Made by a program: the position numbers and the translations under genes. Under the pieces are notes generated by a model, which worked only from the letters and a program-made list of their open reading frames with translations, had not been told where the DNA came from and searched no databases. Positions 1-64,000 of a stretch of 64,000 nucleotides of DNA are shown piece after piece. Origin of the DNA: Felis catus (lineage: Eukaryota); NCBI RefSeq assembly GCF_018350175.1, contig NC_058384.1, positions 67,332,001-67,396,000 of the forward strand. Reading direction: 5' to 3'. Position 1 is the stretch's first letter. Each line of letters starts with the position of its first letter.

Positions 1-3000
1 ATCACAGGGACAGGTAATGGGGAAACCACTGGAGGAGGGGGTAGGGCAGCAGGGGGCCGGCTGGGACAGGATGCAAGGGCTCAGGCTGGAGCACTGTCAC
101 GCTGCCCAGGGAGGGGCTGAGGGGGCATCTGTTTCCTCTTGGCCATGGTTTTCCCTCAACTCTGTCCCCAGAGGAGGTGAAAATGGTGCTGGCTTCCTGA
201 AGCAGAGCTTCCTGGGGATGGTGGGTGGAGGATGGACAGGTATCCATCAAAACATCCCGCATCCCTTCTCTCTCCCCTTGGAGCCCTGGGGAGCTGAGCT
301 AAGGCTTAAGGCATGGGGGCATATTCCTGTTGAAGCAGAGAGGTGAGGTCCTGGGACTCAGCACCAAGATCTAGCAGAAGGGAAAGCCAGGCTGGGCTCC
401 CAGTGGGATGTGGCAGGGACCTATTCAGCTCAGGGGTGAGGTCTCCCCCAGGTACCTTTGTGGATCAGGGGCAGAAGGTGGATTCAGAGAGGTGAGCACA
501 GACGGCAAGTGGGAATGAAGGGAGAGATCAGAGAGGGTGAAGGGAGGAGCCTGGGAAGAGGTCTACTGTGAGGGGGGAGGAGGAATGGAGCTTTGGGACA
601 AGGCAGCGGGGGTCACATCTTGAATCCAGGCCAGAGGGCTTTGGAAAGGAGAGCTGGACAGAGGAGAGGCCCAGGAATTGAGGAGAGGGGCCGCTGCCTA
701 GGCTGACACCCACGCTCCAGCCCCAGATCCTGGTGGGGCAAATATTTACCCAGCAACAACGGTTGCTAAGCACGGAGGAAGGAGGAGGGAGGCCAGTAGC
801 TGGAGGGCCTTCCAGGCTCCTCCCTCTCCCTCACAAAAGACTGCAGGGAGAGGGTGAGCCAAACCGCTCCCCTCAGCCCTCCCTCCTCCCGCCCAGGCTC
901 ACTCCTACCCCTCCATGCACACAGATCTTGGGGTCACCTCTATCCACCCCCCACCCCAGGCTGGCCACAGGCCAGGGGGCTGGGCTCAGGGGATTTAATC
1001 CCTCGGCTGCCAGGCTTTCCCCCACCCTAGGACAGTCCTGGGGGCTCAAACCTTGCAAAAGGCCCCCTTCCCAATGGGCTATTCAGTAGGAGCTGGAAAG
1101 GGGGGTGATCCAAGGAGTCAGGATATGTTGAGGGAGGGGTCACTGAAGGATGGAGTCCAGATGTCCAGGACTTAGGAGGTGGAAAGGAGGGGAAGGAGCC
1201 AGTCTGCCACTGTGAGGGTGCAGGACAGCAAAGAGGGGTCCTCAGGGGCACTCCCTGCTCAGGCCCCCAGGCAGAGAAGGGGGAGGGACAAAGGCGGGGA
1301 GGATGTGCTCAAAGGGAGCCAGATGTGGCCCATGTGATGTGGGCTGTTGCTGGCATGGGCACAGGGGGGCAGGATGTGCTGCCCTGCCAGGAAAGATTAG
1401 TCAGACGCCGGGAGGGAGAAGGGAGGGGGACAGCTAGTCCCAGACCCCCGTGAAGCAGACGGGCACTTTCAAGAAGAGCAGGAGGGCTCAGAACCTGCGA
1501 GGAGGCACTGGCAGGGCAGGGCCGCCCTCCTCATCCCTCTGTCCACCACCCTCAGGGCTCCCACCCACTGTCATGGCTGAGTTTAGGAGTCTGTGTGCAG
1601 GACAGGAATTGACACCCCTTCCCAGGGCACAAGACCTGTGCTGCGCACAGGACAGACACGCAGCACGTTCTTTCTTACCCACCTCCTTGGGGTGAGGTCT
1701 CTGTTCTGCAGGCTTCTCCCTGGGAGTCGGTGGGTTCTTACCCCCAGCCACAGGCCCCGTGGAAACTGGGGTACAGAAGTGGGAGGGGAGGGCACCGACA
1801 GGAAGCCGCTGGGGCAGAGAGGAGGTTCCTGGAGCCCAAGCTCCCTGGTGCTGATGGTCGCTCCCAAGGGTCGCAGGGCTGGCCAGAGTGACTGCAGGCC
1901 CCATGGGTCCGCCCTGAAATGGGGTAGATGGAAGGCTGTTACTGTGCGATGGCAGCAGAGGACAGACTGAAGTCGCCCCAGGAGAGACTTCTCTGGGCCC
2001 CTCCAACAGGGACAGCATGGGCCCGGAGGGAGAGAGGGAAGGGATCCCCGGAGATGAAGCAGACCCGAAGGACTGGCCTGGGTGCAGTGGCGGTCAAGGT
2101 GAAACCTATAGACACAGAACCAGGAATCCCTGGAGAGCCAGGTCTAAGTTGGCAACCAAAAGGCCGTTGTTTCCCAAACTCCCATCGGAAAGTTTGAAAA
2201 ATACACATGGAAACATGACTCACTGCCCCCTGCCCAGGCCCCCCTTTCCTGGTTTCTGTGATTTTTCTCCCAGGAGTTAATTCAAATCACATTCTCCCAG
2301 AAACCAAGTTTCACGAGGGAGGGCACAGAGCAGGCTGAGGAAGCAGAGAGGCGTGCAGGAGGAGCCTGGAAAGGGAGCGGCCAGGGCGGGGGCAGACAAG
2401 GACACAGTGACCGGCCGCTGCAGACCCCCGGACTGGGGCAGAACTCAAGTGCAAGCGGGAACATTCACGTTTCCACCATCGAACTGCCCTTCGGCCCAGA
2501 GAGCTTGCCTTCTGGCCTCCCCTTTGCAACCTGTTCCCCAGGGCCACAACTGAGTTCCCCAGGGCCAGAGGCCGGAAGGTGGGAGTGGAGCTCCCGAGAA
2601 CTCCCCTGCCTGCACCTCTTTTGGGTCAGAAACACGCATTCCCAGAGCAGGCACCCTGCACATCCTGCCCTGTGGGCTGGGGAGGATCCAGATAGGCCTG
2701 CCTCAACAGGGTGTCTCTGGGCCAGGGATTCCCAGCCTGTCCCGGGAAGGCCAGGGGAAAGGCCTTCCCTGCAAGCATCCCCACCCGGGAGTGACCCGAG
2801 CCTCCGTACCGGCCATCCCCCCACCCCCTGCATGCACCAGATGGAGTTCTTTGCATCTCTCTTGGCCACTGAGCCCCCGCGTCCTGTGGACCCTGCCTCT
2901 AGAATCGCTCCCCATTCTAGGTAACTGCTGGAGCCCCCGGGCCAGTCTCCCTGCCTCCACACCTGCCTCTACACGACGCTTTCTCCTCCCCACACCACAG

Positions 3001-3731
3001 CCATCTGTCCAAAATGTAAACCTTGGCATGTTTCCACAAAACTTCAAGTTACAGTGCACCCAATGTATCAGGGATAAAGTCCAAATTTATTGAGCTGGCT
3101 TATTAACGCCCTGGGTCCCCAGAGCCTCCTCACTTGCCCCTAGATTCTCACAATCCTGACCTCTCTGCTGCTTCTAGGCTAACCTGCCTGAACTTGGCAC
3201 AGGCTTTGCCCTCTGACCAACTCCTCCTCACCCTCTAGGCTCAGCTGAAAGTGCCACTGAGGCCGGGTTAGCTGTCCCCGCTAAGCCCCCAGCATCTCTT
3301 GTCACACGTAGTGACACTGTGGATGCCTCTGTTTATCCCCCCATGAGGGGAATTCCTTGAGAGGAGGGCTGGAGGGGTCCTGCCCCCCCCCCCGTACCCT
3401 CAGGCCCTGGCACAGTGGCGGACGCATGCTCCACCCACACTTGAGCCCAGCATGTCACCATACTCCTTCCTGAACCTGCACACCCCCCTCTTTACCGCAT
3501 GCCCTGCAGCGAGGCGCCTCCCCACCCCCAGCCTGGCGGGTGTCGCTGTTTATAGAGCACTCACTGCGTCTGGGCCTGTTCTAGGTTCTTTCTGTTCATT
3601 GGCTAATTTGATTCCAAGCAAGAGCTAACGAAAGACATTAGCCCGAGACCCTGACTTGTCCGATGGGTCAGGACCAGTCGCTCTGGGAGCTTAGAACTCA
3701 GTAGTCACTGTGTGTAAAGGAGGTGGGGTAC

Positions 3732-3805
3732 ATGCTAGGTGCTCAATAAATGCCTAGAGCGGGAGGAAATGCTAGGTGCTCAGTAAATGCCTAGAGCAGG
3801 AGGAA
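3732..3805. repeat. 37-bp tandem duplication
   Basis: atgctaggtgctca(a/g)taaatgcctagagc(g/a)ggaggaa, two copies. Confidence 0.9.
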
Positions 3806-6110
3806 CAGGATAATTGCCCACCTTTGGACCAGGCTCTATCACTAGTGATGTTATCTCCAGGGAGGTGAACACAGCAGGTTACTATTCTCATTTTATAGAG
3901 GAGGACTCTGTCCAAGTGAGCGGGGAGGGACCTGCTTCCGGTGTGGGCAGGTGCACGTTGCTGCGGTGCAGGGCGGCAGGTGGGTGGTGGGGGGGCGCAT
4001 TACTTGAGCGTGAGTGTTCAGGGGTCAGGGCTGCGGGGGAACCTTCCGTCCAGTGCTCTCAACCCTCACTGGGCGTCAGAATCACAAGACTGCCAGCACC
4101 CGACGTCTCAGATGTTTTGATTCCACGCTCTGGGAATGGTCTGGGGTGGGACCTGGGGACACGTCTCAGTAAACACCACTTCAGTCTGTCATTTTACAGA
4201 GGAGGAAGCTGAGGTTGGGGACGGGGACTGTGCCAGCGGCTGACAGAGTGCTTTCGCGGCTGGGCCCTGTTCTAAGTAGCACAGGTGCCTTATTTACCTG
4301 GCCCTCCGCAAAGCGGGCTCAGTGAGGGGTTGTTATTATCAGTTCCGTTTTAAAGATGAGAAAACAAAGCCCACGGGTTCAAGGTCACATAACCAGTAAG
4401 CGGTGCAGCTGGAATTCGGACCCCAGAGACCCAGTCGAAGCCCACACTCTGAACCGTGACCCCACCGCAGAGGAGCCAGGGGTGGGTCCAGGCCCAGATC
4501 CCACATCTCCTCTGGGCAGAAAAATGAGAAAGCCCCCAAGAGTGGGGAAACTGAGGCCAGAGGCACCAGATGGGAGGCCGAGAGGCTCCCGGCCCCCTCC
4601 CCCACAGGAGCAGAAAGGCTGGGCACGGGCCCACCCACGGGCCGCCTGCCTCCCTCCCTTCCCCAAGGGGAGCCCTGACCACCCCCCCGCTGAGTTGTCA
4701 CCCTTCCCCTGCTAAGTGATGCAGTGTCTTAAATGCTGAGCACAAGGAGGCAATTAAGTCCAATTAGGGAGGGAGAGCTAATTAGTGCTCAGCTTCCCAC
4801 AGCCTCTGGGTACCTCCCCGGGTCTGGGGAACCTGCTACCCACCCCCCACCCCCAGGGGAGGAGACTGCTGCTCCTATAGAACACAGCAAAAATTCATAC
4901 GCCCTCCTTGCTCTCCTGAGGGGCAGGGGGCAGGCACCTTGCTCGTCCCCAGCCTCGGCCCTGCAGGGCGGCTCTGTCTCCCGGTCCCACAGGACATGAC
5001 TTGCCTTCCCTGACAACCAAGAACATTCAAGGCACCCCGTAATTCCTAAGTGCTCCCCTGCCACCTCATCCACCCTCCCTGCAACCCTGGAGGTGGGTTA
5101 GCCCTGGGGCCCAAGGTCACACAGTCCACTTAGCTCCCCGACACTGACACCCCTGACGTGCACGCGATGATCTCCCCTCCGTCATCTGAGGTAACAAGGT
5201 AGAGAGCTGGGGCTAGGTTATGCCAACTAATCTGCCCTCTCTCCCTCTGTTCATCCATCCGCCTCACTCCGTTCTGAGACCCCAGTGCCATGTTCCAGAA
5301 TATTCTTCCTGGGATCACAGGATGTAGTGTCAGGAGTTAGGGGATCTAGTTTTCTCTTCCAGGGATTCACTCCGTGACCTTGGAAGAACTGCTTTCCTTC
5401 TATGGGCCTCCGTTTTCTCATCTGCAAGACAAGAGGAGGCCTGGAATGGAAGAGCCCCAAGGCCCTAACAACCTCGGTCCCTGCCACTGCAGGTGGAGAG
5501 ATGGGGACTGGCTGGGCTTCCCTCTTGCGTGCCATCAGGGCCTGGGGGCAGGAGAGGATACCCCTTTCATACTGAAATTGTGGGGGCCCCCGTGGCTTAA
5601 CAAGAATGAAACTGTCCTGCCAGCAACAGAGAGGCCAGGAACTCCCAGGCTCTAGCAGGGGCCCGGAGGGTAGAATAGGGGACAGATATGACGCCCTCCC
5701 AACTGTCCCTCTCGTCCCCAGAACCAGGGAACAGGGAAAGTGATGGGGGACGCTGGCTCGACCAGACCTGGGCACTGCTTTCTGGGGCTTGGAGGAGAGG
5801 GAGGGAGGCAGGATGCCCAGTCTCTGGCCCACATCCAGCCAAGCACTGTGCCAGCCTCCCTCCCTATCAGTGTTGGGCTCACACAGGGCAGGGCAGGCAG
5901 GAAGGCCAAGGGAGCTGAAGGGCCCTCTCCCGTCTCGTCCTGGGTCTTAGCCACACTCTATCTCCCATGCCTCTCTTCCTCTTTTTCTGCTTTCTGGGTC
6001 TTCACAAGCACGGTCAGGGTGAGACTAGCCTGGGTTCTAATCCTCATGTCCCACCCATGTCATCCTGGTGCAGGTGACTGCTGCCTTTTCTCTAAAATGG
6101 GGTAACAATA

Positions 6111-6330
6111 GGGGCACCTGGGTGGCTCAGTCAGTTAAGCATCCGACTTTGGCTCAGGTCATGATCTCACAGTTCGTGAGTTCGAGCCCCGTGTCAGGCT
6201 CTGTGCTGACAGCTCCGAGCCCGGAACCTGCTTCGGATTCTGTCTCTCCCTGTCTCTCCCTCTCTCTCTGCTCCTCCCCTGCTCACATGCTGTCTCTCTC
6301 TCAAAAATAAATAAAGATTTAAAAAAAAAT
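6111..6330 (+). mobile_element. Can-SINE (felid SINEC type) with target-site duplication
   Basis: GGGGCACCTGGGTGGCTCAGTCAGTTAAG head, (CT)n, A-tail. TSD aatggggtaac(a/c)ata at 6096-6110 and 6337-6351. Confidence 0.95.
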
Positions 6331-9300
6331 TGTTTTAATGGGGTAACCATAATTCCAGAGGGCCGCTGTGACCATCAGTGAGCTGTGCAAGTGCAGTGAG
6401 GAGCAGGGGCTCGGTTCCCCACCTGGCATCTTCCAGAGCCCAGGCCCTGGGGCCGCGCTCGGGGTGCGTGCGCTGAGCACCGAGAAGAAGCCACAGGGCA
6501 TCCGGGCTGCAGCACCCAGTCCCTCCGAAACCTTCCCTTTCCTGTACTGAATCACTGCTCACAAGCCTGGGGACCCGGGCGTCCCCGGCTTGCCACAAAC
6601 ACTACCGTTGCCATAGAAACCGGGCCTCCCCTTCCTCTCACTGATTGATTTCACCACATCGTCCCCCACGCTGTGTCTGGTTCCTGGATCTCAGCTTTTG
6701 ACTCACCGACTGAATGGCCTCTCATTTCACGTCCCCACCGCACGGTCTGTGCCCTGAACCCCTCAGCCAGGCCCCTTTCCCCAGCATCTCCACCCCCTCC
6801 CGCCGAGTGAGGCTGGACACCCCGACGGAAATGTCTGTCCCTGAGGCCGCCAGCCGGGGCTCCTCAGCAAGGGCAGGGAGGTGGCCCCGGGCACAGCCCC
6901 GCGGGCGCTGGCGCCACCTGCTGGCCTCCCGACTGGTGTGCCGCGTCCTCCGGGCAGCCCGTGTCCACTCCCTCCCTCGCTCCTTCACCGACGTTACCAC
7001 CTGTGCCCCGGCGGGCTCGTGCCCTCGGGAACCACGCACGTGCAGTGAGCGCCCCGAGCCAGGCCCCCCCCTCCCCCCAGGCTGCATTCGGGAGGAAGGG
7101 ATGACTAAGGTGAGCCCTGAGCATTTAGGAAGCACCTTCTGTGCACTAGACGCGGTGGGAGTTTACATGCCTCCTCCCACCGACCACGCAACAACCCCGG
7201 GAGGTAACTGCTGCTATTATCTTCATTTTATAGATGGGGAAACAGGTTGAGAGAGAGAAAGAATTTGCAGAGGGCCCGCAGGCAGTAGGCACCTAGAGCC
7301 CGGCTCGGGGGACAGCCACACCCGGGGCTTCCGCTGGGACAGCTGGGCAGAAAGGGAGCCGGAAGCGTGTGGCAGAGGAAGCGACTGCAGGCAGGGGATC
7401 CACTGGCCGGTGACACAGGAGGAGAGGTGGGCAGAGGAGACGGGAGAGGGGCACCCAGTGGCGGGGGGAGGGAATAAAGAGTTTGGAGGAGGAGGGTGTC
7501 AGGGGTTAGAGGTCAAGCGAGAGCAAAACTGAGCCTGGACACAGCCCCAGCTTCCAGGCAGCCTGGGTCAGGTCAGCGCAGGCGGGAAAGTGGGGCACAC
7601 AAACACGGGGACCCGGCACAGTCTGATGTCAGGGCCTGGGCCAAGCAACCGGCCTTAAATCGTCTGCAAAGGCTGCTGGGGAGAGTCACAGAGAACTGTC
7701 CGCCCGGAGGGCACGGAAGCGCCCTAGGATACTGGCAACAAGGGCACCGGGCGGCCCGGGTGCAAGCGTCCGGATCCCGGGACTGGATCTAAGAGATAAT
7801 TGGGGGTGCTGGGGGTGGCGACGAGGGCGGGGAGCAGCCTGCCCCCCTCCCCCCAGGCTCCCAACAGGGGCCCTCGTGCAAGGACGCGGACCCAGTGAGT
7901 GCCGTGGAGGCTCGGGCCCTTCCAGGCCGGCCTGCAGTGGTGAGCCAGACGCGGCTTGCACCTGCTAGTGAGAGCCCGTTGTTCACACCGCAGTCGGCCA
8001 CGGCGACACAATTTACACCGTGGGAATTGGCAGTTGCCACAAACACAGGCTCTTTCTCCCCTTGGTTGTTAAACATGTGCAGGCACGTCCTTGTTCCCTC
8101 GTTCTACGCTCTCTCGCCCCCACTTGACAGAAAACGGAACTGAGGCCCAAAGATGGAGACTGGCCTGTTCAGTAGCATAAAGTAACGTTCTTCCTTTTAT
8201 TCGCTCAGTCATTCACTCAACAAATCTTTACTGGGCGCTCCCCCACCCCCCCGCCCCACACTAGGCTTTGGAGAGACGCGTCCCATCCTCGGGGGGGGGG
8301 GGGGGGTGGCGCTTTCGGTCCGGGCGGCCTCCAGAACATGCTCTACGCTACGTTAACTAAGCGCTAAGGAAGGAGTAAGTCCTGGGCGCACAGCTGACTC
8401 TGGAGGCGAAGCAGTCAGCGTGGTCGGGAAGGCTGACCGGGGCACAACGCCTCGGCTCAGCTCTGAAGGATAAATGGGAGATCGCCGCAGGGAGTGGGTG
8501 AGAGGGGGCCCCAGGCAGAGGGAGCAGCAGCCACAGAGGCCTCGGGGGAGGACAGGAGCCTGGCAGGAGGATAAGACCCACGCATACCTGGCACTCTCAC
8601 AGCCTACTGTGTGCGAGGCTCCTTTTACCAGCGGTGACCGAGGCGGTTACGTGATCAGAGGTCCGTTCTGAGCCAGCGTCTGAAGCCACACTGGTGGGTC
8701 AGTGCCATGACTGAGCTCCTGCCGTGTGTGAGCTCCGGGCTAGGTGCCAGAGGGGAGACCGGTGAAGGCACATCCCAAAGCCCGTGTAGACAGCACCCCC
8801 TTGGAGATCAGATGAGGGAGGGCTGTGAGGGCCCCAGTGTGTGTGGCGGTGGGGGGCTGGGGGTAGAGCCGGGTATGGAGGGTGACAGGTAAGACGGAAA
8901 AGACAGAGACAGGTCGAATCTTTGGTGGGGGTGGAGGGGCGTGTGAATGAGCATGCCCAGCTTCCAAACAGCAGGCATTGAGAACCTACTGTGTGCCAGG
9001 CACGGGGCGCGGAACTGGGAAACAGGAGTGGGCTAGATGCAGTCCCTGTCCTCAGTGAGCGCCCAGTGGGCTGGGGAGCCATTATAATAGTGTGTGACAG
9101 GTGAGGGAGCCCCAAAGGGCCCCGAGGGAGATTCCCCAGGGAAAGTGACACTGCATTCCAGTCCTGCAAGATGAGCCAGCATTAGGGCTGCGAAGGGCAG
9201 GGCGAGGGGATCATAGATGGCTCAGCACAGGCTGGGTGACCAGCAGAACGCCCCTGAAGCAAGGCCAGTCTGTGGCTGGAGCGGAGAATGGAGAGAGGGC

Positions 9301-10170
9301 AGGGCCGGATCGTGAACGGCGTTCTAAACACACGGAGGAGTTTGCTCTTGGATCTAATGGCCGTGGGGAGCTACTTCAGGGTTTAAAGAAGGAGTTTCAG
9401 GATCGGATTCGTTTTTAAAACGATCTCTCCGGCCACCATGTGGCGAGCGGTTGGGGGGCACCGAGGAGGCAGGAGTGGAGGAGGGAGAGCAGTGGGAGGC
9501 GGCTGCAGGCGGGGGTGAGGGGTTGGGGGGGGGGCCAGCTTCGTCAGGAGGGTGGCAGCAGGGACAGGAAGTCAGTGGGCTTGGGAAATGTCCAGAGGTG
9601 TCCAGGGAGGTCTGGTGGATGGGCTGGATGGGAGGAAGTCCAGGGAAGGTGGGAATCACAGCCGGCTCCAGATTTCCAGCCTGAACCACCCGGTGGGTTT
9701 ACCGGAAGCAGGGAGCTGGCCGGGAGGGGCAGGTTGGGCCGTGTGGCAGGACCCAGTCCGAACACTCTAGGACTCCCGGCTCCCGGCCGGCACCTGTTTC
9801 CCCCATGGGGGCTGCCAGGAGAAGGCACGGAGAACGCGGGCCACAGGAAGGGAGCAGGGGGCAGAACGGGCTGGAGCACGGGGAGCAAAACAATAGCGAT
9901 GGCTACACAACGTCAGTGTTGATGACGTGCCGCTAAGTTCTCACGACGTGACCACCTCTTCCGAAGGAGCCGCCTCACGCCTTTCTACCCCACCTCCCGC
10001 CGGACGTGTCTACTGTCTGTCTGTCTCCCTCCCCCGCAACGTATCCGCTCCGCGAGGGTAAGGCCTCCGTCTGTCTTGCTCAGCGCTGTATCTCCAGTGC
10101 CCAGAACAGTGCCTGACACAGCCAGTGTCCGGTATATATTAACTGGATTAAAATTAATAATAATTAACTC

Positions 10171-10378
10171 CTTGGTGGCTCAATCGTTTAGGCGTCTGAC
10201 TCGTGATTTCAGCTCAGGCCACGATCTCACGGTCGTGGGTTCGAGCCCCGCGTCGGGTTCTGTGCTGACAGTGCGGAGCCTGCTTGGGATTCTCTCCTTC
10301 TCTCCCTCTCTCTCTGTCCCTCCCTCATGCTCTGTCTCTCAAAAATAAGTATATCAACTTAAAAAGAAAGAAAGAAAA
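10171..10378 (+). mobile_element. Can-SINE
   Basis: tRNA-like head, CT tract, A-rich tail. Confidence 0.9.
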
Positions 10379-12576
10379 CCTCCTTATTAGGTACGTATTA
10401 TTATTTTTCCCCTTCAGAGCGAGGCCAGCTGGAGTCAAATGTCGGTTTCCTTGGCCTGTTCCTTGAACCGTGTCTCCCAGGGACTCAGGAGGGCAGGTGG
10501 GCACGAGGCCAGTTTTTTAAGCAGCTGGAGGGGGCTCAGGACAACCTGAGGAGCTGGTCTGACCAGCCTCAGCCACCTGGGTTTTCACCTTGAGTCGGGA
10601 ACAGACTGGTCTCCCCTGTGCTGGATGCCCCGCCAGAAAAGGGCAGAGTGGAAGCCCCAGGTGACACCTGAGGAGGCGGGGCTGGGCGCCGAGCCCCAGC
10701 GGGCAGGGAGGAAACATCTGGGCCCCGTGTCCAAGTCCAGACCGGAGCGGCTCCCAGCAGTCGGCCTGCAGCGCCACCTCGTGGTCAAGGTTCAAAGACG
10801 TGTCTCCTCCACCTGCGTGCCCCACTCAAGACCCAGGCCAGCTGGCCACCTGCCCCACCGGCAGGCCTCCCTGGGCACCTCCGGCACCAACCTCCGGGCA
10901 TCCCTCCAGTCCTCTCCCTTCAGATTAACCTCCCTCATCCCTCTGGGACTCCGGATCCTGTTCATCCAGGAAGCCTCTCCAAACTTCTCCAGCTTCAGTG
11001 ATCACTCCCTGCTCAGTCTCCAGACACTCACTGGGTGTCACTATCTTACCCCTGGGGTCCTAAGCTCTGGGGTCAGATAGACCCCTCTGAACACCGGAGG
11101 GTCCACTTACCAGCTGTGTGACCTGAGCAAACTATTTGACCTCTCTGAGCCTTAGGTCCTAATGTTAGGCAGAGGTGTGTTTCCAGCCTCACAGAGCCGT
11201 GAAGAGGGTTGAACGAGATCAAGTCTGCAAAGGCCAAGAAGAGGGCCCAGCAGTAAACAGGCAGTCAGCAAAGGGCAAGTCCATTCCCACCCCTCTCTCT
11301 GACTTCCTCTTCCCTTTCCTAAAAAAGAGAGCATGACAGGACAGAAGGCACAAGACAGTCATAGGACCTGGGTTCTCCTTCTCTGTAAAATGAGGCCATC
11401 GGATAATTGATGAATCTATTCGAATACTGATTGATTGATTGATTCATTCATTCATTCATTCATTCCACTTCCATTCCACCTGTGACATTCTACAGGATGA
11501 GTATGACTTTTATGTCCATTCATTCATCCGTGCCAAGCTGTGTCTAATGCTCCAGTGTCCCCTGTTAGTATCTAGCACAGTTCCCGGCATGGAGAGGGCA
11601 CTGGAAAAGTCCTTCCTCAATAACCTACCAAGGGCATGCTTGCTGTCGCCCCCCCCCGCCCCCCCCCGGCCCCAAGAGAGCAATCAGCCCAGCCTGGCAC
11701 CAGGCGCCCCTCCCCCTCCCTCTCCCCAGCCCGAAACCAGAGCTGGCGCCACTGGGTGAGGAATCTGGGGACCAACTGTCACAGCTCCGGTGTCACCCGC
11801 CTCCCGGACGCCGGGGTCCAGCCCTGAGTCCCAGAGGGGCCCTGTCAGCCAGCTGTCCTGGGGGACCCTGGCTCCACCCCGGCCCCTCTGAGTTGCTCTC
11901 CCTAGGGAAATCAGAGAGTGCAGGGGACCTGGTGGGGGGTGCTGGAGTGGGCGCTAGGGAAGGGCAGGGGCCTCTGTCCAGGCCAAACCTCAAGCTGGGT
12001 GTCAGAGCCCGTGGAGACGGGTCCACAACAGCAGACGGACCTGTAGTGGCCTCCTCTCTTCTCCGTCCCCGTAGCCCTCCAAGGCCCAAAGACCGTTCTG
12101 CCCTCACATGCAATCCTGTTTGACCATGTTCTCTGAGTCACATAGGCTAGTTTCTGTGTCTTGCTGAGAGCAGAGATCAAATCTGGTATTTCTTTTGTGT
12201 GTCCTACAGAATTTTACTTAATACATTCTGAGGGAAATTAATTCATTGTTCCAGCAACAGAGGGAAAACTGGCTGCACTGGTCAGCAGGAAACACGGTGT
12301 TTAGATAGGTTCCCAGGAGGAGGGGTGTTAGGAAAAGAAAATGGAGACCCCGTAACACATAGCAGGGGAGGCTCCTCTGATGAGGACAGATGGAGAGGAC
12401 GGGGGAGGTGGCTAAGAGGACCTCCATAAGGGCCAGCCAACTTGGTGGGGCAGCCTCCCTGGGGCTCCGGGAGTAGGGCATGGGGGGGGGGTGCGCAAGA
12501 GCTAGGTATGTGCCCCATCACTTGGTACTCGGACAGGTGGTGACAAAGGGTGCCCACGTTTGCCCAGAAAAGAGAA

Positions 12577-12802
12577 GGGAGGTGCCTGGGTGGCTCGGTT
12601 AGTTAAGTGTCCGACTCTTGATTTCAGCTCAGGTCACGATCTCATGGTTCATGAGTTCGAGCTCCACAGCGGGCTCCACACTGACAGTGCAGAGCCTGCT
12701 TGGGATTCTCTCTCTCTCTCCCTCTCTCTCTGCCACCCCAGCCCCACCGGCACTCTCTATCTCTCTCTCAAAATAAATAAATACACTTACAAAAAAAAAA
12801 AA
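12577..12802 (+). mobile_element. Can-SINE
   Basis: GGTGCCTGGGTGGCTCGG head, (CT)n, poly-A. Confidence 0.92.
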
Positions 12803-15129
12803 GAGAGAGAGAAGAGAAGAGAAGGGACAGAGCTCCACACACAGACAAGCACGGTCTGCATCACCCTACCCCACTGCTGTCCTGAGCCGCCGCACAAACC
12901 CTGGGCCACTCTGCTGTCCTGCCGTGTTTCATGGCCAGGCCTGTGTGCACACAGGGAGACGCACACAGATACACCTGGACTGAGCCACGCACTGCACACA
13001 CAGCCAACTCAACAGCTCCACGGGGTTCTTTGTTCCTCAGGCCCGCGGCTAGAAGCCTGCCCGCGCCGGCCACGGAGACAGAATTCGCTTGCATCCCAGC
13101 ACTCGACAGGAATTATTTTTGGAATTATCTGCTGGTTGTTTGGGATAATCTTTTTTTCTACGAGGCCAGATCTAGAACTGGCTTTGAGTGACTCACAGTG
13201 GGTCAGGATCTCCTCCAGGGCCTGGCACATCCTAAGAGCTCAAAAGGAAGTAGTTAGCTGAAAGAAGGAATGAATGAAAATTAATTAACGAAGAGCGCAA
13301 TCTAGCCAAAGTCCACTGCGAGGAGAGAACAACAGGGCCAGAGCGCTAACATCGACTGAACACGTATCTTGAGTCAGGCACTGCGCCGGGGGCTTGTTTT
13401 TCCATTTCAGAGACGAGGAAACCAAGGCTCGGCAGCACCCGATTACTCAGGAAGCATGTCTGCCTCCAGAGGATTGCTCCGTCCTCTCACACCATGAAAC
13501 TTCGAATATGCAGTTAACTGGACACCCTCTTACTGAGCTTCTGCTCTGGGCAGGGCTGCGTGCTGGGCACTGGGGGGCCAGGGAGGGGGACAATGACAAA
13601 GAGGAAAGACAGCCCTGTCCTTTAAGGCCTTGGAGTGGAGTGGAGAGATATGCCATGCACACACCTTTCTGGTCACAGGCAGACAGTGAGGGGTGGGGTG
13701 GGGTCGGCACGGTCGTCTATTTCCAAGCAAAACTGTTTAAGTTAAGGCCTTCGGCCTGAATTCTGGAGCTGGCAGGCAGGCGGAAAGAGGAAGAGAAGGG
13801 CCCTGGACAGAGACCTAGCTTGTCCAATACAAGTGTCAGTGGAAGAGGGGAGTCCCCTGAACAAAGGAGGCCATCAGCCTCTGGGAGCAAGAGAAGGACT
13901 CAGCAAAACCCCGCCCCATGAAAACTCTGTCACCTGGGCAGTCTGGTGGTCCCCACTGTGGGTGGACATACCCCAGACCATCTGCAGGCACACGGTCCTG
14001 CGCGTGACCCAAGTGCCACTCACGCACGCACCCTGCCCTCCAGGGGCACACGGTCACGTTGGCCTCTCCTGCCTCGGTTATCTGTCTGGAGTCTCAGTGG
14101 GACCCTGAGGGCGACACGTGGCGCATTAACACACCCAGGGCGGCGGGGGGAGGGGGGAGCTGACTTGTCTTTGTCGGCTCGGTGAGGTGGGTCCAGCAGG
14201 GGCCTCCGCCTCCCCTGCCCCACTCCTTAGTCTACCCTTCCTGTTCAGCGGCTGCCCCCTCCCCGCACACACACACACTTGTTTCTGTCCTTTGTTTTCC
14301 ACCCGGGGCCAAATCCCCGGGGCTTCTTTGGTCATTAACCTCCTGCTTTAATTAGCTTAGTGGGGAAGCAGAGCAAATTCAGGGGTGGGTGTCAAGGGGG
14401 AATCTCATTTCGGTGGGGACAGGAAGGCTCGGAGCAGCTGGTGACAAAAATGCCTGGCACACAATAAGTCCTATACAAGTGTGTGCTATTTCTATTAATG
14501 TGAAAAACAGTCACCTGGTCCACAGAGCAGGAGCCTCCCCCCACGAGAGGGCCCCACGGGCCCCCAGGAGCACAGGTGGCCCAATCCACGTTCCTGGGGC
14601 AGAAGGAGAGGGGACAAGAGCCTACCTCTCCACTCCCTCTGCCGCTCAAGCCCTAAAGCTTGCTGTTAATGTTCAGTCAAATCCCCAGCGCAGGGGGTAC
14701 CAACTCTGGGGCCCTCCAGGGGTGCCTGGCCACGGTTCCCCTCCCTTTGATCTTCTGCTGAACAAGAGCCCTGCCCCTCCTGGGATCCTCCACTCTGGCC
14801 CCCAGCCTCCTGCTGTTCAAATCTCCTCTTTCCAAGAACCAGCTGAGGGAACTGGGCTTCACCGCCCGGCCCTCAAGGCCTCACAGTGGCAGCTCTGTGA
14901 GGTCACCTCATCTCTCTGTTCCCCGCCTCCAGGCAGGACTTTACCTCACAACCCAGTTCAGAGTTTGGGTTTCCAAGGCCCTGCAGAAAAGGACACCTTC
15001 CCACTGTAGCTCACCCCCACCCATTCTCACGAAACGATTTTGGGAAGTTCTTCTGAAAGTCCAACCTCAAGCCCTCGGGCTGCAGTGCACCCCTCTCTCC
15101 CCTTGAGAAGGGCCCAGGCATAAGAAGGG

Positions 15130-16503
15130 AGACAAAAGAAATGCTGGAGAGGCGGCGTAGGGAGGGAAAAGGTCGCAGTACACCCCGACTTGCCCCAACT
15201 CCCTCTAGAAGTACCCAGCTGTCCAATTCACGCCTTAAAAACTTATTTTTACTTTCACCGAACGTCCAGAGTGCAAGGAGCCGAATTAACGGGCCCGGGG
15301 GTGGGGGTGGGGGCAAGTGCAATGACGGCGGAGGCCGGAGAACAGATCACCCCCAAGGCGTCTGCGGGGCCCGGGCCCGAAGGAAGTTCGGGTCCCGAGC
15401 GCACCCCGTCTCTCCTCCCTCCTTGGGTCGCGCCCGAAGCCCGGGGCTGTCCCCCGAAACTGTTAAGTCACATCTCGCCTCCAAGCCTTCGCCTGCCTCC
15501 CCGCTCGCTGCCCTCCGCCCCCCCCTCCCGCCCCGCGCCCCGCCGCCGCTCGGAAGGACCAGAACTAACTCACCTCCCAGTCGCCGCCGCTCAGATCTCC
15601 GAGCCTGGGGGGGAGGGGGGGAACGGGAGGGCACGGGGGGGGGGGTGGTGGCTGGCCGCTCGGCGGGGCGGGGGGGGGGGGCGGTGAGCGGACCCCGGCT
15701 TTGGCCAGGGGGTCCCGCCCTCCGGCCCATCCCGGCCTCCTCGGCGCGCACGGCCCGGCGGCGCCCGCATCGCGCTGCGGGCTTTGTCTGCTCTGCGGAG
15801 AGGCTGTCTCCGCGGCCCGCAGCCGGGACGACTCCGCGGGAGGGAGGGGCGCCGAGGCAGCGCGCGGGGAGGGGGCGCGGCCAGGGAGGGGGCCGCGGCG
15901 ACCCGGCCGGGCCGCTCCCGCCCCCTCGCCCCCCTCATTACCATAAGAAAGGGGGACACCCCACCCCCCACCCCCCCGGCCGGCCCGGACGAGGCGGGGG
16001 CGGGTGGCGAGCCCGTCTGGGGAGGGGGCGCTCCGTCAGCCTTTTCCGACCCGCTCCGGTTCCGTCCCCCGCGCGCGCCCCTCCCTCGGGGAAACCAGGG
16101 ACCTCGACTTCCACCACCCCCACCCCCCACCCCGCTGCGCCCCGGAGCCGGGCTGGAGACCGGAGGCACGTCCCCATCCTCCGCGGGGCGAGGAGCCCGA
16201 GCCCGCGCCCCCGAGGGCGGGAAACTACAACTCCCGGCATGCCCCGGGCGCCCCCGCGCCCCCCCGCAGTTCCATGCTGCTCCATCCAGTTCATTTAAAA
16301 CAAAAGAGTTTGAGCGCTGGAAGGGGCTGGGCTCGACTGGGGGCCACTGGGCGCCGCTCCCGGACCGGGGCTCGGTGCGGGAGCCTGAGGGGGGCGTCTG
16401 GACGGCGGGGTCTAGAGCCGCCCGGGTCCGAGGCGGGAGGGGTGGGGGCAGAGATCCCGCAGCCCCCCGCCCCCCGTCACCCCCGGAGCGGAGACGAGAG
16501 CGG
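15130..16503. promoter_or_regulatory. CpG island, MEX3A promoter (probably shared head-to-head with distal LMNA non-coding exons)
   Basis: Very GC- and CpG-dense. ZNF143/SBS-type motif ACTACAACTCCCGGCATGCCCC at 16224. Runs into the N-gap that must hold MEX3A exon 1. Confidence 0.85.
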
Positions 16504-17225
16504 NNNNNNNNNNNNNNNNNNNNNNNNNNNNNNNNNNNNNNNNNNNNNNNNNNNNNNNNNNNNNNNNNNNNNNNNNNNNNNNNNNNNNNNNNNNNNNNNN
16601 NNNNNNNNNNNNNNNNNNNNNNNNNNNNNNNNNNNNNNNNNNNNNNNNNNNNNNNNNNNNNNNNNNNNNNNNNNNNNNNNNNNNNNNNNNNNNNNNNNNN
16701 NNNNNNNNNNNNNNNNNNNNNNNNNNNNNNNNNNNNNNNNNNNNNNNNNNNNNNNNNNNNNNNNNNNNNNNNNNNNNNNNNNNNNNNNNNNNNNNNNNNN
16801 NNNNNNNNNNNNNNNNNNNNNNNNNNNNNNNNNNNNNNNNNNNNNNNNNNNNNNNNNNNNNNNNNNNNNNNNNNNNNNNNNNNNNNNNNNNNNNNNNNNN
16901 NNNNNNNNNNNNNNNNNNNNNNNNNNNNNNNNNNNNNNNNNNNNNNNNNNNNNNNNNNNNNNNNNNNNNNNNNNNNNNNNNNNNNNNNNNNNNNNNNNNN
17001 NNNNNNNNNNNNNNNNNNNNNNNNNNNNNNNNNNNNNNNNNNNNNNNNNNNNNNNNNNNNNNNNNNNNNNNNNNNNNNNNNNNNNNNNNNNNNNNNNNNN
17101 NNNNNNNNNNNNNNNNNNNNNNNNNNNNNNNNNNNNNNNNNNNNNNNNNNNNNNNNNNNNNNNNNNNNNNNNNNNNNNNNNNNNNNNNNNNNNNNNNNNN
17201 NNNNNNNNNNNNNNNNNNNNNNNNN
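16504..17225 (+). other. MEX3A: Assembly gap expected to contain MEX3A coding exon 1
   Basis: 722 N between the CpG island and intron-like sequence. Exon 2 begins in phase 1 inside KH1, so an upstream coding exon is required and is not visible elsewhere. Confidence 0.75.
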
Positions 17226-20200
17226 GGAGACGGACTGGAGTGGGGGGCACCCCATCCCAGCACGGAAAGTTCATTTCCTCTCTCCTTGCCCGCCTCTGGC
17301 TCTGTCCCTTCCCCACAAAGGGGGACCCGCCCCCTACCCCGATTTCCAAGTGCCACAAAGTTCCCTGCCACCCCCAGTCGGGACTGTTCTTCGGATCCTT
17401 CCTTCCCCAGGGCTCTCTGCCTTTAGACAAAGAAATAGCCTCTCACGGAGAGAGGGAAAAGGGAGGGGGATCGGTCTCCCAATCCTGGGAGGCTGTCCGG
17501 AGGGGATGTCCACTCCTAGCCGGAAAAACTGGAGGAATGCGCAAAGAGTTGCTCAGAAGCCCCTGCTCCGGGATCTGCTCGTGGGCTGGGGAGGGGGCAC
17601 CCCTGGGACCCCCTACAGCTGGAGTTACAGACTTTGGGGGAGACCTGGCCCGGGAAGCCAGACTGAGTATCTGTCTCTTTGTTGGGCTGAGTGCAGGAAT
17701 GGAAGGGGGTGTGGCTCATGGGAGGGTCCCAGCCCAGGGGAGAAGTGGGGAGGGGGGCTGCTGGGAGGAGGGAGTCCTGTGGTCACCCACACACCAGAGT
17801 TGAAGGATCTGTGGGGTTTTGGAAGGGGTGCCTCCAACGAAGTGCCACGTCCTGGCGTGGACCTGTCCTCATCCCTCTCAGGCTTTTGTTCTGGGCTGGC
17901 CACGGCCAGGGGCCAGAGGCCTGGAGAGGGGTCTCTGGTAGTGTGAGAGTAGGACAGGGCAGGAGGGGGCCTGCAGGGGGGGTGGTGAGAAACCTTCGGG
18001 CGGAGGTTCGGTTGGAGGGCGTGCGCCTGGGTGTGTTGTTGGGGTGGGGGGTGTAGAATTAATCCAGTGTGGTGTGTCTGATACCACACCCTCCTCAGCT
18101 CCAGCATCCCTGGGCGGGTGGGGGTGGGAGTGTTGGTGAGGGTCCAGACTGAGCAGACGGGATCTTGGGGACCCTTCCCTCTCCCGGTTTCCCAAAGGGG
18201 AGTGGGGGGGGCGGGATTTGGAAATTGCAAGGGGGCTGGGCTGGGAGGTAGGGGTGGGGGAGGAGCAGGGGAGGAGCTGTCCCACAGTGGGGAACAATAG
18301 AGGAGCTGCTTTCCGGCTGGGAGTGAGGGAGGAGGCCGGCTGCGGGCAGGGGAGGAGGGGAGACCAGCCTGGGGGGGGGCTGCCTACCGGTACACCCCAC
18401 CTCATCCACCCGAACTGCTTGGGGGTTGGGGGCATTTTGCAGGGCGATCCAGAATGGAGGAGGGAAGATGCCACTCCCCTGCACAGCCCTCACCACCCCC
18501 CCCCCCCCCCCCCCGGGCGCTCCATCTCGAGATTCCTGGTTCAAAAAGTTGGATTTCCTCTTGTTGCCAGAAACTAGGGACCCCGAGCCCTGGAATTGGG
18601 TGGGGACACTGATAGCTCTCCCTGGATGCGGGGGTGGTCTTGGGAGGGCCCGGGATTTCATGGAGTCATCTGCCTCTGCAGCAGACGGATGGACCTGTCT
18701 CTCAGAAAAGTAGGGGGATCTCTCCTATTCGGGGAAGAGCAGCCCCCCTCACCCCTGAAGCACGTGGAAGTCCTCCCTCTTGTCTAGCCCCCCTCCCTGG
18801 GCCGCAGCGCCAGGACTCCTCTTTTTGACCTCTAGAAAGGTGAAGCCCCGTGGTCTTCCCTTCCAGAGATGCTTCTTCGGTGTTCCAAAGCCCAGGATCC
18901 CGTCCACCAGCTCTGCACCTCCGGGCCCCCAGCTTTCTTCTTACTCTCCTGCCCTGGCCTGTCTGCCCCACCCCCACCCCCCACCCCGAAAGATACCCCA
19001 TTGCTTCAGCTAATGGACCTAGAACTCAGAGCCCCCGGGTGCCCAGCAGACGCCATGTGAGTGGAAGTTGTAGGAGAGGGAGTCACTGCTCCTCACACCT
19101 CCAGGCCTCACAGAAAGGAGGACCAGCATTTACTGATATTAGAGCAGCGAGGATGTGGGCTTGACAACAGGTAGGACTTCTCAACTGCCAAGAGGCCTGA
19201 AGACAAGAAGGGAGGAGCCAGTTCTCCTTCCCGAGGTCTCTTGAAGGTGAGGAGCACTGCCCTCAACGCACCCCATCCTCCCCCCTGCCCAATCTGGTGG
19301 GGCTGGAGAAGAAGCCACCTGGAGAGAAGGGAGGAGAGAAAGCCCCCCCCCCCCAGCTGCCCTCAGGCCCGTGGCTGGAGGGCTGGGGCCCAATGGGAGA
19401 GCTAGGACCGCTGGCATGGGTTTTGGGGGGAATAGGGCACGTGGTGGGGGCTAGAAGAAAGAGCACAGTATGTACCTGCAGAGCGGTGGGGACGTGTCTC
19501 CATGTGCGCGGGGGGCAAAAGTTGTGGGCGTGCAGAGGAATGTGCTGTTTGAGGGCTGCGGGTGATGGAGATGGGAGAGCAGGGTGTGCGAGAGGTTCAG
19601 ACACAAGCAGTCCGTGTGTGAGTGTGAGTGTGCACTGCGTTTGCACCACGAGTCGTGTTTAGATAAAGGCACACGGTGCATCACGGCTCTTAGGTCCATG
19701 TGTGTGCAAACTCACACGCGTGTGGCATGTGTGCTTCGAGGAAGCACGTGAGCCTGGCTGCGTGTGAAGCCAGGGGGCAGAGAGACAGAACTTGGGAAAG
19801 AGGAGAGAGGCTTGGCCTGTCAGCCATCAGGGGGCTGCGGCCTTCAGAGATGCTGTGTCCACGCCAGCCTCCTGGACCCTTCTCTTCCCCTTCGCTGTCT
19901 TTGTCTCTCTTTGTCTCGGCTCTCCTCTTTCTCTTCCTGCCTCTCCCCCCAATCTCCCAGCTTTAACCCCCTCCACTTCAGAGCGTCAGTGTGGGTGCAG
20001 AATACCTTGTCTGTCACCTCCTCAACGCCCAGCCCATCTCAGCGCTCCTGCCCCCAGGGGACAGTGTGGCTGGAGTGTCCATGGGCTCGGGTGCTGTCCC
20101 TCACACGTCATTATTTTTATCTTCATACTTCTTTCCCTCTTGAAACTGATTCTCAGACCCTTCCCAGTCTCCCACACTCCACTGGTTGCTGCAGACGTGC

Positions 20201-20800
20201 TATGAATTTGGGACCCTCTGAGACGCACTAATGGGTGGAAGGCACAGGTCGGGGGGGGGGGGGCGGGTGATCATAGATCACAGAGCAAATGGGTGTCAGT
20301 GGTCCCTGAGTAGACTGGAGGACACGATTAATGAATGGAGGTCAAGTCGGGAGATTGTGGGGTTACCGAGCACTTCGGTGCCCTACAAGGTCAGTGTCAG
20401 CCTTGGGGGTGCGGTGGTGTGATTAAGTGACCTGGAAGTTTGTGAGCAGTCAGGAATCAGTGGAGACATTGAGGGAACAGTACGTGGTTGGGCGGAGTTA
20501 GCAGATTTGAGGTTAGCAGCTTGTCCGGGAGGGTCCGTGATTATCTCCCGGTTTCAAGAAGTGATTGAATTTGGAGGGTCCTGGCTGGAATCCGAGCGAA
20601 CAGTTGGTACATTTTGAAATCTGTGGTGGATAGAAGCGTTGGGGAGACCCGAGACGGGGGACGGTGGAAGGCAGGGGGCATTCGCACCTGGGGGCCTGGG
20701 TCTGAGTAAGGATCAGGAGCCGACTGGCCCCAGCACAGACCTTCTTGCCCTGTGAGTTTCCTTCTCTCTCCCCTCCCCACCCCCCCACCCCCCATCCCAG

Positions 20801-21909
20801 GCTGCAAGATTAAGGCTCTGAGGGCCAAGACCAACACGTACATCAAGACCCCGGTGCGCGGCGAAGAGCCCGTGTTCATGGTGACCGGGCGGCGGGAGGA
20901 CGTGGCCACAGCCCGACGGGAAATCATCTCGGCGGCCGAGCACTTCTCCATGATCCGCGCCTCCCGCAACAAGTCGGGCGCCGCCTTCGGCGTGGCGCCG
21001 GCCCTGCCGGGCCAGGTGACCATTCGCGTGCGGGTGCCCTACCGCGTGGTGGGGCTGGTGGTGGGCCCCAAGGGGGCAACCATCAAGCGCATCCAGCAGC
21101 AGACCAACACGTACATCATCACGCCGAGCCGCGACCGCGACCCGGTGTTCGAGATCACGGGCGCCCCGGGGAACGTGGAGCGCGCGCGCGAGGAGATCGA
21201 GACGCACATCGCGGTGCGCACGGGCAAGATCCTCGAGTACAACAACGAGAACGACTTCCTGGCGGGGAGCCCCGACGCCGGCCTGGACAGCCGCTACTCC
21301 GAGGCCTGGCGGGTGCACCCGCCCGGCTGCAAGCCGCTCTCCACCTTCCGCCAGAACAGCCTGGGCTGCATCGGCGAGTGCGCGGTGGACTCCGGCTTCG
21401 AGGCCCCGCGCCTGGGCGAGCAGGGCGGGGACTTCGGCTACGGCGGCTACCTGTTCCCGGGCTACGGCGTGGGCAAGCAGGACGTGTACTACGGCGTGGC
21501 CGAGACCAGCCCCCCGCTCTGGGCGGGCCAGGAGAACGCCACGCCCACCTCGGTGCTCTTCTCCTCCGCCTCCTCGTCGTCGTCGTCGTCCGCCAAGGCC
21601 CGCGCCGCGCCGCCGGGGGCGCACCGCTCGCCCGCCGCCTCCTCCGCGGGGCCCGAGCTGGCCGGACTGCCCAGACGCCCGCCGGGAGAGCCGCTGCAGG
21701 GCTTCTCCAAACTGGGGGGCGGCCTGCGGAGCCCCGGCGGCGGGCGGGACTGCATGGTGTGCTTCGAGAGCGAGGTGACTGCCGCCCTCGTGCCCTGCGG
21801 ACACAACCTGTTCTGCATGGAGTGTGCAGTACGCATCTGCGAGAGGACGGACCCGGAGTGTCCCGTCTGCCACATCACGGCCACGCAAGCCATCCGAATA
21901 TTCTCCTAA
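20801..21909 (+). CDS. MEX3A: MEX3A exon 2: RNA-binding E3 ligase with KH domains and C-terminal RING
   Basis: Acceptor catcccag|GC TGC AAG. KH sequence [18 protein letters not shown] and [26 protein letters not shown]...[11 protein letters not shown]...CPVC. Ends RIFS-TAA. Confidence 0.98.
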
Positions 21910-24900
21910 GCCCCCTGCCCCAGGCCTCCTGCGTCCCTCCCCAGGGGCCCGCCCTGGATCTGTTTTCCACCGGGGCCTTTTGGAAATCAGTGGTCTGAGG
22001 GGCAAGGTGCTTAGAGATACTCGCTCCGTGGGGAGGGGGAGGGGAGGCGATGGTGGCTGAGGAGGGGTAGGCCACTTTCAGAGCCTCTGGTCACCCCAGT
22101 CCTGGAATGGTGGGGAGGGGGCCAGGCAGGAGATTTTACTAGAGTTACAACTCTGATACCTCAACACACCCTTCAATCTGGAAGCAGCTAAGAGAAACTT
22201 TTGTTTTGCCGGAGGTGACCGTTAAGGCACCCTGACCCCCTCTGTCCACCTCCCCATCTGCATCACACTGCCCCTCCCTCTGCGGAGGGGATGGGGAAAG
22301 GGAGGGGGACAGGTTCCATCTGTATCTAGAGGTGCTCTTTCCAATCCTCAAGCCCTCTCTGGCCCTGACCTTTGACCTCCCAACATGACCCTTTAGACCC
22401 TCCACTGCCATATCCTGTTTGGGAATCTGTTCCTGGGTTTCCAATGGTACAAGGGGGTTGGGGCCCTTTCAGAAGTCTGCACAGATATTCCGGGCGGGGG
22501 GGGGTGGGGGGAAGCATGTCAATCTATAAAGGGCTCAGAGCTCATCTCCCCGACAGAGCTGGGTGCAGGGGTCTGGAGAGAGAGCTCCTCTCTGCCCCTC
22601 CGGCTCCCCGCCCCCACCTTCCCTCCATTGGGCTCTCCCTTCCCTTTACTGTTTCCACCGGCTCTCCTCTTCGCTTCCCCTTGATGGCTGCCCTTCCCAG
22701 CCCTGTCCTCCTCCCCTCTCTTCCCTTCTCCCCCTCCCTCCTGCCCCTTCTAGCCCAGCTTTGGGTTCACCACCTCCCCTGGGGAGAAATAGGGGAGAAG
22801 AGCATTTGGATGGACCCCCCCACCCCCATTTAATTCCTCTTCTGGCATTCGGAGGCCCTCCCCACTCCAAAGAAACACCTCTCATTCTTGATGGAATGTA
22901 TCCCCATTCTCAGTGACAATTTGAGGAGGGAACGAATACTGGGGTACATCAAGGGTCGAACCCCCGCCTCTACCGTCTTTGGGCATTGCATTTGGGGAGC
23001 GGTTCTCGGGCTGGATTTTCTAGCGGCCGGCAGTGGTGGAGAGCCAGGGTCGTGTGTGTGTCTGCTGTTCAAGGGGACAGGAAGGAGCCTGAGGCTGGTG
23101 GATGGAAGGGCCCCCCTCTCCCCCTGCAGCTCCCACCCCTGCGCCCCTCTCTGGGCCTTACCCGAACCCCTATCAGCGGGCGAATCATGAAGTCTCTGTC
23201 CCACCCATTGTGGCTGAGGAGAGAGGCTGGGTCTTCAGAGAGAGCTCAGTCCCAGGCCGGTCGGGATTGTGGTGCCGCAGGGCCCCATATTGCTAACAGG
23301 CCTTGCATCGCCCCTCCACTGCTTCCCTGAGGCTCACTTGGGGCTGCCACCAGCCTGCCACCCTCCTGGTTCCGCTGGCCGGGCCAGGAGAGGGTGGGGG
23401 ATGGGAGTCCCAGGAGATTCTTGTATATAGTGGGGTGGGACTCTTCCAAGTGATCTCTGAGCACTTAGCTCGGGAATCCCATTCTATCTGATGGAGAGGG
23501 AGTGCAGGGATGGACGTACAGGGGGGATTTCCTCCTCTCCTTCCTCCTGTTGTGAATTAACTCACCTCTCCTCGGCCTACCCCTCCAGACCACCAGCCAG
23601 GGAGGGGAGAGGAAGGAGGTCACAGTCAGGAAAACTGGCCGCTGACAACTTCCCTCCTTCCCGCCAATGTGAGCCATCCTGAGATGTCTGTACAATAGAA
23701 ACCAAACCAAATGGGCACCCCCGGTCGCCGAGGGGGGGTGGGGAGGGGGGTGGGAAGAAGGGATGTCTGTCTGTCGATCCCCCTCCCCCTCTCCACCTCT
23801 TACCCACAAAGGCAGAAGACTGTTACTCTAGGGGGCTCGGAAAATTCAATCCCACCCTTACTAATTGAGCCAAACCTAGAAACCAACGCAAAAACACATA
23901 GTGAGAGACAAAACAGAGGAGAGAAAGCGTGAGAGGGAGCGAGATAGNNNNNNNNNNNNNNNNNNNNNNNNNNNNNNNNNNNNNNNNNNNNNNNNNNNNN
24001 NNNNNNNNNNNNNNNNNNNNNNNNNNNNNNNNNNNNNNNNNNNNNNNNNNNNNNNNNNNNNNNNNNNNNNNNNNNNNNNNNNNNNNNNNNNNNNNNNNNN
24101 NNNNNNNNNNNNNNNNNNNNNNNNNNNNNNNNNNNNNNNNNNNNNNNNNNNNNNNNNNNNNNNNNNNNNNNNNNNNNNNNNNNNNNNNNNNNNNNNNNNN
24201 NNNNNNNNNNNNNNNNNNNNNNNNNNNNNNNNNNNNNNNNNNNNNNNNNNNNNNNNNNNNNNNNNNNNNNNNNNNNNNNNNNNNNNNNNCCTTTTTTCCC
24301 CCACTTTTTTTTGGGGAGGAATGTCATTTGCTTTTCGTGGGGAGCATCCTGGGATGTGTGGTGGAGACAGGGGCTGGGGGAACCTGGTCCTTCTGGGGCC
24401 CCACAAGTAGATTGGATTTCACTCCATGGGCCCCCTCCCCGCTCCCCTCCCCCTCGGGGGAGCTGGCAGAGCCAAACAAAGCAAGGGATTAACGAGAAAG
24501 GAAGACGCACTAGGACTGAGGATCCTGGGCTGCCCCCCCCCCTTCCCCTGCCCTGTCCCAGGGGCGAGTGAGGAGGGGGAAGTCCAGAGCTGAGGCCTTG
24601 CAGGCCTGCGGGAACCCTCAGAGAGNNNNNNNNNNNNNNNNNNNNNNNNNNNNNNNNNNNNNNNNNNNNNNNNNNNNNNNNNNNNNNNNNNNNNNNNNNN
24701 NNNNNNNNNNNNNNNNNNNNNNNNNNNNNNNNNNNNNNNNNNNNNNNNNNNNNNNNNNNNNNNNNNNNNNNNNNNNNNNNNNNNNNNNNNNNNNNNNNNN
24801 NNNNNNNNNNGAATTACTAGTTACTTAGTAGACAATATTCAGATAGCTTAAAGTTTAGTAGCATTGAGGGCCCCTGGGTCCAGTAGAATGTATAAAAGTT

Positions 24901-26440
24901 GTAACGAAAAAGGAAAGTAGGTGAGGGAAGCGGTCAATTCCACCCTGCATGTGAGAACTCGCCCATGTCCAGGTATCCGGGTGCGAGCAGGTTGCTAGTT
25001 CAGGTGGGGAGCTTCCAGTCTGCTGGGGTTGATTCTGAGAATCCTTGGATTTTTAAATTGTAGGACAAATAGATGAGGGGCTCGGTCCCCAGGGTCTTTG
25101 AAAGATGGCATTGATCATTTCAACCGCATGGGAGCTGGGCGGGGCGGCAGAGAAGGTGAGCACATTTCTCCTGCTCTGTGCCCTTGCACCTGGGGGCCTG
25201 CCATCAGGCGCATCCCTGGTCTCTGCAGAGCAGCCCTTACTCCAAAGTGGGGTGTCCTCTCGGGGTCTCAGGGAGGGTGGAGCCTGCTTCTCCCAGGCCC
25301 AAGGAAGTCCTTCTTGAAGAGTAGCCTCCATCCACCCCGCTACGGATTGATTCAAGAGCCTGGTAGGTCATTCTAGAAACAGATTCGCACACGCTCCCCA
25401 CGGTCGTAGAGCTTCGAGAGGACTGAGGGGGTCGGCACCCCCGTCCTCGTTCCTATCCAATATTCCACGTAGCTTTTGGCCTCCGAGGCGGTGGTGGAGG
25501 TCGCAATCTCGGTAATGGTTCTTTACAGCTGCCCTGTGCCCCTTTTCTCCACAGGTTTGCTGTATTGTCTCAAAGAAGTTAGACTCCAAGAAGGACTTCC
25601 CACCACTGGGGTACAGGGGAGATGCTGTCCTTGAAGGCCTGGGAGAACAGGGCTCCCAGGGGTACGAAGGCAGGGGGAGGGCAGCAGGGACTTCGGGGGA
25701 CCCTGCCTCTACCCCTGTGTTTCAGCCCACCCCCAGCTGTGAGCGGTCAGGTAGAGGCCACCCGCCGAGCCCTGGCCTGGGGGACAGCACCCTCCCCACA
25801 GAAGACTGGGGAGCTTGGCTTTTGCATGTAAGAAACCCGCGAATCTTTCTTAGCACTTGCCTTCTAGCGGCCCCAGCTCAGGGTGGGCCCTCCTGTCCGA
25901 GGGGGTGGCGGGGGCCCCTCAGCTCTGCTTTGGGCACGTGGAGGCTGCTCCTTGACACCAGTGACTCCGTCATGCCCCTCCCTGGCCCTAGGCCCGCCCC
26001 CATCACATCTCCCTCTCCCCAATTTACTCTTCTCACCCCACCTAGGGAGATCCCCCCCCCCTGCTCTTTTTGTCCTAGAAACCCCGCTAGTTCGGGAAGG
26101 TAGTCTGGGGTGGGGAGGGCTTCCCCTTCCCACTGGAGGGTGCGGGTGGGGTAGGGTGGGGGGGGGAGACGGCCCTGGGGCAGGGGGACGGTCTCTCCAC
26201 TGTAGAAAGTAGCGTAGGATTGTGGTCAGACTTAATTTGAGGCATCTAGCGAAGACACATACAAACCCACCGAGGAAAAAGATTTCAAAAGCAAAATAAA
26301 GGCGGGAAATGAAACGGACCCATGAATAATCAAGTCAAAGTAATGTTGCACAAAATGCAGAGAAACCAAGAAGGGGGAGGGTTAATGTATTAAATGTGCT
26401 ATTAAGAACTTAATTTTATTAAAAGTATTATTAATTAAGG
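21910..26440 (+). other. MEX3A: MEX3A long 3'UTR (about 4.5 kb, two N-gaps at 23948-24289 and 24626-24810)
   Basis: No SINEs in the visible sequence between the stop and an AT-rich end carrying AATAAA 26295-26300 and ATTAAA 26418-26423. Confidence 0.7.
26295..26423 (+). terminator. MEX3A polyadenylation signals
   Basis: AATAAA at 26295 and ATTAAA at 26418 in an AT-rich island. Confidence 0.65.
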
Positions 26441-27245
26441 CTCTGGCCTCTTTCTCTGCATCAGAGTCTGACCCACTGTGGGCTGGGTGAGGGGGTTTTC
26501 TCAGGGGTGACTGGGTGCCCTGCCCCCCCCCCCCCCCCCCCCGTGCAGTGCAGGGGAGGGACAGCTCCCACTGCTGTCTACAGCTCCCTGCTTGAGTCTC
26601 CAGGTGCTCAGTCCCCTCCTGGGGGTGGGTAGGGGTGGAGGGGTGCATGCACCCTGTCCTGCAGAACAGGGGAAGGTGAGGCTGGGTGACACAGACCCTG
26701 CTTGGACAGCTTGGACTCCCCCTCCCACCCTGCCAGGTTGGACACCCCCTTTCCTCTGTGGGTCTGGGGGGCGGTCGGGCGGCAAGCTGGATGTGAGACT
26801 TGGACCTTCCACCTCCCAGGCTTCAATCTTGCCCAGCACACGCAGGCTGGCCCTGCCTCTCCCTTCCCTCCAACCCCTCCCCTGCCTCCTCCCCTCACCC
26901 CTGGCATTGGAGCGACCTCAGTTCTTGGCATCAGGGCCCTGGGCACCAGATGGTACCTGCCGGTGATTTCCTTTGTCTCTCCTTCCAGATACCCCATCTT
27001 GGCCCTGCTGTCCTCCCTCCCCCACCTGCTCTGGGGGTTGGCACAGGGAAGGCTGGGCACCTCCCGCCCCCTTGGCACTGTCCCCAGACCACAGGACTCT
27101 AGAGGCAGCTGGCCCCGGGGAGGGGGGGGGGCGGTGGGTGTGGTGGGGAGGGGAAGGAGGGGGAGGGAAGCCCAGAGGGGCCAGAGGTGAAGGGGAGTCA
27201 GGGATGGGAGCAGCAGGATGGCCAGACGTTGGTACAAAACACAGC

Positions 27246-27251
27246 TTTATT
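27246..27251 (-). terminator. RAB25 polyadenylation signal
   Basis: TTTATT on + (AATAAA on -), about 210 nt after the stop, followed by U/G-rich sequence. Confidence 0.8.
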
Positions 27252-27463
27252 GGAAGACTGAGTGTGTGTGGCGGGGGAGCAGGCAATGGAGACATGGCAG
27301 GTGGGGGGACCGTGCTGACCTCAGGGCCCTGTGGTCTGTGGGGCTGGGAGCAGGGAAGCATCCGCTCCGACATCGACATCTGGAACCACCACGGGGCAGG
27401 GGCAGGTCCCCGAGCCGGTGGCGGTGGGGTAAGCCTTGGGGGCAGGGTTGGTGTGAGCCCAGG

Positions 27464-27591
27464 TCAGAGGCTAATGCAGCAGGCCCTCTTCTCACCAGGG
27501 CCCGGCTCCTGCCCAGCCTGGGCACCGCCCAGGGTGATGGCGTGGGTCCGGGTGCTGTTCTGCCTCTGCTTGGACACTTTTGCGAAGATCT
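27464..27591 (-). CDS. RAB25: RAB25 exon 5 (last coding exon)
   Basis: ccctcag|AG ATC TTC. EIFAKVSKQRQNS...EKRACCISL-TGA, with a CCxxx prenylation motif. Confidence 0.96.
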
Positions 27592-27641
27592 CTGAGGGGG
27601 CGGAGGACAGTGATTGGGTCAGAAGACTGAGAACCCATGCT

Positions 27642-27678
27642 ACACACACACACACACGCACACACACACACACACACA
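27642..27678. repeat. Imperfect (CA)n microsatellite in RAB25 intron 4
   Basis: Seen directly in the sequence. Confidence 0.95.
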
Positions 27679-28016
27679 CCCCACACTGGCCTTACCGAGC
27701 ACTGGGTGTGGCCACACAAGGAGGTTTTGCTGGAAGGAAATGGAGTTTGGGCACCTGAGTCCCTTCTACTCACCTGGGTGAAGGGCTAATGCTTAGCTCC
27801 CTGCGAAGTGTAGCGTTCTGGTTCCTTCCCCAAGCCTCAGGCTTGGAGAGGAGAGGGCACTAGGGAGGCTCTGAGGAGGCTGGGGGGGCCCCCAGAGGGG
27901 CTGAGGGATCATCCGGGGTGGGCAAGGGCTGGGCGTCTGCATTCCCACTGCTGCCCACAGGAGCCTCAGGGACGGGATGGGGGGGGGCGTTGCCAAATGC
28001 AGGCAGGGGCTCTAAC

Positions 28017-28097
28017 CTTTGAGGACAGTCTCAAACGCCAGCTCAACATTGGTGGAGTCCAGGGCTGAGGTCTCCAGGAATAGCAGTCCATTGTTTT
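28017..28097 (-). CDS. RAB25: RAB25 exon 4
   Basis: ENNGLLFLETSALDSTNVELAFETVLK (G5 ETSA motif). Flanked by AG and GT. Confidence 0.96.
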
Positions 28098-28494
28098 CTG
28101 GCAGGAAAAGAAACACAATAATAATAATATTTACTTAATGTTTACTATGTACATTCGCAATGTGCTAAACCCTTGGCACGTGTTGCTGATTTAACACTTA
28201 AAACAACCTGTGAGGTGGGTTTGAATATCATCCCTTTTTTACAGAAGAGGACAGAAGACCAGAAACACCGAGAGCGTCCACAAAGGACTTGCTCACTGTC
28301 CCCTATCTAGTGAGGCTGGGCCATGGGACGCCAGAGCCTGCACCCTTAACCGCTGTGTCCTGCTGCCTCTGACCCCATAAGACTCCTGGGGAGGGCGTCA
28401 CTGGAGATGGCCATGGAGATCTGGATCCCTGAGTGGCCTGGCCTCTAACACCAATGACAAAATTATTGCCCATAAAGACAATCTTGGGGGGGGG

Positions 28495-28700
28495 GGGCGG
28501 GCTCATGGGGAGCTCAGTTGGTTAAGCATCCAACTCATGGTTCGCGAGTCCGAGCCCAGAGTCAGGCCTCTGTGCTGACGGCTCGGAGCCTGGAGCCTGC
28601 TTCGGATTCTGTGTCTCCCTCGCTCTCTGCCCCTCCCCCACTTGTGTCCTGTCTGTCTGTCTGTCTGTCTCTCTCTCAAAAAATAAATAAGTAAATAAAG
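28495..28700 (+). mobile_element. Can-SINE (RAB25 intron 3)
   Basis: GGAGCCTGGAGCCTGCTTCGGATTCTGTGTCTCCC core and AAAAATAAATAA tail. Confidence 0.88.
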
Positions 28701-28911
28701 ACAACGTTGGGGCAAGCGGTGAAACATAATGAGGGACGCAGGGTCCGGAGAAGGGGAGTGCTGAGAGACTGGGAGAGAGGTGAGGGAGGTAGGGGAGCCC
28801 ACGGAGGAAGTCCAGGCTGGGGCCCTAGGGTGGGAGCAGGGGCCGGGAGGCAGGAGCTGGATGGCACGGGCCGGGCTGGGGGGGCCGGACTGGGTGGTGG
28901 AGGGCTCTCAC

Positions 28912-29105
28912 CAGCGAACATTCGGGCCTCTTCAGTGGGCACCTCCCGGGCCTGGCTGAGGTCACTCTTGTTGCCCACGAGCATGACGACAATGGTGGCC
29001 TCGGCGTGGTCATAGAGCTCCTTCAGCCAGCGCTCCACCACGGCATAGGTCTGGTGCTTGGTCAGGTCAAACACCAGTAGGGCCCCCACCGCACCTCGAT
29101 AGTAC
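28912..29105 (-). CDS. RAB25: RAB25 exon 3
   Basis: [20 protein letters not shown]...VGNKSDL (G4). Flanked by AG and GT. Confidence 0.97.
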
Positions 29106-29355
29106 CTGCGTGGGGGGCGGCAGGAGCGACAGAGGCAAGGTCAGAGCACAGCCCTCGAGCCGAAAGGTCAGACACGAGACCAGAGGTGGGGTCATATGAA
29201 AGCTGAGGTCCAGGGACCCAAACCTAGACAGGGCAACTCCAGGGTCCTGTGTCTGATGCCGAGAGCCCTCCGGGTCACCAGTATTGCAGCCTCCAGAGTC
29301 ACCTTCCTTCCTTCCTCCCGCTTTTTCTAGCCCACTGTTTCCTTGGGTCCTCTGT

Positions 29356-29502
29356 TCTTTTTTTAAAGTTTATTCATTTATTTGGGGGGGGGGAGGGGCA
29401 GGGAGAGAGAGGGAGACCGAGAATCCCAAGAAGGCTCGGCACGATCAGGACGGAGCCCCGTGTAAGCTCGAACTTACAATTGTGATCGTGACCTGAGCGC
29501 CC
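29356..29502 (-). mobile_element. Degenerate Can-SINE (RAB25 intron 2)
   Basis: T-rich tail then gagagagg...gaatcccaag...gatcgtgacctgagc, in reverse orientation. Confidence 0.75.
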
Positions 29503-30293
29503 CTTGGGTCCTTCGTTCTGATGTTAGCCCTGGATGGCCACCAAAGAGCACCTGCGCCCCACTCGGCCTCCTGGATGCCCCTTTCGGCGGGCACGTTCCT
29601 CACGTGGCTCCTGCACCCGCACCGCCCTCGTCTCGCTCGCGGCCACCTCTCTAGGACCAGCTACAAGCCCACCCCACGCAGCAGTCCCTGAGGTGACCAT
29701 CTGAGGCACCCCTGCAGGCATCCAGCCTCACTCCTGGGGTGAGATGGGGCTTTTTCAGGCTGTGATATCTGATTCTTCCGTTTTACTCATGTGTCAACCG
29801 AGGCTCAGGAGAGGCCAGGGGACCAGCCCAGGAGTGGCGAGCGTGCGTGTGACCGAAGCCCTGGACTCCTGCTTCCTGCCTCTTGGCAGGTGCTGTCCTC
29901 CGTCACACCCACAGACCACCCCCCTCGCGTCCAGCCGGACACTGGCAAATGTCTTGCATGGGCGTCCGGAGGCGGAAGGTCCTCCGTACCCCGAATGTTT
30001 GTAAAATGCAGCTGAAGGGTCCAGCCCTTCAGGTCTGTGATGAAATGGCAGCGGTTGCTGAGTGTGAAGCAGAAGGGAGTCAGGAAGGGCTCAGGGGCGG
30101 CTGCTTCCCCTGCCACTAGCAGCCGGGGTCGCTGCGTCCTGCCCCCGGCTGCGTGGCTCACGGCACCTACCCGTGTCTCGCCGGGGCCACGGCGTCCCGG
30201 GATCCCCCCAGTGCGCACGGGGCCCGTGGCCTCTGCTCCACAGGCCCTCCCTGACTTCCCCAGCGCCCCCCCCCCCCCAGCCCCCAGGCTCAC

Positions 30294-30489
30294 GCGGAGG
30301 TGATGGCCCGGTACCGCTCCAGGCCGGCCGTGTCCCAGATCTGAGCCTTAATGGCCGCGGTGCCCAGCATGACCGTGCGGGTGGAGAACTCAACCCCGAT
30401 GGTGGTGCGGCTGTCGTGGCTGAACTCATTCCGTGTGAATCGGGACAGCAGATTGGTCTTCCCCACGCCTGACTCACCGATCAGCACCA
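30294..30489 (-). CDS. RAB25: RAB25 exon 2
   Basis: [13 protein letters not shown]-loop, TIGVEF, and WDTAGLE (Leu at the switch II Gln position, diagnostic of RAB25). Confidence 0.98.
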
Positions 30490-33114
30490 CTGAGGGGGCA
30501 GAGAGACAAGGGCTGAGCTCGGGGGTCTGTCCATCCGGAAAGGGAGCTGAGCTCGGGAAACTGAGGGGGACCCAGGGGACTGCAACTCTGCAGGACCCAT
30601 CCTCCCCGGGTGAAGGGCCGAGAGTCTGAAATGGGCTGCGGGCCCGTAAGGCTTCTTGGCCTGGTCCGTGGAGACACGACCGCGCGGTCAGCCCCCATTT
30701 CTGTGATGGGGTGCCGTCTGTCTGTGGGGGTCAGTGTTCAGGGGCCGTGAGGCTGGCAGGGTGTGTGAATGCGGACAGAGACGTAGGCACGCTGGGGAGC
30801 GTGACAGCGCCGTGCCTGTGTCTGTGTGTGAGCTGTGAGGACGAGGAGGAGGCTGGGCGTGCACGTGCGCACACGCGTGTGGGGAGCCGTCGTGTGAACG
30901 GAAATGTGGGGAGAAGAATGTTCGGCGGGTGATCCTCACGGAGGGACACAGGTAAGGACATGATGGGGCCGGGTGTTGGACCGGCCCACCCTGACCTCTG
31001 TCGTATGACAACTGGGAATAGTGATACTATCTATTTTACCGGTTGTTGCAAGAAATAAGTGAGATATCGCCCAGGCTGGAGTGAGTGTGCCAAAACCCGT
31101 TACCATCGTGATCGTTGTCGGCAGGCCGGTGTTGTCACCGTCAGGTTTCCAGAGCCAGGATCCACCGGTGGGGCCACAAAGAGCCTCGGGGCCGGTGGAA
31201 AGCGTCCAGGGCCCAGGTTTACCCACCGCGGGTGAGCGAGGGGCTGGAGGAGGGCGAGGGGGCCGATGCAAGCATGACCCGCTAATTGCGCAACGCTGAG
31301 CACGCATCCAGCGTGACGGGAGGCCCCCCCAGGTTCTGGAAAAGCAGGCTGGCGCCTTGGGAGCCACACGCTCTGGGCGCTGCTCCCCACTCGGCCTCTC
31401 ACTAGCTAGTGACCTCGAACAGGTGGCTCAGTTCTTCTGGCTTTCAGTTTCCTCGTTTATAAAATGCGTCAAAGCCCCTCAGACTTGGGCAGGGCAGGAA
31501 AGAGCTGGGAGCAGCGTGGGGGTGTGTCCCTGCCTCCTCCCCATCTCCCCCCTCCCGGTGGGAGGGGCTCAGCCTGTCCTCAGGCCCAAGAGGTGCTCAG
31601 GGCAAGGGCTTTGGGGTCCGACAGACCCGGCTTCGAGTACGGGCTGGGTGACCATTTGTCCTGTCCTCGGCTGTGAAACGGAGACGCTGACTGTTCACAC
31701 GGACTGAGCGCCTACTACGTGCCGGACGCCATCGTAAGAGCTTTACGCACGTTCACTCGTGTAATTCTCGCCTTGGTGCCACGAGGCAAGGCCAGTATTA
31801 TTATCACCCCATGTTTACAGACGAGGAAACGGAGGCACTTGGGCTTCGGTGGCTGCCACCGCTGGTGTGGCAAACGCAGAGGCGCCCTGCGGGGGGCGCT
31901 GGTTGGCCTCGCTTGAGGCCCTGGCGGTCCTGGGCCGCCTGCACCCAGCGTCCGGGCCAGGCCGGGGGCACAGCGCTCCCCGCCCTCGGCCGAGGCTTTG
32001 TGACCCTGGGCCGCACAAAGCTTCTCCCCGCCGCTCGGTCTTGCTTCCCCTCCCTTCCTTGCACCGGTGTTGATCCACAATAGACGTCTCATACCCCAGA
32101 CTTCTTAGAGTCAGCTTCCGGAGACCCCAACCCGCACCAACTAGTGACCGACAGAGCTGCCCTCTCACAGTCGATCTGGCCCCTGACCGCTTTCAGAAAG
32201 AGAGATGCATTTTGGGGTTGTTACGGTGGCCAACGAGCCAGAGCGGGCACACGCTGAGGGCTCAGTAAAGGGCAGTTTCTAGTAGCACCGTTTGTCCCAG
32301 CCTCCCCTTCCTGGGAGAGAGGCCGGGACAGCACGGCTCCCCCGGCCCCAGCAGCCCGAGCCCCAGCTTGAGCGAGGGCGGGGTTGAGGCCGGGAGAGGC
32401 GGCGGGGTGGGGTGGCTGGGCCGGGAACGACGGCTCTGCCAGGGAACCCCGCCCTGGAGGAGGGGTGCGTGGGGGCTGGGGACACCAGAGGGTCCGACGC
32501 AGGGGCTGAGGTAAAGGAGCGGGAAAGGTCATGCTCCCGGGGCCAGCCAGGTTGAACCCAGGCGCCTGCTATTGGGCCCGCGGGGGCTGCCGAGGGACGG
32601 CCGACGGGGCCCCAGCCCTCAGTCTTCCAGGTTCTATTGGACCCTGCTCTCAATTTATGAGATCTTCCCTGTTTTCACCCCAAAATGGACAAGGCGCTCC
32701 TTCTCTTTTCTTTCCTGCACACGCACCCAGAGACAGGACTTTCTTCCTCTGGAAGTTGTTTCCTCTTTCTCAGGAGGGAAGTCCTCCCTGAGGTCTGACC
32801 TCCACCTCCTACGCTGTGGTGGCTGACGACTCTTAGGGATGTGGGCTTCCTCTGCGAAGGGAGCAGAGGGGCCTAACTCGGCGCTACGCAGCCTTGCTCA
32901 ACATCCTTATTTACAGCAGCAGAGCCTTCCCGAAGCCCCAGGACTTTTGCCCTAGTAACCGGACCCTCCCCAACTCCCTGCAGCTTCCTTTCTAACCCAA
33001 AACGAATGAGGAGCCCTCAGGGGTCCAGGTGAGAGATTAAAAAAAACAAAAACAACAGAACGGGGCGGGCGCTTTCAGGCTCTGCGGTCTCTTTTTTTAT
33101 AGACCCCAACTCAC

Positions 33115-33157
33115 CCTTGAAGACAAAGTTATAATCTTCCTCGGCTCTGTTCCCCAT
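33115..33157 (-). CDS. RAB25: RAB25 exon 1 (coding part)
   Basis: ATG GGG AAC AGA GCC GAG GAA GAT TAT AAC TTT GTC TTC AAG G|gtgagt. The five exons sum to 642 nt = 213 aa plus stop. Confidence 0.95.
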
Positions 33158-33349
33158 CTTGGCTCCACATGGAGGGTACGAGTGTCCTCAGGGACAGAGG
33201 TGACGGGACTATGCGTTGGCGCAGTGCCCTCAACCCTCAGCTCTCCAGAGACCTGGGTCCGCGCCTCCTCTCATTGGGGGTGAAGAAACTTCTGCAGGCA
33301 GAGGGACTGAGGGCGACTTCAGACTGGGCAGGGCCCTGGAGGCTCAGCG

Positions 33350-33630
33350 CTGGCAGGTGGGGTGCTGCGAGGAAGCCGAGGGGACGGAAGCTGAGAACAG
33401 GAAGAGCAGGCGGCAGGAGACCTGGGGCCCAGGTGGGTGGAGAGACGATGACGTCAGACAGGTTAGGCAGGTTGGGTGTCTGCTCCCAGCCTGGGCTCCC
33501 GCAGCGGGGCGGGCCGGCAGGGGGTGTGGGGGGGGGGGGCTGGGGTTGGGGGAGGGGAAGCTGGGGCCCGCACGGCACCTGCAGAGAGCCATGCTGCTAG
33601 GCTCCTGGGACCCGGGATACACCTGGGTGG
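33350..33630 (-). promoter_or_regulatory. RAB25 proximal promoter: CRE, GRHL-like sites and CAGGTG E-boxes
   Basis: TGACGTCA at 33449-33456, adjacent ACAGGTT and GCAGGTT, CAGGTG at 33354 and 33430. Confidence 0.55.
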
Positions 33631-34544
33631 CCACCAATGACTGAGAAATAGCCTCTCAGGGAACGGAAACCTATTGGCCTCCTGCATTTCCTTCGGACCT
33701 TCCGGGAGGGGTAACTGGGGGCAGGAGGGGAAGGGCTGTTGGGGCGAGGGGCTGGGGCTGACGGCTGCCCATCGCTCCCAGAGTTCGGGCAGCTGCTCCT
33801 CCCGAAGGCCCAGGGCCTGGGATGGGCGGTGTCCCCCACCCTGGGTGGAGCTGAAACTCGCCACCTACCTCTCCCCTGGGATGGGTCCCTTCCTAAGGCC
33901 CTGGGCTAGGGGCTGGTGGTTCCCTTTCCACGCCTGCTCTAGAGACCCAGGGTACGGGGGAGACCCGGAGAAGTACATGGAGCGAGGAGTTTGAGCGCCG
34001 GGCAGGATCTAGAGATGAAGGGCTTTGAGAGCTTCTGGATTGCTTATACTCCCGCCCCGGGATCTCAGGCCTCACGAGGAAGCCATGCCGTCTGCACAGG
34101 GCCTTGATGTCTGGAGGGTCTGTGTGAGCCCTTGCAGGTGGCTAGCAAGCACTCTTCCAACTCCAAGAGCAGAAAAGGCATTCTACCCCCCACCCCCCAC
34201 CGCCAAGGTGGGACCGGAGGACACTGGATCTGCAGGGCCCCATAATCTTGCTGACAAGACCCCCACGGGCGCCCCGCTCCTCCAAGATCACTTGCAACGG
34301 TGTGACAGTCGGACGGGTAAACTCACTCCCAGCGGCAGGGCCGATGATACGTCCTGTTGCTGGAAAGGCCAAGGCGGCTAAGGCATCACTGCGGGAGCCA
34401 CTTGGCTGCCAGAGGGCAAGGTGAGGGGCCGGCAGGAGTCGCAGGCCCTCAGGGGTCTCCAGAGCACTCCGTGCTCCTTCCCACCTCTTTGGACTCCTCC
34501 CATTCAAGAAAGCAGCCATCACGCAAAGTAGATAGGAGTTCAAG

Positions 34545-34550
34545 TTTATT
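34545..34550 (-). terminator. LAMTOR2 polyadenylation signal
   Basis: AATAAA on -, about 110 nt after the stop. Confidence 0.8.
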
Positions 34551-34660
34551 CTTGGAAAAAAGTCTCAGCCTCCGGAACCGTCCAGAAAGGTTTCCCCAGG
34601 GAGCCCCGCCCCTCCAAATGATCACTGATCTTTTCTGACCCCAGCTCCAACCGAGGCTCG

Positions 34661-34717
34661 CTATGATGCCGCCACTTGGGTAAGGGGCTCCTCCAGGTAC
34701 TGCACCAAAGCCTGGGC
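34661..34717 (-). CDS. LAMTOR2: LAMTOR2 exon 4
   Basis: cttgcag|AQALVQYLEEPLTQVAAS-TAG. Confidence 0.97.
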   Translation of the reverse strand, partial: AQALVQYLEEPLTQVAAS

Positions 34718-34918
34718 CTGCAAGAGGGGAGGAGTGATCAGGCCCGCACAAGTCTGCCACCAGAGGAGTCCCAGTCTACGTGGGCTCCTCCGCTGGGCGC
34801 CCCGCCCCCACCACACACAGGCTGGGTGACAGGACTCCAGGAAGGCGATGGGGTGGGAGCGGACAGTGAAAAGCCCAGGCCTGGGCCCAGGGCTGCAGAC
34901 AGAGGGGCACGTACACAC

Positions 34919-35008
34919 CTTGGCCTTGAGCATCCCGAAGCCCACGGTCTCCTTGGCGTACATACACAGCAGGAGGTTGGCCACCCGCGTGATGGCTACA
35001 CGGCCCTC
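34919..35008 (-). CDS. LAMTOR2: LAMTOR2 exon 3
   Basis: EGRVAITRVANLLLCMYAKETVGFGMLKAK. Flanked by AG and GT. Confidence 0.97.
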
Positions 35009-36828
35009 CTGGTGGGGCGAGATCACGGGATGTAATGTTCTGCCTGGCACCTTTAGCCCTTTCCCCCAGGGCTCCTCTTCAGAAAGGTTATCTTCCTTCC
35101 ATGCCCTGGGCATGGCAGGAGCTCCAGACCAAGGGCTCTGGCCACAGCCCTGGACGTGGGATCCTGAGTTCAGATTCCAGCTTCAGCACAGCTCTCTACG
35201 ACTTACTATGGGACACTCAATCTCCCAGCCGCTTGGTTTCTCTTTCTGCGACCCGCCCCCCCCCCCCCACCTCATCCCAGCTGGTAAGGGTACCCAGGAG
35301 GGGGTTTTGAATCTGCAAAGGGCTGTCCACATGGGTGATGTTTTTACTGTGGGTTCACCCCAACCAAAGACACTGCGAGGAGCTAGGGAGCAGTAGCCTA
35401 AGGTAGAGTTCTCTTTTCCCCCGTGGTAATGTTTCTCAAATAGCAGGTCTGACTCTAGGGTTAGATCAGTTAAGGAGATGGATTAGCATTTAAAAGAAGA
35501 GAAATGGAGTGCGTTGCATGCGGTAAGGGAAGTACTGTTTCGAGAAACTTTTGTTTTAGTGGGGGGGGGGGGAGGGGCATGCATTGGGCTCTGACTTAAA
35601 AGGCATTTCTTACAGCTGGGGTGTGGACAAGATGTTGGAAAACCACTGCTCGACAGCACCAACCCCAGGTTAGGCACGAAGAAGGAGTCATCAGCTGAAC
35701 TGAAATGGCGTCCTTGGTTGGGCATGGGGCGAGGATGAGGCAGACAGCCCGGTTACAGTGGGTTACAGCCCAAATCCTTCGGGGAGACTTCACTCTTGGG
35801 CCTTTTCAGTTTGGTTCGCGAACTTTCCCTGGCCATCTGCTGTGTGCTGGGAGCCAGGTGCTTCACTCCCTGCCTCTCTGGCCTCACCTCTACTCACCTC
35901 CCCCACTCCCATGCTGTACCAGCTACATCAACCTTGTCCATCCTTGACCAGATGCTACTCTGCCTCAGGGCCTTTACGCTTGCCTTTGTCAAAAATGTTC
36001 TTCCCCCAGACAGCCACAGGGCTTGCCAACTTCCTTCAGATCTCTAATGAAATGTCACTTTTCCAGTGAGATGGTCCCTGACATACGCCCCACCTCACTT
36101 CCTTTCCCATCGCATTTTCAATACCTAACATCCTAGTTTTTTAACTTAGACGCGTTTTACAGCACACACAAAACCGTGAGCTTCTGTGAGGAGTTAGAGC
36201 TGCAGTTTTTTGTTCCATTTGCTACTTTTTCCCTAGTCCTTAGAACACTGCAGGGACGTAAACATTTGTTGGCCCAACAAACACAAAGGTGAGCGAAACA
36301 GTTTCTGTCCCCCGGAACTTCGCCGTCTAATGGCTACTTCCCCTTTCTAGACTGCAGCTGTTTTCTGTAAACGGAAGGAACAGGCCCAGGGTCTGGAGAC
36401 TCTGCTGTGCTGCTGTGCTTCTGTGAGTCTGCGAATCTGGGATGATGACACCGCACAGCTTACGTCCTTTCTTTTGGTCTTCACGACAACCTGTGTGCAT
36501 GTGTGCACAGGTAATCGGTCATCGGACGGATTACCGCTTCCACCTTGGAGATGTGCTAGGGAAGCTTAGAGAGGTTGAGTGACTTACCCGAGGTTCCACA
36601 AACGACAGGTGGCTGGCTGACACCAGACGCCCAGTCAGACCCTGGGTCCCTGGCTCCTTCCTCACCACCACTTGAGGCACAGGGTCCTGCCCTACCATAA
36701 TGCAGCAGCAGACCAACTCTTAGCCCTCAGAGATCCTGTCCCTGCCCCTCCAACCATCCAGGATGGGGTCCAGGTCGCCCCATGGGGATCCCCTTGGGGG
36801 ACAGAGGAAGTGGCTCTCCTCTCCATAC

Positions 36829-36991
36829 CATGCAGTCCATGAGGATGAATTTGAGATTGTCTTCATTAAACGCCTGGTTCCCGTTCCGGTCGTAGGCGGC
36901 CCAGATGTTGCTGGCGATGGCCGCGGTGACCCGGGCGTCCGTATCCCCGTAACCGGAGTAAGCCAGCAGAGAGCCCTCGTTATTCAGCAGC
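36829..36991 (-). CDS. LAMTOR2: LAMTOR2 exon 2
   Basis: [54 protein letters not shown] (roadblock domain). Confidence 0.98.
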
Positions 36992-37238
36992 CTGGCGAGT
37001 GGCGGCAAGGGGTTCGGACGTGCCCGCGGCGGCGACAAAAACGTCCCAGCTCCCGCCGGGGCGCTTGCAGAAAGCAGGGGTCTGGGCAGAGCCTGTCCAG
37101 AACGTGCCCCGGGATCCACGCTCCGGTCTCCCCCCACCCCCACCCCTCCGGCCGCGGCCGCCCCGCCTTCCTCCCCTCCCCGAGACCCTTCCCCAGCGCG
37201 CCCCGGGCTCGCCGCTCGCCTGCTCCGTCCGCACTCAC

Positions 37239-37306
37239 AGCGTGCTCTGGACACCGCCGGTGTTGGCCTGGCTTAACACCTGGGTCAAAGCCTTGGGACG
37301 CAGCAT
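37239..37306 (-). CDS. LAMTOR2: LAMTOR2 exon 1 (coding part)
   Basis: [23 protein letters not shown]|gtgagt. The four exons sum to 378 nt = 125 aa plus stop. Confidence 0.97.
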
Positions 37307-38184
37307 GCCTGCGGCTCCCAAGCCCCCGCTTCCGCGCCAGCCCCCGAGCCGTCTCCCGCGGGCCTCCGCGGGCACCTCCCCGAGCTCCGGGCCGCTCCGG
37401 AACGCCGCGCGACCCGGAGGTCCCGGCCGCGCTCCGCGGTGACGACGCAACACCGCCCCCCGCCGCAGGGGGCGCCGGGAGTTGTAGTTCCGTGCGGCCT
37501 TGCGGCGCACCCTGGGAACTGTAGTTCGCCTTTCCCCGGGGAGCACGCGGTGGAGGGGGGCGGAAAGAGCGGGAGCGAAAAGGACAGCGGCAGTACTGGA
37601 AGGACGTTTAACCCCTCCCCGGGGGCAGAAGCGTCATCATGCCCGCTTGACAATCCACGACCAGTAACTGAAAACAGCAATCCCCGTATTTGTCAGGCAC
37701 ACGTTTGTTACTTTTGAAAGCAGTTTCCTACGTTATGCACGGCCCTGTGGGATGAGACCAAGGCTCAGAAAGGCCGCGCCTGCCGAACCCAGGCCCCTGG
37801 AGCCGTACTTAGTAACGTCGTGCAGGCCACGACCTTCGGGGGCATAGTCAGTCCTAGAGGTGAGATCTTGGGTGGACGTCCAGAAGTGGGCGAACTCAGC
37901 CTCCGAGGCGGGAGGGGCCCGGGAACGGAGCCAACGCGGTGACGGGGACAGCGTTTGGTCCGCGAGCGGGAGTCCCCGCGGAGGCGGCCGGCCTGGGCTG
38001 GCTGCCGGCTGTCGTGGGGAGCCCGCCCCGCCCCGTGAGGCCCGGTGCGGCGGCGCGGCCCCGGCTGCAGTGCCCCCCCAGGCCGCCCGGGGCGCTGTGG
38101 GCGCCGCTGGTCCGGAGGGCGGCGCGGCCGCGGGGAGGGGAGGGCAGGGCAGGGGGGGTGCGGAGGGGCGGAGGCCGGAGCCGA
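37307..38184. promoter_or_regulatory. Bidirectional CpG-island promoter for LAMTOR2 and UBQLN4
   Basis: Head-to-head genes about 1 kb apart. Two ACTACA-nnTCCC (ZNF143/THAP11-type) motifs on - at 37477-37488 and 37514-37525, a CTCF-like GCCGCAGGGGGCGC at about 37462, and GC boxes. Confidence 0.85.
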
Positions 38185-38362
38185 NNNNNNNNNNNNNNNN
38201 NNNNNNNNNNNNNNNNNNNNNNNNNNNNNNNNNNNNNNNNNNNNNNNNNNNNNNNNNNNNNNNNNNNNNNNNNNNNNNNNNNNNNNNNNNNNNNNNNNNN
38301 NNNNNNNNNNNNNNNNNNNNNNNNNNNNNNNNNNNNNNNNNNNNNNNNNNNNNNNNNNNNNN

Positions 38363-38379
38363 GAGCCTCCGTCAAGGAG
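38363..38379 (+). CDS. UBQLN4: UBQLN4 exon 1, 3' end (remainder in N-gap 38185-38362)
   Basis: GA GCC TCC GTC AAG GAG|gtagta = (R)ASVKE, joining exon 2 FKEEIS. Confidence 0.85.
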
Positions 38380-39802
38380 GTAGTACGCGCGGCGAGGGTC
38401 GCGGAGGAGGGGTCTGCGAAGAGAGGGGTGGCCCCGAGGCGCTGGGGCGGCGGGCGGGGGCCCCGCAGGCTCTCGGAGGGGCGGGAGGCGCGGAGCGGGG
38501 CTGGGGGCGTCCGGCGAGAGGGAGCCGGCGAGCGCGGCGCGTGCGGCGGACGCGAGGCCGGGGCGCGCCTTGTGGCCTGGGCTGGGGGCGTGGCGGAGAG
38601 TGGGGAGGGGGCACCTGGCACCGCGCAGGGGAAGGACCAGGGCCTTGAGGGCAGCGTGCGCCGCGGGGAATGGCCGGGGGGCCGGGGGGCCGGGGCGCCG
38701 AGGCCGGGCGGGCTCCGGGCACGGCGCTGCGCCAGGAGAGCGGGCGGGGGGCGCCTCCGGGTTCTGGGACGCGGGGCGCCGGGGGAGCATTTCCCCGGGC
38801 CCGTATCCTTCCGACGCTCCCAAATCGAGGGGGTTACGGTGGGCCCTCGGCCTCTCTGGGACTTACGGTGTGCAGTAGGTGCTCAATAAAAGTGTGTTGA
38901 ATGAGTGAATGAGGGAGCTTTTCCTGTGTTCGCACCTCCTGTGGCTGCTCCACAATTTCACGCAGGCGGGGCTTAACACAGGCCATCTGGTTGGAAGGAA
39001 GGGCTCTGGAAGCTGCGTTTGCTTAGCAAGTGCACTCTTTACTGAGAGTGTCTGTTTTGGTTTAAGTTTGTTTTGGAGGGGAGAGCTGATAGATTTGGGG
39101 AGTCTCACTCTCCCAAGCCAGTCTTTAGTGCCATCACTGCTCCCTCTCCCCCCTTGTAAAGTGACTGCATTCCAGAACTTACATTCTCTGCCCTGCAAAG
39201 CTGAATTTGAAGTCAGCTTGAATTGCGAGACAGTGTGTTTGGTCAAGAGCTGGGGCTTTGGGGTCAAGTCCTGCGTTCCGGTGCAGTTACATAACTGCTC
39301 TGAGCCTCAGTTTTCTCATCTTTAAAATGGAGATAATGATTCATACGTATCTCATGGGACTGAGACTCTTAACTCCTGAGGAGTCACTGCTGGGGTGCGT
39401 TTGTCCTAGTTGTTGCAAGATGGCTGGGCGTGAGGAAAGTTGGGGTCTGAGAACGGAGGCGGGGCGGGGGTGGGGGGGTGGACAGGGCCTGGGTGGAAGG
39501 CTGTTGCAGGAGTTGGGATGGGCAGGGGCCAGCAGGGCAGGGCCCTCACAGGGATCTGGGCAGAGGGACTGCGGAGGGGGTGGCAGGAAGCAGCAAGGGC
39601 CTTCTGGGGTGGGAGACCCCAGGAGCTGAGCTGAGAGGGGACGTCACCGGTCCTTCTCTTTGGTTAACAAAGGGGCCTGCTTCTCGCAGCAGGCTGGATG
39701 GAGTTGAGACTGCGGAAGGGACTTCCCCTGGGGGCTAGAGGCAGGGTCCCTGGTGGGTGGAGCCCAGGAGCCTCCGCAGTGACTTCTGCCTCCTGACCAC
39801 AG

Positions 39803-39954
39803 TTCAAAGAGGAGATCTCCAGGAGGTTTAAGGCTCAGCAGGATCAGCTGGTCCTGATCTTCGCAGGCAAGATCCTCAAGGATGGGGACACCCTGAACCA
39901 GCATGGGATCAAGGATGGGCTCACTGTCCATCTGGTCATCAAGACCCCTCAGAA
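39803..39954 (+). CDS. UBQLN4: UBQLN4 exon 2 (UBL domain)
   Basis: [51 protein letters not shown]. Flanked by AG and GT. Confidence 0.97.
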
Positions 39955-40307
39955 GTAAGTCCAGGAGAGGAGCACATCCAACTTCTGATCAGGCCTCTTT
40001 TCCCCCGGTGTCTCACCCGTCACTCACCTGTACCTGGAGGGCCCTGCCGAGGTCCGGGAAGAATTGGCAAGCCCTACCAGGGGAGGGGACGGGACTCACC
40101 TCTCCCAGAATGCCCCGGAGGCAGCTGGTGCTAGCTTCTCCCTCGGCCTGAACTACTAACTGCCCCCAGCATTACCACACCCCCGCCTGAGGGCTGCTCA
40201 GGAGGTGGCTTGTGATAGGGTAGTAGAGGCACCGAAAGTCCTCCTCTGAGATCCCCGTCTTCCCTCTGGGGCTCACCTCAGCTGGGACTTCATTTCTCTG
40301 TCCTCAG

Positions 40308-40525
40308 GGCTCCAGATCCAGCTGCCACCACTGCTTCTTCCCCCTCCACTCCAGACCCTGCCTCGGCACCCTCCACCACGCCCGCTTCACCCGCCGCCCC
40401 GGCCCAGCCCTCCACCTCTGGCAGCGCCACTTCGGATGCTGGCAGCGGAAGCCGGAGGAGCAGTGGGGGGGGGCCCTCCCCTGGGGCTGGGGAGGGACCC
40501 CCCAGCGCTACTGCATCCATACTCT
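40308..40525 (+). CDS. UBQLN4: UBQLN4 exon 3
   Basis: APDPAATTASSPSTPDPASAPSTTPASPA...ATASIL. Phases match the neighbouring exons. Confidence 0.95.
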
Positions 40526-41100
40526 GTAAGCCCTGAGGGAGGAGGTCACAGTCCTGCTTTGGGCTAGGGCGCGGGGGGAGCCAAGAGGAGGCAGAAACAT
40601 GGTCCCTGCTCCTGGTCTGATGGGGACAGGGAACCCCTGGACATAGGGTTCCAGACATTGCTGCTTGAGCGGAGCAGGGGAGGACATCCGTCTATGAGGG
40701 CCTCCCGGAGGAGGGGAGCATGGGTGAACGTTAAGGGGACGGGAGAAATGAGGTTGCGGACGTGGCGAATGCGGGGTGAGGATACTGGAGTTTGGGGACA
40801 GAGTGGGTCCAGCAGCAGCCAGCTGGGCAGTGTTTAGGCTCATTCAGCAGGCCGTCGCTGGTCGCCGTCTCTTTGCTCAGTGCCGTGCCCGGCTCTCGGC
40901 CTCGGCTTCCAGAGAGGTCTCGGTCTGCTAGGCTCCCGTCTCTGCCGGCAGCGGGCCAGGGCTTGGGCCCGGGGAAGGGTTGGAAAGGGGAGATGCCAGA
41001 AGCAGACAGGGCCCATCGCGGAGGCCTGCATTCGGCGGCGGCTGTGGCCGGGTGGGGGCAGGGTTTTGCGGCGGGCCGTGACCCTGGCCCCTCCCCGCAG

Positions 41101-41363
41101 CTGGCTTTGGGGGCCTCCTGGGCCTGGGCAGCCTGGGCCTGGGCTCCGCCAACTTCATGGAGCTGCAGCAGCAAATGCAGAGACAGCTGATGTCCAACCC
41201 CGAGATGCTGTCGCAGATCATGGAGAACCCCCTGGTCCAGGACATGATGTCCAACCCCGACCTCATGCGCCACATGATCATGGCCAACCCCCAGATGCAG
41301 CAGTTGATGGAGCGGAACCCTGAGATCAGCCACATGCTCAACAACCCGGAGCTCATGAGGCAG
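41101..41363 (+). CDS. UBQLN4: UBQLN4 exon 4 (STI1 repeats)
   Basis: [36 protein letters not shown]...NPELMRQ|gtgggt. Confidence 0.97.
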
Positions 41364-42931
41364 GTGGGTGTGAGAGAAGGTTGGGGTGGGGACGGACAAG
41401 ACACCGGTGGGACTTTTCCCACCTCGCCCTGCCTTGGCTTATTTGGTGACTTACTCATCCGGCAGCCCTGTTTGGAGCACTGGGGGTGTAGTGACGACAA
41501 GGCACAGGCCTAGCTTTCCAGGAACTTCTGGTCTCAAAAGGAAATGGGACAAGCAAGCGTGCAGTAGTAACGTGGCGTGGTTGGTGATGTCATAGTCGCG
41601 GGATCCCCTAAGAGAAGGGCTCCTGGCCCTACCCGGGGAGTGGGGGGGAGCGCTCAGAGGAGGCTCTGGAGGAAGTGTCAGCCACGCTGAGACCCAGAGG
41701 AGGAATCATGAGCCAGAGGAAGAAAAAGAGGAGAGTGTTCAGGCCTGAGGGACAGCACGTGCAAAGGCCTGGGTGTAGGGTGTTCGGGGAGCGTCATGGC
41801 TGGGCCGGGCAGGGCTGGTGGCCGAAGGACGCCCGGCAGCGGCGGCGTGTCAGGCTTCGGGAGCCCTGTCTCATGGCCCAGTCCCCCGGGGGAAGAGGAG
41901 AGATGACGTCAGCGGAGCCGTGGGCACCGGTGCTGGGTTCCCCTGGAGATAAGTGCCTTCGGAGCAAGGACTTGCGGGTGTTTTCTTCCCTGCCTAGAAT
42001 GGCTCCTGGTGCGTGGAAGTCACTCCGGAAACACTTAGAGAATGAGTGAATTATGGGGTAAGGAGTCAGGGTCCCGTCTTAGACGTAAAGGTGCTTTAGT
42101 GAGCACTTGTGGAGGGACTTGGGAGTAGGGACAGGGAAGGCATCCCAGGCAGGGTGCCCTCTGTCCCCCGTCATGCACTGCTGTCCCCTGGAGTTGACAC
42201 AGGCCAGCCCTTATTGAGAGTGAGCCCCCATCCCGTCCGCGGGTTTCTCAAGGTTTGGCCAGGCCGGAGACCTGGGGGTGGGGTTAGAGAGTGCTGGTCG
42301 TGTCACCCCAGCGTGAATCCTTTTCCCTCCCCAACTTACGGTCATCTTCCGGGAACCGCAGTGTGGTCTTGGACAGACAGAGTGATCTGGCCTCAAAACC
42401 TGGCCCCACCACTAACCGGCTGTGTGTCCCCAGTGAATCTCAGCCTATTTCCTCATCTACAGAATAGGGACAGAAATATCTCCTCGGGACAATTATCATG
42501 GGGAGCACGTGACTTCCGTTGTGTGAATTACTTAGCTGGGTGCCTGTGTATCATAGGTGCTCAGATGTTACTCTCCTCTGCTTCCTCCTCCTCGTGTCCT
42601 TTCCTACCAGTTTCCTTTTGCTCCCTGTACTTCCGAGGGCCTCAGGTTCAAGGGCCTCCTGAACCTGAGGAAGAGAAGCTGCTGTCCTCGGCCCCCCACC
42701 CCTGGGTCGTTGTACCACAGCACAAAGCCAGGCAGACTACCCTTGCAGGCAGGGACAGAACCAAGATGACAGTAGAGGGAGGAAGTTACCTGCCACCCTG
42801 CCGCTGTGGGGCAGTTCCTGGGCCCTGGACCCTAGTCCTGGGACAGACCTCCTCCTCAGGGCCCACCCCCGGCCAAGCCTGGTGCCCCCCTGGTTCTGGG
42901 GTTCTTCCTGTCTCTCTCCCTTCTCCGCCAG

Positions 42932-43090
42932 ACCATGGAGCTTGCTCGAAATCCAGCCATGATGCAAGAAATGATGCGGAACCAGGACCGGGCCCTGAGC
43001 AACCTGGAGAGCATCCCCGGAGGGTATAACGCCCTCCGCCGCATGTACACAGACATCCAAGAGCCGATGTTCAGTGCTGCCCGGGAACAG
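42932..43090 (+). CDS. UBQLN4: UBQLN4 exon 5
   Basis: [53 protein letters not shown]|gt. Confidence 0.97.
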
Positions 43091-43367
43091 GTGGGACCAG
43101 GGGCTGGGCCGTGGGAGGGCTGTTTGGGCTCAGGATTCCCTATCCCCGGATCCAAGTCAGCCTCTTTGCCTACGCAGCCCTCCGACAGTGGGCCTTGGCT
43201 CGAGAGCGGTTCTCACAGCACAGGCGGGGGTGGTCCAGCCTGGCCCGGGGCGGGGCGGCAGGGTGGAAGGTAGCAGAATTCCCCAGGGAAGCGGGCGGGG
43301 TGTAGCGTGCAAAGCGTCAGACAACTTCTTGCCCCGGGGGCTCAGGGGCTCAGGGGCCGTGGGGCCG

Positions 43368-43550
43368 GCAGCGTGTCTCAAGTGTGGTCCTTGGATCACC
43401 TGCATCAGAATCACCCAGGGGGGCTCGCCGATCATCAGATTCCTGGTTCCCACCTTCGAGCCTCTTCCTGACTCAATCTCTGGAATCAGGCCCTGGGAAT
43501 ATGCACTTTGAAAAGTACCTTATGGATTCTTCCAAATATGTGAGAAGTGT
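43368..43550. mobile_element. MER5-type DNA transposon relic
   Basis: gtctcaagtgtggtcc...ctgcatcagaatcacc...aggccctgggaatatgcac. Confidence 0.55.
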
Positions 43551-44784
43551 AGACCAAAGTACGGCATCCTTTCACGCCCCTGTATGTAGTGTCAGTGTCT
43601 TTTGGGTTCTCTTTTTTTCTTTTTTAAGTTTAATTTACACTAAGTACGTGATACAAATATTTACGCACTTCGAAGTTCCGAAGTTATACAAAGTAAACAA
43701 TAGGGGATCTGTCCTTCTGGTTCCATCTCCCAGCCACCTCTTTTCTACCTCAGAGGTGACTGCTGTGAGTGTTTTTTATAATTTCCTGGGCGTATTTTAT
43801 ACTTGCAAGTAAGGCTTTGCAGAAAGAAGTGTAGCTTCATGCAGCCCTGCCCCAGTTTACAGCTCCTTCCCTCTCCAGAGCTGACTGCCACTGAGAAGTT
43901 GGTGTTTACCGTCTTGATTCTTTTATGGCCCATGTTTGTATCCGTAAATAATGTAGAGTATTGTCTTGCATATTTTTAAGCCTCCTAGAAGTGGCGTCCT
44001 GCTGTTCATATAATTTTAACCTGCTTTTTAAAACCATTTCTTACGAATACTTTTCTTGGAGAATAACATGGCTTCAGAAAGGGACACATATCACAAGCGT
44101 GCAGCTTGATGGAGTTTCACGAACTGAACACACACACACCCCAAACCAGGGCCCAGGCGGGAGGGTGGGATCTCCTGTTCCTTTTTCCTCGTGGACGAGA
44201 GCACCACGTCCTGCGTGGTCTGTGCTGTCCCAGCAGATTTCCTTGTTCATGCCGCCTCCGTCCTACACCAAATCTCCACAAATAAGTGGGAGTCTAGCTG
44301 ACTGTGCGCGGGCCCGCCGGTCGGTCTGTCTGTCCTTGTGGTGATACCACATTGTCCTGATTAAGCCTGGGCATCTGGTAGAGCAAACCCCTCACCTTGC
44401 TCTCCCGCGTCTTCTTGGGTATTCTTGGCAATGTTGTTGCAAACCTTAGAACGTGCTTGTCGGGATCAACTATGAGTTTTTAAAGGAATTTGTTTAAGTT
44501 TTATTTAAGTATTTAATTAAAAACGTATATCCAAGTAATGCATGCATCTGGTTAAAAAAAAAAAAAACCAAGGAGCTGAGAAAGGCTTATAACAAGCCCT
44601 CCGGCTAACTGATGCAGGCTAAATTGTAAGAACCGTTGGAATAACTAAAAGAACACACTTTGGGCGTCGGCAAACCTGGGTTCAAATACCTAACGCCCAT
44701 TTTTAGTGGCGCAGTTTTAAGTTAGCTGCTTAACCTTTCTGAGTCTTAGCGTCCGTGTTTTCAAAATGGAAGTGATATAATAAA

Positions 44785-45262
44785 GCGGTGATGCTTGACT
44801 CTTTTGGCCTCAGGACCCCTTTATACCCTTAAGAATTATTGAGGACCTCAAAAAGGTTTTCTTTTTGTGGATTGGGTCTCTTGATAGCCACTGTATCTGA
44901 AATGAAGACCGAGAAACTTACAGAAGGTTGATTAATTCGTTTTAAAACGACAGTAAATACCCTACACATTAATATAAAAAGCACATTCGCTTAAAAAATA
45001 ACTTAATTTTCCAAAACAAAACTTTAGAGGAGAGCGGCCTTGTTCTAACTTTTGCAGACTCCCTTGCCGTCTGGCTTGCTGTGGGACCCAATTCTGCTTC
45101 CGCACTTGGTCTGGTGCAGTATCACATGTCACATAGCCTCTGGAAAACGCCACTGAACACTCATGAAAACAACAAGAGTGAAAAAAGGCAAATAGCGTCT
45201 CAGAATTCTAAAACCAGGGTTAAGCCTTGCAAGGGTCCCAGGACCACACTTTGAGAACTGGT
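44785..45262. mobile_element. Old hAT-Charlie-type DNA transposon relic
   Basis: ctcaggacccctttatacccttaagaattattgaggacc start and ggaccacactttgagaactg end, typical of Charlie/MER elements. Subfamily not assigned. Confidence 0.6.
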
Positions 45263-46488
45263 ACATTGGAGGGCTACTGTAAACATTAGAAGAAACATGC
45301 CTGGTACATAGTAGGTGCTCAATAAATGGCAGCTGTGATTGCCCGAGGGTGGTCAGAAAGAGATTCAGTCCATAGAGAGCACGGGGAAAACTAGGGGGCC
45401 CAGAACTCAGCGGTGGTGGGTGCCAGGCGAGTTACCAGGACGGGAAGTGTGAAACAGGGACAAAGCCTGAGGCTGGGGTACGCAGACCCCGGCCTGCTGG
45501 CTGTCATCCCAGCAGGCATCTGGTAAGGCGGAGGAAGCCCGGCTCAGAGCTGGAGGGCCTTGGCTGGCTCTGGTCCCCACGACCTGCTCTGAATGAGCAG
45601 GAGACCCCGCGGTGACAAGGGGCTGAAGCTGTGCAGCTGAGGACCACCCAGGACCTCAGGATGGGGGGCTGGAGCAGGGAAATAGGGCACAGACTCCCTC
45701 AGCGAGCACAGTGCTGGACGGAGCTCTTGCCTGGGTGCCGGGGGATCCAGAGGAAGTTGCATTGCCACCTTGGGCAGCACGCCATGTGACGGGGTGCCGA
45801 CCCTGAGGCCATCCTGGGGGACAGCAGGCAGCCTGGTGCTGAGGGGGCCTATGTAGCTGAAGGAAGGAGGCCGAGGAGAAAGCTGTGCGGGGGAAGCAGC
45901 GGAAGGAGGGCACGCTCAGCCGGAGATGAGTGCCCCCGAGGGGCTCCCCTGCGTGTGCTCGGAGGGACAGAATGCCATGAAGAGGACCTGGGCTTCTGGG
46001 GAGGTCCTACTGGACCAAGACGGCCGGACAGGGGGACGCCTAGAGGCAGCCCAGGGCCGACGTAGAGAGCCAGCTCCCCTCAAGCCAACAATTATTTATT
46101 GAGCACCTACTAGTGTCAGGGGAAAGGTGGGGTGCAAAGGTGACCTTGCCTGTGCCCCTGAAGACCCGAGGAAGACACATGTGTCCTTACGCGATGAGAA
46201 GGTGTGTGTAAAGTACCACAGGGCACAAAGGAGACTAGAGACCAAGTCTTTGGAGCCCTCGGGGAAGGTGGGAAGTTTCCAGTTACCTGAGGGGTTTTGT
46301 CATCCCCTGGCCGCTCCCGCACTGGCCACCTCCCACCCTGCAAGGTGAGGGTGTGGCTGCCCCCGTCTCTAGGCCAGAACTGGAGCGGAGGGCCTCCGGG
46401 ACCTCCCACCCCCTCCCTCTCCCAGGGAGGGGAGGCTGCTAGGTGAGAGGCGCGGGGGGCCTAGCCCTCACCCTGGTTTGTTTCGGTC

Positions 46489-46796
46489 NNNNNNNNNNNN
46501 NNNNNNNNNNNNNNNNNNNNNNNNNNNNNNNNNNNNNNNNNNNNNNNNNNNNNNNNNNNNNNNNNNNNNNNNNNNNNNNNNNNNNNNNNNNNNNNNNNNN
46601 NNNNNNNNNNNNNNNNNNNNNNNNNNNNNNNNNNNNNNNNNNNNNNNNNNNNNNNNNNNNNNNNNNNNNNNNNNNNNNNNNNNNNNNNNNNNNNNNNNNN
46701 NNNNNNNNNNNNNNNNNNNNNNNNNNNNNNNNNNNNNNNNNNNNNNNNNNNNNNNNNNNNNNNNNNNNNNNNNNNNNNNNNNNNNNNNNNNNNNNN
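46489..46796 (+). other. UBQLN4: Assembly gap expected to contain UBQLN4 exon 6
   Basis: Exon 5 ends in phase 0 and exon 7 starts in phase 1, so an exon is missing. A T-rich tract (ggtttgtttcggtc) abuts the 308-N gap. Confidence 0.75.
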
Positions 46797-47750
46797 CCCA
46801 GGACTGAATGGGGCTCGCACTGCTGCAGCCTCCCGAAGACAGGTGAGCCTGTACTGAAGCCCCGGAGGGGGGGGGGTCTGCAGCCTGGGGCAGAAGCTCT
46901 GCCCCCTTGGGATGAGGGGTGGTTTGGGCTGTGTCCTGACGTCCCTGGAGCAGCCTGAGTGACGGCACAGAGTAAAGCAGGCCCCACTCCGAAGCGCTCA
47001 GCACGGCTGGTACCATCCAGGCAAATGGGTCAACCTGGGGAAGTGGGTGTGGGAGGAAGCGGGCGCTCCCAGGGACAGGCAGGTGTGAGGCTGGGGGAGA
47101 AGGATGTGTGGACTTGCCATGACAGACAGGGGCGGGCTGTGCACAACCCTTGGGGAGGCCCCACTATCTGGACTGTGACCGTACATGTGACCCCGGGGAC
47201 GTCTCTGGTAGATGCCCCGGTCGGGGGGGGGGGGTGGGGCACCTTGATCAGGAGAGTCCCTTCCCCTCTGTGTGCTCCAGTCCCCTTATGACCTGTGGCT
47301 TTCAAATTGTACTCCTGAGTCCGGAGGTCCGGACTTTCCCCAGAAGGAGAAAGGACTGAGTGGGGGGGGCTCCAGCCAGTCCGTTGTCACACTTGGTTCG
47401 GAGTGACATCTGGTTTGAGGAAAGGGCCTCTGCCACTAAGAAAGACTGCCAACCACGAGCCTATGTGACCTCCGTCAGACCCTTTCCTGGAACGGCCCCG
47501 GGGCGGGGGGGGGGGGGGGACGCAAATGAGACCCAGTTTCCAACCTGCTTGTCCGTAGAGCAGCTGGGTGAGAGGCCGGGCTGAAGCAAGGCCAGAGCTG
47601 GGGCCCACGCCCCTGAACTGGGGGCGGCTTTTCGCCGCCCCTCTGAGCTCCCTAACGGCTCAACGTTGGAAATAAGGGAGATGGAAGAGGGGCAGGCATC
47701 TGGTTTCCATCTGGACCCTTTTGTCCTTGTCGTCTTCCTCCTCGTGCTAG

Positions 47751-47890
47751 GAGTGTTCAACAGCCCCGAGATGCAGGCTCTCCTCCAGCAGATCTCTGAA
47801 AACCCGCAGCTGATGCAGAACGTTATCTCTGCCCCCTACATGCGCAGCATGATGCAGACGCTGGCCCAGAACCCCGACTTTGCTGCTCAG
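47751..47890 (+). CDS. UBQLN4: UBQLN4 exon 7
   Basis: [46 protein letters not shown]|gtatgc. Confidence 0.96.
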
Positions 47891-48352
47891 GTATGCAGTG
47901 TGGGGGCAGTTCCTGCACAGTGGGCGGAAGCCGCGGGAGCCAGACGGCCTGGGCTCGTGTCTCCGGTCCCGCCCCCCCCCCCCCAACTGCGTGAGCTCAG
48001 CCGGTCCCGAGCCTCCCAGTTTGCTCACCTGTACGTGGCCGTGGCCATGGCCGTGGCCCCTCCCTCACGGCGTCCCGGGGGGCGCAGTGAGCTCATACGA
48101 GTAGAGCACCCGGAACGTGGCGTGGTGCCCAGTGCGCCCTGTACTTGGGGACACCGTCAACGCCAGGCGCGGGGCTGCGAGCCCTGGCCCAAGGCCCGGA
48201 GCGCGGTTCCGTCTCCTCTCACTGCCCCCGGGAGGCCTTCGGGATGCACGGGGACCCAGATCTCCCACGGCGGTGGGGGTGCCAAGGGAGACAGGCCGCC
48301 GGGATTCTGAGGGCGGGTGGGCCCAGGCCTCCCTCCCGCCTTCACCCCGCAG

Positions 48353-48436
48353 ATGATGGTGAACGTGCCGCTCTTTGCGGGGAACCCCCAGCTGCAGGAG
48401 CAGCTCCGCCTCCAGCTCCCCGTCTTCCTGCAGCAG
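48353..48436 (+). CDS. UBQLN4: UBQLN4 exon 8
   Basis: [28 protein letters not shown]|gtgggt. Confidence 0.96.
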
Positions 48437-48550
48437 GTGGGTGAGGCCAGGGACACGGGGCATGGGGGGGGGGGGGGGGAGGCAGAGCAGAGCTCCGGGT
48501 GGCCGCCTGGGTCCTGCCACCACTGCCTTCCTTTGCCTGTTTCCCGCCAG

Positions 48551-48666
48551 ATGCAGAACCCGGAGTCCCTGTCCGTGCTCACCAACCCCCGCGCCATGCA
48601 GGCCCTGCTGCAGATCCAGCAGGGCCTGCAGACCCTGCAGACCGAGGCCCCTGGGCTGGTACCCAG
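48551..48666 (+). CDS. UBQLN4: UBQLN4 exon 9
   Basis: [38 protein letters not shown]|gtgagg. Confidence 0.96.
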
Positions 48667-48847
48667 GTGAGGGCGGGGCCGGGGGCGGGGGGGAGGGGCA
48701 CAAGGCTCTGGCTCCGCCTCCGCGCCAGGCCCCGCCCCGCCGCTCTGAGGGTCTGCTCTCCTGCTTGTGCGCTCCGCCTTCTGGACCTCACGTTCCCATC
48801 CCTTTCTCAGAGGCTGCCTCCCACCTCTTGGTCTCTCCTGCCTGCAG

Positions 48848-49034
48848 CCTTGGCTCCTTCGGGATGTCCCGGACCCCGGCGGCCCCGGCAGGCAGCGACA
48901 CTGGGTCTGCGCCCGAGGCCCCCACCTCCTCGCCAGCGCCCCCCGCCACGCCTTCTCCAGCGGGGGCTCCCAATGCTCCCCAGCACCTCATGCAGCAGAT
49001 GGTCCAGCTGTTGGCAGGGGGCGGGAACTCCCAG
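48848..49034 (+). CDS. UBQLN4: UBQLN4 exon 10
   Basis: SLGSFGMSRTPAAPAGSD...LMQQMVQLLAGGGNSQ|gtacgc. Confidence 0.95.
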
Positions 49035-50402
49035 GTACGCGGGGCTGCGGGGCCGGTGTGGGGGGTGGCGGCAGCCTGGAGAGGCAGAGCGGGTTTGGAG
49101 CCAGCCGGACCGCCGCCCGCGGGGCTTGGTCTGCCCCTTGCTGGCCTTGGGCCGGTTGCCGCCTTCTCCACGTTGGCTTTTGCGGCTGTGCGATGGAGAC
49201 GAGAGTAATGATAGAACTTAATCGGGCTCTGGGGGCCGTTCTCATGCCTGGTGTGCGAGAGCACATTCGCTCCACTCCTCACAACGGCCTTGGAAAGAAG
49301 CTGCTATATCTGTGTTATAAAAGGGGGAAACTGAGGCCCAGAGAGGGTAAGTGGCTTGCTCAGAGTCCCGCAGCCAGTAAGTAATGAGGCCAAGGTATGC
49401 TGGCTCCTGAGTTTACACACCTTAACCACCACGTCCTACCGCTGCTTCCTTCTATCACAGGGTCCTTTGGTGATTAAATCAGCCTCCGCCTCCAAGACTA
49501 GCGCGGAGAGTTCTGGGGGAGGAGGTAACTAGAACCCTGTGTTGCAAAGTCAAGGCTAGGGGATTGGGTGAGGAGTAGGGTTGACCTCAGGTGAGGCCCT
49601 TAACCTTTCTCTGGCTTCCCTAACTCGTCTGGGAGGACCCTTTTGACAGAAACGTAAGTGTGCCCAGCTCTGCAGGAGGCTCTGTTCTACAGAACCCTGT
49701 AGAAGGGTTGGACCAAGAGTCACCAAGGAAGGTCCAGTCCGGCTTAGATCCTGTGGACCGTGAGGAGAAGCAGCACCCAACCCTGGAGAAGGCTCTCGTG
49801 CTGCACGTTAGGGGGCTTCTGTGACCCTCGGCACATCCTCTCCTTCTGGGGACAGTGCATTCACCCTATCAGAGGCCGGGCGGGCTGTCACTGCTGGGCT
49901 CCTTTATGACCAAGGCTAGTGCTTCCTGCACATCCTTTGGGAAAGCATTTCCAGGAGATGTATATAGGCGTGTCAGACACGAAAAGCCTTCTCTTCTGTA
50001 AATAATGGTGTTTGTTGATTGGCTAACCGTGATCAAACAGGTTCCTTCTTTCCTGGGGCCCTTCCCTGGCCTTTCCCCTGGCTCCCTGCTTGAAGACGGC
50101 CGGGGGCAGGGCTGGGGGTGGACTTTGTGCAGACCGTGCGTCTTACCGAGCACACACCATTTGGTTTCTGGAGCGCCATTAACCTCTCCGGGGACAGAAA
50201 GTGGTTAGGAATATAGGCTGCTCTGGGCCCGTCTGTTACTTCAAAATGTTCAGAAAGACACCCCCCACCTTCTGTTACACAGTCGTTGACTGATGTGGGG
50301 TGCAGGCTCCGTGACCCCTGTCTGAGGCTCACCCTTCCCTGCCCACTGGTTGGGTCTGAGGATGCTGGAGAAGACCTACTGGTCATCTGCTCTGCGCCGT
50401 AA

Positions 50403-50648
<246 letters not shown>

Positions 50649-51619
50649 CCCCCCGGCCGTGCCTCCTGCCTCTCCCTTCCCTGGGCGCCAGCGCCTGGCT
50701 CCTCTGTTGGCCCCTGCCCTTTGCCTGCCGCCCCATCTCCCCGCCCCGTCCTCTCCAGACAGCAGGGTGACTTTAGGGGCACGGGCCTCGCCCCAGTGCC
50801 CTGCGCATTTTGGGTTTACTTGTACATCTCTTATGGAGTCTTTGCTCTGGGCCCTGCTCCAGCAGGGCCGTTCAAGTGGTTTTCACAGTGTCGCCGGTCG
50901 GCCCCAGCTCCTGGCCTCACCGCCTCCTGGCACAGCCTGTAGACCTCTGGTGGCGGTGGCGTGGCCATGCTGGGTGGGAGGAGGGACTGGGGCGGGGTCT
51001 TCGTGTGTGCCTCTAGGGCTCTGCTTGTTGTCTGGTTACTTGTGGCGACTCCTCTGTCTCTCTCTCCACCTGCAGCCTCACCCCTGCTGGGACCACACAC
51101 TGAAGCAGGGCTGGCGGTTGGGCGGGTGGGGACAGGCTCTCTTTTCCATCCCCCCCCGCCCCCCCCCATCCTGGTCCCTTAATCCAGGCTTTGTTGGGAT
51201 GTCCCGTCCGAAGGGGGAGACCAGACATCACCCTCTGTGTGAGGAACCGAGCCCTGGACCGGTCCGATGGAGTTGGGTGCAAAGGAGGGAGGAGATTTTC
51301 TGGAGGAGGGGGATGGGAAAACGAACTGAGTCACAGGCTCAGCGGCTGGAACCTGGAATGGACGCTTTGGGAGTGGAGGCCCCACGGAGCTCCCTTAGGC
51401 GGGGTCCAGGCTCAGGCCTGGCAGAGGGCCCTGGAGATGCTAACGGGGTCTGAGCCGCAGGAAGGGCTCAGGGAAGCCAAGCGACACGGTTCACGGGGGC
51501 TCCTGCCAGCTCCGTTTCCAGGACCCGCCTGCATCCCCAGGTACCGGGGTCTCAGTCCCCCTCACGAGACACGAAGGGATTGGGGTCTGTCTCAGCAGCG
51601 GGTGTGTATGCGGTGGGTA

Positions 51620-51621
<2 letters not shown>

Positions 51622-51658
<37 letters not shown>
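51622..51658. repeat. (CA)n microsatellite in the UBQLN4 3'UTR
   Basis: Seen directly in the sequence. Confidence 0.95.
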
Positions 51659-51660
<2 letters not shown>

Positions 51661-52168
51661 GAGTGGCACAGGACGGTGGATTCCTTGTTGGTTTCTGGTT
51701 CCGAGCTGTCTCCCACCAGAGAGAGGTAGGCAGGAGGGCTGGTCCGGGGCAGGAGTGCACACAGTCCAGGGAGCTAGGTCCTGGGCCTCTGGGCACCGGG
51801 CACCCCAAGGGCAGTGTGGTCCTGAAGCTGTCGGGGAACAGTAGAGAGGTCTCTACCCCTGCAGCCCCGGCCTTTGGATCCTTCACCGTTTCCTTCCAGG
51901 CCAGAGAGTTCTATCTGAGGAAGGGAAGGAGAGGGCAGCGGCGACGCCTTTGGTGTGGAATTGGACGTTGCTGTATCGAGCGCAGGGGAGGCTCCTGCCG
52001 CCTCTTCTCTCTGCGGCTTCGCGCAGCTGCTCGGAGGACCCGTGGCCGAGAATATGGAGGCGCGAGGGGCACGATTGTCTCCCGAGTGGGAAAGCGTCCT
52101 GAGCAATCCGGAGAGGGTGTGTGTGGCTCTCCCTCCTGACCTCCCCAACCTCCACACTGGCCTTTGTA

Positions 52169-52268
52169 AATAAACGACGTGGTCTTTGTTGTCGGGATGT
52201 CTCGGTGTTTGCTTTTTGGGGGAGAGGAGGCCGGCCGAAGAAAACTCGGTTTTAGGGGGTTTAATAAA
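52169..52268 (+). terminator. UBQLN4 polyadenylation signals
   Basis: AATAAA at 52169 followed by a GU-rich tract, and a second AATAAA at 52263. Confidence 0.75.
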
Positions 52269-53177
52269 GCAGGACCCGAGGACGCTGAAGGGGGCTCAGT
52301 TGCCACAGGTGTTAAAGGATGCTGCCACCCCCACCCCCACCCCGTCAGGGCTGGGAGGCGGGGCATAGGAAGGTCATTACTGCCGATAGGGCAAGACTCT
52401 TACCTCAGGTAAAAAGGCCAAGACAAAGCAAAACTGTTGCATCCAGACCTTCTGCGAGTGAAGTCAGGAGATGAAGCCTTGAACTCCGAGACTAAGCCTG
52501 GCCGGTCCTCCCGCTGGAAGCCACAAAAACAGACCTGGCACATTCGGAAAGGGACCAAGTGGAGTGAGCGGCGTTAGGGTGTCCGCGGGCGGACTCGCGG
52601 GCTGGCAGATCCCACGGCGGGGGGGGGGGGGGGGGCCAAGTGGTGGAAACTGCAGGAATGAGCACGCGGGTCCACACGAAGAAGCGGGCGGCCGGCCGAC
52701 CGGAGTCCTGGCAGGGGAGAGACGCCGAAGGGACAACCTGGAGGAACCAGGTCACCGTTCTCTAGATGTGAAAAACAGCGGTCCACAGATTCCGCAAGCC
52801 CGGGGAAATAAAGTAGCAGTCTGCAGAAAGGCGCAAGCGAAGAGAAAACGTTTGGAAGCAACCAGAAGACCAAGACAGCGGGCTCTCGAGGGAGCGGCAG
52901 ACCAGCGCCCACGTCCCACCCGCGACCCGGAAGCCCACGGGGTGGATGCTGCCTCCCCGCCAGTCTGGGATGCGGCGCCCGGCGAGAACGTCTTTCCAAC
53001 GCGAAGGTAAGACAAAGGTATCTTCAGACAAAGCCCAACTGAGACCACCGCCGGCCGACTCACGTGTGGGGTGATCTTGGGTCATAAGAAAAAGAAAAAA
53101 CAAGAACAAAGAACAATGGTAAACGTGTGTGTAAACTCCATAAAACAAAAGCGATGATGTGTCATGGTGGGGTGTTT

Positions 53178-53375
53178 TGTTTTAGAGAGAGAGAGAGCGC
53201 GAGCGTGCGCACAAGCTGGGGAGAAGGGTGCGGAGGGAGGGAGAGGGAGAGAATCTTAAGCGGGCTCCACACGCAGCACAGAGCCCAATGCGGGGCTCGA
53301 GCCCACGACTCTAGGATCATGACCTCAGCTGAAATCAAGACTCCGACGCTCAACCGACTGAGCCGCCCCGGGGCT
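53178..53375 (-). mobile_element. Can-SINE
   Basis: Reverse-orientation SINEC: (GA)n, gatcatgacctcagctgaa, caaccgactgagcc. Confidence 0.88.
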
Positions 53376-54974
53376 TCTTTCTCGTGGTGTTTAAAATGCA
53401 GGAATTGGGATTTGTGACTTTGCGGCTCCAGAGTCAGAGACGGTGGGGTTGGGGTCAGCCTGCACCGCGCACGGCCTTCACGTTGTGCTGGTAAAGGACA
53501 GAGCGCCAGCTCGTGGTAGCTGCCGCTAAGTCAAGGACAAATGTTTTCTAAGCCACCAAAGAGAAAAACCGTGTAACAACTGCCAAGTGACCCGAAGGAC
53601 AAAACGAAACAAGGCGACGACTCCAAACCAAGGCAAGAGAGAAGACACGCGGTCAAGAAGTTACAGGAGGCGTTTCGGGGTGTGAACCGATGCTGTGTGG
53701 CACTGTAACGGTGGACGCGTGACACTTAGAGCAGAGCGAACCTTCGTGCAGGCAAACTGAAAACCACGTGTCATCTCGGAGGTCAGGGGACCCCAGGACG
53801 GGATGAGGAACGTAACCAGAGACTGTAACTACATTTTGAATGTATGAAATCACTTCACTTGCAGGACGGGGGTAGATGCTGACACAAGTAACTCGGAAAC
53901 TAGCGGGATCTTTACAACTAAAGGCAGAAGAAACATAGCGCCACGTTCTTGTTGATTGCGTCCCACGGATGTACTGTTAACAGTTCCGAGACCACCGGGC
54001 ACGTCTGCTACAATTGACAATTTAAGCAAGTGGGGGACGGCCAGGGGGGTGCGGTTTCTCTCTGTTGGGGTGGGGAGTGGGCAGATGAGCGGGGGAGTGA
54101 GGCCGGAATGATTCATGTGGTCACGGATTAGAACACGAACTCATGTTCAGCTTAATACAGATCCAGCTAAAAGTATTTTGTAGATGTGTGTGAGTTAGCA
54201 CACACGCCTGTGTCCTTGCTGTCCGTGGAGAGGACCCAGGGGTCATGACACCCAGTGGCAGCAAGCACCCTGGTGCCCAGAGATTGCTCATCTGTAGACT
54301 CCCCACTCCCACAGTGAGCAAGCAACCATGCCGGGAGCAGCCTCCCAGGGGCCGTGCTGGTGACTCCCAGGCCAGCTGTCCCGTGGGGACGATCGGCCTC
54401 CCCGCCGCCTGGACCACATCCCTGCCTGCAGAGCAGTCGGGGAGGAGGGATAGGGCGAAGACTCCAGGAGAAGCTGGTGTCCCAGAGAGTCATGGCAAGG
54501 GGCTGGTTTTAATCACTCCCTATTAAGCAAAACATTCCGAATTCCCTGCGGGAGGGGCTGAGGGTGACCACAAGACATTTATAGAACATAAGAAAACAGA
54601 AAGATTGAAAGTAAAAGTCTGGGAAAAGATAAACTACGAACGCAAGCCAGAAGAAAACGAGGGTACTGTACTAATAATAGATCAGACAGAATTTCAGGCC
54701 GAAAAAAACACTAAGAGGTAAAGGGAGGGGATTCATTCATAATGATAAAAGGTAACATTCACTGGGAAAACAGACTAATCCTAAGTATTTATGCATCTAA
54801 TGACCTGCCCTCAATATATAAAAAGAAAAAAAATTGAGAGCACTACAAAGAGCATCCGAAAAGCGCTCAGTCATAGATTTGAATACCCCTCTGTCTGTAA
54901 TTGGGAGGCTAGGCAGGGAGACAATAGCCATAGGGACCAACATATATCATTAATTCTAAGATAGAGATTTTTTG

Positions 54975-55197
54975 GGGGGTGCCAGGCTGGCTCAGTCAGT
55001 GGAGCATGTGACTCCTGATCTCAGGGTTGTGAATTTGAGCCCTGCATTGGGTGTAGAGATTACCTAAAAATAAAATCTTAACAAAAAATAAGATACATGG
55101 GACACCTGGGTGGCTCAGTTGATTAAGCATCCGACTTCAGCTCAGGTCATGACCTGAGGGTTGGTGAGCTCCAGCCCCGTGTTGGGCTCTGCTTAGG

Positions 55198-55235
<38 letters not shown>

Positions 55236-55290
55236 CCTCCCCAACTTGCGCATGCACAGCACACTCGCTCTCTCTCTCTCAGATTAAAAC
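54975..55290 (+). mobile_element. Two tandem Can-SINEs
   Basis: Heads at about 54975 and 55099, with a (CT)n tract at 55201. Confidence 0.85.
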
Positions 55291-55611
55291 AGAGAAACAA
55301 CATTTTGAATTTATATTTTAAAACCAAACTATAGCAAAGAGTTACCTATCAACACTGATGGAATGCAGTTAAAGCTGTATGTAGAAGAAAGTTCATAGCC
55401 TTAAATATATACATTAGAAAAGAAGAAAAATTGAAAAGCAATGAGTTAAGTAGCCATCTGAAGAAGTTAAAAAAAAAAAAGAATAGCAAAATATACCCAA
55501 AGAATGGAGAAGGGTAAAAAAATCAAGAGTAGAGCAAAAATTAATAAAATAAAAAAATAAACAATAAATGATATATCTGATAAGGGGTTAATATATATCG
55601 AAACTACAGTG

Positions 55612-55727
55612 AGGGATACCTGGCTGGCTGGGTGGGCGGAACATGTGACTCTTGATCTCGAGATTGTGAGTTCGAGCCCCGCGGTCGGTGCAGAGAGGGC
55701 TTAAAAATAAAATCTGAATAAAAAAAG
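55612..55727 (+). mobile_element. Short Can-SINE
   Basis: gggatacctggctggctggg...gagttcgagcccc...aaaaataaaatct. Confidence 0.8.
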
Positions 55728-55732
55728 AACGT

Positions 55733-56363
55733 TCATGGGAATGCAAGCTGGTGCAGCCACTCTGGAAAACACTATGGAGGTTCCTCAAAACACTAAAAAC
55801 AGAACTACCCGAGGACCCAGCAATTACACTACCACGGGATACAGGTGGGTTGTTTTGAAGGGACACATGCACCCCCATGTTTACAGCAGTGCTATCGACA
55901 ATAGCCAAAGGATGGAAAGAGCCCAAATGTCCCTCGATGGATGAGTGGATAAAGAAGATGTGGTCTATATACACAAGGGAGTATTACTCGGCAATCAAAA
56001 AGAATGAAATCTTGCCATTTGCAGCTACGTGGATGGAACTGGAGGGTATGATGCTAAGTGATATTAGTCAGAGAAAGACAAAAATCATATGACTTCACTC
56101 ATAGGAGGACTTTAAGAGCCAAAACAGATGAACATAAGGGAAGGAAAACAAAAATAATATAAAAACAGGGAGGGGGACAAAACAGAAGAGACTCTTAAAT
56201 ATGGAGAACAAACTATGGGTTACGGGAGGGGTGGTGGGAGGGGGGATGGGCTAAATGGGGGAGGGGCACTAAGGAATCTACTCCTGAAATCATTGTTTCG
56301 CTGTAGGCTAACTAATTTGGATGTAAATTGTAAAAAATAAAAAGTAAAAATAAAAAAAATAAA
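55733..56363 (+). mobile_element. 5'-truncated young carnivore L1 (ORF2 C-terminus, 3'UTR, poly-A)
   Basis: WKEPKCPSMDEWIKKMWSIYTREYYSAIKKNEILPFAATWMELEGMML is the L1 ORF2 C-terminus. 16-nt TSD aataaaaaaagaacgt at 55717-55732 and 56364-56379. Confidence 0.95.
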
Positions 56364-57029
56364 AATAAAAAAAGAACGTGCAGCGAGATTTTCCTCACAC
56401 CAATTATAATGGCTACTATTAGGAAAAAAAAACAGAAAACAAGAAGTGTTGGCGAAGATGTGAAGAAATTGGAACCGTGTACTATTGGTGAAGATGTGAA
56501 ATGGGAGAGCGTCTGTGGAAAACAGTGTGGTTGGTGGCAGTTTCTCAAAAAATGAAAAATAGAGTTATCACATGATTTAGCAATTCCACGGGTGGGTACA
56601 GACTCAAAGGACTGAAAGCAGGGTGTTTCGGAGATATCTGTAGACCCATGTTCATAGCATCATTACTCACAGGACCTAAAACATGGAAGCAACGCAGCCG
56701 CCCACTGATGGACGGACAGATAAGCAGGCTGCGGTATAGACGCACAGTGGGATATTACTCAGCTTTGAAAAGGTGCTATAACACAGACGGACCCTGAGGA
56801 CATCATACCAAGTGAAATAAGCCAGTCACAACAAAGACAAATATTATATGATTACATGGGATACTTAGCGTGGTCAAAATCACAGAGACAGAAAGTAGGC
56901 GGTGATCATCAGGGTTGGGAGGAGGGGAACGGAGAGTTAGCGTTTGATGGGGACAGAGTTTCAGTTTTGCGGGATGAAGGGTTCTGGAGACGGAGGGTGG
57001 TAGTCGTACAACAACGTGAATGTATTTTT

Positions 57030-57222
57030 CTTTTATGTTTATTTATTTTGAAAGAGAGAGAGCAAGGGAGGGGCGGAGAGAGAGGGAGACCCAGAATCCG
57101 AAGCAGGCTCCAGGCTCTGAGCTGTCAGCACAGAGCCCGACGCGGGGCTCGAACCCACGAACTGTGAGATCATGAGCTGAGCTGCAGTGAGACGCTTGAC
57201 GGACTGAGCCTCCAGGCGCCCC
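57030..57222 (-). mobile_element. Can-SINE
   Basis: Reverse SINEC ending ctgagcctccaggcgcccc. Confidence 0.92.
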
Positions 57223-57483
57223 TACTGGTCAATTATTTTAGACAGGGTCCCTCAGTCTGGGTTTGTGGGAAGTTTCTTGTGCCCGGATGGTTATGCATTC
57301 TGATGAGCCTGCCACGAAAGCCACGGGCCTTCTCTGCACATCACGGCAGGTTGCGTGATGTCGGAGCTTCTTACTGTTGGTCTCGGTAGCCTTGACAACT
57401 TAATTGAAAGGGTGTGGTTCCCGCTAGGTTTCCCTCTGTAAAGTTACTATTTTACCCATGTAATTAATAAACATCGTGAGGCA

Positions 57484-57712
57484 GGGGTGCCTGGGTGGCT
57501 CAGTCGGTTGAGCGTCCGACTTCAGTTCAGGTCATGATCTTACGGTTTGTGGGTTCGAGCCCCACGTCGGGCTCTGCGCTGACAGCTGGGAGCCTGGAGC
57601 CTACTTCGGATTCTGCGTCTCCCTCTCTCTCTGCCCCTAACCCCCTCGCATTCTGTCTCTGTGTCTCACAAAAATAAATATTCAAACTTTTTAAAATAAA
57701 AAATAAAAAAAT
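57484..57712 (+). mobile_element. Can-SINE
   Basis: GGGGTGCCTGGGTGGCTCAGTCGG head and A-tail. Confidence 0.93.
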
Positions 57713-58941
57713 AGCTATTGTGAGGAAGAGACTTTGAAACTACGCAAATTTCCTGTTTCTCCTCAAATTTTCATCCGTAATTTCACCTCGATTGCCGGTC
57801 CCGCTGCAGCAGGGATCGCTCTGGTTTGAGCGCCGGTTTCCGACTTGTTCGTTGGTTGGTTGGTTGCAGTTTTTCTGGACGGAGGGCCGTCCTTTCTCCC
57901 TTATTTGTGTTTTTATTTTACGCACTTCGCCATGATGCACTTTGCTGTCATGCACGCGTGCGGCATTTACTGAAGGTAAATCTGTACTGGGAAATACCAC
58001 AGAGCTCAGTGATTGCTAGCGGTCGCTGTCTGGTCCCCGGGCAGATCCCGCGGCCGGCCAGCACCCACGCCCGGCTCCTTCGGGGCTGCCTGCTCACAGC
58101 TCGCAGCCAGTGACCCTGCATCAACCCAGAGCTGCCTTGCTGGGGAAGGTACACACCCCCCCCCCCAACGTCGGGCAGCCCGCAGTGCTGATATGCCTCA
58201 AAAGTGCTGCCAATCTTGTGGGCTGACTCTCGCGCCACAGCTCCCTAGACCCCGGCGGGCGGCGAGGAAGACTGAGAAGGCCATAGCCCTGCTCCGCCCT
58301 CTTTCTGCCCCGTCCTGCTTCCTCACGGCCTCCGCTTCTAGGGAACCTAGCCGAGGCGGGCTGTGTCTCCCCCGCCGCAGACGTGCCCTCTGGACCCTCA
58401 GCCTGCCGGGCAGGGGCAAGGTGGGGGGCTCTGGAGGGCCGGGCCCCTCTCCTGTTACTCGGGTGAGGAAGGAAGCCTGAGAGGCCAGGCTTGTTTAGCG
58501 GACGGCTGTCGTTAAGGCAGTCTTGTTTGCGAAACGCGAAGCCCAAAGCGTTGCTTTGAGCTGAGAGTCACTAGAAGAAGAGCAGAACTCTGGAGGGGAA
58601 ACCCTGTAGCAAGAGGGCTCCAGGTCAGTCCCCTCAGGCCTCCGGCCCCTTGCTGTCCTCCTTCTTGGAGCTCCAGTCCTTCCAGGGTTTCAAAAGCCTC
58701 GTCACCTCTCCCGAGGCCTCTGCATTAGAGACAGAAATTCAGACGGAGCTGGAAAGGGTGAGAAAGTGTTCAGAGACACGGGGATTGGGGGGGGGGGGGA
58801 GGTGGGGAGGAAGAAAGAGGATGCGCGTTCTCCCCAATCCGTCCATCCATCCGTCCGTCCGTCCGTCCATCATGCAGTCCATCTAGAGACAAACCTGCAA
58901 TCATCAGGCTAGGACCTTCCGGGCCCCAAAATAAACTCTGC

Positions 58942-58947
58942 TTTATT
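58942..58947 (-). terminator. Polyadenylation signal of the uncharacterised gene
   Basis: AATAAA on -, about 180 nt after the TAG, at the edge of the CpG-rich exon. Confidence 0.65.
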
Positions 58948-59127
58948 TACATGGGAGCCGGATGATCCTGTCCGTCCTCCTGGTCCCTGGGCGCGCTCCC
59001 GGGAGCCTCTTGCGTGCGGTGCTCGCTGGCGGGGCCGGGCCGGGGCCGGGGCCGGGGTCGAGCCCTCCCCGGGGGGCTCGCCCGCGCCCCCGGCCTCCCC
59101 CGCCGCCTCGGCCTCGGCGCCCGCCCC

Positions 59128-59527
59128 CTACCGCCGCCGCCGGTCGCAGCAGCTGCACAGGTACCGGCCGAAGCCGGCCAGGCTCCAGCGGGACGACTTG
59201 CTCTTGGACGTGAGCGTGCTCGGGCTGCTTTCCGAGCTGCCCGGGTGCTCCTGCCGCAGCGGGCGCGTCCGCGAGGACGGGTGGCGCTTCCGCCGCACCC
59301 TCGGGGACCGCGCGGCCCGGGGCGGCCCCTCGTTCTCGGCGTCCTCGTCCTCCTCGTCCGCGTCCTCGTCCTTCGCCTTGTCCCTCCTCGGCCGGACGGT
59401 GGCGACCTTGCTGCGCTTCCGCCTCTTGGACCGAGCGAGGCCGGGGTCTTCCTCCTTGGGGAATCCGAGAGCAGGGGATGAAGCGCGCTCTCCACTGACC
59501 CGTCCCGTTACATACGGGGCTTCGTGT
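59128..59527 (-). CDS. Terminal coding exon of an uncharacterised gene (basic NLS-like motif, acidic tract, Cys-Arg C-terminus)
   Basis: Acceptor cttctctgcctcccttcccccctcag|A CAC GAA. Frame (not in the ORF track): HEAPYVTGRVSGERASSPALGFPKEEDPGLARSKRRKRSKVATVRPRRDKAKDEDADEEDEDAENEGPPRAARSPRVRRKRHPSSRTRPLRQEHPGSSESSPSTLTSKSKSSRWSLAGFGRYLCSCCDRRRR-TAG. 107 of the last 110 sense codons end in G/C. Confidence 0.75.
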
Positions 59528-59629
59528 CTGAGGGGGGAAGGGAGGCAGAGAAGCCCTGAGGTCAGAGGCGAGCCTGGACCGCGGGCGTCGGCGGAAGCCT
59601 GCCCCCCGGTGGACGCTCCCGGACCTCAC

Positions 59630-59712
59630 CGCAGGCTTATCCCAGCGCGAGGTGGACAGCTGGCCTCTTTCCAAGGGTCCCAGGGCAGGTGCCTTCGTTT
59701 CATACAGACCCA
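59630..59712 (-). CDS. Internal exon of the uncharacterised gene
   Basis: tgccttccatag|TGG GTC TGT ATG...CTG CG|gtgagg. 83 nt, phase 0 to 2, WVCMKRRHLPWDPWKEASCPPRAGISL(R). Joins the terminal exon in the GC3-rich frame. Confidence 0.65.
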
Positions 59713-59883
59713 CTATGGAAGGCAGATACCAGCCGTCTAAGGACTCTGCTCTGGACCCCCTGGCTGCTCACACTTGGTGGGGGGGGGGGGGACGGATACG
59801 TCTATTATCTTGATTGTGGCGATGGTTTCACGAGTACGTACACGTCCGCACACCAAACGGTGCACTTTCAATGTGAGCAGCTT

Positions 59884-60045
59884 GGGGCGCCTGGGTGGTT
59901 CGGTCGGTGAAGTGTCCCACTCTTGATTGCGGCTCAGGTCATGGTCTCAGGGTTAGTGAGATCAAGCCCCACGTGGGCTCTGCGCTGACAGCCTGCTTGG
60001 GAGTCTCTCCGTCTCTGCCCCTCTCCCCACTCTCTCTCTTAAAAA
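59884..60045 (+). mobile_element. Can-SINE (in a predicted intron of the uncharacterised gene)
   Basis: GGGGCGCCTGGGTGG head and CT tract. Confidence 0.88.
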
Positions 60046-60581
60046 TTAGCATTTAAATATGAGCAATGTATTGTGTCAGTCACTGCTAACAGAAACTAGC
60101 ATTTAAAGCCTCTCTCAAATAAACCAAGAGCTAAGTTCCTATACCGAGTGCGTTGCGCGGCACGTAAATGTTGGCCGCCAGTGGGGGAGGCGGTTCTGTG
60201 TGATACCTCGGCTCAGACACACAGCTCAGACCCTAGCGTCTCTGCCTCCTGTTTATCCGATCTTGGGAGGGTCACTTAACTTGACTTTGCCTCCGTTTCC
60301 TCGTCTGAAAAATAGGGATAATAATAATATCTACCTGATAGGGAGGCAGTGGGAAGTTCTCAGTAAGTAGAAGCTGCAGTTACTCTCAGTGTTGGTGTTT
60401 TGTTCCGGAAGGAGTAAATCTGAGCCGTGTTTAGTAAAGATGTGAATTGGAAGGGTGTCGAGAAGATATGGGAGGTTGCCGCAAGACCTCCTAGAGGAGG
60501 TCAGTGAGGTAAGTTGCCAGTGTGGTACGGGGCAAGGGGTGCGGGACCCCAGGGGAGGGGGGCCCGGGGTGGGGTACTCAC

Positions 60582-60710
60582 GCTGGTCAGCTCCTGGCTC
60601 CCTTGGTAGCCCACATCATCTGTGAGGTTGTAGATGGATGTCAAGGATACATCAAAGGTGCTTAAGGAGGGATCTTCTGCCCCTGCAGCTCCCCCAGCTT
60701 CTCTGGCCTC
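60582..60710 (-). CDS. Internal exon of the uncharacterised gene
   Basis: Branch point ctaac, then ggcttctccttctctcctcag|GAG...AGC|gtgagt. 129 nt, phase 0-0, EAREAGGAAGAEDPSLSTFDVSLTSIYNLTDDVGYQGSQELTS. Confidence 0.72.
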
Positions 60711-60753
60711 CTGAGGAGAGAAGGAGAAGCCAGTTAGGAGGCCGAAGCTCTCG

Positions 60754-60910
60754 GGGCGCCTGGGGGGCCCAGTCGGTTAAGCGTCCACCTCTTGGTTTCC
60801 GCTAAGGTCGTGATCTCACGGTTCGTGAGTTTGAGCCTCGAGTCTGGCTCTGTGCCGACGGCTCAGAGCCTGAATGGGATTCTCGCTCTCTCTCTCTCTC
60901 TGCCCCCCAA
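60754..60910 (+). mobile_element. Can-SINE (in a predicted intron of the uncharacterised gene)
   Basis: GGGGCGCCTGGGGGGCCCAGTCGGTTAAGCGTCC head and (CT)n. Confidence 0.85.
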
Positions 60911-61018
60911 CTTTTTTTTTTTTTTTTTTTTTACAAAAAAGAGGGAGTAGCTCACAGCAGGCAGGACTGCCAGGATCAGCCGTCCTGGCTCCTGCCTCTG
61001 CCCCAGCCTGCCCCTTAC

Positions 61019-61072
61019 TTTGGGGTTGGAAGATAAGGACACGTGTTCTTTCTTCTTCATGATCATAAAGTT
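61019..61072 (-). CDS. Candidate exon of the uncharacterised gene
   Basis: cgcag|AAC TTT ATG...CCC AAA|gtaagg. 54 nt, phase 0-0, NFMIMKKKEHVSLSSNPK. Weak polypyrimidine tract. Confidence 0.5.
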
Positions 61073-61155
61073 CTGCGATCACTGATGTGATGAGGCTCTG
61101 GCGTGTCCGCGCCCCCCCCCCCACACCCACAATTCTTTAGTGTTCATGTCCTCAC

Positions 61156-61218
61156 AGAAGTGGTTGTCGTGGCAATGGGAGGGTGGGGTCCGGGCCCCTG
61201 GGGGTCCCGGGAGGGCTC
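61156..61218 (-). CDS. Candidate exon of the uncharacterised gene
   Basis: cctcacag|GAG CCC...TCT|gtgagg. 63 nt, phase 0-0, EPSRDPQGPGPHPPIATTTTS. 83-nt downstream intron. Confidence 0.42.
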
Positions 61219-61299
61219 CTGTGAGGTGCTGAGACAGCACCCTTGCACACACACAGACCCCTACTTCACTTCTCAGCGGGAGGGGGCTGCAGGCCTCAC

Positions 61300-61365
61300 T
61301 CCCCAACCCCCACCACGGTGAGCAGGAGGAGGACTGGCCTTAGGGAGGGAGACTGCGGTCGAAAC
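61300..61365 (-). CDS. Candidate exon of the uncharacterised gene (donor ambiguous: 61314 or 61300)
   Basis: Strong acceptor ctatcctattttcag|G. Reads either FRPQSPSLRPVLLLLTV|gtgggg or VSTAVSLPKASPPPAHRGGGWG|gtgagg, and both end in phase 0. Confidence 0.35.
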
Positions 61366-62329
61366 CTGAAAATAGGATAGAACCTCAAAGGGCATCAAGA
61401 CGCGGCTCATGTAGACTCTGGAATCCACCCTGGACTCCGCCTTTGCTGGAGAGAACTTTAACAAGAGGTAGAAAATAGTCCACCCAAAACTTCGGTGGCC
61501 AGGTGCATCTGAGACTTCCAAGGGATCCAAGGACTTAGAAGGGCCCCTTGGTGTTCGTAGGATCCTAGATTCTTCCGAAAGTCATACAGGGCATTTTGGA
61601 GAAAACTGATTACGGACTCCGCCTCAGAAAATAGTATATTATGTCAATGTCAAACTTCGTGGGCGTGATAATGTTACTGTGGTTATGGAAGACAATGTTC
61701 TTGTTCTTGGCCGGCACGGGGTGTGCTCAGAGAGGGGGTCTAAGACACCCTTCAGGATTTCTGCTCACCCAGTGCCAACCTGGCTTGCAGAACCAAGAAC
61801 TGAGGTTGAGTAGCTAGGAAGAAGTGATTGGCCTCGCAGAGCCCAGCCAAGTCCCCTGTGGCTCCAGAGGCGGGAAAGTAGAGGGAGGGAAAGGGGGAGG
61901 GGCACTATGGGGGGAGGGAGGAGCCTCTGGATAAGACTGAGGGTGTGGCCTTGCTAGGGGTGTGGCTATGCTTCTAGGAACCCACAGCCTGAGAGAGCAT
62001 CGAATGTCTTAGTGGATGCCAAGGAGGAAAAGTATTGATACCCAAGCACCGTGCCTCTGGCACAACAGGAGACCTCTAGAAAATTAGAGACACCTCTGGA
62101 GACAATGGCTGGGGAGCCCCTACACTAACAGAGATTAAGGGCCTGCTACTGTGTAGAAAAAAGGACTGGAAATAGAAACTAGGTTTGATTACAGAAAAAT
62201 AAGGTAGTTAACATTTCTTGGACATCTCGATATTTATCCTGACGTTTATACTCGTTATTTCAGAATTTGATTTTTTTTCTATGAGAATATAAACATGTAT
62301 TACTTATGTAAACTAAAAATGAGTTTATT

Positions 62330-62527
62330 GGGGCACGTGGGTGGCTCAGTCGGTTGACCTGGGCTCAGGGCATGATCTCATGGCTCATGAGTTCGAGCCC
62401 CGCGTTGGGCTCTGTGCTGACAGCTCAGAGCCTGGAGCCTGCTTCGGATTCTGTGTCTCCTCTCCCTCTGCACCTCCCCTGCTCACACTCTGTCTCTCTC
62501 TCTCAAAATAAATAAACATCAAAAATA
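62330..62527 (+). mobile_element. Can-SINE within an old L1 3'-end fragment
   Basis: SINEC head and tail, followed by an L1MB-like 3' end at about 62530-62805. Confidence 0.9.
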
Positions 62528-63708
62528 TGAATTTATCGCACGATTCCATTTAGATGGGGTACGTAGAGTAGTCGGATTCATGGAAACAGAAAGCAGTGAT
62601 GTTGCCAGGGGGTGGCGGGAGACAGGAATGGGTATTATTGTTACATGGGTACAGATTTCAGTTCGAGACGTTGAAAAATTTCTGGAGACGGATGGTGATG
62701 TGGTCACATAACAACGTGAATGTGTTTAACGCCAGTGAACTGTACACTTTAAGTGGTTAAAAACGGCAAGTTCCATGTTGGATATATATTTACCGCAATA
62801 AAAAATGAACCCGGAAAAAGAGAAATGTGGCAGAATTACGGTCATAGCTGTGATTCTGGATGCTTCTTGGAAACTGGCATGGCTCGCTCACAGAAGGCCC
62901 CTCCCGCCAGTTTATGAGCTCCCGGGTTGGGCAGCAAGGCTCTATTTCTGGACACCTGCCTGGCCACCAGCCAAAAAGCAGCTTGCCACTTCCTCCTCAG
63001 CTTCGCCACACACTGCCTTGGTCGCCCTCTTGTTACAGATCCCAAAAGAGAGGTCGGTGGGCAGCTTGGGCTCTGTCTTGCGCATCGGGAAACAGGGCAT
63101 GGAACCCGTGACCCAGAGGAGACACCTAGGCAGCCTCACGTGGGCTCTGCAAGCCTCTCCGTTCTGGGCACCCGGGTCCCTGCACGTCTAACAAGGCTCT
63201 ACGTTGGTTTGGTCTTCCTTCGAGGAGGGCAGGCAGCAACTGTATTCTGCCGGAAGTCTTTCAACAGAAACGTTTCCCTCAGCAACTGATTGCCAGAGTC
63301 TTCTAGTCAGAATAGATTCTAATGGGGAGAAGTAGACAGAGATGATGTGTCTTCACCAACCCATGCCTTGTCTTGAGACTTTCCATCCACAGTGGGATGT
63401 GCCAGGGTCCCGGGGGGTGAAATGGTCCATTCACACAATTTCCCAGGTTTTCTCTGGTCCTAGAGAAAGAAAGGACATGGGGCGTGCAATTCCAAGGGGG
63501 TTGCGAAGCAGAGTCACTGGACGTAGGTCCCTGTGGTAACCAGTGGATGGGAGTATCCTATCCTGTCACAAGTCGGGTGTCTATTTCCTTCTCAAATGTC
63601 CACAGCCCAAAGCACCAAGAGGCAGGATTTCTGAGGCAGAGTCAACTGCCTTTTTAGAGAACATTAGAATTAAAACAAAGCAACGTATTCATCAAAAAGA
63701 CGCAGTGA

Positions 63709-63910
63709 GGGGCACCTGGGTGGCTCAGTCGGTTAAGCGTCCGACCTCAGGTCATGATCTCACGGTTCATGGGTTCGAGCCCCGCGTCGGGCTCTGTGCT
63801 GACAGCTGGGAGCCTGGAGCCTGCTTCGGACTCTGTGTCTCCCTCTCTCTCTCCCCCTCCCCGCCCTCCCCGCATCTCTCTCTTTCAAAAATACCCCCCC
63901 CCAAAAAAAA
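63709..63910 (+). mobile_element. Can-SINE
   Basis: GGGGCACCTGGGTGGCTCAGTCGGTTAAGCGTCCGAC head and CT tract. Confidence 0.93.
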
Positions 63911-64000
63911 GACACAATGAAGAGAATGAAAAGACAAACCAAGGACCGGGAAGTCCCACGCTAACCTCCTTCAGAGCACCGAGGACAGCGCCACGAACCT

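What the first reader, a model, noticed from the sequence alone, without database searches (positions are those of the whole stretch)
58942..61365. Hidden multi-exon protein-coding gene on the minus strand, downstream of and convergent with UBQLN4
Seen in sequence: GT-AG exons at 60710-60582 (129 nt, with a ctaac branch point and a long pyrimidine tract), 59712-59630 (83 nt) and 59527-59128 splice in phase 0/0, 0/2 and 2/stop into one open 203-aa frame. The ORF track misses this frame because the exons lack their own long ORF. In that frame 107 of the last 110 codons end in G/C, a strong coding signature. An AATAAA follows the stop, and the SINEs here fall only in the predicted introns. Phase-compatible upstream exons at 61072-61019, 61218-61156 and 61365-61314/61300 extend it to more than 240 aa. 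Established: in human this interval lies between UBQLN4 and SSR2, where I know of no named protein-coding gene. Inference: this is an uncharacterised gene, perhaps retained in carnivores and lost or unannotated in primates and rodents. It may be transcribed head-to-head from the SSR2 promoter beyond the window edge.
Basis: partly seen in the sequence, partly recalled or inferred. Interest (0 to 1): 0.9.

Follow-up and report, generated by a model that had tools for sequence, protein, structure and literature searches.

The report
Known uncharacterised gene beside cat UBQLN4
The predicted exons are real, but they form a cat gene that NCBI already lists as uncharacterised LOC102901020. It belongs to an unnamed family found across placental mammals and switched on in developing sperm cells of a lemur, so it is genuine but neither hidden nor new.

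Summary
So the gene is real but already annotated.

It is not carnivore-specific. Searches found unnamed orthologues in carnivores, horse, rhinoceros, ruminants, camel, whales, bats, armadillo, anteater, treeshrew, lemurs and a tamarin. None was named from catarrhines or rodents.

All orthologues map to three cat coding pieces: 61066-61019, 60710-60582 and 59454-59128, a 167-aa core. The 83-nt exon and the 59527 acceptor belong only to alternative cat isoforms. The proposed upstream extension has no support.

G+C by codon position in the core last exon is 0.64/0.63/0.97 and flat outside it.

The protein has no Pfam, PDB or Atlas match. It is predicted disordered except for one helix carrying an invariant Cys cluster.

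The mouse-lemur orthologue is a published top differentially expressed gene along spermatogenesis.

Feliform copies are G+C-shifted. In cat, Prionailurus, Panthera and Puma models the ancestral C-terminal tail is cut off by an early stop.

The parts
61019..61072 (-). First coding exon (exon A). The ATG is at 61066-61064, it encodes 16 aa beginning MIMKKK, and the donor GT follows 61019.
   Evidence: The start is conserved in whale, horse, cattle, anteater, hyena and fox models. tblastn maps the orthologues to 61066-61019.
60956..61018 (-). Alternative extension of exon A, adding 21 aa. It uses a second donor (GT at 60955-60954) and is found in cat isoforms X1 and X3.
   Evidence: P0004 and P0006, read against the sequence. 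It is not conserved in other orders.
60582..60710 (-). Coding exon B, 43 codons, phase 0/0. This is the conserved N-terminal block with the invariant G-Y and the near-invariant DD..Q.S around it.
   Evidence: All 15 orthologues map here. It is aligned without gaps as 43 residues in 16 of 18 models; in 16 of 18 it joins directly to the acidic junction.
59630..59712 (-). 83-nt cassette exon used only in cat isoforms X1 and X2.
   Evidence: It has GT-AG borders. No orthologue from any other order maps to it. It keeps the frame only together with the 73-nt extension below (83+73 = 156 nt).
59455..59527 (-). Alternative 5' extension of the last exon (upstream acceptor at 59527).
   Evidence: It shows no third-position G+C excess (0.71/0.62/0.54). 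Joined directly to exon B it gives the out-of-frame models named 'IF-2-like' (P0015, P0026).
59128..59454 (-). Conserved last coding exon: acceptor at 59454, 108 codons, stop TAG at 59130-59128. It carries a basic cluster, an acidic run, a second basic cluster, and a helix with the C-x-C-C motif.
   Evidence: 10 of 15 orthologue alignments start exactly at 59454; G+C 0.64/0.63/0.97; helix.
58942..59127 (-). 3' UTR. It holds the decayed remnant of the ancestral C-terminal tail, with the ancestral stop TAA at 58949-58947 overlapping AATAAA at 58947-58942.
   Evidence: The Hyaena and Leopardus models read on to an end homologous to the tail end of horse, cattle and bat proteins. In cat that last piece lies in another frame, and there is no codon periodicity.

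Best explanation
This is the domestic-cat copy of an unnamed, eutherian-wide protein-coding gene, RefSeq LOC102901020. It lies tail-to-tail with UBQLN4.

Shown: the conserved coding sequence has three exons (61066-61019, 60710-60582, 59454-59128) and encodes 167 aa.

Shown: the protein is strongly charged (about 21% K+R and 15% D+E) and is predicted disordered. It has a conserved acidic Ser/Thr-rich N-terminal block, a K-R-x-K basic cluster, an acidic run and a second basic cluster. It also has one predicted amphipathic helix ending in an invariant Cys pair within C-x-C-C, followed by basic residues.

Shown only for an orthologue: the gene is dynamically expressed along spermatogenesis in mouse lemur.

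Inferred from amino-acid composition: in feliforms the last exon sits in an 80% G+C island and has been pushed towards G/A/R/P codons.

Shown: in the cat, Prionailurus, Panthera and Puma models an early TAG removes the ancestral tail of about 55-60 aa. The Leopardus models read through that position.

Inferred mechanism, which I hold at about 35-40%: the protein is a small disordered adaptor of male germ cells. It would be tethered to membranes by S-acylation of the C-x-C-C cluster together with the adjacent basic residues. The N-terminal acidic block would act as a phosphorylatable docking motif. A nuclear or chromatin role through the basic clusters is the main alternative, at about 30%.

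The confidence given is for the identity and gene status, not for the mechanism.
For: The last exon searched by reference hit the cat RefSeq protein at 100% identity.

An exhaustive phmmer search found 28 relatives, 19 of them at E<=1e-10. Named orthologues span Carnivora, Perissodactyla, Cetartiodactyla, Chiroptera, Xenarthra, Scandentia and Primates.

Alignments A1 and A2 show invariant residues (G-Y, K, and C-C; the neighbouring R is near-invariant in A2). Exon B is aligned without gaps as 43 residues in 16 of 18 models, and exon B joins directly to the acidic junction in 16 of 18 models. tblastn places every orthologue on the same three cat exons, one frame each.

Codon-position G+C is 0.64/0.63/0.97 inside the conserved last exon only, p = 5e-13.

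AlphaFold2 on the 18-sequence alignment gave mean pLDDT 52 and a single helix over the W-S-L-A...C-S-C-C stretch, with pLDDT about 78.

Microcebus LOC105873147 appears as '[uncharacterized 2]' among the top differentially expressed genes of the spermatogenesis trajectory, in the source sheet of Extended Data Fig. 2c of PMC12328211. Rows there are ordered by position of peak expression, and this row is 13th from the end.

The G/A/R/P fraction of the C block is 0.38-0.50 in feliforms and 0.47 in Mustela, against 0.15-0.29 in the other species.
Against: No cat RNA was seen. The 14 small contig runs that hold the last exon are only guessed to be RNA.

No DNA of other species could be fetched, so dN/dS was not computed. 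The argument for constraint rests on protein alignments of automatic gene models, which may favour open frames.

The cat copy lacks the conserved tail. It also carries G in place of a widely conserved W in exon B. Both could mean relaxed constraint in felids.

The functional reading has no experimental or homology support: Pfam, NCBIfam, PDB and the Atlas all gave nothing. The likeness of the Cys-basic motif to known S-acylation signals comes from memory and was not tested.
Confidence: 0.84

Rival explanations
1. The family is a real gene in other mammals, but the felid copy is under relaxed constraint or on its way to becoming a pseudogene. The open frame would persist only because an 80% G+C exon rarely acquires stop codons.
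For: An early TAG at 59130-59128 removes the conserved tail. A frameshift further down separates the remnant from the ancestral stop. Amino-acid composition has shifted strongly towards G/A/R/P. Cat has G for a widely conserved W, and G for the R of other felids. All three frames of the last exon are nearly stop-free. Several carnivore models use a competing acceptor that gives an out-of-frame product (P0015, P0026).
Against: The core frame is intact in Felis, two Prionailurus species, Leopardus, Panthera onca and Puma. Third-position G+C is 0.97 while positions 1 and 2 stay at 0.63-0.64, whereas the adjacent non-coding tail is 0.80-0.86 at all positions. This shows that positions 1 and 2 have resisted the G+C drive. 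Only 6 of 167 residues differ between cat and jaguar. The invariant family residues are kept.
Confidence: 0.1
2. There is no protein here. The frame would be a chance ORF in a CpG island carried on a non-coding transcript, and the gene models would be annotation artefacts copied between species.
For: The island has 73% G+C with CpG observed/expected 0.95, and long ORFs occur in every frame. All records are automatic predictions. No literature exists on the cat gene.
Against: Exon B and exon A are not G+C-rich, yet they are conserved in sequence, length and splice borders from armadillo to cat. Codon periodicity is confined to the conserved coding part. Models come from independent pipelines and submitters. 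The lemur orthologue is transcribed in germ cells.
Confidence: 0.03
3. One reading: a previously unannotated gene of more than 240 aa with further coding exons at 61218-61156 and 61365-61314. It would be retained mainly in carnivores and driven by the SSR2 promoter.
For: The donor at 61156 is used in one Prionailurus iriomotensis model, which starts M-T-T-T-S there (P0002). The upstream pieces are open in frame.
Against: Cat has ACG where that model has its ATG. The M-I-M-K-K start in exon A is conserved across orders. No orthologue maps upstream of 61066, except ORFs from genomic DNA that run on unspliced from the upstream sequence. The gene is already in RefSeq and is widespread.
Confidence: 0.03

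Closest known systems
RefSeq gene LOC102901020 of Felis catus (XP_044904871.1, XP_044904872.1, XP_044904873.1)
   Same: It is the same locus.
   Different: Nothing differs. The record has no name, function or literature.
Microcebus murinus LOC105873147, '[uncharacterized 2]' in the mouse-lemur cell atlas (PMC12328211)
   Same: It is an orthologue with the same three blocks, 42-47% identical to the felid proteins. It is the only member with published expression data, in male germ cells.
   Different: It keeps the ancestral motif after the Cys cluster, which the cat has lost, and its composition is not G+C-shifted.
SNAPC2 / SNAP45 (suggested in note s1-818912 for exon 60710-60582)
   Same: Only a resemblance noted by eye.
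   Different: No SNAPC2 or any other Pfam family matched exon B or any of 10 full-length family members at E<=1.
PRRC2A and translation initiation factor IF-2 (automatic names of some felid and seal models)
   Same: Only a low-complexity, charged or Gly/Arg/Pro-rich composition.
   Different: There is no Pfam domain of either family. The 'IF-2-like' models are the wrong reading frame of the same last exon (P0015, P0026).
Cysteine-plus-basic membrane anchors such as the N-terminus of GAP-43 (recalled from memory, a lead only)
   Same: A Cys pair next to Arg/Lys residues and a following V-E-x-N stretch in the non-carnivore orthologues.
   Different: Here the motif is near the C-terminus at the end of a predicted helix. 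No sequence comparison or assay was done.

Membership tests
RefSeq LOC102901020 (cat) | Same exons and same protein sequence | tested here: met
   100% identity over the last exon. The joined exons equal P0001 exactly.
Unnamed eutherian family (LOC102901020 / LOC105873147 / LOC102490643 and others) | N-terminal block of 43 residues on one phase-0/0 exon, with the D-D-x-G-Y-Q-G-S core | tested here: met
Unnamed eutherian family | Last exon entered at the acidic E-E-D junction, followed by K-R-x-K, an acidic run, S-P-R and the helix with C-x-C-C | tested here: met
   The acceptor at 59454 is used in cat X3, jaguar, Leopardus and most other orders.
Unnamed eutherian family | C-terminal tail after the Cys cluster (Q-K-S-V-E-E-N-K-A ... 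C-N-P-S-A-C-K) | tested here: not met
   Cat stops four Arg residues after C-S-C-C-D, and the remnant lies in the 3' UTR, partly in another frame. The motif is diverged in all carnivore models aligned.
Unnamed eutherian family | Position next to UBQLN4 in other species | tested here: inconclusive
   The only evidence is a chimeric Puma model that fuses UBQLN4 and this gene.
Expressed protein-coding gene (cat) | Spliced transcripts across the predicted junctions | not testable with these tools
The runs holding the exon are only guessed to be RNA.
SNAPC2 | Match to the Pfam SNAPC2 family | tested here: not met
   No hit at E<=1.
PRRC2A | A domain of the PRRC2/BAT2 family | tested here: not met
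   No Pfam hit at E<=1 for the 10 aligned family members; the two Leopardus models that carry the name (P0003, P0007) were not themselves scanned, and the three felid members that were gave nothing.

The most novel reading that the evidence does not exclude
An ancient placental-mammal gene of male germ cells has escaped study because neither human nor mouse annotation carries it. It would encode a disordered protein anchored by an acylated or metal-binding C-x-C-C helix. In feliforms and mustelids it would be undergoing remodelling by G+C-biased substitution, with loss of its tail in several cats. That would make it a natural experiment on which parts of the protein are essential.
Probability: 0.4. 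Interest if true: 0.45.

Novelty: already known. Interest (0 to 1): 0.28.

Why it matters
It also shows that 'not known to me in human' is not the same as unannotated.

Biologically the gene is one of the unnamed LOC genes conserved across placental orders, yet no catarrhine or rodent model turned up in the searches. Such genes are never studied, although they may matter for male fertility in livestock, companion animals and wildlife.

The family description given here is a starting point for anyone who wants to name and test it. It covers the three-exon core, the invariant motifs, the single helix with a Cys cluster, the germ-cell expression of the lemur orthologue, and the G+C-driven divergence and tail loss in cats.

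Tried and rejected
RNA evidence:
- The look-up of sequencing runs listed 14 small contig runs holding 71-95% of the words of the last exon. None is on record as RNA, so I do not count this as evidence of expression.

Genomic context:
I therefore had no DNA of other species, no dN/dS and no synteny beyond the Puma chimera.

Homology searches that gave nothing:
- Pfam on the exons and on 10 family members.
- NCBIfam.
- A PDB profile search at E<=10.
- ESM Atlas, best score 0.81, below any useful level.
- I did not run a fold search, because the model is low-confidence.

Literature:
- No paper mentions the cat locus or 11 of the 12 orthologue LOC ids tried in the two further searches.

Ideas rejected:
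- SNAPC2 kinship of exon B.
- PRRC2A or IF-2 kinship.
- The upstream coding extension.

Left alone:
- An unnamed 95-aa ORF cluster from Logan assemblies (P0033) resembles the tamarin protein and ends early. Its organism is unknown and it could be an anthropoid primate, so I did not pursue it.

Joined model:
- No self-joined spliced model was sent to any search. I searched the last exon by reference and scanned exon B and the 83-nt exon against Pfam by reference. Full-length searches used the public record P0001 by its id. The exons were joined only inside one script, to compare them with P0001.
Full report
**What is in the sequence**

- Acceptors follow AG, after pyrimidine tracts at 60710 and 59527: cgcag|61072, cctcag|60710, ccatag|59712, cctcag|59527.
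- Donors are GTAAGG, GTGAGT and GTGAGG.
- A ctaac lies about 27 nt before 60710, and AATAAA is at 58947-58942.
- The pieces translate without stops in the stated phases.
- 107 of the last 110 codons end in G or C.

**Identity**

I searched the last exon by reference. It hit [quoted passage not shown] at 100% identity, along with models from Prionailurus iriomotensis and Leopardus geoffroyi.

The cluster look-up gave three cat RefSeq isoforms:
- X1, XP_044904871.1, 240 aa.
- X2, XP_044904872.1, 219 aa.
- X3, XP_044904873.1, 188 aa.

It also gave a Panthera onca protein of 167 aa.

So the window is domestic cat and the "hidden" gene is already in RefSeq. No self-joined model was sent to any search. 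Full-length searches used the public record by its id.

**Which exons are the gene proper**

The isoforms differ as follows:
- X1 and X3 extend the first coding exon by 63 nt to a second donor (60956).
- X3, the jaguar protein and the Leopardus models join 60582 directly to an internal acceptor at 59454.
- X1 and X2 instead insert the 83-nt exon and enter the last exon at 59527. Because 83 + 73 = 156 nt, this adds 52 residues in frame.

tblastn of 15 orthologues from seven orders against the window placed every one on 61066-61019, 60710-60582 and 59454-about 59128, in one frame each.
- Ten alignments begin exactly at 59454.
- None touches 59712-59630.

Codon-position G+C tells the same story:

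| Stretch | G+C at codon positions 1/2/3 |
|---|---|
| 59454-59131 (conserved last exon) | 0.64 / 0.63 / 0.97 (Fisher p = 5e-13) |
| 59526-59455 (alternative extension) | 0.71 / 0.62 / 0.54 |
| 3' UTR after the stop | 0.80-0.86 at every position in every frame |

The conserved coding sequence is thus 167 codons in three exons.

Joining exon B directly to 59527 gives the out-of-frame products that pipelines have named "translation initiation factor IF-2-like" in Prionailurus bengalensis and grey seal. This is possible because the exon is nearly stop-free in all frames.

**The upstream extension**

The start M-I-M-K-K in exon A is shared by whale, horse, cattle, anteater, hyena and fox models. 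No orthologue maps upstream of 61066, apart from unspliced read-through ORFs. That exon may therefore be an alternative 5' exon, but it is not a conserved coding extension.

**Distribution**

An exhaustive phmmer search of 1.84 billion representatives found 28 relatives at E<=0.001, 19 of them at E<=1e-10. A profile search of the 5.8-billion-protein set found 31.

Names attached to these hits:

| Order | Taxa named |
|---|---|
| Carnivora | Felidae, Hyaena, Vulpes, Nyctereutes, Canis aureus, Mustela, Gulo, seals and sea lion |
| Perissodactyla | Equus, Diceros |
| Cetartiodactyla | Bos, Rangifer, Ovis, Camelus, Balaenoptera, Megaptera |
| Chiroptera | Pteropus, Rhinolophus |
| Xenarthra | Dasypus, Tamandua |
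| Scandentia | Tupaia |
| Primates | Microcebus, Lemur, Saguinus |

All are "uncharacterized" or "hypothetical". No hit carries a catarrhine, rodent, lagomorph, afrothere or marsupial name. This is compatible with loss or non-annotation there, but those genomes were not examined.

A Puma model named "ubiquilin-4" is a chimera of UBQLN4 exons and this gene. It shows the same neighbourhood in Puma, and it let me place UBQLN4 on the + strand at 39.8-43.1 kb of the window. The ORF list suggests that UBQLN4's coding end lies near 50.6 kb; I did not confirm that with a search.

**Evidence that it codes**

- Exon B is aligned without gaps as 43 residues in 16 of 18 aligned models; it is 49-79% identical across the compared models (from 51% between orders, e.g. 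jaguar and armadillo).
- The junction to the acidic E-E-D start of the last exon is direct in 16 of 18 models.
- G-Y, K and the C-C pair are invariant.
- In cat, positions 1 and 2 of the last exon have resisted a G+C drive that took third positions to 97% and the adjoining non-coding tail to more than 80% at all positions.

**Expression**

I sent nothing from those places to any search afterwards. Fourteen small contig runs hold most of the last exon, but they are only guessed to be RNA. I therefore claim no cat expression evidence.

For the mouse-lemur orthologue LOC105873147 there is published evidence. It is "[uncharacterized 2]" among the top differentially expressed genes along the spermatogenesis trajectory, in the source sheet of Extended Data Fig. 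2c of PMC12328211. It was detected in 7 of the first 49 spermatogonia. Its row is 13th from the end of a list ordered by position of peak expression, among spermatid-type genes such as LRRIQ4, PPM1J and HOOK1. The columns beyond the first 49 cells are cut, so the exact stage cannot be read.

**The protein**

No match appeared in Pfam, NCBIfam, the PDB or the ESM Atlas.

The cat and jaguar forms have pI about 10, with 21-22% K+R, 15-16% D+E and 24-26% S+T+P.

AlphaFold2 on the 18-sequence alignment (horse protein first) gave mean pLDDT 52 and pTM 0.18. The single helix covers residues 150-173, the W-S-L-A...Y-L-C-S-C-C-basic stretch, with pLDDT about 78.

My reading of the mechanism is inferred, not shown. 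I take it for a disordered adaptor of male germ cells held at membranes by S-acylation of the Cys cluster next to basic residues (about 35-40%). Alternatively, it is a nuclear protein using its basic clusters (about 30%).

The cat protein ends right after C-S-C-C-D-R-R-R-R. The Cys-basic element is thus what survives truncation, which fits its being the essential part.

**Lineage-specific change**

Non-carnivore proteins continue for about 55-60 residues after the Cys cluster. They carry a conserved Q-K-S-V-E-E-N-K-A stretch and an end C-N-P-S-A-C-K.
- Hyaena and Leopardus models read through to an end that is homologous to it.
- Cat, Prionailurus, Panthera and Puma models stop at the TAG.
- In cat the last piece of the remnant lies in another frame.
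- The ancestral TAA overlaps the AATAAA.

The G/A/R/P share of the C block is 0.38-0.50 in feliforms and 0.47 in Mustela, against 0.15-0.29 elsewhere. I read this as G+C-biased substitution acting on a constrained exon. Relaxed constraint in cats is the main rival (about 10%).

**Verdict**

It is wrong on novelty, on taxonomic range and on the upstream extension.

The finding is an already annotated gene of an unstudied family, so interest is modest.

Noticed in passing
window 50831-50968 (minus strand) and about 59280: An older cat model kept in UniParc (P0005, 215 aa) leaves the last exon after ...R-K-R-H-P and ends in 45 residues encoded on the minus strand at about 50.83-50.97 kb. That is antisense to the region just beyond the stretch that, by the ORF list, looks like the end of UBQLN4's coding sequence. 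Some transcripts may therefore run past the poly(A) site and overlap UBQLN4 tail-to-tail.
   Followed up: partly
Puma concolor protein P0056: The record named 'ubiquilin-4' (398 aa) is a chimera of UBQLN4 N-terminal exons and exons B and C of this convergent gene. It is an annotation error in a public record.
   Followed up: partly
window 59130-59128 versus Leopardus models P0003 and P0007: Leopardus has Lys where cat, Prionailurus, Panthera and Puma models end, and it reads in frame to the ancestral stop. Given the accepted cat phylogeny, this needs a reversal, parallel stops or lineage sorting. It cannot be resolved without DNA.
   Followed up: no
window 58830-58875 (minus strand): A (GGAC/GGAT)n microsatellite lies just downstream of the poly(A) signal.
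   Followed up: no
window 58000-58600: A second G+C-rich stretch (0.60-0.68) lies between the gene's 3' end and UBQLN4's side, with long ORFs in several frames. I did not examine what it is.
   Followed up: no
I left them alone and sent them to no search afterwards.
   Followed up: no
window 16504-17225, 23948-24289, 24626-24810, 38185-38362, 46489-46796: Five runs of N, 1735 bases in all. They were left as they are.
   Followed up: no
proteins P0033 and P0069-P0071 (Logan assemblies): A cluster of 92-96-aa ORFs resembles the tamarin orthologue and ends early, after ...K-E-H-L-S-T. The organism is not given and may be an anthropoid primate with a broken copy. I did not pursue it.
   Followed up: no
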